A DNA stretch of 64,000 nucleotides from Vitrella brassicaformis CCMP3155 (GCA_001179505.1 CDMY01000295.1:310001-374000); one strand, 5' to 3'; counted from the stretch's first letter, positions 1 to 64,000 are shown. Made by a program: numbers and translations. The notes: generated by a model not told the origin, from the sequence alone.

Positions 1-83
1 CCCATCCTATCAAATCAATGGGGATCACACCGCAACGCAGCGAGGGAGCCGGGGAAAGATGGACGCGTTTCTCCCCCGAAACT

Positions 84-104
84 TTTAGGGTTTAGGGTTT
101 AGGG
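84..104 (+). repeat. Interstitial telomere-type repeat (TTTAGGG)x3
   Basis: Three perfect TTTAGGG units at 84-104, about 170 bp upstream of the ATG at 273. Confidence 0.9.
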
Positions 105-272
105 TTGGCTTTAAGCTCGCATTCACCCACTTCTCAGCGGTTTTGCAGCGTGTCGACGGCTGATCTGGCTGCGAGAGAGGTGCCTGGACCTGTAGCTGCC
201 GATTTCCAGCATCAGCACTCATTCCATCTCTGACCGCAGCCTCTCTCTCGCCACTTCAGCGCCGCATCAGCC

Positions 273-2945
273 ATGAAGACCTCGTCATCCATCGGCAGGG
301 ACACGGCAGACGCCAGCAGCAAGCTTGGCAGCAAGCCGGCAGACAAGAATCTGAGCGACCGGCCGCTGCTGCTCAACGTGGGCGGCACACTCATGGCGTT
401 CCCCTGTGATGTGCTGCGTGGGGATGGCCTCGAGGAGACCTGCCTGGCGGTGCTGCTGAACCGATTCGATAGCTGGATGATAAGAGATGCCGACGGCATT
501 CACTTCATCGACGCAGACCCATTCTACTTCACCTGGTGAGAGGGGAGGGCAGGGAAGCATGCATCGCTAATCGCTGTTCGTTCTCTCATCTCTGTGTGTG
601 TCTGTGGTGTCAGGTTGGCTGTGAAGCTGCGTTACCTCCACTACAACCGCATCGCCGTGACGGACATCACTGACGGCTGCCCCTCGTTGGCCTTCTACCA
701 CGACCGCTTCATGGCCCACACCGACCTGAGCATTGACGCGCAGCCCGGCGATGAGAACAGTGAGGCCTTCCGCGACTTCATGGCCGTCATGGGCCCCTTC
801 ATCGACACATCGGCGGGCGGCACGGGCGGCAGGGAGGTGCTCAGCGTGACTGTGGATGACGGCCGCGTGGTGGCCACCACCGACGCCACGCTGGCCGACT
901 ACAACATACTCTACGACCGATTCACCAAGTGGGAAGCGACACAAGCAGAAATCACATGGTCGATGCACCTGACCTCGGACCCACTTTGTACGTGTGCAGG
1001 TATAGAGGGCCCGTTGTCGATGTGTCTGCGACCAACCTCCACAAGTAACACCACACACACACAGCCAGATGGAACACACTATCTGTATGTGTGTGGTGTT
1101 GTGTGGAAACAGGGTGGTGGATTACGTTCGCCGCATTCGGCTGGCCCCCGATGGTGTCACGCCGTTGCCGATGAGCACATCGCCTGGCGAGCTGCTGTAT
1201 GCGTGTGAGATGTACGGCCTCATGGAGCGAGTGTACCTCTCGATGATCGGCAAACCACACAGCCACATCAAATGCATCTTCAAGTGAGTCGGAAAGACCA
1301 CACACAGCAGAGGAGATGAGAGAAAGGATGGACTCCCCGATCTGTGCGTGTTTCTGTTGTGTTGTACATCAGAGGATCGCGTGACGGCGGTGAGCTTGAG
1401 ACACTGCTGGATCGCGTGACGGGTGCGCAGGGCGGCCTGCTGTTCGTCATCGAGGATGAAGAGCAGCACCGCTTCGCATGCCACTTGGAGGGGTCCCTCA
1501 TCCCACCGACCGGCCCCACAGCAGTGCTGACCACCGGCTGCCCCGTGACCTTTTACTCCATCAGCGGCCCATTCAATGAGGAGGGCATCACCAAGATCAC
1601 GGTGCCCCACCACCAGCAGCGTGTGGTAGTCGCCGGTAAAGAGGCGACGGTGAAGACCGACGACACGGTGGTCATCGGCGGGGTGGTCATCGGCGGGTGG
1701 TCATCAGTGCCGGTGCATCACGGCAAGGTGGTCATCGGCGGCGGCCGCCTGTGGCTGGGTCATCGGGCGGGTGCACCGCCCCCGAACCCACGACGACGAG
1801 GGCCGACGGCTGGCGATCTGCACAGCTGCCGCCAGTGGCTGACGAGGGGTGACCTGCCGTCAGGCAAGACGTATGTGGGCAGCTTCCACCAGGGACGGGC
1901 CACTCTGGCCGGCAGCCATGTCTTCACGGCACACCGACTGGAGGTCTACCAGGTCAGATGGACTTTGAGGAATACATGGTTGTGTTGGGGCTGTATGTGT
2001 GTGTGTGGGCATTTCTGTGCGCCTGCAGGTGTGGAGCATCCGTCCGGCCGACCCGATCATCCCTGCCGATGAGCTGCAGGCCCTCGTCGACATGGCGGCC
2101 AACACGCCCATGGCCGCACAGCTGCTCTTCAAGTGAGTCAACCATCACATAGAGTGGCGGGGGAAGTGCACTTTCCGTCTCCTCTGTCTGTCTGTCTGTC
2201 TGCATGTCAGGGGTTTGCGTGACGGCTGGACGTATGAGGCCCTGTTCGCCAAGGTGGGCGAGGCGGCCAACCTGCTGCTCGTCATCAAGGACACCGGCAG
2301 CCACACCTTCGCCAGCCATGTGGAGGGACAGCTCAAGCAGCCAGCCGACCCCACATCAACTCTGACCACCGGCTGCCCTGTGGCCTTCTACTCCATCAGT
2401 GGTGCGTTCAAGGAGGAGGGCATCACCAAGATCACCGTGCCCCACCACCGGCAGTATGTGTCGGTTGCATGTGTCGGTTGCCGGCACAAAAGGAGCGATC
2501 GTGGCTTACAGCGGTGTGTACCGCGGCAAGGTGGCCATCGGTGGTGGCCGCCTGTGGGTAGGGGCCGAGAGGGGTGGGGCGGCTGGCGACCTTCGCCGCT
2601 GCTGCCAGTGTCTGCTGATACGGGACCTGCCCGACGGCAGAAGGTACCGTGGCGACTTCACAACGCTGCCTGGGTACCCTGCCGAAATGCCAGTGGCCAC
2701 CCTGGCGGCCAGTCCATGGTTCACGTGTGTCGATTTGGAGGTCTACAGACTAGAGGAGGTCGGTCAGATTCACACAGGATAGAAGCAGGGGGGCATAGCC
2801 GCGGGCATGGCACACCTGTTTCCTCTTGTCTGTCTATGTTGTCTCGTGTTTATGTGTCTCCTGACAGGTGCCGTACAGTTGGCTGTGGCTGAGTGCGGCG
2901 GCGTCGCTGATGGAGAGCAGACAGAGGGGCATGGCCGCTCTGTAG
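273..2945 (+). CDS. Multi-exon BTB/POZ (KCTD-like) protein with two tandem TLDc-like domains; 13-bp duplication in the second domain
   Basis: Exon 1 LLLNVGG...HFIDADPFYF is KCTD-type BTB. GT-AG joins at 535/614 and 928/1000 keep frame. Two homologous segments (GSRDG..LLDRV..LLFVIEDE..HRFACHLEG; YEALFAKVGEAANLLLVIKDTGSHTFASHVEG) both continue ...FYSISG...GRLW...LEVY. Last exon and stop (2943-2945) inferred. Confidence 0.7.
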
Positions 2946-3378
2946 AGAGATCGGGAGGGCAGATATCGACCTACTCACGTGCCGATATAGTCCACACGAC
3001 CCCACATCTGTAGCTATTGCTGTTGTAGCCATTGCGTCGAGGCCCTCGTCTGAGCGGCCAGGTGTGCCTGTCTCTGTCTGTCTGTGGTCTTTTTCTCCTT
3101 CTTACTCTCTCTCTCTCTCTCTGTCTGTCCCTCCCTGTGCATACGTCCGTTCTCTTCATCCATCCATATATCTCCGTCTCTCTGTCTCCCTGGTGCATGG
3201 CATGCACTCAATGCTTTGGTGCATGGCATGGAGTTGCGCTGCTGCGTGTGATTGTGTGTACAGTTACTTCAGAAACAACATGCGGCTATCACACTACCCT
3301 CAGAGCTACAAATCCATTCAGCTACAAATCCATTCACCTCTCACCCACTGCCACTGTGAGCTTCAGGGACGACAGGCG

Positions 3379-3444
3379 GACTCGGCAATGCATTCAATGA
3401 GTCAGCCCAGCCAACCGACGTACATAGCAATTCAACTCTTACCA
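3379..3444 (-). other. Conserved non-coding block downstream of ankyrin copy 1 (homologous to 24292-24348)
   Basis: gactcggcaatg[cattcaat]gagtcagcccagccaaccgac.tac.ta.caattca..tct.acca aligns directly with the block downstream of copy 2. Confidence 0.75.
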
Positions 3445-3593
3445 TCATCTCCCTCTCGAGTCCGCATCACAACGCATGAGCCGCGTCAGGCAGCCACGAA
3501 CATAATGAGAATAGAGGAGAAACCAATTACAGCAGTCCGCTGAATGATGCACCGAGACAGGCTAAACACACCTTTATGTCGCCCTTGCCGCCC

Positions 3594-5312
3594 TCATTCT
3601 ATGCCCAGCGACACGAATAGTCCGGTCCTCGATAGGCACCCCAGCTGCCCCCACTCAAATTGGCAGTCCTGGTCGCCGAGGTGCTCGTTGAAGCCCTTGA
3701 CCACCCCCACCACACGATACTGGGCCGCCTCGTCCTTCCGAGCCTTGTGAATCACCTCACGCAACTCCATCGTCTGGCCACCCACATCGCCCACCACAAA
3801 GCACTGCAGCGGCACACGCACCATCACGCCGCCCACACTGGCCATTCTGCCCACCACCTCCCTGTTGCTGCTCGTCTGTGTGGCCGCCGACTTGACGAAG
3901 TGGCCGACGGCCGAGCGCACGCGACGTCTGAGCTGCGAGTCACCGATCAGGTACTCGTCGATGGCCGCCACAGCAGCGGAAGGGTCGTGCAGGAAAGCGC
4001 CAATCTTCCAGCCGATGGCCTCTGCCTCGTGTGGGCCGAATGCCATGTTGGATGGGGAGGGGTGGGGGTGGGCGCCGTCGTGGTGGGGGGCGAGGGGCAG
4101 CAGACGGGCGAGAAGCATCGAGTGGTCGCGCTGGGGGGCGAGGGCGGCGTTGATGGCCGACATGGTCACATCGGGCAGCTCACTCAGCACTGTGGTGTAC
4201 TCGGTGAGCACCAGCTGACGACGACGGCGCTGCTCTCCTGTGGCTGTGGGGATGCGGCTGATGGATGGGGCCGCCCCGGCCCGCAGCAGCGTCCGGGTGA
4301 TGGTCTTGTGGTGGCGGATCGATCTTTGGCGCCGCTCCTCCTCTCCCTGGTCCTCGCCCAGCCCGTTTCCATGTCCATGTTGCTGTTGCTGCTCTTGCAT
4401 GAGATTATCGAGGACCTGCGCAGCCACTGAGAGGGGTGTCTCGTTGGGCTGGTTCGGGCTCCCTCTGTTGATGTCCTCGGCTGTGAGCTGGCGGCACAGC
4501 CAATCAGCCACATAGGGGGAGCCACACCGTGCCGCCATGTGCAATGGTGTCCTGCCGTAGCGTGTTGCCGTCATTTCGGCGCCGTGGCTGGTGATGAGGT
4601 CCAGGTACTGGTCGATGAACTGCTGCGAGAAGGCAGAACGGGCCATGGCTGCCCAATGGACCAGATTCTCTCCACCGAACCGCTCCTCTGGGAGTGTGCT
4701 GTCGTGTTGGATGAGCCGATGATACACCGACAGCAACTGCTTCTCCCCCTGACGAGTGACGTGGGGTTGAGGAAGCCGCATCACCGCAAAACCCCGCACG
4801 TTGGCCTGGCGCGCCAGCAGGGTCTCGACGGCCGTCAGATTGCCCGCCGCAACGGCCACTTGGATGGGCCTGGTGTACCCTTGACCCGCATTGACGTCCG
4901 CCCCGTCATCGATGAGTGTGTTGATGACGTCACGCTGCAGCTGCCTGGAGGACCACTGGGGAAGGACCACCGGCACGCTAAAGTTAGCATCGCTTTTCGC
5001 ATAGAGAGATGGGCCGTTTGTTGGACTGTCAATGGCGAAAGACAGGCAGCCGTATCGCCAGGACGGAGGTAATGTGATGCCGCGGACGCGCAGGCCGCCG
5101 ATGGCTCTCGGGTCGGCTCCTTGACGTACCAGCCCTGTGACTTGGTGGCTGGCGTGAGTGAAGTTGCAGCGGATGCAGCCCTCCAACAGCCGTTGGCTCA
5201 GAGCACTGACGCCCTCGTCGGGGATGGTGTCGACGTCATCCAGTCCCTTGCAGTAGGGCGGCACCGCCTGTGTGTAAGGTGCTTGCGATGCGGCGGACAA
5301 CGACTGAGCCAT
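3594..5312 (-). CDS. Ankyrin-repeat protein, lineage-expanded family, copy 1 (intronless CDS, ~572 aa)
   Basis: Ankyrin motifs LIDDGADVNAG..PIQVAVAAGN and TPLHMAARCGSPYVADWL, plus family C-terminal domain AFGPHEAEAIGWKIGAFLH...GLFVSLGIE. True ATG at 5312; the ORF extension upstream reads through a (TG)n...CAG UTR intron. Confidence 0.85.
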   Translation of the reverse strand: MAQSLSAASQAPYTQAVPPYCKGLDDVDTIPDEGVSALSQRLLEGCIRCNFTHASHQVTGLVRQGADPRAIGGLRVRGITLPPSWRYGCLSFAIDSPTNGPSLYAKSDANFSVPVVLPQWSSRQLQRDVINTLIDDGADVNAGQGYTRPIQVAVAAGNLTAVETLLARQANVRGFAVMRLPQPHVTRQGEKQLLSVYHRLIQHDSTLPEERFGGENLVHWAAMARSAFSQQFIDQYLDLITSHGAEMTATRYGRTPLHMAARCGSPYVADWLCRQLTAEDINRGSPNQPNETPLSVAAQVLDNLMQEQQQQHGHGNGLGEDQGEEERRQRSIRHHKTITRTLLRAGAAPSISRIPTATGEQRRRRQLVLTEYTTVLSELPDVTMSAINAALAPQRDHSMLLARLLPLAPHHDGAHPHPSPSNMAFGPHEAEAIGWKIGAFLHDPSAAVAAIDEYLIGDSQLRRRVRSAVGHFVKSAATQTSSNREVVGRMASVGGVMVRVPLQCFVVGDVGGQTMELREVIHKARKDEAAQYRVVGVVKGFNEHLGDQDCQFEWGQLGCLSRTGLFVSLGIE

Positions 5313-5739
5313 CACGCCAAGCAACACTCTGCACACACAGACACAGATCACAAAGTCACGTGTCATTCCTCCGATCCAACACAGATGTTGCTGACGCACC
5401 TGGTCGTCGGCCCGGCCACCCGAACGGTCAGGTGAGGCTCCACGTCACGCTCAGCGTCTTCCGCTCTGATCGAGTGAGGATCGAATTGGTGTTTTTCTCG
5501 GACCTGACGTCAATAACGAGCTCCGAAGACACCAGCAGCGCTCATTTGTCAGCCCTTGTGGAAGATCTGCACCAATTTGGCGACAACAAGTCTCGGGAAG
5601 CTTGTTGTGCGCCTCTGCTGCTGCTTTGCGAGGTTGCAGACGTCCCCTCTCAGCTGGGGTGACCCTGAGCACTGTGAGAAGACGCTCTGTAGGCCGACCC
5701 ATGTGCACTCCTTCTCATGCGTTTCTTGCTCCCTGCAGG

Positions 5740-8418
5740 ATGAGTGGCGATGATCTGAGCACTGCGTCGCCGCCGCGCCACCCGCCGCTTCGTGGCGATC
5801 CCGTGACGCCCTTCGCAGACGTGCAGGCGTCGGTGGTGCTGCCCGTCGTGGGACAGAAGCTGCACGTCGAGCGCATCCTGCAAGACGACTTCCCCACATG
5901 CCGGTGGGGGCGCTGCGTGGAGCTCTATGACGGCTATGACGGCTGGTCTGTCGGCAGCATTCACCCCGGTGTGTGTGTGTGTGTGTGTGTGTTTGTTTGT
6001 GCAGGAATGTGCTGCTCCAGGGTGGGTGAGATCCACGGCCGTGGCTGGCTTGTTGGTTGGCTGGCTGATGAGTGTGTCCATCAATGTGTGTGTTCAGGTG
6101 AGGTGCTTCGGCTGGCTGTGGTGCTGCGGCCGCCGGCGTCCTTCCACGACAAGGCCACGCAGCATCGGTGGATTGAGCGCTACAAGGCCCTCGACATCTC
6201 AATCGACGTCACCGTTACCCAACAGCACGATGTGCCTATCTGGAGGGGAGGGAGAGAGGGAGGGGGCCATCGACCACTCTCCGTCTGTCTGCCGTGCCTC
6301 GTGTGGCCTGCAGGTGCGTCGTTCGGTGCTGGCTCCTCGGTACATCGACAGCGGCACCCGCTCATGTATCCCTGAAGGCGACACCCCACACCGCACCTTC
6401 ACACACTTCATGCCCATCGCAACAGCTGCTGCTGGTGGTGGTGGCGGCAGCGGCAGCGGCACGCACCATGAAGCGCCGTCGCCGAGGGAAGCCAAACCAG
6501 TCGACGACCATCCATTGCGGGTGAGAAAGGCAGGCACCATCGAATAAGGTGGGCATCTTGTGTGTGAGGTTTCGGGGCGTATGTGCGGTGGGTGCGGTGT
6601 GGTGCATGTAGGAGGACTGGACGCCCCATGGTCGGGGTGTGGGTGTGGGTGAGGCTGCGCGTGTGGAGGACATGCGCATCGCCCATGTCATCACCACACC
6701 ACTGGGTCAGCCACCAGTGGGTGGGAGGGGTGGCATTGTCCGTCTGTCTGTCTGTCTCGTATTGTCTGTCTTTTGCTGCAGCCATACTCGAGGAGTGTCT
6801 TGACAGGGAGGATCTGACGCTTGAGGTGAACCTCACTCTGGCACGACAGCAGCCAGCCGTCAACCCGGCCACCACACGCAGACTGAGGCAGAGACTCAAG
6901 GTAAGCGACCCCTCACACCCACACCCACACTCACACACACACGTGTGGATTGAAACACACTCACTCTTTCAGGTGCCTCTGGCGGAGCGTCAGGGTGGTC
7001 TGCATTGGTCGTCAGCACTCTCATTCGACGGCGGCATCCCCCCCACATCAGTCGAGGAAGCACTCTCACCTGCCGCCACGTTATCGTCCATGGGCAGCAG
7101 TGGTGCTGGTGGTGGTGACCATGACAGCAGGGCTCCCATACTGAGCGACATCATGCAGCTCTTCAGACACACCGAAAAGGTGTGTCGGTGTGGGGGAAGC
7201 TGCCCACAGTCACCCTTTGTGTTTGTGTGTGTGTATGTCAGGCTGGCCGCGAGTCGTCCCTGCGGGCATCTTTGTCTCAGCTGCCGTCGACGTATCGGCT
7301 GAGCTACCCCATCGAGCTGCGGCGGCCGCTCACCATGGGCCACGAGTGGGCCCACGACAGACACGGCATGTACCTCGCCGTGCGAGTCGCCAACCGAACT
7401 GGTCAGTCAGTCAGTCAGCCGCACGAAATCAGTGGTCAGGAGCACGCCATGCGCTTCTGCCATCACTCTTTCTCTCTCTCTCCCTCTCTCTGTGTGTGTC
7501 ACGATATAGGTTCGGTTCCGCTGACAGTGACGGACGTCATGACCACCATGACGGACGCGACGAATGAGGTGGGTCGGGTGATGCCAGTGAGAGCCGCAGA
7601 AACCCTCAGAGACCTCCATGTATGTGTGTGAGTCAGGTGTATGACTTGCCCAAACGGTTGTCGCCTGAGGAGGAGACGTCGTGTGTCTTCCGGCTGCCTC
7701 GGGAGGACCCACTTAGCCCCACACAGCCCACCACCCCAACTACCATAGCTGTCAAATGGTGAGTGAGACAGACTCACTCACAACGCCTGTGTGTGCGAGC
7801 CAATGGCTGGGTGGCTGGATGGATGGATGGCTGGATGCGTCAGGGTCTATGGCGGGTACAGTGTGTCGGGGGACGAGCAGACCTACGGGGTGTGGTCGAG
7901 TGTGTCGGTCGAGCGGCCCCGCAGGCCCGACACCCCATTACACGTCGACGTGGACGGTAAGCCCAGCCTGACTGACATCACCGCAGCCACTCTACAACCC
8001 CCCTGTGTGTCTGTTTCAGGTCCGCCGGAGTGTGCGCCCTTCTCGTGTTTCGTGCTGGAGGTGACAGTGTGCAATCGCCGGCCGTCGAGCGATGCGGACG
8101 TGACGGTCACTCTGGAGGAGGGGGACGGGAGCGGCGGACAAGGAGAGTGGGGGTGGACGGGGCCGCCACTGGTCGTCGTGCAGGCCAAACAAACACTCGG
8201 GTAGGTATGGCAGCGGACACACAGATAGATGGATGGATGGATGGATGTGTGTGATGCGTGTGTTTAGGCGCATCGGTCCCCGTTCGTGTGGGAGTGTGCA
8301 GTTCAGCGTTCAGACGACGCGTATGGGCGTCTTTGAGCTGCCGCGGTGTCAGGTGGAGTGCAAGCTGACGCAGACTGTCGTCGACGTGCCTACAGGCACC
8401 ATACGCGTCAAAACCTGA
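5740..8418 (+). CDS. Multi-exon hypothetical protein, possibly TRAPP accessory subunit-like (TRAPPC13/TRAPPC14/Trs65 type)
   Basis: Spliced N-terminus GSIHPGEVLRLAVVLR resembles the GET(V/F)RxxxVLR motif of TRAPPC13/14. Later exons are beta-rich (LAVRVANRT, VLEVTVCNRR, SVQFSVQTTRMGVFELP). Family call from motif memory only. Confidence 0.45.
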
Positions 8419-8953
8419 CGACCTGGTGTGATCTGATCTGATGCGACGAACGAAGAGGGTGTGTATAGCTTAGCATAGCCTAGCCTGCTGCTGACTTTGA
8501 CGTGTGTGTCGGTCGGTCGGTCTCATGGTCGATGGATGACGAGTGGATGGAGACTCTCGTGTGCATCGACGCATTCACTCATGGATTCTAGAAATGGAAA
8601 ATGATAAATCTCACACACTGGCAACACACGACACACGGACGGACGAAGCCATTCCATTCCACAAATCTCTTCACTCAGCCATTTTTTATTTTTTCAGCCA
8701 GCCAACCACAACGGACATCGATCGCCATCGACGCCTCATATCGTTGTGTGCCGCCGGATGACGCGGCAGGGCATATCACTCACCCCCAACCAAGGCCACC
8801 ATCCATCCGGCCCTTCCTTCACACAAACCTATTCTCTGCTCCCTTCTGCCTCTCTGTGTTCAAAACACAAACCGCCCAACCACACGGACAGACAGACAGA
8901 CAGACACGGAGACGTGCCACAAAGCCACCGTCAGCCCAGCCCGTTAGTAATAG

Positions 8954-10627
8954 CTATCCCATTGTGGCGATCCTTGGCATGGATATCTTCCGCTGGTCCT
9001 TGTCCTTGTCCTTGCCCTTTTTGCCCCCTCCAATGCTCTTGATGGGGTTACCCTCGAGCACCTCGGTCACGTGGCCGCTCTCTGCGCCGAGCAGGGGCGG
9101 CACCCACAGCATGGCGCGGTAGCGGGACGAGTTGGTCAGGTGCTCGTTCTCCAGACGGATCAGCGCCCACTGAACGAGGCGACGCGACGCGGGGGACACA
9201 CACACGTCGAGTGGATGGATGGATGGATGGCGGGAGTGTTGTGTGCAGCTTACGAGTGTCCTTCTGAGGATTTCCATGGTGGAGACCCAAAGCGTGATCA
9301 GATTGGAGTTCAGCCTCTGCAACACACACACACACACACACACATGGACCAAGTGCCCGCCATTCAGTCATTCCCTGACCTCATTGTCGAGTATTTCGAT
9401 GGGCATCAGGTTCATGGCCCACGACAGCCGGCCGAACTGCATCAACGAAGAAAGACAGCAAGCCGATCGTGTGCGTCTGTCTGAGTATGTGTTGTGTTGG
9501 TTGCGGCTTGACCGACCAGGTTGACGAGTGAGATGGAGTAGTAGAGCCACGGGGGGTACATCCGCTGAGGCCTGTCAGCACCACACCACACCACACCGCA
9601 GCACAGCACACCTCATTGCAGCTGCTTACGTATGTGTGTTGCTTTGCTTCCTGTGTGTCACTCCGTCAGTCCGGCAGGCCCCCCAGGTACCTGAGGTAGT
9701 TGTCTGGGTCGAATGCGAGCCCCCAGTCCATGTAGACGTCCCAGAAGAACATGTAGATGGTGGCGAAGATGTACGTGAAGACCCACACCAAACGGCTCAC
9801 GTAGATGGACAGACCGTACTCGTGCCTGAGACGTGACGATGGCCGGTTGGTTGACGCAAGAAGACAGGACAAGACGGACACGCTGTATTGTGTGTGTGTG
9901 TGTGTGTGTACCATGGTATAGAGGTGCAGATGACGACCAGGATGCCGGCGCAGTACTTGCCCGTGTTGGCCGCGTGGGCGGTGCGCCGCTTGGCGTCATC
10001 CGCTTCCAAGAACCTGCAACGCACCACAACACACACCACACACACACACACAGCGATACAGAGCCGTTGTCTGAGGGATGTGTTGTGCGTGTGCGTGTGA
10101 GTGGGCTGGTTAGACCTGCTGATGCACTGCATGAGTCGGATGTAGTAGGGCGTGGCGACGATGAGGGGCTTGAGCCAGAAGTCCACACCCGAGCAGGTCA
10201 CCGTCTCACGGTGGTACAAACCAGTGCTGCAGACAGACACATGGGGGTGTGGGTGTGGGTGAGTGTGTGTGAGGCACACACAACACACACCTACCTGTAG
10301 TAGCAGACAGTGTACTCGAGGTCTGCGAGGGGTTTGGCCATGGAGGTCAGCACGTCGCCCACGATGTTCTGCACGAACGTCACCGTCACAAAGGGCCACA
10401 CTCTGACAACAAAGGGCACAATCACACACACATTTGCAGACAGACACGCCAATGTGTGTGTGTGTTATCTGTGTGGTGTGGCGAGAGCGTACGCCGCGTA
10501 GAAGCAGTATCCGACGCACTCGACGATCTCCCATCTGTATTTCCGCCTGAACGTGTCGCTGGGCAGGAAGGCTATGGCCACCTGCACCGCTATCAACACC
10601 ACGGGATACAAGAAATACCTTCACACA

Positions 10628-10660
<33 letters not shown>

Positions 10661-12618
10661 GATGCATGTGTGCCTGAGAGTATGAGTGTGTGTCTGTGTG
10701 TCTGCACACATACTCACAAGTTGTGGGGTCCGAAGTTGAGGAATTTGAGGTCCGCGAGGTAGCAGCCGAAGATGACGATCCACGAGGTCGTCTGGATCGC
10801 TGCCACCAGGAAAAAATGTGACGGAGCCACCTGGCACTTCGGATCGATGTCCAGCATAAACCTGCCACCCCACCACACAACACACACACACACACCAAAC
10901 CCCCTCTCAATGTCACTCTCGCCACGACCCTTCTCTCTCGGTGTCAGTCAGATCGGCCCACACCACAGGTACCTGTAGTTGACCCTATAGTGTTCGAGCA
11001 GGTGCATGCAGGCCCCGATCCCCCAGTTGACCAAAATGATGCTGAGGACCATTCTGAAGATGGGGAAGTTGGCCAAGACCTCGTCCAGGGTGTAGTCGGG
11101 GTTGGTCGGCTCCATGTAGCACATCACCACGATGTCCAGAAGCAGCACCATGCAGGCGCCGAGGAAGAAAAACAGACGGTCCTGGCCTGATTGACACATG
11201 GATAGACACATACACATATGGATGGCGGTGGGGGGGAGGGGTGTGGTTATGGCGGTTGGCTGACCAGGGACGTGTTTGGAGAGTTCCTTGAGCATCTCCT
11301 GCTGTATCTTGAAGTGGTCAGACGTCTTGTCGTCCGTTATCAGCCGATACAAGTCGCTGCACTTCTTCTGCATACACACAGAAAAGGGCTGCGTGTGTGT
11401 GTGTGTGTGTGTAGGCGTCTAGGTCTTCTTCTCACGGACCGACCTGTAGCCTGTGGACGCGGTCGAGCTTCTTGAAGGGCTGTTCCCGCACCCGCATGAT
11501 GTCCTCTGCCAGCCGCTCCACGCCACACAGCTTGTCGCGCTTCTTCCATATCTTGTAGAAACCCTACACAGACAACACACACACACACACACACACCGAG
11601 AGAGAGAGAGAGAGAGAGAGTGGGTGAGCTCTCGCATCCGCCCACCACACACAGACACCATTGGCCAATACCTACCATGTAGTTGAGTGACGAGTACTGC
11701 TCGAGCAGCTCACTGGCCGTGTACATGTTGCACAGCACCCGCTGGATGCGACCCCGGTACATCCGCCGCCACTTCTCGTCCTTCTTCTCCTTCTTCTCTT
11801 TTTTCTCCTTGTCCTTCTCGCCCTTGTCCTTCGAAGAAAACGACTCACCGCGGCTCACCTGGCGCACGTGAGAGGGACCCCCAAACGATGCCGACAAATG
11901 CAGACTCGCCTCGGAGGCACCACCTGCACCTGCACCGGCAGCAGTAGCATGGTTCGGCGAGCTGTCTGCCGTGTCCGGCGGCTGCGGCTCCCGCGGGCCG
12001 TGGATGGCAATACTCGGTGAGGACACTCCGCCTGTGTGGAGGCCGTGGGGGAGGGGCGCCTGCTGGGGCGTTGGCGAGAGGGGCTCCTCGGCCTGTGACG
12101 ATGAGGGGATGATGGGCAGAGGAGAGGGCCGGGCTGGGGCGGGGGGTGGCAGGGGGACTGTGGGGGGTGACGCTGCTGCTGATGCCGCCGCTGCTGCTGC
12201 ATCTGCCGACTGTCACCAAAGGAGGAGACACACACACACACACAGATACCACACGAGATCTGCGTCCTGTCCCACCAAGCCACCCGCCCAAGCTGCCCAC
12301 CTTCTTGCGCAATTCTTCGCCGAGGTTTTCCCTGATGGCCGCCTCGATGTGCTCGATGCGCTGCTCGAGGAGGTTGCACTCATTCTCAAAGAAGCGGTTG
12401 ACCTTGGCGAGCTCCCGCTCACAGGCGATGTCGAACATGCGCAGCTTCTCCTGGTCGGCCTCCCCCAGGAGGGGCTGCTCCGCCGGCGCGCCCTCTTGCG
12501 AGGCAACCGATGCCCGCCGTTCATCGCCCGGGAGGAGCTTCTTGAGCTCGTTATAGTTGATATACTCATTCGCCCACTCGGGCACGGCGTAGTGCGTCAG
12601 CTGCTTGCCGAACTTCAT
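8954..12618 (-). CDS. XPR1: SPX-EXS phosphate exporter (XPR1/PHO1/SYG1 family)
   Basis: N-terminal SPX MKFGKQLTHYAVPEWANEYINYNELKK, ELAKVNRFF, LLEQYSSLNY. EXS motifs PYYIRLMQC, NTGKY, YMFFWDVYMDWGL, RRLVQWALIRLENEHLTN. About 14 exons. Confidence 0.93.
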
Positions 12619-12719
12619 CTCGACCCCCTCCCTGCAGATCTATTGCATAGCTCGCAAAGCTTGACCGCAAGGGAGCAACAAAGGGACGTTTGTGGCGGTG
12701 CTGCTGGTGCGTGGGGATC
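12619..12719. promoter_or_regulatory. Putative bidirectional promoter between SPX-EXS and EMC6 (101 bp between start codons)
   Basis: Divergent ATGs at 12618 (-) and 12720 (+). Confidence 0.6.
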
Positions 12720-13315
12720 ATGGCAGTGAAGAAGGATCGTCGGTTCTTTGACGAGCAGCTGATCATCGAGAGCATGCTCGGGCACAACAGGAGAGTCGTC
12801 GCTCACTGGTGAGGGGGGGGAGGGATGGCCGTCACACACAGAAGATGTGCACTGCGTTTTGTTCGGCCTCTTGTCTGGGTGTGTTGTGTTGTGTTTGCAG
12901 TCGCAACTTCGCCGCCATTGTGAGTGGGCTGGCTGCCGGCATCCTGGGACTCACGGGGCTCTGGGGTGAGCGAAGCGAAGCCGAATGACGTGGCCTGGAT
13001 GGATTGATTGCACATCACATAGATATGTGACGCTGTTGTGTGGTCAGGTCTGTTGGTCTTTGTGATGGCCACGCTGGGTATATCGCTGATACTGCTGGCT
13101 CGAGTCAACTTTGACACTTCGTTGTACTTCCCGACGGTCAAGGAGGTCCTCATCGGACAGTTCTGGCACGGCATGATGGTACGCACACACACGCACTGTC
13201 AAAACGTGCATGTGTGGATGCATCAAAGATACCTGTCCACTTCGGTTCGGTGTGTGTGTGTCAGTCGTTCATTCTCTTTTGGACGTTGGCATACGACATG
13301 GTGTACATCTTCTGA
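12720..13315 (+). CDS. EMC6: ER membrane protein complex subunit 6
   Basis: Spliced protein MAVKKDRRFFDEQLIIESMLGHNRRVVAHCRNFAAIVSGLAAGILGLTG...GLLVFVMATLGISLILL...SFILFWTLAYDMVYIF* matches EMC6 hallmarks (GxxAGILGLTG; FWTxxYxxVxxF/Y end). Missed as a unit by the ORF track. Confidence 0.92.
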
Positions 13316-14100
13316 CTGACTGTCTGACGATCTGCGTGCTGATATGACGACTCTTGCCCCCCTTGCCGACGTGGTGCCCCTCTGACCTTTACTTGCCTGA
13401 CTGCAGTGATTGGATTGTACAGCCCGCTTAGCTAACAGCCATTCACTGATGATATGGTCGACGGATGCCGTCCCCACACTCACAAGATCGATCGCACTCA
13501 GCTCAGCTCACATGAGGTTGATTGAACAAATGAGCCAGCCAGCAACACACACACACACACACACACAGGCATCTGATATATACTGGATCCTCATTCAGAG
13601 GATCTAGCACCCACCAGCCGACCGCCTCCCCACACCCCACACACAAAGTGCCTACGTGCGGACACACACACACAGAGACATGCCTAGGGTCGTTGCTCAC
13701 TCCATCCATCCATCCATCCCTCCATCCATCCCTCCCTCCATCCATCCATCATGGTTCAAAAGGCGCCAGCCGTGCCCCAGCAAGCAGGAAAACACCATAT
13801 GGAATGGAGGCAATGCAATGCAGGCAAAATCCCACAGACAGACAGACAGACAGACACGCACACACACAGATACAGGCAGGGACGACAGAGCAACCAACCA
13901 ACCAACCAACCAGAGAGGGAAAGGATGCAGCCAACCAGTGAGTGCGTCGGGTTGGTCGCATCGCATCACGGAGGAAAAACAGGAGGCAGCAGCGCCGTCG
14001 CTCGGCTCGCTGCACACACAACTGACTGACTGACTGGGCTGCACACTAGTCAAAACAGATAAATGCACCTGCCCCCCTCCTTCCCCTCCCCCACTTCACA

Positions 14101-16788
<2,688 letters not shown>

Positions 16789-17142
16789 GGCGATGACTGA
16801 CTCAATGAGAAGAGATGACTGCCTGGGAACCAAAAACTCAAAAGCGAAGAGTTGCAATGAAACGATGAAGCCGAGTGGCTCAGGGCAATGAAACACTGCT
16901 ATCCGTGACTCTTAAAACGCTGTCACTGGTCCACACCTGTGGTCTTAGCGCGCAGACTGAGCTCGCACAAAGGGGAAGGGGAGATGAGGGGGAGGAGATG
17001 AGGCTGAAGCAGTGGTCTTCCTACTTCCTTCATCCTTGAGATCGATATCGCATCTCTCGACACCTTCAGCCTTTTCTCCCCTCTACTGCTCTATCTAACG
17101 GCCGTCAGCCCTGCAGGCGTCGTGGGTGAGCGTCAGCCAGCC

Positions 17143-19120
17143 ATGAAGACCAACAGGACCATGAGCAGCACCACCGCCAGAGCGCGCCGTCCCCTCCCAC
17201 CCCTCCTCTGCACCCTCACCGCATTCATCGCAGCCCTTCCCCCTGCCTCGCTCATATCGCCCTCCCACCACCATGGGCCATTCATCAGCAGACCAGCCTC
17301 AGCGTTTGCCCCGGGTTCCCTGGCGAGATCTGGAACGAGGCGGCCGCTCTGGCCGAGAGACCGGCCCCAGTCTCGCCCGCCCGACCTCCCGAGGACCGCT
17401 GACGCCCGAGGACTCTTCCCTTCACCATCACCAACGCGCGTGTCGGTTGCCGTGCGCGAGGCGCCTGTCGAGCCCACCGAGGCCGAGCGGCTGCCTCTCG
17501 TGTATCGCGTGCCGATCCTGGGAGGGTTCCTGCGGCTGTTCAAGCTGCTGATGCTGCTGCTGGTCAAGGGCATCTTCACCCCCCTGCAGTCGGCCATGGC
17601 CAAGAGGAAGGAGGAGAGAGCCGCTGCGGCCGTGGAGGAGGCCCCCAGTGCTGCAGACAGGGCGGCCGTCAGTGTGAGGGAGGACAAGATCGACAGAGAT
17701 GAGAGGGTGGCCGCTGCTGCCAAGCCGGTGGGCGCGGCACTCGCCGTGAAGACCCCTGCTGCACCAGCTCGAGGCGCTGGGGCGGCCGCTGAGACCAAGA
17801 GAAAGGTGGCGCCAGCGTCCAAGTCCGCCGTGGCTATCAAGGAGGAGGGAGAGAAGGAGGAGACAAAGGAGGAGACCCCCACTGGTGCCAAAAAGCCCCT
17901 CGCCGGTGTGCTGCGCTTTATGCGCAACGGCGCCGAGCCCGTCGACTACGGCATAGTGGGCGACACTGCCGCAACCGCCACAGCCACAGCCACAGAGGCA
18001 CCTGCTGCCCCAGCGACCAAGGAGAAGGCGCGGGCGCCCGCCGGCGAGACCATCACGTTCGCCACGGAGGCGACGGACACCGTCACCGAGTGGGCCGTCA
18101 ACGTGGCCACATCCGTCCCCATGACAGAGGAGGAGATCCTCGAGCAGAAGCGCATCCAGCGAGAGAAGATGGAGCAGCGGCTGGAGACCCTCCGTCAGAA
18201 CGTCGTGCAGCTGGCCGACGACCTGAGCTACGGCTTCAACAACTTCCAGAGGGGCATCGAGTACCTGAGCGATGAGATCGCGGAGGGGTCCGTCAAGGGG
18301 TGGCAGGCGTCAAAGCAGTGGGTGGTGTTCGAGTGGGTGGCGGGCCTGGCACCCAAGTGGGTCAATTCGGTGGCGGAGACGACCAGCCTTAGCTGGCAGG
18401 CCGTCAGCGATGCCCAGTGGAAGGCCAACCAGGAGGCCGTCAAGAGGCAGCAGAGGGAGGCCTATATGAGGGAGATGAGGGAGAAGGAGAGGGCCGAGAA
18501 GGACAAGGCAGAGAGGGAGAAGCCGAAACTGGCCGAGAAAGAAGACAAAGAGAAAGAAACGGCGAAGGCGAAGATGACACAGCAGCAGAAGAAGAAGAAG
18601 GACGAAGGCGGCGACAAAGGCGCCCCAGGTGAGCACAGCCCCCTCTCCCCTCCCCTCCCCTCCCTGCCCACACACACACTCACAAACAATCACAGCCTCC
18701 CAGCGCCTTTGTATCTGTCCTGTCATGGGTTGTCTGTCTGCAGGTCCCCCTCCCCCACTGAAGAAGGAGACCAGCCCCCCAGCGATGAAACAGGAGCCGG
18801 CTGACACCACCACCACCACCACCCCCGCGCCACCCCCGCAGCCTAAACAGGAAGCCGCCCCCAAAGCCACCCCTCTGCCCAAGGAAACAATCGAGTTCAA
18901 GTTCCCCCCAGACGAGACAGAACCAAAACAAGAGGAGACCACGCCGGCTGCAGGGCGGGAGCCTGTGACGACCACAGCAGCGGCGGCTGCGGTGTCCAAG
19001 GAGGAGAGGCGCGGCAGCAGTGAGCCCCCGATGATTGAGCTCAACATGGCCGGCAACCCTGCCAGTCTGCCATCAGTGTACCCCTTCCCCATCCACCAGC
19101 CGAGGAGGTCGGCATGGTGA
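17143..19120 (+). CDS. Putative plastid-targeted unknown protein (signal + transit peptide, amphipathic helix, coiled coil, Pro/Thr/Glu tail)
   Basis: Long exon 17143-18628, intron 18629-18743, exon to stop at 19120. N-terminus has hydrophobic LLCTLTAFIAAL, then ASAFAP and an R/S/P-rich stretch. Confidence 0.7.
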
Positions 19121-20175
19121 GGTGGGCGCGGCGCTCTCGAGGGCACGGCACGGCACAGGAGACGAGAGAGAGGAGATGGGTGTGTTGGATTTTTGCTGTG
19201 CATTTTGATCGATGCGTGCGGGAGAGAGAGGAGAGGTGTGAGAGGTGAGGAGGTATCTGGATGGATGGATGGATGTGTAATGTAGCTCGGCTTGCTGTGG
19301 TTGGTTGATGTTTTGATGCGGTCTCGCAAGTGAGTGGATGGGCGTGCCGGCGTGGTGTGAGCGTTCGTGTGCCCCCTTTATCAGTGTCCGCGTGTGGCTA
19401 GTGTTGTGTGAGGAATGCAGTGTCAGGGCCATACCATGCGCACATGCGTGTGTGGGGTGTGGGCGTGAGAGATTCCTGCGTCGTGTGGCCACGCGTGTGT
19501 GCGGGTGGCCGTCGCCCTGGGTGTGTATCTGGATAAGATAGATTCGATGAGTGACTTTTTGCCCTCATCTGTGTCGCATTTCCATCGCTTATTTCTCTTT
19601 CTCACCGGTCCCTGCACGCAACGTGATTCGTACAGGCGGATTACATATACACATGGCCTGTCTGAGTGTCTGCCTGAGTGTGGAGCTTCATGAGTCTTTA
19701 TGGGATCGATCATTCATTCCTGTGCAGCCCGGCTCGGTCATCCAGACATCATTGACTGGGTAATGCCTGGCATGAGCGAGAGAGATGTGATGATTTTTTG
19801 CCACCACGTTTGCTTGCCTGTCTGTCGTGCTTGCTTGGGCGAGGTTGGGGGAGGGATCAACGAGGGACGGCCCGTACTCGTAACGATGCATAAGTCTGTG
19901 TTGCAATGCATTTGTCTGCAAGAACGCATGAGCCTGGCCTTGCGTGTGTCCGACAGACTCTGAGTCGTCACTCCACAAAGTGTGCCCTGATGCCAGCGTC
20001 CATCAGCCCGATGGAGGATGCAATGCCAAACCCGCCCCTCTCTCTATTCCGCTATACAGCCAGCTAACCCATACGCTTCTTCCTCATCACACACAGCGCA
20101 CATTCCACTACCAGACCACTGCCTCCCATTCCCCCGCTGCACAAGACAAGGCCCGCACCATCCATCAACCATCCA

Positions 20176-21157
20176 TCAGAACCTCATCTTGATGCCGAGG
20201 TCCGTCTGCGCCACCCACTCAGCGATCTGCCGCCCATACAGCTCCTCACACAGCATCTCAGCCTCTAACACCTGCGCGGCGGGGAACATACGGAGAAGGG
20301 AGTTGAGCTCCCTCTCTGACGCACGGAGGGCCTGCGCGGTGAACTGGACCTTCTCTGGCGTCATAGTCTTGAGCGCCACGCGACTCTGTGGGATGGTCTT
20401 GCTCACCTGCCATGCAGCAAGCACAGGACATGGGAATGGCGCGTGTGTTGTCTGTCTTTCTGTCTTGTGTGTGGTGGGGTGCTGTGCTGACATGACACTG
20501 ACTTTGTTCCATCCGTCGTACTCTATGGCCTGCGCCAGATACTCGAGGGCGTCTCTCCCATGCTCGACGCCCTTCGCCCGAACGTTCCTCGGCAGAGCGC
20601 TCTCGGCCTCGTCGACGTTCTGCCTGAAGCCGTACTCCTTGAAGAGCTCCTTCACTCTAAGGGCCAGTGTTGACACATCCTGCCGCTCCGCCTTGGCCAC
20701 CAACTGCCGAATACACTCCCTGCAGACACAGCAGAGCAGAGCCGATATGCAATGAGTGACTGCAATGAACACTGGCTCGTTGACAGTCACTGCAGTACCT
20801 GATGCGCACCAGGTTCACCAGCGTCCGCCTGAGGTCCTCCGCGGCTTGTGCCAGCGGTGGATCTGCCAGCAGCAGGAGGGCCGACACGAGGCTGCAGGAA
20901 ACAAGATCACCACCCACATGATACCGCCTCCGGGCAAGCACCCAAGATGATTCGTCGCTTGAGCTGGTCAGCGCCGTCAGTGCCGTGTCAGCCGCCTTTG
21001 CAGCGATGGGTGGGGTCGTCGGAATCCGATGCAGCTTCCAGAAGCTGTGCAGGGTGCAGCCGTGCACATGGTGTTGCGGCGGGATGAAGAGTGGCTGATA
21101 GTTTGAAGATGCGGCGATGGAGAGCATCATGGCCATGCGTAGCACAACCGCTAGCAT
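20176..21157 (-). CDS. Putative thylakoid-lumen protein (tripartite presequence), helical mature domain
   Basis: MLAVVLRMAMMLSIAASS signal, S/T/A-rich transit region, RRR + hydrophobic SLVSALLLLADPPL + AQA lumenal cleavage site, then AEDLRRTLVNLVRIRECIRQL...GRDALEYLAQAIEYDGWNK. Intron 20720-20798 keeps frame. Confidence 0.7.
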
Positions 21158-21322
21158 TGATGTCGTTCGATCTTTCAGTCTTGTAGGGTTTCGAGTCGCA
21201 GGGTTAGGGTTGAGGACGAGAGTCGGGCGACTTTTCCCGCGTCTTTGAAGTTGGAAGTGCCATCGATCACTATCTGAATCGCACATCTACCACTCTTCAT
21301 CGCATCTAACACATCTTTGGCA
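21158..21322. promoter_or_regulatory. 165-bp divergent intergenic region with telo-box-like motifs
   Basis: TAGGGTTT (reverse complement AAACCCTA) at 21184-21191 and GGGTTAGGGTT at 21201-21211, between divergent ATGs 21157 and 21323. Confidence 0.45.
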
Positions 21323-23202
21323 ATGGAGCTGTCCGCAGAGAAATTCACCATCGCAGCCCTGCTTCTCGGTAAGGCACACGCCGAGGGCAGTCAAGGACAG
21401 ATGCGCACCTGTCTCATGCCACATGCTGCCCGCCAGCCACGCCACTGCTGCTCACGTGATGCATCTCTCGTCGGTGCTTGTGCTGTGGGTGCGCTTGCTG
21501 CAGGGATGCTCCTGCTGATGGGCATTCAGACCATGAATTTCCACCGGCAGATGGACAAGCTGGAAGACACGGTGCGCAGGCTGCAGAGACAGGTGGGTGA
21601 GACCACACAGTCGCATGAGAGAGAGAGATCTGAGACAGGGGAAGATGCCTGCCATCTGTGTGTGCTGGCAGGGTCCCCCGACGGCTGTGGCTGCCGGTGG
21701 TCGGCTTCGCGCTCTGCAAGTGGCCGACGAGGAGGCGCGCAACGACACCTTCGCGGCGATTGCCAGTGAATGGAGCACCACGGACTATGGCGTGCTCCGC
21801 TTCGACGACACCATCATCTCCACCAAGGAATACTTGGAGGGCATCGATCTCTTTGACCTGCTCACCATTGATCTTCACGACCTCTACAAGGTGCGTCCGT
21901 GAGGAAGGATGGATGCGGCTGCTGAGGCGAGTTGTGTGGGGTGTGTGTGGTCTCGTGTTGTGTGCAGCTGGAGGGCCTTGTGGTCTCGTTTGGCAACGGC
22001 AGCCGGTGAGGGGGAGTGGGCTGGACGGCGTGGCGTGGCACAGATCACGTCACGCACATGCTTGTCTCTGTCTCTGTCTGTGTCTGTCTCTCGCTGTGTG
22101 TGTGGTTCAGCTTTGAAGCCATGCAGAAACTCGCCCAGGTGTTCAGGTCGGCCGTGACAGCCAGATCAGATCAATCCTCCAGTGCTCACCGCCCTCTCTC
22201 TCGTCGTTCGTGTGTGGTGGTACAGGGACTACGACGCACCCATGATCGAGATCTACTTCCAGTCGGGCGACCGTATTGTCGTCGGCAAAGGTACTCACTC
22301 GCCACACACATGCCATCCGAACCGACGCACCCTCCCTCTGTCTGTCTGTCTGTCTGTCTGTCTGTGTCTGTGTCGTTCATCCATCCATCAGAGGGTGCCG
22401 CCTTCTTCGACAAGAGCGACCTCCGCACCCCGCAGGCCCTGTTCGAGGGCCCCGAGATGCCCGACGGCACCACTGGCCCCGAGCTCATTGACATTCTCAA
22501 CGGCACTTACCAGGCCATGCAGAAGGAGCTCTTCGACCTCTTCACCATCGATGTGGACCTCGACGAGGTGGAGGGCAACGGCGCCAACAGACGGAACCTC
22601 CAGTACCTCGGAGCGTAAGTGCAGCCATCGGATGCACACGTGCAGAATGGATGGATGAGCGTGTGTGTGTGTGTGTGTGTGCAGTCGGTCGTATAACCTT
22701 GCGAATGGTCGTCCGGGGAGCGTCTTTGACACCGGCCTGGCGCGACTGGGTGAGGACACCAATGCCTTCCTTGTCTGTCTGCATGAACGAAGGAATGCGG
22801 TGTGTGGTGGGTGTGTGGTGCAGCCAAGACGATCGACCTGACACAAGGTGCCCGTTTGGAGGCTCGAGGCAACTCTGGGTACGTGACGCACTCTACCCAC
22901 GCCACCACACACACAAGCGTATGCCACCTGTCTGTGTCTCTGTGTGCGTGTGCAGCCGTTGCGTTGAGGCTGCCGACTACTGCTTCCGCAAGAACGTCCC
23001 ATACCGATACGACAGACCAGAGCCCACAAATGCCGGTAAACAGGGGAGGGAGGGAGGGAGCCGCACAAATGGAAGGGCGACACACACCACACGCACCCCC
23101 ATCTGCAATGCAGCGCACTGCATCGATCAATGTGACTCACACGTGTGTGTCGTGTGTTCAGGGCCGGAAGTCAACTACGTGGCGGAGGGCAACACCAGAT
23201 AG
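21323..23202 (+). CDS. Multi-exon unknown membrane-anchored or secreted protein
   Basis: Hydrophobic AVGALAAGMLLLMGI followed by acidic exons joined at GT-AG sites (DDTIISTKEYLEGIDLFDLL; YDAPMIEIYFQSGDRIVVGK; QKELFDLFTIDVDLDEVEG). 5' exon structure uncertain; no family recognised. Confidence 0.6.
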
Positions 23203-24291
23203 ATAGAGAGAAGAACGGACGGACGGACGGACGGACGGAAGGACTGCCTAGCCTTCTCCCCCCCCCTCTCTCTCTGTATGTGTGTGTGTGTGTGTGTGTG
23301 CGCGTAGACCTCCGCAGCTGTGTGCATGTGATGTGTTCTGTTGTGTTGGTGTTTCAGTGAGATGAGTGCGTTTATCAGTGCCCCCGTGCGTGTGTTGTGT
23401 TGTGTTGAACGACCAGCCACGTACGTCCCCCTCTCGCCTCGCCTCTCGCGTGTCAGTGCTCTTTTTATCCATCACTCATTCAGCCAGCCAGTCATGAACC
23501 AAAAAGGTGGGAGTTGGGGTGTGGTGCGGTCGGCCGATGTGTCCATCGTCGTCGCGTCGCACACACGTGTCCTTTCAGTGCCTTAGATATCTGTGCAGTG
23601 AGTGCAGTGCATGTGTCTGTCGGCAGTGAGGGCGTGTGTGCCCTTTCTAGTAGGGCCATGGCATTGGAATGCATGAGCTGATGCATCCAGTGCTTGATTA
23701 CATCCCATCTCTGACAAAGGGATGGGACCTGGGGGAGGTGTTTTTTCCTTCTAGCTATAGGGGTAGGTAGAGGTACTGCGGCAGCCAGGGTACCTAGCTG
23801 GTTGGCTGCCAGAGAGGGGGTTTAACCGAGGTCGAGGCAGCTACAAGTGCCTCCGTCTGTTTGTGTCTCTGAGTGTCCATCTGCCTTTATCTAGGTGTGT
23901 TCCGCTTTTCTATCCAATGGCCAGTGTTTTGGCCATCATGATGCCGCCTGCCTGCATTCAGGCGCGCACTCGTTTTCTGGCGATGTCTGTCTGCACAGTT
24001 TTTCTCCCACACCCCTGACCGACCTTTTCTTTCTTCCCTTTTTTCTGTCGATGGCCGCCCATGCACTACACACCACGCTTATTTCTCTCACTGCTGACTG
24101 ACCTTTGGTTCCTTTTCTCACCATCTGTCTGTGTGATATATCGTTTTTCTCTCGTCTGTGTGGATGTGTGTGTGCTGTGGTGCAGGTAGGTACGTCATGG
24201 GCAAAGAGGTCTGCTTGTGTGGGGTGGGCTGTATGTGCTGTGCTCGGATGACATCGTGTGCAGTGTGTGAGGTGGGTGTGAAAGACAGACA

Positions 24292-24348
24292 GACTCGGCA
24301 ATGAGTCAGCCCAGCCAACCGACATACGTAACAATTCAGTTCTGACCA
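24292..24348 (-). other. Conserved non-coding block downstream of ankyrin copy 2 (homologous to 3379-3444)
   Basis: Direct alignment with the block at 3379-3444. Confidence 0.75.
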
Positions 24349-24696
24349 ACAATACAGACAGAGGGGATGAAAGCAAAGCAAGCAAAGGTGCACTGCCGTC
24401 AGCCGTTGTCAATGACATCTGACGACAGACAAATGCCGACAGAGTGCTGCCTTTCTCGCCTGGCACATGAAGTCAGCACATGTCTAAGTCACATGCGGCT
24501 GGCGCAAGACTCGAGACTGATTGACTGAAACGTGTTCAATTTAAGGTGCGCAATGCAACCTTGAGAATCCGTCCAGCTCGCATGAAGCACGTCAAAACTC
24601 GCAAACAGAACCGTCCTTGAATTGCAGCAGAAAGGAGTCAAACATGCAGCCACTTCACCCCTTACTGCCCTCTCCCCCTCTCCCTCTCCCTCTCAG

Positions 24697-26478
24697 TCAG
24701 TCGATGCCCAGCGACACAAACAGTCCGCTCCTGGACAGACGCCCCAGCTGCCCCCACTCGAACTGGCAGTCCTGGTCGCCCAGGTGCTCATTGAAGCCCT
24801 TCACCACCCCCACCAGACCATGCTGCGCCGCCTCGTCCAGCCAGGCCCGATGGATAACCTCACGGACACCCGTCAGCACCACACGGCCGCCACTGTCGCG
24901 CACGGCGAAGCACTGCAGCGGAGGCACGGTCACCTTGACGCGCTTGTCGCCCTGCTGCTGGTATCTCGTCCCGCCCACCACCTCCCCGTTGCTGCTCGTG
25001 TGAGTGGCCGCCGACTTGACGAAGTGGGCGACGGCCGCCTTGACGCGCCGCCTCAGCAGCGAGTCACCGATCAGGTACTCGTCGATGGCCGCCGGAGCCG
25101 CCGAAGGCTCGTGCAGGAAGGCGCCGATCTTCCATGCGATGGCCTCTGCCTCGTGTGGTCCGAATGCCATGTTGGAGGGGGAGGGGTGGGGGTGGGCGCC
25201 GTCGTGGTGGGGGGCCAGGGGCAGCAGACGGGCCAGAAGCATCGAGTGGTCGCGCTGAGGGGCGAGGGCGGCGTTGATGGCCGACATGGTCACATCGGAC
25301 AGCTCATTCAGCACTGTGGTGTACTCGGACAGCACCAGCTGGCGCTGACGGTGGTACTCTTCGGTGTCGTTGGGCATGCGGCTGATCGATGGCGCAGCCC
25401 CGGCCCGCAGCAGCGTCCGGATGATGGTCTTGTGGTGGCGGACGGACCTCTCGTACCGCTCCCTATGCGCCTCTGTCTCCTGCTGCTGCTGCTGCTGCTG
25501 CTGTCGGATGAAGCGATCGAGCCCTGCGGCAGCGTTTGCGAGGGGTGTGATGCCAGGATGAATCGCGCTCCCCAAAGCTCCCCAACTGGGGCTCCCTCTG
25601 TTGATGTCCTCGGCTGTGAGCAGGCGGCACAGCCAATCAGCCACATAGGGGGAGCCACACCGTGCCGCCATGTGCAGTGGTGTCCTGCCGTAGCGTGTTG
25701 CCGTCATTTCGGCGCCGTGGCTGGTGATGAGGTCCAGGTACTGGTCGATGAACTGCTGGGAAAAGACAAGATGGCTCATGGCTGCCAAGTGGACCAGATT
25801 GTCTTCACCGGACCGCTCCGTTGCGAGTGTCCCGTCGTGTTGGATGAGGCGGCGATAGATGGACATGAGGGCATCCTCGTACTCACGAGTGAGGGAGAGG
25901 ACAGCATTGGCAACGTAGGGGACCCGCATCACCGCAAAACCCCGCACGTTGGGGTTGCGTGGCAGGAGGGTCTCCACCGCAGTCAGATTGCCCGCCACAA
26001 CGGCCACCATAATGGGCCTTATCGTCTCATTATAGTCTCTCTCCTCATTAACGTCCGCCCCGCCGTCGATGAGTGCAATGAGGATGTCAAGCTGCAGCTT
26101 ACGGGAGGGCCACTGTGGAAGGACAACGGGCAGAAAATGGACGCCCAACCCATCAGAGCGTTCCGCAAGGACGCTTGGGCCGTTAGTCGGGCTGTCGATG
26201 GCGAAAGCCAGGCAGCTGTATCGCTGCCGAGACGGAGGTAATGTGGTGCCGTGGACACGAAGGCCGCCGCAGGATCTCGGGTCGGCTCCTTGGCGGAGCA
26301 GTTGTGTGACCTGGCTGGCCTCGCGGAAGGTGCGCCGAATGCAGCCCTCCAACAGCTGCTGACTCAGAGGACTGACGCCCTCGTAAGGGATGATGTCGAC
26401 GGCATCCAGCGTCTTGCAGCCGGGCGGCACCGCCTCCGTGTGAGGTGCTTGCGGTGCGGCAGACGACGACTGAGCCAT
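24697..26478 (-). CDS. Ankyrin-repeat protein, copy 2 (intronless CDS, ~593 aa, poly-Q)
   Basis: Paralogue of 3594-5312 with the same motifs and the same upstream UTR intron. (CTG)n tract near 25481-25503 encodes Q8. Confidence 0.87.
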   Translation of the reverse strand: MAQSSSAAPQAPHTEAVPPGCKTLDAVDIIPYEGVSPLSQQLLEGCIRRTFREASQVTQLLRQGADPRSCGGLRVHGTTLPPSRQRYSCLAFAIDSPTNGPSVLAERSDGLGVHFLPVVLPQWPSRKLQLDILIALIDGGADVNEERDYNETIRPIMVAVVAGNLTAVETLLPRNPNVRGFAVMRVPYVANAVLSLTREYEDALMSIYRRLIQHDGTLATERSGEDNLVHLAAMSHLVFSQQFIDQYLDLITSHGAEMTATRYGRTPLHMAARCGSPYVADWLCRLLTAEDINRGSPSWGALGSAIHPGITPLANAAAGLDRFIRQQQQQQQQETEAHRERYERSVRHHKTIIRTLLRAGAAPSISRMPNDTEEYHRQRQLVLSEYTTVLNELSDVTMSAINAALAPQRDHSMLLARLLPLAPHHDGAHPHPSPSNMAFGPHEAEAIAWKIGAFLHEPSAAPAAIDEYLIGDSLLRRRVKAAVAHFVKSAATHTSSNGEVVGGTRYQQQGDKRVKVTVPPLQCFAVRDSGGRVVLTGVREVIHRAWLDEAAQHGLVGVVKGFNEHLGDQDCQFEWGQLGRLSRSGLFVSLGID

Positions 26479-27142
26479 CACGCCAAGCAACACCCTGCAC
26501 ACACAGACACAGATCACAAAGTCACGCGTCATCCCTCCGATCCAACACAGTGTTGCTGACGCACCAGTCGAGATGATCACACTTCTTCCGTGCCGTCACA
26601 CACGTGCCGCTAGCTGCGGAAGTCGATGTCACGAGTCGGCGCGATGTGAACGAACTGCCACGGCGGGGCGCACATTTGGATGCTGTCTTGTGTTGTCAAT
26701 TTGTGTGTTGTCTGTCTTGTGCCACGCATCCTACCGGGAGGCAAGTGTATTGAGACACCAGTGCTGCTTCGCCTCTGCTGATCGATGCCTTCACCCTCTT
26801 CGATGATGCTTGGGCAGCAGGTTCGGATGCTGGGCGAGGTGCGAGCTTGGAAGTGGATGATCTCGCAGAGAGCTGCCCTTCAGCCGTCTTCGCCTGCAGA
26901 GCAACAATCGCAGCCGTTTGTGAAGCAAAGCAGCAGCGTCAATTGCTTCGCGCGCCGGGGCGAGTGACGACAACGCGGACCCTTTGCTTGTGAGTCCGTG
27001 CCAGCACACCCAGACTGCCTTGCTTGCTCGGCCGGCGAGTCCGAGTGTGTCTTGTTCGTCCGCCACCACGTTGCGGCGTCGACAGCGTCGTGCCCTCGCC
27101 CCTCCCCGCGGGAGCACGAACAATTCCTCCGCGACCGCCGAT

Positions 27143-30100
27143 ATGCCGCTCAAAGAAGCGGAGAAGGAGGCCGTGCAGCGCAAGATACTCAACTCGGCCC
27201 TCCCAGACAGCCACCTCCACGTCAAGTTCCTCAACGAGAACGAGACCCACTACCTCACACTCAAGATCTTCCTCGAGGACAAGGACGAGAAACGCTTCCT
27301 CCAGTATGTCGAGACCCAACTCAGACCCGAAAAAGCGCCAGGTGCGGGGCGCAGAAGAATGGACACCGACTGAGCTGACACACGGAGGGAGGGAGGGAGG
27401 CGGGCGCAATGGTTGATGGGATGGGTGGGCGGCAGGAGGCAATTGCTGTGGTGTGGTGTGGTGTGGTGTGCTCTGTGTGTGTGGTTGCGTTGCAGGTGCG
27501 CTTGACATCAACGCGCAGACTTCATCGCGCACCCGCAAGCTGCGGTCCTTCACGCCCGTGGAGCAAGACAGCAGACTTGCACAGGTCGGTTGGTCAGACA
27601 GGCAAGACACACACACGAGATCTGATCGATCACGCGATTGTGTTTCTTTCCTGTGCAGGTGTTGGAGAACTCAGAGGCGTTCACCAAGGAGGCATGGGCC
27701 AATTTTTTGGTCAGCATCGATCGATGGCACGCCACGCGAGCTGCGGCCATCTCTGGCCACCATTCGCGTGGTGTCGTGTCCTGTGTGTGTTGTGACACTG
27801 ATTGATTTGATTGCAGAAGTTCGACAAGAACCAGGACAAGTGCCTCGACCTGCAGGAGGTCAAGCAGCTGGTGCAAAGACTGTGCCACAACTTCAACGTC
27901 ACCATCGACCTGCAAGACGGTACACGAGTCCACACACACCGCGGCGGAATGGCTGAGGCACCAACGCGCGCTTCTGTGCTCTCTCTGTGCTCATCTCTCC
28001 CATCAGAGAATGCTCTCTGGCAGAGGATGCAGCACTTCGACCGTTCGGGGGACGGCAAACTGCAGTTCCAAGAGTTCGTCGAAATGGTGACCTGACCACG
28101 ATCGACCGGCCAGACAGCGCAAAAGACGTAGCAGCACATTCACCTGCCTCCATGCATGTGTTTGTGTGTCTTTCGTGGCTTAGTTCCGTGAGTTGGTCCG
28201 TGAGGTGGGTGAGGCGCTGGAGCGCAGCAAGCAGCGGGTGCCGGAGCTCAACTCGTCATCGTCGTCTGGCTCCACCCACTACCCCAACTCCAGACGGCAG
28301 GACGGCAGCGCTGCCGGCGGGTCCTCGCCAAACGCCTCCATGATGAACGGCTTCCCCGGCAAGAAACGCTCGGGGCTCGGCGGCATGAGGAGCGTCCCCA
28401 TCGTGCAGCTGCAAAACAGACGGATCGAAGGTGCGCGGCGTGTCGGGGGGCGTGGGAGAGAGTATCGGTGGATTAAGAAGCGGTTTGTTCTGTTGTCTGT
28501 GTCTGTGTCTGTATGTGTAGAGTATTATGAGATAGAGGACGAGGTCGGTCACGGCAAGTTCGGGAGGGTATTTGCAGCCAGACAAAAGAGGTGAGACCGA
28601 TAGAGAGCGAGAGACCACACGACATACACTCTCGTCATGTATACTGGCTGGCTGTGTGCGTGTGTTGGATTGGATTGTCAGTTCGGGTGCGCTTCACATC
28701 TGTAAGGTGATCGTCAAGAAGACCAACGACGTGTCCATCGCCGATATGGAGCACCTGATACAGGTGCGTACTTGACCTCCGCAGAAACACGCCCACCACT
28801 CGTGCGCACCATATTGTGTGTATGGAAAATTGGTCAGGTTGAGGTGGAGATCATGCGTTCGTTGGACCACCCCCACATTATCAAGGTCCTCCAGGTCTTC
28901 GAAAACGAAACATACGCCTACATCATCATGGAGTAAGCGGAGCCAGCCGAGACAACCACCAGCACACGCACTCACGGGCGACCATCGTGTGTGTGTATGA
29001 TAGGACGTGTGAGGGCGAGACGTTGCTGCGAGCGACGTGGCATCGTCTGTTCAAGGAGAAGCGCATCTGCCCCTTCTCTGAGGACGAGGCCTCCCGCATC
29101 ATCGGCCAGCTGCTCAGCGCACTCGCACACGCCCACCACAACAGAGTCGTCCACAAGTGAGTGAGGATGACGATGACAACCGACACACAAAGTGAAGTGA
29201 ACCCGCGCAGCGCACCATGGCACCATGGCTGGCCTGGCTCGCTGGTTGTCTGTCTGCAGGGACGTGAAGCCCGAGAACATCATCTTTGTGCAGAAGGACT
29301 ACGGCGAGGTGCAGAAAGACTTCGCCTCGCCCATCAAACTCATCGACTTCGGTAAGTACACATCCCCCCTGCACACAGACAGGGAGAACGAAGGCAGATC
29401 ACTAACTTGTGTCCATCCATCCACTGCGTGTGTCGTCATTCATTGTCTCTGTCAGGGTTGGCCGAGCGCATCCCGCCCGACCGCAGTCACTGCCGCAAGC
29501 GGGGCGGCACTCTGCAGTACTTCCCTCCTGAGGTCTTCGGCGAAAAGTCTAGACTCGACTTCAAATGCGACGTCTGGTTAGCAGAGGAGAGCGAGCGACA
29601 CACCTTCATAGCTATGGTGGAGAGGGGGAGAGATCTGTTTTGTTTGTGGTGTGGATGTTCTCAGGGCTGCTGGTGTGGTCTTGTACATTTTGTTGACCGG
29701 TGCGATGCCGTTCGTGCCGGTCAAGCCCAAGAATGACCACGAGACGCAGCAACTCATACGCGACATCACCGAAGGTACGTCCCGGGCCGCGCCCTGTCCA
29801 CGAAAGACAGACTGACCCTCATCGACTGGTGTCCGATTTGTGTGTCTGTGTGCGTGTGTGTTTGTGTGTGTGCAGGCACCCCAGACGCGCTGAAGCCGAG
29901 CCCGCGCAACCTGACGTGGCTGAGTGCCGACGCCATCGACCTCCTTAAGAGGATGCTCAACAAAGACCCCTCAGAGAGGCCACACGCCACTGAGGTACAC
30001 ACGCACACACTGACACACAGACACTGACCGACAAGACACAAAGGGATACGCCAACGGACACACCAATCGTCATGCACGCTGCTTGTGTGTGTGTGTGTGT

Positions 30101-31376
30101 GGTGTTGATGATCAGCTGCTGTCCCACCCGTGGCTGCGTCGGGTTCGTCAGAAGCATGACGAGGCCTCCCCAGCCATCACGCCAGAGCTGCTCGCCAGGA
30201 TGAGGGTCAGTCAGTCGAGTGCAAAGCCAACCACGTCAATCACCCACACTCATCATTCCCCCTCTGTGTGTGTGTGTATGTTTTCTTCAGGCGTACACGC
30301 GCGACTCGGAGCTCAGAAAGGCCCTCAAATACCTCATCGTACGGCAAACCGATCCAACCAACGTCCCTCACACAGCCGTCTTGTCTTGGACACGTCCGTG
30401 GGATGTTTGTTGTGTTATGGTGTGTGTTGTGTTGCGTTGGTTGCCAGGCGCACAGTTTGGACCTGAAGCTGCCGGTGGTGCAGGAGATCTGGCGGGCCTT
30501 CGACCAGGTCGACAGAGGCGTCCCGGACGGGGCACTTTCTGTCAGGGAGCTCTCTACCGGTGAGTAAAGCAAGCCGTCTGCCGATGTGCCATTCATTCCA
30601 TCCACCCCTCCATCTGTCCATCTGTATGTGTGTGGACGATGTGTGCAGCGCTGCGTCAGGCTGGTGCGCCCGAGACTGAGATCCATCAGATCATCGAGGC
30701 CCTCGACGTCACCAAGGACAACAGCGTGGAGTTCACAGGTCAGACAACTGCTACGACAGCACAGCCACACGCACCGCCACAGGCAGCAGCCTGAACATGC
30801 TCTGCTCTGTTGTGGTTGATGCACCTCATCAGAGTTCCTGGCTGCGTGTTTGCCGTGGCGCCGTGAGTCGATGGAGGAGCTCAAGGCCGAGGTCATGTCG
30901 GCCTTCTACACACTCGACACGGTTGGTGTGGAGGGGGGGAGGGAGGGAGGGAGGGAGGGAAGGAGAGATTGAGGGGCGGGTGGGTGGCTGCACACGACGG
31001 TCACCCAAGTGTGTCCCTCTGTGTGTGTGTGTGTGTATGTGTGTGTATGTGTGTGTGTGTGTGCAGGATGGTGACCAGCAGGTCACCCGGGATGAGTTTG
31101 CCCTGGGGCTCTTCAAATGTGAGCTGGGACACCAACACACACACTGATCCCTCCCTCATCTGTCTGTGTTGGTCGGTCGGTTGTGTGTGTGTGTGTGTGT
31201 GGTTGGTTGTCGCAGGTCACTACATGAGTTTGCACCCCCGTCAGAAGTACCTCATCGGTCTGATCGATAAGGATGGCGACCACGTCATCCAGGCGGCCGA
31301 GTACTGGGCGTACGTCGACAGACTGTGCAGAGAGCTCAGCGAAAACGCCATCGACGACACGCAGATCGTACAGTGA
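27143..31376 (+). CDS. CDPK: Calcium-dependent protein kinase with two extra N-terminal EF hands (CDPK6-like architecture)
   Basis: N-terminal EF loops DKNQDKCLDLQE and DRSGDGKLQFQE. Kinase motifs VGHGKFGRV, ICKVI, HKDVKPEN (spliced), DFG, GTLQYFPPE, CDVW. Junction helix SELRKALKYLI, then four C-terminal EF-like loops (DVTKDNSVEFTE, DTDGDQQVTRDE, DKDGDHVIQAAE and one with an insertion). Confidence 0.92.
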
Positions 31377-31678
31377 CTGACTCACTCACTGACTGACTGA
31401 GTCACTCACTGAATGAGCGACGGAGAGAGGGCGGGAGGGAGGGGTGGTGAGTGAGTGAGTGGGTGAGTGTAACACACTCACCCAGCTTCCCACACACGCA
31501 CCCATCACCGATTTGTTGCTGTGTATCGCATTTGCTTTCCGGTGGGCTCGATGGACCGATGGATGGATGGATGGACGGATGGATGGTTTTCTCAACTCAC
31601 TGCCTATACCCTTCCTGTCCCATGTCTGTCATGTGTGCGTCCTGTCCTCTTCTGAGCCAACGAGTGGATGGAGTGCAT

Positions 31679-31716
<38 letters not shown>

Positions 31717-34559
31717 CACAGAGAGTGCCGTACCAGTCAACGCTTTTTGTGAATCAGGGAGAGAGGGAGAGAGGGAGGGATACATCTAAGCAGAGAGAGA
31801 GAGAGAGAGGGAGAGCGGGAGAAGGGCCGCTGTCTCTCTATCTACTGTGTCCGGCTATGCTATGCGGCTTGTGAAGTGTAGAGTACACGCACGACTGAGG
31901 GAGGGAGGCAGGGAGGGGGGTGTCGGTAATACAGACAGACAGGACAGCCGCCACCAGCACACAGCGGTGCGTCGTGGGCGTGGCGTGTGGGAGTGGGGGG
32001 TGAGGTGAGCCATCAGGTCGGTAGGGTAGGTAGCGAATTAGTCGGTGTGCACTTTTTGCAGGCGGGGCCATCTTATCCGAGTGAATGAATGATTGTTCAG
32101 TGTGTCTTGTAACTAAGAGTGAGTCACTGACTAACTAACTAAGTAACGTAGCCAACTACCTCCGTGACTCCCTACCTGCTGCCTGTCTGTCTGTCTGCCC
32201 GCCTGCCTGCCTAACGAGAGAAGGAACGGTCCGAGCCCTAGGGCCGTCGTTCCTTCTCCTCTTGCTGGTGGATGGATGGATGATACTTGTACGGACCCAC
32301 CGACACAGACCATCTCACTCACGTACCGTACCTGGCTCCTTCCTTCCCTCTCATGCTGGCTGGCTGGCTGGCTGGATGGATGGGTGGGTGGGTGGGTGGA
32401 AGGTTGGAAGGTTTTTTCTTCTTCATCGCATCGCTGCTGGCTGCCGAGCACACACGTCAGTGGGTGCATTTCTCTCACCCACACGCTGATCCGATCCAAC
32501 CACTGCCTTCAAGCCACCCATCCACATGCACCCATCGCATACATTTCCCTCCCTCCCTCTCCCTCCCTCGTTCGCTCATCCTGCCTGCCTGCGTGCTCGT
32601 GGTTTGTCCACCTGCCCGGCTGCCTGGCTGCCTGTCATTGATTCACTGATGCTGAATGGATGGATGGATGGAGTATTGAGAGGTTTTGCGTTTGCCCCCT
32701 TGCGCCGTCTGGTTTCCTTCGTTCTGGTGAATGAATCAATTCGCTCAAGTTATCTATCTATCTCTTCCCGTCTGCCGTCTTCTAGCTGGCCAATCAGAGT
32801 TTTTGGTCATCGCTCTTTTATTTCGGCCTGCCTTGCCTCCCTCCCCTGTGTGTCACGTCCGTCTATGCGTGTCTGTCTGTCTGTCTGTGTTTGGGGTCGT
32901 CACAAGTGCGTGACTGACTTGACTGACTGCATCTTGAATGTCCCATTTCCTTCATCCATCTATCCATCCATCCCTCGGTCCATCGAGTCGAGTGAGAGTG
33001 TAGGTAGACACACGACACGACCCCGCCCCCCGTCTGTGCGTCCGTCCTTTCGTGGCCATGTGGTGCTCTTTTTCAGTCGTGCCGACCACTGCTTTCTCTG
33101 TCGTCTCTCTGTCTGGTGCGGCATGGCTGGCGCGACACATGCAATGCACGGATGACACCCTCGCACGCCGCTTTCCTCTGTCCAGTCGGGCTCTTTGTGC
33201 CCCCCCACCCCAACTCCCGCTCTGCTCTTGCCTTCCTTCCTCGCTCTCTCACCCCGCCCCGCCCCTCTCTCCTCTAAAGAGCTCTCCCTCCTATCGCACG
33301 GATGGACAGACACCTCGATCGCATACACATAGACAGACAGACATAGAGGTAATGTGTCCATTACGTCTGTGTACTGAATGACTGATATCGTGTCGTGCCT
33401 ACTTGGGTGTGTGGGTCTTTAATCAAGGGCTCCCTCTCCGCCCGCCTGGATGCCCTCCTGACTCTCTGCCTGCCTATCAGTCTATCGTGTGTGTGTGTGT
33501 GTGTGACCTGTGTGTGTGTGACCTGTGCGTGTGACTGATGCTCACATGCGTGATGTCGTGCGTGTGTGTGCGTCTGTGTGTGGATCGGATGGATGCGTGT
33601 GGCGTGTTCGTACCTACCTACCTACCTGCCGAGTGAGTGAGTGAGTCTTTTTGCACCTTGAGGCCATCCATCCATCATCCTTTTCTCCTCCTATACATTC
33701 TAAGTACCCTGCCGTACTCCACCCACCGGTGTGCCTCTCCCCACCAGGCACACCCCGATCGGGCAACTGACAGGCAACTGGGCGATTGAGTGGATGAGTG
33801 AATGTCTGTCTACAGTGTGCTCTTACAGGGAGGGAGGGAGGGAGGGAGGGGGGGTGACCTGACCGAGCGACAGACCGACAGTCAGATTACTGCGTGTGTA
33901 ACATTTGGACAGCCTCTGCTTGCTTGCCTGCCTGTGTGTGTGCGTGTTGTGGTCATGTCCTGCCCGTGTGAGCTGTCAATTCACTTGGTGCTGCTGGTGG
34001 GTCGATCCCTCAGTAGAGCAGAGCTTTCACGCATCGTCGTTAGGTCTCGTTCGTTCGTTCAAGTGCCGGCCATCCACATGCACACTCATGCGTCATCCAC
34101 TCCACAATGCAGCGAGCAAGCCAGCCGTTCAATCCACACACACGCACACACACACATACACACACACACACAGAGCCACTCAGATGTCCTTCAGGCTCCA
34201 TTCCAACACACACACGCACCAGAGGGAGGGTCGCAAAAATCGTGTGTCGAGGCGCGCTACTGTCTCTCTGTCTGTCTGTCTGTCTGTCTGTCTGTGAGAG
34301 AGAGGGACAGAGAGAGACAGAGAGTCGGGAAAGGAAGACAACAAAAAACGGCAGCAGTCCATCACACAAACAGAATCCCACAAATCCTCCATCCATCCAG
34401 CAATTCCAGGCATTGCTTACTCTCACAGCCATTCCCCCGCCCAGCCAGCCATGTCGTATGGATGGATAGATGGATGTGCGGTCGTTGGCTACTTCGATTG
34501 TGTCACGGCGTCGTTGTGTTGGTGTGTTAGTGTAGCTATGTGCGTGGTGGGTTAGTCAC
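31377..34559. repeat. Microsatellite-rich intergenic region: (GA)n, (TG)n, (GGAT)n, (GACT)n, (GGGA)n
   Basis: No coherent exons; ORFs translate as simple-repeat peptides. Example: (GA)n at 31681-31712. Confidence 0.7.
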
Positions 34560-35315
34560 TTAGTTGCGTCGGGCGCGCTTGGCGCAGTGGCCGTCGGGCG
34601 GCTTGGCGGGGCCGGGGCCGGCCGGGCCGGGCGCCTTCTTGGCGGGTGCCTTGGCCTTCTTGATGGACTCGTGGGGGATGCCGAACAGCAGCACGTGGTC
34701 GTTGTTCCTGCACACACACATCACAAAGCCGCCGACACTCATGGGGGGGCCGCCGACCCACATGAGACATCTCATGCGTGTGTGCACTGTGTTGTGTTGT
34801 GTTGTGTTGTGTTGTGTTGTGTTGTGCACTTGGTGAAGCCCATGCCCATGTGCGTCCAGCCGTCCGACATCTGGAGACCGATGCGAAAACGCCACTCCTG
34901 CACACACATACATGCAAGCGACACATCATAACGCCACCATTGCAGATGAACATAACATAAAACAGCTAGCCCCAGTGCATCTCCCCCGTGGACGTGGTGC
35001 ATGGCCATGCAGGCCCTACATACCGCCTTCCTACGTACCGCCTCGGTGAGGATGACAGGACCGCCATTGCTGCTGGTATCGATGCCACTGGCAGCCTTCT
35101 CACGCAGAATCTCCTTCAACACCTTGTAGCCCTACGCATGCACACAGCACAGCCCTCATGATGCAATCAATGCATGGTCGGAAGAGATGGATTAGTTTGT
35201 GAGTGCTCACGGGTTTGTGGAGCTCCACAAGACGCCACTCGCCCCAATCGTCAGCCATGCGCTCGCCATACGAGGCGACAAGAGCACCCACCTGCCGCAC
35301 TTTCTCGTTGGGCAT
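34560..35315 (-). CDS. CKS1: Divergent Cks1/Suc1-like CDK regulatory subunit (4 exons)
   Basis: Spliced protein MPNEKVRQVGALVASYGERMADDWGEWRLVELHK...ILTEAEWRFRIGLQMSDGWTHMGMGFTKNNDHVLLFGIP... aligns colinearly with Cks YSDKYxDxxxEYRHV...LxEEEWRxLGVQQSxGWxHY...EPHILLFRRP. Confidence 0.75.
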
Positions 35316-35363
35316 GACGCAGCCGCTCCGAGACCCGTAAACTTCTATTTCAAAGCTCGCGCC
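35316..35363. promoter_or_regulatory. 48-bp spacer between the divergent start codons of the Cks-like gene and pgtA
   Basis: ATG at 35315 (-) and first in-frame ATG at 35364 (+). Confidence 0.65.
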
Positions 35364-38300
35364 ATGAGCGCGGCCGTCGTGATCTTTTCCAAGGACAGGC
35401 CCCTGCAGCTGTGCGGATGCCTCAGCTCCCTCACAACATGCATCCGCGACTCATCCGACGCCCAGATCCATGTCATCTACAAGGCGTCTGACGCGTCGTT
35501 TGCAGCGGCCTATGCTCGACTCGCCGAGAGATGGACCGATGCGCGCGTCCACTGGAGTCGGGAGGCACCTGGATGCGCGATTTCATCGGCCCTGGAGGGG
35601 CTGGAGGCGTCCCATGTGCTGTTCACTGTGGATGACGCGCTCTTCCTGCGGCCGCTGGCGCCCTCTCTTTCACGCTGTGTGGCTCTGCTGGAGGAGAACG
35701 ATGCGCTGCTGAGTGTGTGTTTGCGGCTGAACCCTCGTGTTGAGTATAGCCATCCCGCAGGATCGTTCTTCCCCCCGCCTGTGCTGCATTGGACACGGGA
35801 GAGGGATGCCCTGCTGTTGAGAAGGTGAGAGAGAGATTATGGCCATCTCTTAGCATAGCATGGATCGTATGGCATTGTCATGGGTGTGTATGCGTGATGT
35901 CATCAGGTTGAGGGAGGGCGATTGCAGCGGCGGCTGTGGTGGTGATGCGGGGGGTACGGGTGCTGACGAGTGGTCGATGCCTTTCGACCTCAGCGGCAGC
36001 ATCTACCGCACATCCGACCTCAGAAGGCTATTCACGGTCAGTCAGTCGATCAGGCAGAAATGGTACTGACTGACTGAGCGGGCCACGTCACGTCATGTCT
36101 GCTATGTGGTGTGATGTCATCTCATCTGTTCACCAGTGCATCGAGGAGAGTCCTGTATTGGGTCGCGAGTGGCTCGACCATCCCAATCGACTTGAAGCAG
36201 CTGGTAAGTAACTACCCGAGGCGCGCAGGTCAACACTTCGTATGGATCTCTGTTGTCTGTGTGTCTGTTTTATGCAGGCAACCGTGCCATTCAGGAGCTG
36301 ATGAGTGGTCTGGATCTCAACGCCACTCGCCCCTTCACAGCGGCGCCCACCCAGCCGCTCCTCACACTCATCACGGTCAGCCACCCACTCAGTGAAATGC
36401 CCTCCCTGCAAGGACCACCATCCTCGGTGGACTGTCTGTCTGTTTCGGTGCAGGCAAATCGTGTGCAGGATGTGTACTCGAACGCCATATACGCCGATGC
36501 ACCCCAATGGGACATCCGCTCCCTGCTCGCCACTTTCCACCAGATTGACCGCACCCACACCTCCCACACCGACTTCCTCACGGCTGTCGACGGCTTCTTC
36601 GCGGCCCCGTTCTACACATCGACTTACTGGGACTGCCTCCACACACCCCCGCCACCTCTGTCTGCATCCGCTGCCGTGCCGAGGAGCCCTGACGGGCCTG
36701 AGCCGCTGGTGAGCTGGCTGGTGCCGGCACACAACGCCAAGAAATATGTGGACGAGTGCATCGACAGCATTGGAGGCCAGACGGACATCGGAGCAGGTGA
36801 GTAGTGGGTGAGGGATGATCGAAGGGGCCGTGTGTGTGTCGTGTGCTTGCTTGTTTGGTTCAGGTGTGTATGAGGTGGTGCTTGTCGACGACTGCTCCAC
36901 CGACGGCACACTCGGCCGGCTGCATGCACGGGGGGCAGACGACCCCCGAATACGCGTCGTTTCCACACCCGAAAACCTCGGTCGGTTGGCACGTTATGAA
37001 ACGAATACCTCCTATTTGGTGCGTGGCGCATCGATGCGTCCTTGGTGCTACGTCAGGTGTTGCCGGTGCTCTCAACTACGGCATGTCACGCTGCCGTGGG
37101 ACGTTGGTCGCGCGGCTGGATGCAGACGATGTGGCGGAGCCTCACCGACTCGCCACACAGGTAGGCTAGGCGTACCACCAGAGAGAGAGAGAGAGGGAGA
37201 GGGAGTGTGTGTGTGTCATCCACCCCACCTTCTGCCATATTTTCACTCTCTGTGCAGCTGCGCTACCTCGCCACACATCCATCGGTCGCAGTGCTGGGCA
37301 CAGCCTTCACCACGTTCACCGACCCCCCGACCTCCCATTCCCCTCCCTCTCCCAGCGAAGCCAGCAATGCCATGCCGATGATGCCTCTGGGCGATCGTGT
37401 GTACCGCCCCGCGTGCCACCCCGTTCTGGTGCGGTGGCACATGCTCTTCCGCTGCCCCATCGCACATCCCACTGTGCTCATCAACCGGCCTGTGTGGGAG
37501 GGAGGGAGAGGGAGAGGGTTGGATGGGGAGGGAGGGCTTGATCTGGTGTACCCGACTGACGAGGCGGCGGAGGACCACGCCAGGTGGCTGGGTTTGCCTC
37601 CAGGTGTGGTGGTGTGCAATGTGGGGGACATTTGTGTGCGGCTGCGGCGTCATGGGCGGCAGAGGTCGGCGACGCACCACAAAGAGCTGCAGGAATCGTC
37701 CATCAGGGCTGTGCACAGGTGAGGGTGGGGTGGCCCCCATGCACAGACACGTTCCTGCATCCAAACAGGTGTGCAAAACTGCTGGCGTCTGTTCGTCTGT
37801 GTGTGTGTCTGTGTGTGTGTGTGTGTGTGAAGGTACATGCAGCGTCACGTCGACACGAGTGTCACAGTGGAAGAGGTCCAGGTGCTGTGGAAGCAACGGT
37901 GGGTGCGTCACAGACGTGGATGGACAAAGAGATCCCAAACATGTATGTCATGTGCGTACGACCTCCGCGGCTGTCTGTCTGTCTGTCTGTCTGTCTGCAG
38001 GAGGATTGACGGGTCAACAACTGGCAGACGCATCGACGACCTTCTGAAGGTAGGTGCGCTACGCCATGCAGACGCGCACATGAACCACATTTGCCTCCAT
38101 CTGAGCTGCACATGTCTGTTCACCTGTACGTGTGTGTGCTGTGCAGGCACTCGAGAACCACTTTGTGCAGCTGATCGACGACCTTGCCGGACAGGCACGC
38201 GAAGCCCCTCAGCAGCAGCAGATGGGGAGCGACTGGTGGGCCGACGGCCGCACAGCCGCGCTCAAGCAACACATACACTGCGCGACAGAACGGATCAGGT

Positions 38301-38589
38301 GGGTGGCCCGCATACACGCGCAGCATCGCCTGTGCATGTGTGTGGTGCATTGCGTTGCGTGCAGGGGTGAGATGTGTCTGGTTGAGCTGAGTCAGGGCAA
38401 CATGGAGGGGTCGCTGCCGCTGCTGCTCGAGTGAACACGGGAGGGAGGGAGTATGGGCTGGGCGCGGCGCCCCATCCAATCCACCTCTGCTATGCTATGC
38501 TGTGCTGTTCATGTGCATCTGTCTGTGTCAGGTGGCTGAAGAACCCGTCGAGCCAACAGCAGCTCAAGCGGCTGACAGCTGGCAGTTAG
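35364..38589 (+). CDS. pgtA: Bifunctional cytosolic Skp1 glycosyltransferase PgtA: N-terminal GT74 (alpha-1,2-fucosyltransferase-like) + C-terminal GT2 (beta-1,3-galactosyltransferase-like)
   Basis: GT74 motifs IFSKDRPLQL, LFTVDD, LRLNP..YSHP, WSMPFDLSGSIYR, HPNRLEAAGNR, NRVQDVYSNAIY follow the order I recall for Dictyostelium PgtA. GT2 motifs LVSWLVPAHN, VVLVDDCSTDGT, ARLDADD..PHRLATQL, WHMLFRCPIAHPTV, EDHARWL. No signal peptide. Last exon reconstructed (EWLKNPSSQQQLKRLTAGS*). Confidence 0.85.
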
Positions 38590-38863
38590 TTGATGTGTGT
38601 CGATTCGATGGAGGGCCAGCCAGGCCTGCGTTGGTTGCTGGAGAACTGCTCACTGCTGGCTGCAGTGCAGTGAGTGAGTGTGCCTTGACTTGATGCATCC
38701 ATTCAGGGAGAGAGAGAGAGAGTGTCCGTGCAGTCAGTACATTGACATCTGTGTATGGTATGCGACGTGACTCGACTCGACTTGACTTGCTGCCATCGAT
38801 CAGTAAGGCCTATCTATATTCGCTCTCTGTCTCGTTCTTCCCATCCATCCATCCATCTCTGTC

Positions 38864-39332
38864 TCAATGCGGCGATGCACCGTCCCCCTGGTGCAGCTGC
38901 TGCGTGTCCGCTGCAGTGGTGGCCGTCGCCTCGTCAGGCTTCCCACCACCAGCCTTCTCACCACCACCTTCCTCAATCGTCACTGCCTTCTGCTTCTCAC
39001 CACCAGCACCAACATCACCAGTTTCCTGATCTTCCTGTGTGCCATCCGGTTCTTTGTCATGCTTGGCTGCAGCGGCCTTGGTGCCCCCCACAACGAAGGG
39101 CTGCACGCGAGTTGTGACGTCTGTCTTGAATGCGTCGATGCACTCGACCTGCAGGCAGGAGGCCAGGTCGATGGACATCACACCCACGCGGGAGTTGCGC
39201 AGACGGTGGTCTCGCATTCCTGATTGCATTGCATTGCATAGGCAGATCGCACCGCACCGCATCCATGGATTCGCAAAATGTGACGTCTCTCTCTCTCTCT
39301 CTCTCTCTGACCTCTCTCTCCTCTCTCTCTCT

Positions 39333-39370
<38 letters not shown>

Positions 39371-40844
39371 TGGTGGGGAGGGGGAGGGGTCTAGACACAT
39401 ACCCTGTGAGTTGGGTCGGTGGATGTAGTTCATCATGGCGGCCGACAGGTGTGGCTCCGTCCACCTCGTCTTGACCTCCCGCACACCGTGCCGCGGGCGA
39501 GTCGACGCCACAGACTGCATCCATTGCCATCCAACACGCACACCAACACCACACCACACGTAAGTACCTCTCTCTGTGTCTCCCTCCCTGGGTGAGCAAC
39601 ACACACGGTCTTGCCTTGCCTGTGCGATGGCTTTGGTTCGTTTGCTGAATGTGTATGTGAGAGTTCGGTTTGCGAACTTGAGGTAGGCGCACTTGAAGTT
39701 GATCTCCAGCGTGTAGTGACGCTCAACTGCAGTGCACACGAATCGAATCGGGTGGTATCTCATCTCATGTGTGTGTAGGTATGTTGTGTTGTGCTGTGTG
39801 GTGTGGTGGTTGTCAGACTGAGGTCGAGTATGGCCCTGAAGAGTGCGTCGAGGCCCGACTGCACCACCTGGGGAGGCAGGTAACAACCCGTCGCTATCGG
39901 AATGGGGTTCAAATACCTAGTGCACACACACAGTCACACAATCACACACACACAATCCCCTCTGTCTCCCTCTGTCTGTCTGTCTGTCTGTCTGTCTCCC
40001 TCCCTCCCTCCCTCCCTCCGCCCCTCCCTCTGTCTGACGTCATATATTTCTGCTGCTGGTAGATGGATCCACAGTTGTGTTCTCGCCGGAACTCCTCCTT
40101 GCCAGGAAACCGGTGCAGCACCCCCTTGAGCTTCTCGTCCACATTGAAACACGCACGCGCCTCCAGGCCGTCGGGGCGGAGGTAGGTGGGCATGTCGGCG
40201 TACTGCATGCCGTCAGGGGCGGCCTGCTTGTGGGTGCGGTTGATGGGCTCGATGGCCGAGAGGGTGAACTCGTCTTTGGCCAGGACGCCGGTGCGATTGA
40301 CGCGCACGATGTTCTCAAACATGAAGGTGCCTGCAGTGCCGGGCAGTGCAGTGCAGTGCACAGGGGCAGTGGAGTGAGTGGACATGATGTGTCTATAGGT
40401 CTGCAGTGAGGACACTGAGGACAGACAGCTGTACCGAAGTTGGGGATGTGGACGCTGTTGGCCTTCTCCATATTCTCTATGAGGTAGTCGCAAAACGCTG
40501 ACAGACAGAGAGACGTCACTGCATTGAGTTGCATCTCAGAGTGGAGTGGCGTCTGGATGCCTTCTCACCGTCCCATATGAGCAGCAGCTGGCGGGTCGTG
40601 TCCATCGGCACCAAACCTTGGCTCGTCCGAGCTGCACAGAACAGAACCAACTCAGAGGCAGTCAGTGTCTGCAGTGCCCGCAAATGCCTGTCTTGACGTG
40701 ACGTACGCTGAGGCTCTGTGTGCGGCCCTGGGTAGATGCGTGGGTTGGCCAGCACGAAATTCACCACTCCCCGGACTGCATGGGGCAGACAGAAATGGAG
40801 ACAGGCAACGAGACGGGGTGTGCACCATGCTTCGACGATGGCAT
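38864..40844 (-). CDS. CCDC81: CCDC81-like protein with two HU-like domains
   Basis: Spliced MPSSKHVRGVVNF...LLLIWDAFCDYLIENMEKANSVHIPNFGTFMFE (HU-like domain 1) and QVVQSGLDALFRAILDL...LEINFKCAYLKFANRTLTYTF (HU-like domain 2). Confidence 0.7.
39286..39372. repeat. Compound (TC)n-(TG)n intronic microsatellite (representative of many)
   Basis: About 65 bp interrupted (TC)n followed by (GT)n, inside a CCDC81-like intron. Confidence 0.9.
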
Positions 40845-41057
40845 GGGGCCTGCTTGAGCTCACTCTGAACCGTCGACTGCACTGGGTGGGACTGAATCAT
40901 GGCGGCGACGAAAGCGAGAAGGCAGAAGACTGGGGGCCCCCGGGGGCGGCCCGCCGTCTTGGCGAGGATCGCATCACGACGTGTCCTAGAAGCTTCCTTC
41001 TGCGCACGATATATCAGAGATTTGCATGTAGGTACGGCGGGTGCCTCATGGCCTGCC

Positions 41058-42342
41058 TCATGGCGTCCTGTCGTCCTTGGTGTACACGTACAAGGACCAC
41101 TGTTCATGATACACACACCTCACCCCACTCACTCCGCTCACGCCCCCTCCCTCGCCCACCACCCCTTTCGGCAGCGGCCACAGCAGTGACACCACGCACC
41201 GTAGAGCGGCCGACTCAAACAGAGATGCAAACAGGTCAGTCAGCTGCTCCAAGGCCTCCGGCAACAGATACACAAAGCTGCATTGCATTGCACACGTACA
41301 CACAGATGCGCATGTATGTCATCAGACACGCAAGCAACAAGTGAAGTGCGTTTGCGTGTGTGATGTGCAGATCAGTCGGCCTACATGATGGTGGTTTTCT
41401 TGAGCCTCTCCTCTACAGCTGTATCGAGGAGGTTGCCGACCTCCATCACCACCTCACCAGCCGCGGGAGGCTGGCCCTCAGGCCGCACCGGGACACCAGC
41501 TGCCTTGGCCCTGTCAACCGCTTTGCCGATGAGCGCCTCGTCAAGGTCAATGCCCCAACCTGACGTGCACACACACACACACGCACACACACGTAGGGCT
41601 GAAATCTCACTTGGCCGTTGATGCGATGCGATGTCATGCGATGCGATGCGATATCATTTTGTCCGGACCGGCGCATTTGAATCTTCTGACGCATTCGATG
41701 ACCACTCGGCCATCGCCGCAGCCCAGGTCAGCCACGATGTCGGACGGCTGGACGTCCAGCAGACTCATCAGGCCCTCCAGCTTGGCCTCTGACGTCGCCC
41801 TGCAGACAGACAGACAGACAGACAGGCACAACACACCCATTCATTGATGGCCAGACAGGTGTAGTGTGGTGTCATCGTATGTGTGCTCCTTACTGATATG
41901 GCGAGATGAAGCCCTGAGAGTCCCAACCTGACACAGACAGCGGGAAAGCAGCAAGAGAAACAGACACACATTCGTCCATTCAGCTGGCTGACACGGACCG
42001 GGATTCCATGTCCGTCCGGTCTTCACCGTCTGAGTAGACCTGTTCGAAGCCCAAGTGGACAGAGAACACACACGGAGATGGATGGGCGAATGGTTTAATC
42101 TTCGTCGTCCGTTCCATTTGCTCACTCACCAGGTCAGGTTTGGTGCCCTGGAACGGCATCCAGTTTGCGTCATGATCGCTCTCAGCATCGCCTCCATCTG
42201 GCACAGCACCACCGTCCGGGCCGTCATCTGCGTGATCTCTCTGCAGATTCTCCATCGAGAGCCTTCCTTCGGCAGCCTGAGGTGCGCCAAAACGGTATCG
42301 CGAAACGATCGGATTCATCTTTTGCGAGCTCAATGCATGCAC
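41058..42342 (-). CDS. Class I SAM-dependent methyltransferase (FAM173/Methyltransf_25-like)
   Basis: Motif I IVADLGCGDGRVVIE, post-I GIDLDEALI, then IIFVYLLPEAL and VVSLLWPLP. Start codon uncertain (42255-42342). Confidence 0.8.
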
Positions 42343-42612
42343 GACGTACAGGCCTGGGGTGTCTGTCTATCTCTCTGTACAAACGGCCTCGATCAAGCAG
42401 ATCTCACAGACAGGCACCTTCACACAGAAATAAACCGGACCTAGACCTCATTGCTCGAGCCTAGCCTGACTGTCACCACCACTAAGGCACACGAACGAAC
42501 GAACGAACGAACGAACGGATGGACGGACGGACGAACGAACCACCGCAACCCTCGGGCAGTGCAGTGCAGTGCACACCTGTGGCTTGCCTTGCCACGGCAT
42601 CCATCGATCATT

Positions 42613-45600
42613 TCATTTGGCCTTGAGCCTGAGCTTGGGGCACACATTCATCGACTGCAGCTCCTGTAACACACACACAGAGAGGGAGGCCACCGCACAC
42701 ACGCATGTCAGTCACACGGTGAGATGGCCTGTGTCGGTCCGTTCGTATCCGTCCGTCCGTCCGTCCCTCCCTCCCTCCCTCACCTGGAAGAGCAGTTTGC
42801 AGGCGTAGGGCATTTTGATGGCGGCGACCTTCTCGCCCGACTTGCAGTAGGGACACCAGCCGGCGTAGCCAATCAAACCACACTCTGATCAATTGGATTA
42901 TTTGACGGGATGGGAGGGATGAGCAAGACACACCACACACACAGGTGTGTCTGTGGTGCGGTGCTGTATGGTGTGGTTGTGGTGTGGTGTGGTGCGCACC
43001 TCGGCACACGGACGCCTCGAAGATGTCCGAGCTGATCATGAGGCGCTCCATCAGCAGGTTGGACGCACTGCACACAACACATCACAGCAGAAAGCAAAAG
43101 CACCAGCCAGTGTCAAGATGGATCGGATCGATGTGGCTGGCTGTGGTGTATGTATCAGTCAGTCAGTGTGATTCGATTCGCACCGCACCCGTATGCGACG
43201 AGGCAGTCTCTCTCCATCTCTCCAAGCCGCAAGCCGCCCTCCTTGGAACGACCCTGCACCACACACACACCGCACACAGCCACCCACAGCCAATCAGCCA
43301 CACACACAATTATGTCATGTGTGTCGGTGTCGGTGAGGTGACTGTGTGCTGTGCTGTGCATACTGTTGTGGGTACCTCAGTGGGCTGTCGTGTGAGGATT
43401 TGCCTTGGCCCCCGTCCCCTGGCGTGCATTTTGTCCTGGACCATGTGTTTGAGTTTCTGGTAGTAGACCGGGCCCACGAAGATGTAAGTGCTCAGGGCCT
43501 CCCCGGTCACACCAGAAGTCAAGTACTCCTGTCGGCACACAAGACAGACAAGACGAGACAAGACCACACAGACACACAGACAGACAGACAGACAGACAGA
43601 CAGATCGACCCACACGCAATGCACTGCACGCCGCGATCACTTCCGCGGCAAGATAGAGATCTCACCTTGCCGGAGTATGAGAAGCCGTAGCTGATCAGGA
43701 TCTCACCAATGTCTGACCAAACACACACACACACACACGGACACGTGCAGTGCAGCACAGCCACAGCAAGGACGAAGCGGAGGTTCTGCGCTGCGCACGG
43801 ATTGGACTGCCCGGCGTGGCGTACCGTACCCTTGACAGAAGTGCCTCCGAATGCGGTGCCGTACTTGAACTTGCCGTCGCACAGGGCCGACTTGCCCGCT
43901 ATCAGCTCGATCATCTTGCCCACAGTCATGCGAGAAGGGAAGCCTGGCAGGCACACACAACCACAATTACACACAGAAAGAGAGAGATGGATCCCTGTTC
44001 TGAGTGCAACGGATCGATGGATGGATGGATAGATGGATGGATGGACCGACCATGAGGGTTCATGATGAGGTCGGGGCAGAATCCGGCGTCGTTGAATGGC
44101 ATGTCCTCCTGGTTGACGATCAACCCCACCACGCCCTTCTGCCCGTGACGCGACGAGAACTTGTCACCCAACTCGGGGCGCCGCGTCTGACGCAGAATCA
44201 CCTGCACGATATATGGAATGGGTGGAACGACCGACCGACGGATGCAGGGCAAGGCGCCACACCACACAGACAGACAGACAGACAGATGGGGAGAAGGCCA
44301 TGTGGGTGTGGTGGATGGCTGCGTGCCGTGCCTTGTAGATGGTGGTGTCCTCGTCGTTGGTGGTGAGGATCACACGATCCACATAGGAGGGGACGGTCGT
44401 CTGCATACACAGACACGTAGAGACAGACAGACAGAGAGGAGAGGCACTAATGTGTGGTGTGTGCTTCTGAGTGCGTGTGTGTTGGCAATATATTCAATTC
44501 ACCCTGTATGTGACGGGTGTGGGTTTGAAGTCCTTGGGGTCCACCTTGTTGAGGTCGATCCGCGCCTCACGCGTGTTGGTGGGGGAGTACTGCACGAACC
44601 ACGTCAGACAGACAGACAGACAGACATGACACAACTCTCTCTCGTACTACGAGATGACCTGACTGACCACCAGGATTCGTGTCTGGTCTGCCCGTCATCT
44701 GGGTGTTTCACTGCTGACTGACCTTGTTGATGTAGATCTGCCCGTCTTGTACCTGACAGACACTCACACAATGACAACCAAACAATTGCCAACACTGTGT
44801 CTGTCATGCATGTCTGGCTGCCCTTAAAGCTGCCTATGCATTGCTATCGATCCGACCATTTCTCCGACTCTGCAGACGCCGTCGTCGTCGAGTATGTCGA
44901 ACTTGCGCGGCACACCCGTCGTGCGGGCGTGCTTACGACCGCCAGCCAACTGATATCGGTCACAGAGATTACATAGTCGCATGCAGGTGTCCATGTGTGT
45001 TGCCGTGTGTGTTGTGTTGCCCTCCCTGTGACCGACCATTCTGGACTGTGCCGGCATCTGTGGTGGGGGGAAGACGCGGTCCTGCGTGCCGTTGGAGTAA
45101 CGCGACAACGGAGTGCTGTACCTGCAGGCATCAAGGAATTGACAGACAGCACCACACACCTACCAGAGATGCTCGTGCGTGTGTATGTGTGTGTGTGTGT
45201 CACAGGTACCTACCTTCTGAGAACGTAGCATCGTCCGAATCCCCTGTCGAGGCTGGCACGGTTCATGATGATGGCGTCCTCGATGTCATACGCCTGCATT
45301 GCACGGTATCAGAAACAACACAACATACATAGGTACGCCAGTCTGTCCATGTCTCTCTTCTGTCTGGTGTGGTTGCGGTCCGGTTGGTACCGAGTAGCTC
45401 ATGATGGCGACGCTGGCGTTCTGGCCGGCAGGCAGCTTCTCGAAGTTGATAAGCTCTGCCAACACGCACACACACATGGGTGTGTGTGTGTGGATCTCAC
45501 TGACGTACCTACCGATGGTTTTGGTTTTGCAAAGAGGTTTTTGCGGGTAGACGAGGAGGTAGAGCAGCGTGTCGCACCGTGCGAACTGGTTGGTGGCGAT

Positions 45601-48118
45601 GGCCCCCATGGCCTGCTTGCCCATGGCACACTGGTAGGTGTTGCGCGGACTCTGGTTGTGGTGGGGGTAGGGGATGAGCCCCGACACGACCCCCATGATG
45701 GTCAGCGGGTCAATCTCCAGGTGAGTCGTCTCCCTATGTATGACACACAACCATAACCACACACACGAACATCCACATGTGGTACATAAGACACGGATGC
45801 AGTTCATTTCCTTTCACCACGGCTCTCTCGGCTCACCTACCTCTCGATATCGGTTTCTCTGAGGGCGATGAGCAGGTTGTTCTCCTCATTGACGTCAATC
45901 CACTCCAGTATGCCCTAATCACACCACACCACACCACACCCAACAACACACAGCGATCCACCCAGCCCCACACAGCACAAGCCTTCCCTCTCCCGTACAC
46001 ACCTACCGTCCTGAGGAAGTCGTCAAAGTTCATCTGTCCGTCTCTGAGCATGTCTAGGTGTGTGCCTGTGAGTGTGGGTTTGCCCCTGTCGACGATGATG
46101 AGTGGGCGGCACAGCCGGCCGCCGTCAGAGGCGATGTAAATGGCGCGGTGGGCCTCGTTGTCGTACACCGACACAAACTCCCCGACCTGCAGCATTCGCA
46201 CACACACAGACACACACACACACAGACACACACACGCAGCGCAGAGAGAGACAGAGATTTCTGTCTGTGTGGGGAGGGGGTCCCAGGGGTGAAGGAAGGT
46301 TTGTTACCTTCCTTACCTACCTTGCCCCTTCTCCTGAGTGTCCGTAGGTTCTTCATGAACTGCTTCGGCCGCCGGTGTACGCCCATCAGCAGACCATTCA
46401 GAAACACCAGATACGTCCCTGACCAAGGACAAGGCCAAGACCAACAAACACACCATAAACAAGGAGAACAGATGGATGACCACCTACCTACCCAACATGT
46501 ATCTGTTTGTATGCACCGCCCCCTCCCAACCAAACCTGGCGAGTGCAGTTCTTCCCCCCCGATGGCGCCCGCGTCCTCGACACCGAGCGAGATACACAGC
46601 CGCTGCAGCGGCTGCGCATTCTCGTCCTGCGTCACGTGCGTCATCAAACTGACACAACACAACACAGCACAGCACAACACAACACACATGAGCTCGTTCT
46701 TTGGGTGCCATACTGCTGCGTGGCGTTGTGTGGTGGCGCACCTGAGGTTTTTGACGAGTCCGCATGACTCTCCTTCTGGCGTGTCGCACGGACACAGCAT
46801 GCCCCACTGACTCGGCTGCAGCGCACGGGGACCGGACACCTGTTGGGGGGCGTGCAGACAAACACAGGTAGGTGGAGATAGAGATAGAGAGGGACAGAGG
46901 GACGACTTGGCTGGTCTGCATCGGCGCATTGGTGGGGTGCCTGCTTTCACCTTTCTGGATTTCTCGAACTGAGAGTTGACGCGCGTCATCATGCCCAGAG
47001 CGGCTATGTACGACAAACGAGACAACACCTGCACAACACACACACACACAAGACAGACATACACACACCACTCTCCCTCCCTCCCTCTCCTCAGTTGATC
47101 TCACTCACTTGTGCGACTCCCGTCCGTTCCATTTTGAATCGTTTGATGTTCCAGTTGCCGCTGCTGATGGCGTGCTGCATGCCACGCGTGATGAGGTCCG
47201 TGGGCGGCGAGCGGAAGATGTCGGGCGGCTGGATCGAGTCGCGCGCCTTGCTCGAGGAAGCCAACGACTGGTGGTACTTGGACAACATCTGGTCGGCCTG
47301 ACGCTTGATCTACATGACACACACAGACACAGACACACACACAGACACAGACACAGACACATGGGCGGGGAGGTGCGGTGGGGACATGTCTGTGTGGTGT
47401 GGGTACGTCGCTGTTGAATCGTTTGAAGAGGTCTTCGAACAGGAGTGCGATGAGCTGCCCCGCCAGCTCCAGCCGCTTGTTGCCGTAGTAGTCCTTGTCG
47501 TCCATCAGGGTGCGGTCCACCACCGCGTCTAACACGCGACGCACCATCAGACACAAAAACCTAAGAGAAGAACACACTCAGACATTGACACACCGTTAGC
47601 GAACGCATTTCATTGCGTCGGGAGAGCCTGTTCGTTCTTGTCTGACGTGCTGTGCTGCGCTGCGTACCTGAGCTTTGGTCCGAAGTCGCTGCCGCTAGTC
47701 TCGATGTGCGACAGCACCAACCTGTAGATAAAGATTAGATTGACACACAACGGACGGGACGGATGGCTCTTTAGGCTGGATGGATGGACACATTTGTCTG
47801 TCTACGCACCCACCCCACCGACCTGTGTAGTGCCTCCAGCGCCTCATCCGCCTGCTGCTGGGCCTTGATCAGCGCTGATGACTTCTGATCAAGGGAGGGA
47901 GGGCAACACACATGGGAATGGGAAGTACCGGATTGATTGTTGCTCTCGCCCCACTCACCGCTCCGGCTTGTGTGGCGGACGCGCCAGCAGTGCTACGTTG
48001 GTATGCGGTCCTCTGGCGGTACTTGAGCCGCTGACCCAGGTATATCAACGCCGCATGCTGACTCAACACACCTGATAGATCGGTGGAGGGTGGGATGGAT
48101 GGATGGATGGAGGGATGG

Positions 48119-48152
<34 letters not shown>

Positions 48153-49482
48153 GAAGAAGCGATGTTGCGCGTAGCTAATGCGTGTGTCGTACTTGCGTTG
48201 TGCGCGTCCTGGATGGACAAGCTGAGCCCCTCGTAGTGGTGGCGCTTGGTGCCCACCTACACACACAGAAAGAGAGGGAGAGGAGAGGGAGCCGTGTACA
48301 CCAGACCAGACACCAGACAGACAGACAGCCACCCAGCCCAGCCCAGCCACAGGTTCAACCTGTGCTGACTGACTGACCATTTGCACGATTTCCTGGTCCG
48401 TTTCCATGCCCATGGCCTTGAGTACGATGGTGATGGGTATGTCCTCTGTGAAGGTGCTGTGGCGCATGTAGAGCCGGTTGTTCTTGTGCACCACCATGGT
48501 GCGGCTCTTGTTGTCCGTCGTCGCCGACGTCACCACCGCACACACGTTGTGCTTAGGGTCAGTCTCGACGATGATGCGATTCTTGCTGAGCTGCTCCTGC
48601 ATCAGGATCACCTGCACACACACACAATGCGCCGCGCCCTGTACGTGACTTGTGTCTGTTTTGATGCCATGTGTGTGCAGACTGACTGGCTGGCTGACCT
48701 TTTCGGTGCCCTTGATGATGAAGTATCCGCCCGGGTCGTAAGGGCACTCGCCCAACTGCTGCATGGCCTCGTGGCTCTTGCCGTGCAGCACACAGATGCA
48801 GCTGCGGAGCATGATGGGCAGCCGGCCGATCTCTGCATGTCTCTTGACCACGATCTGGTTGCCGCGGATGTACTCGACGTCCACCAGGATGGGCGCGGAG
48901 TAGGTGATGTCCCGGATGCGGCACTTCATTGGCGTCAGCGTCTCGCGCGACATGGCCAGGTCAGAGTAGGTCGCCACACCCACATGGACGTTCGTGTACC
49001 TGCCATCCATCCAGCCATCCCACCACACGCACACATACATTCTGTGTGTGTGCGTGTGGTGCCCCTTGGTTGGCTGACTGACTTGAGGTAGAATTTGGCG
49101 TCGGCTTCGCTGGTGACGAGGCAGTTGGATTTGGCCCTGACGATCTCCTTCATCTCGACATTCACAAAGTGGTTGTAGCTGTCGATGTGCTGCTTCACCA
49201 GCCCCCGCGCCTGCAGAAACGCCGGCAGCAGATTCCACTTCTCCTGTGGTGGGCCACACACCACACATACACACACACACACAGCAGCAGATTCAGTCAA
49301 CGTTCATGCATCCTGGTATGTTGTCTGTCTGTCACGAGTGGTCTCACCCCGATGTCAGAGATTGGCCTGGCAGCTTGGAAGACCGACGGCTGGTCTTCGC
49401 CCTCATGCTGCATGTCCTCATCGGCCTCGTCGTCCTCCTCCGGCAGGGAAAATCGCACACGCTTGGCCCGCTTCCCAAACAT
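42613..49482 (-). CDS. RPC2: RNA polymerase III second-largest subunit
   Basis: [150 protein letters not shown]. The Pol III-type N-terminus separates it from RPB2. Confidence 0.96.
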
Positions 49483-49948
49483 CGCGAGTGGTCGCCGGCC
49501 AATAGATCCGCGGCTGCTGCTGCAGCCAGCCTTCGATTGGCCCTTTGAAAGCGCCTTATAGAGCTGGAGAGTCCATCATAAGCGTGACCCCAAGCTGACA
49601 CAGATCTTTCAAGAGATGTGGCGAATGAAAGATGCTGGTGCTTCAGATGGTCGTCAGAGCTTCCAACGGGCACCCATACTGGGAAAAAGGCGCCACTTTC
49701 AGAAAAGCTCGCAAAGGCAGAGCGAGGAAGAAGGCGCCGGGGCTTTGATGAGCATCTCACACATCAGCAGCTCTCAGTCGCTACCCCTTTCTGTCTGGTG
49801 CCGCTCATTCGTCGACCTTCCCGGAAGATCTCTCACTTCGCACTGAAGTTCGCAGCAGGGCTTTTCGGCTTTCTGCTGCCGTCGAGGCTTGAAGACGTCC
49901 CCTCTCAGCGCGGCTGCCCTACACAAGCCAGATTCACTTCATCGCCGC

Positions 49949-52320
49949 ATGACGGGGACGGACCAGGACCCTTCGCACATCCCTTCAAAACGGCCTCGTG
50001 TTGAGGCGAAAGATGTCCCGCCCGTTCACGGTCATCGCCTAGCTGGAGCCATCCGCCGTAACGATGCTCTCAGCTGGTTCGTGGAGCGTCTCTTCCAGCA
50101 GAGCATGCTGTTCATGGAGGTGCTGGGCCTGTTATCTTTTGTGGAGTGCGTTCGTCTGGCCGAGCTATGCCGCACCGTCCATGCGGCGCTCTGCGACTTC
50201 ATTGAGGTGGTACGGAGCAGCACCTGCAGTGCACTTCCTGCCCTCTCCGACCAGAGGACCGTCCAGCACATCGTTATTCTGCTTCCGCCGACATCGCTAG
50301 CCACCAGCGAGTACCTGAGCGAGGAAGGTCGGCTGGGCGATGCGCTCAGAGAACGGCTGACTCGAACTGTCAAGACAGTCACAATAACCCAACCCATGGA
50401 GGTCAAGCCCCCTGCCCCGTGGAGCCGCCACCTGTTGGCTCTGCCCCGTCCCCTTGAGTCCACGTCGTTCGAGCACGTCAAGTCGATAAGGACCAACACA
50501 GCAGACGGCTTTGTCTTCTTGCATCGCCAGTGCTTCGAGTTCCCGGCCCTGGAGAGCCACAGTGGTTCACTGATGCCGCACGACGCTCTCCTCGACATCG
50601 ACAAAGAGTTCGACAGGGACGAGGCCATCGGAGGGCCTGAGGATGCGTGTGATCGGTGCGAGGACTATTTCGATCTCAGCCTGCTTGATGCCGTGGTCAG
50701 TGGCATGGTGACCCGTTGCCCTACACTGACGCACGTCGATGTCTGGCCCATCCACGCCCGGATGGACAGGACGATCGAGGCCATTGGGGGTCTTCTCCAA
50801 GTCGAGCACCTTGGTCACCTCCTCCTCTTCGACACGCTGGATGGACCTCGAAATCGTTCGGTCCTGAAGGCACTGCGGTCGATCAGTGGACTCGCGCCCC
50901 TTCCTGCTGGCAAGAAGCGGATCCTACGTTTGTGGTGCTCCCTGTCCACAACCCCGTCGCAGCCCGCGGTTTTCCTTCCATTGAGAGATGATGATGGTGA
51001 CTCGCTGACGCCCGACACGCTGCAGCTGGTGCTGGATGTGGAGGAGAGGGGATGGTGTGTGGCCTTCGACGGTGGGAGGAGCGAGCTGTGCTGCGCTCAT
51101 GTTCTCCATCATCATCTGCCCTTTTTCGACGATTTCGCCCATTTCGACGATTTCGAGCCGCCCCGTCCTACTGCCGAGTTGCAGCAGCGGATTGTGTCGT
51201 GTGTACAGCGGCACGCGGCAGCCAGCCAGGTGGTGCAAGTGAAGTACTTGTCTGACGGCACACCAATTAGCGACGCATTCCGGCCTCTTCGCTTTGACTC
51301 AGCCAGGGTGCTGGTGGCTGGCCACGGCGCCCTCACAATGAGAGCGGCTGACGACAAGAGGTTTCGAGCAATCCCAAACTGGCTGGGCGAAGACGGGGCA
51401 CTGGCTGGCGTCTGCCAACTCCGGCTTGACCGAGTGGGTGTCACTGGGGGTCCGAGCCCGTCCTACCATTGTCGTCCTCTTGTGGGGCGTGCCACGGCCT
51501 TCGCACGTCGCCCAAACAATCTGAGCCGCCTGCTGCAGCGCCTCACTCTTGGCCGCGCCCCGCAGACCTCGTTCTCAAGCGTCAAGATGCAGTACGTGAC
51601 GGGAGAGATGGTGGCCGAGTGCCTCTCGTACCTGCCTGCGAACACCCGCATCGACCACCTCGAGATCAAGGGCTGCATGGAGACCGACGAGCTCAGCAAA
51701 TCCGACAGCGGCTGCCCCAATCCTGCCGCCGAGAGAGTGCTGACCTTCGCCCCCGCCCACCTCACTCGCCACTACCCACCCGTCAAGACCATCAGCATCG
51801 ACCTCCGCCATCAGCCCTTCGATGATGACGATGAAGAATGGTTCGGGGTCGATGACCTGGAGGAGGTGTCGCCGGCCGTCCTGAGCCGTGTGTACCGGCT
51901 CTTGCATGAGTGCCGGCCAGTGGAAGGGACGGTCAAGGGCGTCCTCATGAAGGCGGCGTGGTTCGACCAGCCGTGGGATGAGGAGTGGCTCAAGACGCAG
52001 GTCAGTGAGGGCTGGGGCGACGATCCTACTCATCACATTTCGTGTGTTGTTGTGCCCTCGCGTCGTGTCAGATTGTGTTAATGTATCGCCACCCGAACCA
52101 CGGCCGATTCTACCACTGTGAGGCGACCCAGCTGGAGGTGCTGCACCAGCCCAAGATCTCTGTATTCCACTACGACTACCCCCTCTGGGGAGAGGAAGCG
52201 AGGGAGGACCTGCGTCAGCATCCGAGCGACCACATGGTGAAGTTTGATTTGGTGGTGCGCCGCTCATCTGGTCGCTCGTCAGAGCTCACCCAGCCGCCCA
52301 TCACTGACTTTATGTTGTGA
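49949..52320 (+). CDS. F-box-like/LRR-like lineage-specific protein with C-terminal PIP-box-like motif
   Basis: NLS-like PSKRPR and F-box-like LFMEVLGLLSFVECVRLAELCRTVHAAL. Long exon to 52000; intron 52001-52071 (GTCAGT...TCAG) joins in frame to an exon ending QPPITDFML*. Confidence 0.65.
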
Positions 52321-52680
52321 GAGGGTGCTGCAGTAGTGGCGTCGAGTGCGAGATGGATGGAGTGAGTGCGTGTGTTCCTTTCGGACGGGCATCGTTGAGT
52401 GTCTGTGTTGTCGTCGACTGATATGTATATGGATGGACTCATCGGCAGCATAGTCAAAGTGTTTTGTTCCTCCATGATTGATTCACATGTACCACTACAC
52501 GACACCCGCACATGTCACTCCATTCATGCATAACCTGACAGACATGAACAGCAGGCGGGAACGCAAGCGCCGCGCGCGTTTGTCGTAAATTTAAATTGGA
52601 AATCCTGGCCTCCCTCTCTTTTCCGCTCGCTTTTCCTCTTTCCTGCTTCAATCTTTCTTCCCACCAGCTGTTGCTCAACC

Positions 52681-55600
52681 ATGGATGGCCCGGCCGAGCG
52701 TCTGACGGCTCAGCAGGCCGCCCTTGCCGTCGGCAAGAAACGGAAACCGGAGGACGAGGATGACCATGACGTCGACGATTACGATGACGGTGACCGCATG
52801 AGCATCAGCAGCAGCAGCAGTGGGTCGGATTGGGAGGCCGACCGGCGCCGCAAGAAGGGCGGGCGCCACGCCAAGAAGATGAAGAGCAACGACGGCCGGG
52901 CTAAGGGGAAGAAGGCCAGCATGGCGACTAAGGGCAGATCTGACGGCGCTGCGGCAGAAACTGACGACGTGGAGATGCAGGTGGGAGGGAATCCCAAAGC
53001 GCATCATACACAATGGGGCGGAAATGCTTCATCCACTGTCTGTGTTGGTTGTGTTTGTGTTTTGTATGCAGGTTGCTGATGAGTTGAGTCCCGCTGACGT
53101 GCTGAGTGCGCTCGGCGGCATGGTGGAGAAGCTACAGGCGCAGATACAATGCATCGAAGAAACAAAGGCTGAGGTGGGTGGGCGGAGGGAAGCGTGAAAG
53201 GGATGTGTGTGCGGATGTGTCATGTCCGTACGTGTCGTGTTCGCCAGGCTGAGCGTGTGTTTGAGTTGAAGATGGGTCTGCCGCAGCCCGACTCCCCCGC
53301 ATGGAGGTGACACACAGACACAGCACCAAACAACCACACACCACCGCACATCGCAGCCGTTCACATCTCTGTGTGTGTGTGTGTCATTCCGTCAGCTTTC
53401 GTGGCGTGCAGGAAGTTGAGCGTCAGTTTCGTGTGTTGGCGTCTATGGTGACGCGCGACGTCGAGGTGCGGACGCAGTCAGCCAAGACAGCGACGCACCA
53501 GATGGCGCAGACATCCAAGAAACTCGACATCATGGAGCAGAAGATCAACAAACTCAACCAACATGAAGATGAGGAGGTACACATCCGCACACACGCACAT
53601 ACACACGCACACACAATTGCTTACACATGTCGTCATAGGATGCAACGCATCCTCTGTGTCCGTTTGCTTTGTAATATGTCAGGTCGCTTCGTGTTTGGAG
53701 GGGCTGGCTGAGGCGTTGTGGACGGGTGACGGCGAGCGTTTGGGCGTGTCGGGCTTCCTGGGCTACACGTCCTTCATGCAGTCGCTGTCCAGTGTGAGCA
53801 CCTACTTCAGAGCACTCAGCCTCAAGAGCGAGGGGCACCCCATCCTGGAGCTGGACAAGTCGCCTACTGAGGACATCGCAAAGAAACTCATACGTGAGAG
53901 ACACAACGGGACACATAAGCACATGCACGATGTAATGATATGTGTGGTGGGTGTGTGGTCAGGTCGTTTGTCTGTGAGGCGTCTTCGTATGAGCCACTGC
54001 CCCACCCCCGCCCTCGTGCGTCTCGTCGATGGGTTTGCAGCCACCCTGGAGACCCTGCAACTGACGGGAGAGGCAGCGAACCACATCGGGCAGGGTAAGC
54101 AAAGGAACAGAAAGACAAGAGACGGAATTGCCTGGACATAATTTTGCGTCCTTTCTTGGTGTGTCTACCATGGTGGAAGAGGGAGGGCGTCGCTACCGAG
54201 GGTTTTTCTACGGAGAAGACCGCAAGCCGATCGCGTCGCCACGCAGCACGGAACCAGTGGCCTTCCCGCGTCTGCACAAGGTGACGGTGCAGGGGGCCTG
54301 GAGCAACATCGCACAGGTGCGTCAGCCTCCACAGTCCCTGTGTCATCAGTGCTGGATGATGCGCTCATCTGCAGGATCGTGACTACCAGCTCCCCGTGTT
54401 GAAGTCACTGACCGTGGACAGCATCCATGACCGAGTAGGCTGCCTCAGCTGGATCCGCAGAGCATCAGCCGGCTTGTCATCGCTTCATGTCAAAGACGAC
54501 TACGTGAGAGAGAAGACGCGAGAGGGAAGAAGCGGTCAGAGAAAGTGTCCTCTTATTGTTGTTGCAGGCCACCACTCTCGATGCTGTCGCAACGGCCATC
54601 ACCGACACACCATCAGGTTACAGAAACGCTTCAAGAAAACACCTCATGCATCATATGGCTTCCTGCCACATTCAGCCAACACCCTCGTCTGCCTCAAGGG
54701 CGCCATCTTCGGTCCCAACAGCAGCAGCCGATTCCTCGAGCTCATCGACAAGCGGCTGGGAGGGCAGAAGCTCTGCAACATCGACGTGTGGCTGGCGCGT
54801 ATCACAACTATTGCAGCCGTGCAGGTCCGTCGGGGATCCACAGAACAAATTTCAGTCGTCGTGATACTCACGGGCTGCTCTTTCTGATGTGTTTCTCATT
54901 CTTCACCAGGCTCTCCATCGCTTCCGCACGTCGTACCTCGAGCCTGGAGCGACGGAGGTGTATCGTCGGATTCAAGAGAACGGCATCCACCTCCCTCTTG
55001 ATGGAGACCCCACCCAGCTGGCCGACTGCCTGCCCACCGCCCAGCTGTGCTGCGACATCCCTCAGGAGGTGACCCTCCGGACACACGCTCAGCCAGGCGG
55101 CGGAGTGTTCGACGGCCCCCTCGTCTGCCCGAAGGCTAAGCAGCTGACCATCGAGTACTCCAACCAGCCTGCCCCACTCCCTGCCTATGTCGTGTCTGAT
55201 CCCTCTTCCCTCTTCCCATCTGTCGAGTGTGTTGTGGTTAAGCAAGGAGAGGAAGGCAGTCGCTTCTACGAGGGGGGCGTGGCCTCCGTGCAGAGCGTGT
55301 CGGTCGAGGTGTCTGCCCGTGCGAATCCTGAGGCCAGGCTGTGTCTCGTGCCTGATTGTGTGGGCCATCTGTCTTGCCAAGGCAGGCCTTTGCCTGTGCA
55401 CATGACGGTCGATCTGCTGCGACCACCACACCATCACTGGCATGACGGCCATGACCAGCTTTTCCATTCCATCCACTGGTCTTTGTATGGCAACAGCGAG
55501 GATGGCAGGGAGGCCATGCAGAGGCGTGTATCTCGCCTTCAGATCGACATCAAGTCAGGCGACGGCTATCGCAACAAGCACTCGTGGCTGTCGAGTGATG

Positions 55601-55851
55601 AGGGCAGGCAGATGTACACTTCGTTTGCTGCGTGTGTGGCCGATGCATTCGAGAGTTTTTCCCCCTCTCTCAAGCGCATCGTTTTGGTACCGCAGCCCAG
55701 GCCGGCCTTCGGGCTGGTGGGGCATCTGAGAGAGGCAAGCAAGAAAAGGTTCATCGTGTCGAATATGGACGCAGAGGGGGCCATCGAGATGCGCCCAGCC
55801 AAGAAGGGAGGCAAAAGAGACAAGCCAGCCCACTCACTGCTAAGGGAGTGA
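52681..55851 (+). CDS. Multi-exon unknown: acidic/basic NLS N-terminus, coiled coil, F-box-like segment, LRR-like C-terminal region
   Basis: KKRKPEDEDD and RRRKKGGR; coiled coil EVERQF...KLDIMEQKINKL; GFLGYTSFMQSLSSVSTYFRAL; LRR-like LPVLKSLTV and FPRLHKVTV. Exons join in frame at GT-AG sites. Confidence 0.6.
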
Positions 55852-56423
55852 CATGACCACAAGACACACCAGGCATCCCTCACCACACGGTCACATTGGT
55901 CAGTGCAGACGTGGATATCGATGCCGATTTTGATACATGAGATGTCCACATGTTCCCCCTGTTGATCGCAGTGTATGGTTTTGTCGCTTCGTGTGATCGT
56001 GAACAGACGGCCCTCTTCGATGGACATATGTACACAAAAGACAAGACAGACAGACAGAAAGAGAGAAACAGACTGGCTCCTGATCCCTTTCCCTCCATGA
56101 TGCACGTCGACTGATGACACACATTCATTGTTTCTGTGTGAGAGATGGACACTTTGTGTTGGAACGTCTCACTAAGCCCGAAATGAACAGAGAAACCATT
56201 GAAACGACCGCCTTCCGTCAGCTAAGCTCGCAGAGAGTGAAACGGGAAGGGAGCTCCAAGGGAGGGAGGAGGAAAGGAGGCCGACGACCAGGTGCGTCAG
56301 CAACATTGTGTTATCCCAACTTCCAGGTGCGTTGGCGAGCCAATGGCGACATTGCGTTGAATGAAGGGATGATACGTGACAGTGTGATCTGTGTCTGTGT
56401 GTGCAGGAGTGTCGCTTAGCGTC

Positions 56424-58232
56424 ATGGGCCAGTCGCCGTCTGCCGCACCGCAAGCACCTCACACACAGGCGGTGCCGCCCGACTACAAGGGACTGGATGT
56501 CGTCGACATCATTCCCAACGAGGGGATGGTGGGTCGGATAGCGGAGACTGGAGGCATCCGTCCTCTCAGTCCTCCCTCCCGGCAGCTGCTGGAGGGCTGC
56601 ATCCGCCGCAGCTTCACCGACGTCAGTCAAGTCAAACAACTGCTCCGCCAAGGAGCCGACCCGAGATCCTGCGGCGGCCTTCGTGTCCACGGCACCATTT
56701 TGACTCCGCCTTGGCAATACAGCTGCCTGACTTTGGCCATCGACAGCCCATTAAGCCGCCCATCCCTCGTTAACGACCCATTCATCGACAACGCCGATGG
56801 CTCGGCCGTCCGTTTTCCGCCCGTTGTCCTTCCCCAGTGGTCCTCCCGTCAGCTGCAGTGTGACATCATCAACGCACTTATCGACGGCGGGGCGGACGTC
56901 AATGCGGCCGAAGGCCTTTTTGGACGTGTGGCGGACAGGCCCATCAGGGTGGCCGTTGCGGCGGGCAATCTGGCGGCCGTGCAGACCCTGCTGGCGGGCA
57001 ACCCCAACGTGCGGGGCTTTGCGGTGATGCGGGTCCCCTTCCTTCCCTATGGTGACCTCTCCCTCACTCGTGAGTACGAGGACGCCGTCATGTGTATCAT
57101 CCGGCGGCTCATCCAACACGACAGCACACTCGCAACGGAGCTCTTCTTTGGGGACAATCTGGTCCATCTGGCAGCCAGGAGCCCTTCTGCCTTCTCCCAG
57201 CAGTTCATCGACCAGTACCTGGACCTCATCACCAGCCATGGCGCCGAAATGACGGCAAATGGCAGGGTGCACGGGACACCATTGCACATGGCGGCAGCGC
57301 ATGGGTCCCCCTATGTGGCTGATTGGCTGTGCCGCCGGCTCACAGCCGAGGACATCAACAGAGGGAGCCCGAACCATCCTGGCATCACACCCCTCTCAGA
57401 GGCTGCCGAAGGGCTCGATCGCCTCATCCAACACCAGCAGCAGCTGCAGCAATATGGAGAGGGCCAAGTGGAGCGGTGGTCGAGACGATTCCGCCACCAC
57501 AAGACCATCACCTGGACGCTGCTGAGGGGTGGGGCTGCGCCATCGATCAGCCGCATGCCCAACGACACCCAGCAGTACCGCCGTCAGCGTCAGGTGGTGC
57601 TCACCGAGTATGCCACAGTGCTGAATGAGCTGTCTGAGGTCGTCATCTTGGCCATCAATGCCGCCCTCGCCCCCCAGCGCGACCACTCGATGCTTCTCGC
57701 CCGTCTGCTGCCCCTCGCCCCCCACCACGACGGCGCCCACCCCCACCCCTCCCCATCCAACATGGCATTCGGACCACACGAGGCTGAGGCCATCGCATGG
57801 AGGATCGGCGCCTTCCTGCACGAGCCTTCGGCGGCTTCGGCGGCCATCGACGAGTACCTCATCGGCGACTCGCTGCTGAGGCGCCGCATCCGTGCGGCCG
57901 TCGGCCACTTCGTCAAGTCGGCGGCCACTCAAACGAGCAGCAACAGGGAGGTGGTGGGCGGCGTGGCCAGTGTGGGCGGCGTGATGGTGCGTGTGCCGCT
58001 GCAGTGCTTCGCCCTCCGTGGCAGTGGCAGCCGTGTGGTGCTGACGGGTGTGCGTGAGGTTATCCATCGGGCCCGGCTGGACGAGGCGGCGCAGCATGGT
58101 GTGGTGGGGGTGGTGAAGGGCTTCAATGAGCACCTGGGCGACCTGGACTGCCAGTTCGAGTGGGGCGTCTGTCCAGGACCGGACTGTTTGTGCCGCTGGG
58201 CATCGACTGAGAGGGAGAGGGCTCTAGTGTAG
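56424..58232 (+). CDS. Ankyrin-repeat protein, copy 3 (C-terminus frameshifted by a 10-nt deletion)
   Basis: Paralogue of copies 1, 2 and 4. True ATG at 56424 after a UTR intron. Ends EWGVCPGPDCLCRWASTERERALV rather than EWGQLGRLSRxGLFVSLGID. Confidence 0.85.
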   Translation: MGQSPSAAPQAPHTQAVPPDYKGLDVVDIIPNEGMVGRIAETGGIRPLSPPSRQLLEGCIRRSFTDVSQVKQLLRQGADPRSCGGLRVHGTILTPPWQYSCLTLAIDSPLSRPSLVNDPFIDNADGSAVRFPPVVLPQWSSRQLQCDIINALIDGGADVNAAEGLFGRVADRPIRVAVAAGNLAAVQTLLAGNPNVRGFAVMRVPFLPYGDLSLTREYEDAVMCIIRRLIQHDSTLATELFFGDNLVHLAARSPSAFSQQFIDQYLDLITSHGAEMTANGRVHGTPLHMAAAHGSPYVADWLCRRLTAEDINRGSPNHPGITPLSEAAEGLDRLIQHQQQLQQYGEGQVERWSRRFRHHKTITWTLLRGGAAPSISRMPNDTQQYRRQRQVVLTEYATVLNELSEVVILAINAALAPQRDHSMLLARLLPLAPHHDGAHPHPSPSNMAFGPHEAEAIAWRIGAFLHEPSAASAAIDEYLIGDSLLRRRIRAAVGHFVKSAATQTSSNREVVGGVASVGGVMVRVPLQCFALRGSGSRVVLTGVREVIHRARLDEAAQHGVVGVVKGFNEHLGDLDCQFEWGVCPGPDCLCRWASTERERALV

Positions 58233-58489
58233 AGGGCGACGCGGCTGCATGTCTTGCTGCTTCTTGGTGCAGTTCAATGACACTTGTGTTCGCGAAGCTC
58301 ACCGGGCTTGTGTGCGGGGAGACAGCATTGACTCGATTCATGTCAAATCGTGTCTGTACCTTGCGTGGCCTCGCGAAAAAATGAAGCGTCTCTCGCGCCG
58401 GTCACGGGTGATAAATGAGCACTGTGTGAGGGTTAGTGAATGACACACTTGATCTCACAGCTGGATTGAGTCCATTAATATCATGCTTG

Positions 58490-60184
58490 TCACTCACTCC
58501 ACTCAGCTGAGCAGAACCCGCGCCCGCCCGCCCGCCCTTGACCTAGCACATGCCATCCATGCACACACAGGTAGCTATGCGATGAGGATGGAAGCCGCGC
58601 CAGCTCCAGCACCACACCTGACTGCATCTCTCCCTCACCCACCCCATGTATGTAGTCAGTTCTCACCCCGTAGTAAGCTCTCTCTGCCTGACCGATGCAC
58701 TGCTCGACCACCGAGCGCAGGGCAGCCTCCCTGCACTGACCCCCATCGTGTCGGTGAAGGAGAGAAAGAGTCAGACGAGCGGTTGCAGGTCGCACAGCAG
58801 CGACAAATGCACACCGAGAGACAAGTTGGACATCGTCTACCATGTCACATTGAAAGTGGATATTCAGCGAGGCGACGTGGGGACATTGGGCGGCGTGCTG
58901 TGAGATGGCGAGCAGCTGTGAGCAGCTGGCCGATGCCTTCACACAGACTCTCTCTAGCTTGACTGTAGAGGGCAGATGCGAGAGGCAAAAAGCTGCCCTG
59001 CCCGGGCGCAGTACGGACTCTACATCGAGTGTCGTGAGCCTATCTAATGTGCCCAGCAACGCACCCACGCCGTTGGGCTCTTCAGGAGCGTCATCATGCG
59101 CCACCCACTGGCCGTCGCGGACATGGAGGTTGGCGATGTTGGGCAGGTGGCGATTGCCACCGGTGTGGCTCTTCACGGCCATCCACTGCGGCACACTCGA
59201 GAAGTCCCGAAACTTCTCCACTCCGGCCACCATGAGCTTAGTGGCAGAGTTGAAGACCATCAGGCTCGCCCACGAGCCGTGCAGAGGCTTTCCCCCACAC
59301 ATCAAAGTGACCTGCATCCAGCAGAAAAGCACTCAGGCAGACAGGGCACAGAATGAGATGATCGTCTCTCTGTCGCCTCTACGTATCATGGTGAGCTTCT
59401 CACCTTATGTGCTGTGCTGGAGATGTCTTTGATCATCTTAGCCATGGGGCCAGTGGGTGCAGGAGGGGAAGCGACGAGGTCCCTGGAGCAATCCACAGTC
59501 ACCTCACGCGCCCTCCACTCGACCGTGCACTTGACCGAAGCTGAAGACGGACACGAACACACACACACACACACACAAAACACCGCTGACTGTGCCCGCC
59601 AAATGGGTGACTGCCTGGTTTGTGCTGCAGTGGAGCTACCTGCCCAGTCGAGGAAGGCACTTGGGCTCAAGGCGTTGTGGGACAACGGATGGAGCACCTT
59701 ACTCGCGAAGGGCACCAAGATCTCTTGTCTGACCTTCAGGCCGAGCCTCTTCTCAACGCCTGTCCAGCAGCGAGTAATACAGGCAAACAAGTATGCGGTC
59801 TATGGTCCCCTGCTCACCCACCTCTCAGCTGACTGACTGACCTTGCATATTGGGTCGTCTCCAGATTGGGTCGAGAGCCCGCTTGAGCTTGCCCAGGTCC
59901 GTCATGTCCGTCCATCTCCGGCGCAGCTCCAGCCATCGGATGTCTGTCAGGTCGGGGCATCTCTCCGGCAGGGAAGCAAAATCGTTGTCGATACGCAGGC
60001 GATCGGTCGCTGCAAACATACACACATGTGATAGGTGGCTTCATGTAGGACGTCATTGCTCACACAGGGATTTGAGCTTGGGAGCACGCTCCAGCATTCT
60101 CTCGATGTCTCGAGTGTTATTCCCCTGCCGATGTGCCTGCTGACGGGTATGAGGCGGGAGTGGACGAGGCCTCAAGGGTGGCAT
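58490..60184 (-). CDS. Hypothetical LRR-like lineage-specific protein (exon structure partly unresolved, possibly degenerate)
   Basis: Long terminal exon with LRR-like LPNIANLHVR, LDRLTTLDVE, CPHVASLNI. Upstream exons ERCPDLTDIRWLEL and MPPLRPR...MLERAPKLKSL. One junction near 59810 could not be put in frame. Confidence 0.45.
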
Positions 60185-60269
60185 CTCTCTGTTTTTGCTG
60201 TGTTCTCAGTTGTCGTTGATGGCTTCGCTGAGACAGAGGCCGCTGACTGAGTGACCAGGTGCGCCAGCA
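60112..60269. repeat. 158-bp direct repeat, copy A
   Basis: Matches 61267-61424 at 157/158 positions by eye (ggcctcaag vs ggccccaag). Confidence 0.92.
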
Positions 60270-60489
60270 GTCGGCACAATCAGTCACCAGGCCAAAGGGC
60301 AGCCGCACGCAGCAAGCAAGTGTGGCTGAGCCATCGCATCTCATCAAAATGCATGTCAGCCGACTCGTGAGTACACAAGATCTGATCGGCACACACCACC
60401 ACACACACAACAAGAGCTCATGTGTCCGCTGCCGTGCCCGTCCCGTGCTCCATCGTGCACCAGGCATCTCGGTGGCTGGCTACCACCAC

Positions 60490-61142
60490 CTTGTCCTTTC
60501 CCGCATAATGTCCAGCAGCCTTTTCTTCAGAGTGCTGTTTTCAGCCTTGAGTCCTGACACCTTCAGGATCAGCTCGTCGTTGAGCTTCCTCGCCTGACTC
60601 AGATCGGCTCGAAGCAGCTGCTCCTCACGCCGACGGCCCTGCAGTGCGTCATCGCATCAGCAACCGCCACCAGACGGACAGGCAGACAGTTGCTGCCGGC
60701 CCATCGTGTTGCCTGTCTGCCTGTCTGTCTGCCTGTCTGTCTAGCTGTCTGTGTGTGGTTGTGTGTGTGGCTACCGATTCGACCCAGAGGGTAGTTGAGT
60801 GTGAAGGCTGCGCATAAGCTGCAGATGCCAATCACCTGCACGGACCTCTTCGAGACCACCTCCAGCGGCGTCAAGCTCTTGGAAGCGGCCGAGCCCATCG
60901 GCATGACGATGAAATAATGACCAAACCCACAGATCTCTCATGGCATTGCAGCCGATGGGCCCATTGGGCCTTCCACCGCCCTGTGCTTTGTAAGGAGCTC
61001 CTTCCGCGTTACAGGCCCAAGCGCGCAAATGGCTAGGGCGTTCCCTGAAACTGCTCCAGCTGGTGGCGACCCCGAGGAGCCCCACCCCAGAGAGCATAGA
61101 TGACGCTTTCACAGGTATTCCACATCGTAAGGAAGTAAACAA
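60490..61142 (-). CDS. Possible coiled-coil gene fragment between the direct repeats
   Basis: In-frame splice ...DAAGGGLEE|GRRREEQLLRADLSQARKLNDELILKVSGLKAENSTLKKRL. Start and end not established. Confidence 0.35.
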
Positions 61143-61266
61143 ATGAACAAGTCGAGCATCATGATGAAGCTCCGTTTGTTTGCCACCTTGTCGGGCCGTG
61201 ACCAGGTGAGCCCTGGGTGAAGCAAATCGGGGTGAATCAGCAATCGGAGTACCAGCATTGCTCTCG

Positions 61267-61424
61267 GAGTGTTATTCCCCTGCCGATGTGCCTGCTGACG
61301 GGTATGAGGCGGGAGTGGACGAGGCCCCAAGGGTGGCATCTCTCTGTTTTTGCTGTGTTCTCAGTTGTCGTTGATGGCTTCGCTGAGACAGAGGCCGCTG
61401 ACTGAGTGACCAGGTGCGCCAGCA
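61267..61424. repeat. 158-bp direct repeat, copy B (includes 5'-UTR donor of ankyrin copy 4)
   Basis: Ends in gaccag|gtgcgccagca, homologous to the UTR-intron donor gaccag|gtgcgtcagca of ankyrin copies 1 and 3. Confidence 0.92.
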
Positions 61425-61502
61425 ATAGTGGAAAAGGAAGACAGATTTGCAAATGGCCGTGTGTGTGTAATTTGTGGATGCAGTGGTGTGACCCAAGGTG
61501 AG

Positions 61503-63317
61503 ATGGCCCAGGCGTCCTCTGCCGCATCGCAGGCACCTCCTGCTGCTGTGCCGCCCGGCTGCGTGGGGCTGGATGACGTCGACATCGTCCCTGATGAGGG
61601 CGTCAGTCCTCTCTGTCCTCTCTCCCGGCAGCTGCTGTAGGGCATCATTCGGCGCACCATCACTAGTGCCGGCCAAGTCACACAGCTGATCCGCCAAGGA
61701 GCCGACCCGACAGTCAGCGGCGACCTGCGCGTCCGCGGCGCCACACGTCCCACTGATACATATATTTCGTACAGCTGCCTGTCTCTCGCCATCGACAGCC
61801 CACCAAACAGCCCATTCCTCTGTGCGCGCGGCGCCGATTACCGGTACGTGCTCGTCGTCCCCCCACAGTGGCCCTCCAGTCAGCTGCAGCGTGACATTAT
61901 CAACGCGCTTGTCGATGGCGGGGCGGACATCGAGGCGGGCAGGTTTTGGCATGACAAAATGCCGACCCCAATTATGGTGGCCGTTGCGGCGGGCAATCTG
62001 ACGGCCGTCGAGACCCTCCTGGCCCTGAAGCCCGTCATGGCACGTTGGAAACAAAATTCGTACGTCCTGATGCAGCTTCCAACACATCTGAATCTGCAAC
62101 ACATCCGTGAGGCTGCCCGCCCCGTCACTCGCGAGTACGAGGCGGCCCTCACGTCCATCTACCACAGGCTCATCCAACATGACAGCAGACTCTCATTGTG
62201 GTGGGACGAGCGAGAGAACAATCTGGTGCATTGGGCAGCCAAGTTCCCTCCAGTCTTCTCCCAGTCCTTCATCAACGCGTACCTCAGCCTCATCACCAGC
62301 CACGGAGCCAATATCAGAGTCAACCTCATCACGGGAAGAGACGGCTACGGCAGGCAGCTGCCGGGCAGCACACCACTGTACATGGCGGCAGAGCACGGCT
62401 CCCCCTGTGTGGCCCACTGGCTGTGCCGCCAGCTCACAGCCGAGGACATCAACAGAGGGAAGCCCAACCAGGCCAACAAGACACCGCTGGCAGAGGCTGC
62501 CGCAGGGCTCGATCGCTTAATCCAACACCAGCAGCAGCTGCAGCAATATGGAGAGGGCCAAGTGGAGCGGTGGTCGAGACGATTCCGCCACCACAAGACC
62601 ATCACCCGGACGCTGCTGCGGGCCGGGGCGGCTCCATCCATCAGCCGCATGCCCAACGACACCGAGGAGGACCGCCGTCAGCGTCAGGTGGTGCTCACCG
62701 AGTATGCCACAGTACTGAGCGAGCTGTCTGAGGTCGTCATGTCGGCCATCAACGCCGCCCTGGCCCCCCAGCGCGACCACTCGATGCTTCTCGCCCGTCT
62801 GTTGCCCCTCGCCCGTCACCATGACGGCGCCCACCCCCACCCCTCCCCATCCAACATGGCATTCGGACCACACGAGGCAGAGGCCATCGGATGGAAGATC
62901 GGCGCATTCCTGCACGAGCCCTCCGCTACTGTGGCGGCTATCGACGAGTACCTCATCGACGACTCCCAGCTGAGGCGCCGCGTCCGTGCGGCCATCGGCC
63001 ACTTCGTCAAGTCGGCGGCCACACAGACGAGCAGCAACAGGGAGGTGATGGGCGGCATGGCCAGTGTGGGCGGCGTGATGGTGCGTGTGCCGCTGCACTG
63101 CTTCGCCGTCCGGGGCAGTGGCGGCCGTGTGGTGCTGACGGGTGTCCGTGAGGTTATTCATCGGGCCCGGCTGGACGAGGCGGCCCAGCACGGTGTGGAG
63201 GGGGTTGTCAAGGGCTTCAACGAGCATCTGGGCGACCAGGACTGCCAATTCGCGTGCCGGCAGCTGGGGCGCATCGACAGGAAGACCGGCCTGTTTGTGT
63301 CGCTGGGCATCGACTGA
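61503..63317 (+). pseudogene. Ankyrin-repeat copy 4 with single in-frame TAG at 61638-61640
   Basis: QLL*GIIRR where paralogues read QLLEGCIRR (GAG>TAG). The frame stays open on both sides through to GLFVSLGID*. Confidence 0.7.
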
Positions 63318-64000
63318 CTGAAAGGGGGAGGAGAGGGCCGTTGAGTGGGGGTGAAGTGGCTGCATGTTTGGGTGCTTTGTGTTGCAGTTCAAGGGCGGTG
63401 GGTGTCGCCGGGCTTCGCATGTGCATTCGGACAACCGTGACTTGATTCATTCAAAAACCTGTCTGTCGTTTGCGTCGGGGCCTGCGAGACATTGAGTGTC
63501 TCTCGTGCCAGTCGAGCGGCGAGCACTCTGTTGGCAATGCGGCGTTGGTTGCTTGAGGCCGCGTTGAGCCCTGCTCATGATCGACCCACCTTCGTTTGTC
63601 CAGATGAAGTGCACTGACGGGCAGTGCATTACGACCTTCAATTGACAGCTGGATTGACTGACTCCATTCTGTACGCTTGTCATCTTTTGGGTGTGGCAGA
63701 TAGCCATACTTACTGTGTCTCCCACTTTGCACAGACAAACAGACAGCGATGGCATCCGTCCATGCCTGTGTCATCGAGTGTCATCCATGTCACACACACA
63801 AAGTTAATGGGCAGCAAGCTGCCACCCATTGGCAGTGAGTTGAGTCCATTCACGCTTGTAAGTGAGAAGCCAAGGGCATGAGATGGGTCAATTCAGCTGA
63901 GAAGTAGCCACAGGCAGGGAGGCAGGGCACAGGAAATACACTTATTGACCGCGTCGGGCACATGCCGCCCTCATCGCCATGTCCAACAGTCAGCCATCGA

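What the first reader, a model, noticed from the sequence alone, without database searches (positions are those of the whole stretch)
34560..38589. Skp1-glycosylating enzyme pgtA and a Cks1-like gene start 48 bp apart, head-to-head: candidate co-regulated SCF control module
Seen: the divergent ATGs (35315 and 35364) are separated by 48 nt. Both starts are constrained, because the Cks fold begins about 12 residues after its ATG and the GT74 FSKDR motif 6 residues after its ATG, so the 5' UTRs must be tiny or overlap. Established: PgtA extends the glycan on hydroxyproline of Skp1 (O2-sensing pathway of Dictyostelium and Toxoplasma), and Cks1 is an accessory factor of SCF(Skp2) and of CDKs. Inference: a shared promoter could couple oxygen-dependent SCF tuning to cell-cycle substrate selection. 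I am not aware of this pairing being described.
Basis: partly seen in the sequence, partly recalled or inferred. Interest (0 to 1): 0.8.

Follow-up and report, generated by a model that had tools for sequence, protein, structure and literature searches.

The report
Head-to-head pgtA and Cks-like genes
In the alga Vitrella brassicaformis the gene for the Skp1-glycosylating enzyme PgtA and a divergent Cks-family gene really do start 48 bases apart on opposite strands, but such tight back-to-back pairs are the rule in this compact genome, and nothing found here shows that the two genes work together.

Summary
Observation confirmed. In Vitrella brassicaformis (contig C295), two genes lie head-to-head with 48 nt between their ATGs. 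One is a 13-exon, 723-aa GT74-like+GT2 gene of PgtA type (+ strand, ATG 35364). The other is a 4-exon, 137-aa CKS-family gene (- strand, ATG 35315). Spliced transcript contigs show 13 of the 15 introns and end about 28 nt apart, so the 5'UTRs are tiny.

The gene identities are right, and both are already in public annotation or literature. The "SCF control module" is not supported:
- Woo et al. 2015 report a median of 92 bp between Vitrella genes and an excess of head-to-head pairs.
- The spacer carries GCGAGCT. Earlier notes of this scan reported this heptamer in most divergent spacers of this genome.
- The Cks-like gene scores weakest of at least 7 CKS-like loci. It lacks the CDK hinge (HEPEPH to TKNNDH), one anion-pocket arginine, and the Skp2-contact residues (S41A, N45R) behind the mammalian SCF-Skp2 role.
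- No CKS gene lies beside PgtA-like genes elsewhere, though the sample is small and distant. By gene numbering, one neighbour of TgPgtA is Atg9.

Chromera synteny and co-expression could not be tested. This is an ordinary bidirectional pair of low interest.

The parts
34326..34559 (-). 3'UTR of the Cks-like gene (minimum extent)
   Evidence: Spliced contigs X2 record 5 and X7 record 9 run continuously from 34707 down to 34326.
34560..34707 (-). Cks-like exon 4. It holds the last beta strand (HVLLF), a Lys/Ala/Pro-rich tail ending in KRARR, and the stop codon at 34560-34562.
   Evidence: The joined exons equal P0001. Intron 34708-34829 is GT..AG.
34830..34897 (-). Cks-like exon 3 (EWR..GLQMSDGWTH core)
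   Evidence: Pfam CKS hit on this exon alone: E 0.0035, profile positions 37-53. A joint is seen at 34897/35039.
35039..35131 (-). Cks-like exon 2 (helical insert region)
   Evidence: Joints on both sides in runs X2 and X7; part of P0001.
35211..35315 (-). Cks-like exon 1, with the ATG at 35315
   Evidence: First in-frame ATG after an upstream stop. The X7 contig extends about 16 nt further upstream.
35316..35363 (.). 48-nt divergent spacer, the presumed shared core-promoter region
   Evidence: Read directly from the sequence. Listed contig ends leave about 35332-35359 uncovered.
35354..35360 (-). GCGAGCT heptamer, 4 to 10 nt upstream of the pgtA ATG
   Evidence: 15 matches in the window against 10 expected, so no overall excess. 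Earlier scan notes report it in most divergent spacers of this genome; that claim was not tested independently here.
35364..35824 (+). pgtA exon 1: N-terminal half of the GT74-like domain (SKDR..Q and VDD motifs)
   Evidence: 612 homologues at E<=0.001. K10, D11, R12, Q15, V89, D90 and D91 are invariant in alignment A1. Single copy in the genome.
35907..36036 (+). pgtA exon 2
   Evidence: Joints in X1, X7 and X8; frame check.
36137..36203 (+). pgtA exon 3
   Evidence: Joints; frame check.
36278..36375 (+). pgtA exon 4
   Evidence: Joints; frame check.
36454..36796 (+). pgtA exon 5: inter-domain region and start of the GT2 domain
   Evidence: Pfam PF00535 profile positions 1-23; joints; tblastn with Chromera P0006.
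36864..36980 (+). pgtA exon 6: GT2 domain (VLVDDCSTDGT)
   Evidence: Pfam PF00535 profile positions 28-63, E 1.7e-6.
37057..37160 (+). pgtA exon 7: GT2 domain with the DxD motif (LDADD)
   Evidence: Pfam PF00535 profile positions 67-97, E 2.3e-6.
37258..37718 (+). pgtA exon 8: C-terminal part of the GT2 catalytic region
   Evidence: tblastn with P0006, P0009, P0037 and P0075; joint at 37160/37258.
37833..37898 (+). pgtA exon 9
   Evidence: Frame and GT-AG check. Exons 9 and 10 together match the 111+4 nt of X8 record 12 between 37720 and 38145.
38001..38049 (+). pgtA exon 10
   Evidence: Joint at 38049/38147; frame check.
38147..38298 (+). pgtA exon 11
   Evidence: Joints; frame check.
38365..38430 (+). 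pgtA exon 12
   Evidence: Joints; frame check.
38532..38589 (+). pgtA exon 13, with the stop codon TAG at 38587-38589
   Evidence: Joint at 38430/38532 in all four runs; frame check.

Best explanation
This is an ordinary head-to-head gene pair of the very compact Vitrella brassicaformis nuclear genome.

The + gene is the single Vitrella orthologue of the PgtA-type two-domain glycosyltransferase. It has an N-terminal GT74-like domain and then a GT2 domain, the same order as Toxoplasma PgtA. By inference, it adds the second and third sugars to GlcNAc-hydroxyproline on Skp1.

The - gene is a divergent CKS-family paralogue, one of at least seven CKS-like loci. It keeps the fold signature and four of the five phosphate-pocket residues. 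It has lost the canonical CDK hinge and the Skp2-contact residues.

The two transcripts start within or at the edges of a 48-nt spacer, so they must physically share one minimal bidirectional promoter region (inferred). That spacer carries the genome's recurrent GCGAGCT word. The adjacency is best read as a by-product of genome compaction. It may help stable expression of both genes, but it does not mark a dedicated oxygen, SCF or cell-cycle regulatory module.
For: - Organism and gene products.
- Both gene models are verified by splice joints in contigs from three studies and by frame checks.
- GT2 Pfam hits are colinear on exons 5-7.
- The GT74-like exon 1 is single copy in the genome. It is homologous to two-domain proteins of Chromera (Cvel_18515), Ectocarpus, Phaeothamnion and unnamed protists.
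- All matches of the Chromera protein at E below 8.9e-4, five colinear segments, fall in this gene.
- TgPgtA has the GT74-GT2 order (PMC6939170), and Vitrella is stated to possess the pathway genes (PMC11570480).
- Two Skp1 genes carry the DFTPEEE proline, and a Gnt1-like GT60 gene is present.
- Vitrella has a median of 92 bp between genes and a head-to-head excess. The same authors argue that such pairs mostly stabilise expression rather than co-regulate (PMC4501334).
- There are at least 7 CKS-like loci; four show canonical motifs and two more are partial or divergent matches.
- Residue changes relative to human Cks1.
Against: - Contig ends 28 nt apart do point to a truly shared minimal promoter, so some co-expression is plausible and was not measured.
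- The percentile of a 48-nt ATG-to-ATG distance among Vitrella divergent pairs was not computed here. Only the published median was available.
- Synteny in the key relatives (Chromera, colpodellids, coccidia) could not be examined, so conserved adjacency is not excluded.
- A Cks paralogue that has lost CDK-hinge residues must do something, and an SCF-related role is not ruled out.
Confidence: 0.8

Rival explanations
1. The shared promoter co-regulates PgtA and a Cks1-like SCF/CDK accessory factor. This would couple oxygen-dependent Skp1 glycosylation to the choice of cell-cycle substrates.
For: The two genes are real and expressed, and their transcripts appear to begin about 28 nt apart. Both families touch SCF biology in some organism (PMC6939170, PMC3930463). 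The Cks-like protein keeps 4 of the 5 phosphate-pocket residues.
Against: - Short divergent spacers are the norm in this genome.
- The gene scores weakest of at least 7 CKS-like loci.
- N45 is Arg and S41 is Ala. N45R abolishes Skp2 binding in mouse, and these are the positions that exclude Cks2 from Skp2.
- Yeast Skp2 is not known to bind Cks1.
- Cks and CDK are absent from the Toxoplasma SKP1 interactome paper and its held supplement.
- No CKS gene lies next to PgtA-like genes in L009, L011 and L012.
- TGME49_260640, next in number to TgPgtA (260650), is Atg9.
Confidence: 0.06
2. Two back-to-back but independently regulated core promoters. The genes share DNA but not regulation, and their expression is uncoupled.
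For: Contigs for the two genes are not assembled together in every run. X1 and X8 hold pgtA contigs but no Cks contig. X2 holds the Cks contig but only fragments of pgtA. X7 holds both. Woo et al. note that co-expression of head-to-head pairs is mostly modest.
Against: The tool itself warns that holes in contig coverage prove nothing and that depth cannot rank genes. Twenty-eight to 48 nt leaves little room for two separate promoters. Only one recognisable recurrent element (GCGAGCT) lies in the spacer.
Confidence: 0.25
3. The starts are mis-assigned. One or both genes would have upstream exons or long overlapping 5'UTRs, so the 48-nt figure would say nothing about promoter architecture.
For: Contigs cannot prove transcript ends, and 128 contig pieces were not listed.
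Against: Contigs from two separate studies start within 4 nt of each other, at 35360 and 35364. The Cks contig stops at about 35331. There is no in-frame upstream ATG. In homologues the GT74-like match also starts 5-17 residues from the N-terminus. P0001 in the public annotation uses the same ATG.
Confidence: 0.05

Closest known systems
Toxoplasma gondii PgtA (TGGT1_260650), the Skp1 beta3-GalT/alpha2-FucT
   Same: It is a two-domain cytoplasmic-type glycosyltransferase with the GT74-type domain first and the GT2 domain second (PMC6939170). The pathway context is present in Vitrella: Skp1 with the target proline and a Gnt1-like gene. Vitrella is stated to have the pathway genes.
   Different: The Vitrella protein has 723 aa and 13 exons. 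Its activity and sugar specificity are unknown.
Dictyostelium discoideum PgtA, founder of the GT74 family
   Same: It is a bifunctional GT2 plus GT74 enzyme acting on Skp1 (PMC6939170, PMC11468063).
   Different: The domain order is swapped in Dictyostelium, with GT2 first. No sequence was available for a direct test.
Chromera velia Cvel_18515 (P0006, 880 aa)
   Same: It is the closest named relative. Homology is colinear over residues 6-704, and it has the same GT74-like then GT2 order.
   Different: Identity is only 28-55% per segment. Its genomic neighbours could not be retrieved.
Human Cks1 and yeast Cks1 (PDB 1BUH, 2AST, 1QB3)
   Same: It belongs to Pfam CKS over profile positions 2-64 of 68. 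The equivalents of R20, S51, W54 and H65 are conserved, K11 is conservatively replaced by R19, and the EWR..G.Q.S.GW.H core is kept.
   Different: - It has a longer insert of about 16 residues between beta2 and the LTE.EWR helix.
- The hinge HEPEPH is TKNNDH, with E63 changed to N.
- R71 is I, S41 is A and N45 is R.
- It has a 37-residue basic Ala/Pro/Lys tail.
- E-values against PDB Cks chains are only about 0.01.
Head-to-head gene pairs of chromerid genomes (Woo et al. 2015)
   Same: It is a divergent pair separated by less than 100 bp in a genome whose median intergenic distance is 92 bp and in which head-to-head pairs are over-represented.
   Different: Nothing distinguishes this pair, apart from the suggestive annotations of its two members.

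Membership tests
PgtA (bifunctional GT74/GT2 Skp1 glycosyltransferase) | GT2 (GT-A, inverting) domain with a DxD motif | tested here: met
   Pfam PF00535 hits are colinear on exons 5, 6 and 7 (profile positions 1-23, 28-63 and 67-97; E 1.7e-6 and 2.3e-6 on exons 6 and 7). LDADD lies in exon 7.
PgtA (bifunctional GT74/GT2 Skp1 glycosyltransferase) | A domain homologous to the GT74 alpha2-fucosyltransferase domain founded on DdPgtA | tested here: inconclusive
   No Pfam or NCBIfam model exists for it, and the PDB holds no relative. Exon 1 matches 612 proteins, including the two-domain proteins of Chromera, Ectocarpus (E 2e-7) and Phaeothamnion. Brown algae are reported to have one GT74-GT2 gene each (PMC11468063). 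The link to DdPgtA and TgPgtA is therefore indirect. Their sequences could not be fetched.
PgtA (bifunctional GT74/GT2 Skp1 glycosyltransferase) | Apicomplexan-type domain order, GT74 then GT2 | tested here: met
   The GT74-like match covers residues 5 to about 145 and the GT2 domain begins at about residue 385. The order in TgPgtA comes from PMC6939170.
PgtA (bifunctional GT74/GT2 Skp1 glycosyltransferase) | Cytoplasmic enzyme with no signal peptide or membrane anchor ahead of the catalytic domain | tested here: met
   The invariant SKDR motif starts at residue 9, and the homology starts at residue 5. This leaves no room for a leader. Judged by inspection only.
PgtA (bifunctional GT74/GT2 Skp1 glycosyltransferase) | Pathway context: Skp1 with the target proline, a Gnt1 (GT60) gene, and a single pgtA gene | tested here: met
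   Two Skp1 loci carry NDFTPEEEA. There is a PF11397 hit at C301. The GT74-like exon is single copy. All matches of the Chromera orthologue at E below 8.9e-4 fall in this gene.
PgtA (bifunctional GT74/GT2 Skp1 glycosyltransferase) | Transfers Gal (or Glc) and Fuc to GlcNAc-O-Hyp-Skp1 | not testable with these tools
   This needs an enzyme assay with recombinant protein or a Vitrella extract.
CKS (Pfam PF01111) | Profile match above the curated cut-off over most of the domain | tested here: met
   P0001 scores 38.8 bits against a cut-off of 27, E 1e-9, profile positions 2-64 of 68. Exon 3 alone scores 17.9 bits.
CKS (Pfam PF01111) | Phosphate (anion) pocket: K11, R20, S51, W54, R71 in human numbering | tested here: inconclusive
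   The aligned residues are R19, R28, S77, W80 and I99, so four of five are kept and R71 is lost. K11, R20, S51 and R71 are listed in PMC3930463. W54 as a pocket residue rests on my own knowledge.
CKS (Pfam PF01111) | CDK-binding beta-hinge HxPEPH including E63 | tested here: not met
   HEPEPH aligns to TKNNDH, with a two-residue insert just before it, and E63 becomes N91. E63Q is the CDK-binding-defective mutant (PMC3930463).
Cks1-type cofactor of SCF(Skp2) | Skp2-contact residues S41 and N45 | tested here: not met
   S41 becomes A66 and N45 becomes R71, next to an inserted F70. The S41E and N45R changes in Cks2 preclude Skp2 binding (PMC3930463). N45R abolishes Skp2 binding (PMC11846996).
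Cks1-type cofactor of SCF(Skp2) | Presence of a Skp2-type F-box partner and a p27-like substrate | not tested
   No search was made for them. [quoted passage not shown]
Co-regulated bidirectional-promoter pair | Divergent orientation with starts less than 1 kb apart | tested here: met
   48 nt between the ATGs.
Co-regulated bidirectional-promoter pair | Both TSSs mapped inside the spacer | tested here: inconclusive
   Contig ends lie at about 35331 and at 35360/35364. Contigs cannot prove transcript starts.
Co-regulated bidirectional-promoter pair | Correlated expression across conditions | not testable with these tools
   Only assembled contigs were available, and their depth cannot rank genes.
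Co-regulated bidirectional-promoter pair | Adjacency conserved in relatives | tested here: inconclusive
   No CKS match lies beside PgtA-like genes in L009, L011 and L012. L010 and L017 are bacterial clusters. By gene numbering, one neighbour of TgPgtA is Atg9. Chromera was not retrievable.

The most novel reading that the evidence does not exclude
The spacer of about 30-48 nt, with its single GCGAGCT element, is a complete bidirectional core promoter. It would keep PgtA and a CDK-hinge-less, neofunctionalised Cks paralogue in fixed stoichiometry. That paralogue would act as a phospho-epitope adaptor on glycosylated Skp1/SCF complexes rather than on CDKs.
Probability: 0.04. Interest if true: 0.6.

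Novelty: new member of a known kind. Interest (0 to 1): 0.15.

Why it matters
As it stands, the locus mainly gives two things. First, it provides clean, transcript-supported gene models for the Vitrella PgtA orthologue and for an unusual Cks paralogue. Second, it adds one more example of the extremely short bidirectional promoters typical of this genome. The more useful leads are side observations: the expansion of the CKS family to at least seven loci, and the recurrent GCGAGCT word in divergent spacers.

Tried and rejected
- Pfam on Cks exons 1, 2 and 4 alone gave nothing. Only exon 3 hit CKS. The full protein became usable only after P0001 was recovered with a stop-free ORF reference.
- Exons were joined only inside scripts, to count stops and to compare with P0001.
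- A word search with Chromera P0006 was swamped by GT2 words. The search restricted to residues 1-340 found only Ectocarpus and bacterial proteins. Neither search returned the Vitrella protein or TgPgtA.
- The 30 representatives that were looked up included no Toxoplasma or Dictyostelium protein.
- The look-up of encoding contigs has no record for P0001 or P0006.
- The metagenome scan with exon 1 found only two distant loci. The weak P0001 tblastn hit in L017 lies antisense inside an ABC-transporter ORF of a bacterial cluster. The hit in L018 is the low-complexity tail. Both were rejected.
- The AlphaFold single-sequence model of P0001 was unusable (pLDDT 46), so no fold search was run.
- An ORF-only heuristic meant to ask whether GCGAGCT is enriched in candidate divergent spacers of this window had no power. 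Candidate spacers cover 8-65% of the window and p stayed above 0.3.
- The window-wide GCGAGCT count is not above chance (15 against 10.1 expected).
- Contig depth was not used as an expression measure, following the tool's warning.
- No complex prediction was run, because this report does not claim binding.
Full report
**Organism and place.** The window is contig C295, 310001-374000, of a 72.7-Mb assembly in 1064 contigs. The 137-aa product of the minus-strand gene is letter for letter a public protein of Vitrella brassicaformis CCMP3155, which UniRef names a cyclin-dependent kinases regulatory subunit. The DNA has about 58% G+C and many short introns.

**The observation.** The minus-strand ATG starts at 35315 and the plus-strand ATG at 35364, with exactly 48 nt between them. 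Neither reading frame has an in-frame ATG in the 150 nt upstream; the Cks frame has an upstream stop and the pgtA frame is open back to 35199. The finding's limits, 34560 and 38589, are the last bases of the two stop codons.

**Gene models.**
- The Cks-like gene has four exons: 35315-35211, 35131-35039, 34897-34830 and 34707-34560. All introns are GT-AG, and the joined translation equals P0001.
- The pgtA gene has 13 exons from 35364 to 38589. All introns are GT-AG, and the product is 723 aa with no internal stop.

I laid Logan contigs of four public runs from three studies on 34000-39000. These contigs are spliced. Eleven of the 12 pgtA introns and two of the three Cks introns appear as exact joints. 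The two introns not listed (34708-34829 and 37719-37832) contain microsatellites that the tool skipped. For the pgtA one, the contig length between its flanks fits exons 9 and 10. One 3564-nt contig (X8 record 12) carries the whole pgtA ORF.

**Transcript ends.** The pgtA contigs of two different studies begin at 35360 (X8) and 35364 (X7). The X7 Cks contig, by arithmetic on its record coordinates, reaches about 35331. That leaves roughly 28 nt uncovered in the listed pieces. Contigs cannot prove ends, and 128 pieces were not listed. Still, the picture fits 5'UTRs of a few to a few tens of nucleotides and a physically shared core promoter.

**What the plus gene is.** Pfam GT2 (PF00535) matches exons 5, 6 and 7 colinearly, at profile positions 1-23, 28-63 and 67-97. 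Exon 1 (153 aa) has no Pfam, NCBIfam or PDB relative. In an exhaustive search it matches 612 proteins at E<=0.001.
- The best hits include proteins of 786-991 aa with the same layout: this domain at the N-terminus and GT2 starting at about residues 370-420. Among them are Chromera velia Cvel_18515 and a Phaeothamnion protein.
- K10, D11, R12, Q15 and the V89-D90-D91 motif are invariant across eleven sequences.
- The Chromera protein aligns colinearly over its residues 6-704. All its matches at E below 8.9e-4 in the Vitrella genome, five colinear segments, lie in this gene.
- Exon 1 is single copy in the genome.
- Exon 1 also matches an Ectocarpus two-domain protein. Brown algae are reported to have one bimodular GT74-GT2 gene each (PMC11468063).
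- TgPgtA has the GT74-GT2 order and DdPgtA the reverse (PMC6939170). Chromera and Vitrella are stated to possess the pathway genes (PMC11570480).
- In the same genome I found two Skp1 genes with the DFTPEEE proline and a GT60/Gnt1-like gene.

I therefore accept the gene as the Vitrella PgtA orthologue. A direct comparison with the characterised enzymes could not be made, and its activity is inferred.

**What the minus gene is.** P0001 passes the Pfam CKS cut-off (38.8 bits against 27) over profile positions 2-64 of 68. It aligns weakly (E about 0.01) to yeast and human Cks chains in the PDB. It is not the canonical Cks1.
- A six-frame scan of the genome with PF01111 finds six other loci: C537, C218, C391, C446, C219 and C399. 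C537, C218, C391 and C446 carry canonical motifs (YSEKY..YEYRHV, GW.HY, and EPEPHILLFRRP in C218). C219 is a partial match, and C399 resembles the divergent window copy. All matches listed for them (16-40 bits) are close to or above the 17.9 bits of the window copy's best exon.
- P0001 has no close paralogue.
- Against human Cks1 the alignment gives K11 to R19, R20 to R28, S51 to S77 and W54 to W80, all kept or conservative. R71 becomes I99. The hinge HEPEPH becomes TKNNDH, with E63 as N91. S41 becomes A66 and N45 becomes R71, beside an inserted Phe.
- According to PMC3930463, K11, R20, S51 and R71 form the anion pocket. E63Q is the CDK-binding-defective mutant. S41 and N45 are the Skp2 contacts, and their replacement in Cks2 precludes Skp2 binding. 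Yeast Skp2 is not known to bind Cks1. N45R abolishes Skp2 binding in mouse (PMC11846996).

So the single property that links Cks1 to SCF has no sequence support in this protein, and even canonical CDK binding is doubtful. The protein also has a longer insert before the LTE.EWR helix and a basic Ala/Pro/Lys tail ending in KRARR.

**Is the pairing special?** Woo et al. 2015 report three things (PMC4501334):
- The distance between protein-coding genes in Vitrella has a median of 92 bp.
- Closely spaced genes are head-to-head more often than expected.
- Such pairs mostly show modest co-expression and are better seen as stabilising transcription than as co-regulating the two genes.

Earlier notes of this scan on other pieces of the same genome report that the heptamer GCGAGCT sits in most head-to-head spacers. 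The heptamer occurs once in this spacer, at 35354-35360, and its last base is where the X8 contig begins. I could not test the enrichment claim independently. The window-wide count is not above chance, and an ORF-only proxy for divergent spacers had no power. Elsewhere in this window the word lies 31-37 nt upstream of a plausible SPX-type gene start at 12618 and 6-12 nt upstream of an ORF start at 42318. Whatever its status, the spacer looks like the generic Vitrella type rather than a pathway-specific one.

**Conservation and interaction.**
- The Chromera locus could not be retrieved.
- PgtA-like genes could be seen in context in two related metagenomic contigs of unknown origin and in a Phaeothamnion contig. 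None has a CKS gene or a CKS-like tblastn match nearby.
- Two further loci turned out to be bacterial polysaccharide clusters.
- In Toxoplasma, the gene numbered next to TgPgtA (TGME49_260640) is Atg9. That consecutive IDs mean adjacency is my own knowledge of ToxoDB numbering. The other neighbour is unknown to me.
- The Toxoplasma SKP1 interactome paper and its held supplement never mention Cks or CDK.

None of this is strong, but nothing points towards coupling.

**Expression.** Only contigs were available. X7 holds both genes, X1 and X8 hold pgtA without a Cks contig, and X2 holds the Cks contig with only fragments of pgtA. The tool warns that holes prove nothing, so I draw no conclusion from this.

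Only exons by reference and database proteins were used.

**Verdict.** The 'SCF control module' is an inference from adjacency in a genome where such adjacency is the default, and it rests on a Cks paralogue that lacks the features behind the Cks1-SCF link. I rate it an ordinary bidirectional pair, with low interest and about 0.05 probability that a real functional coupling exists.

Noticed in passing
G000 contigs C537:39926-40211, C218:32239-32846, C391:66466-66845, C446:5347-5695, C219:27067-27141, C399:33823-33966 (loci L001-L008): Counting the window copy, Vitrella has at least seven CKS-family loci. Four show canonical motifs. C399 resembles the divergent window copy (GW.HMG...DPH). Most eukaryotes have one or two Cks genes, and the dinoflagellate Breviolum has three (PMC6829154).
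   Followed up: partly
window 12618-12720, 42318-42330: GCGAGCT/AGCTCGC lies 31-37 nt upstream of an SPX-like gene start (MKFGKQL..., - strand ATG at 12618). That start faces a short + strand first-exon ORF at 12720, leaving a 101-nt spacer. The word also lies 6-12 nt upstream of a - strand ORF start at 42318. This fits the promoter-word lead of earlier notes, but the partner genes were not verified.
   Followed up: partly
window 35009-35048: The 5' end of Cks intron 2 holds a tandem duplicated donor-like 15-mer (GCG|GTACGT then GCG|GTATGT). The second copy would be an in-phase alternative donor adding five residues. Only the first donor is seen in the contigs.
   Followed up: partly
window 34780-34833, 37174-37219, 37800-37830, 37965-37998: The introns of both genes carry short microsatellites, (TGTGT)n, (AG)n, (TG)n and (CTGT)n. 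The read tool skipped them as repeats.
   Followed up: no
window 38532-39000 and beyond: The pgtA contig X8 record 12 runs about 1.4 kb past the stop codon. Many contigs break with differing continuations at 38688-38859. This suggests a long 3'UTR overlapping the next gene's transcript, or a repeated element there.
   Followed up: no
L021 (G000:C408:27558-30653): A third, weaker Skp1-like match (MTPEEEQEVK) runs into a stretch that reads N (masked or withheld).
   Followed up: no
L009, L011 (metagenome contigs): Intron-less PgtA-like genes of 808-858 aa (GT74-like plus GT2) sit on 13-15 kb metagenomic contigs. Almost none of their neighbouring genes has a Pfam hit, and their origin (protist or giant virus) is unknown.
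   Followed up: no
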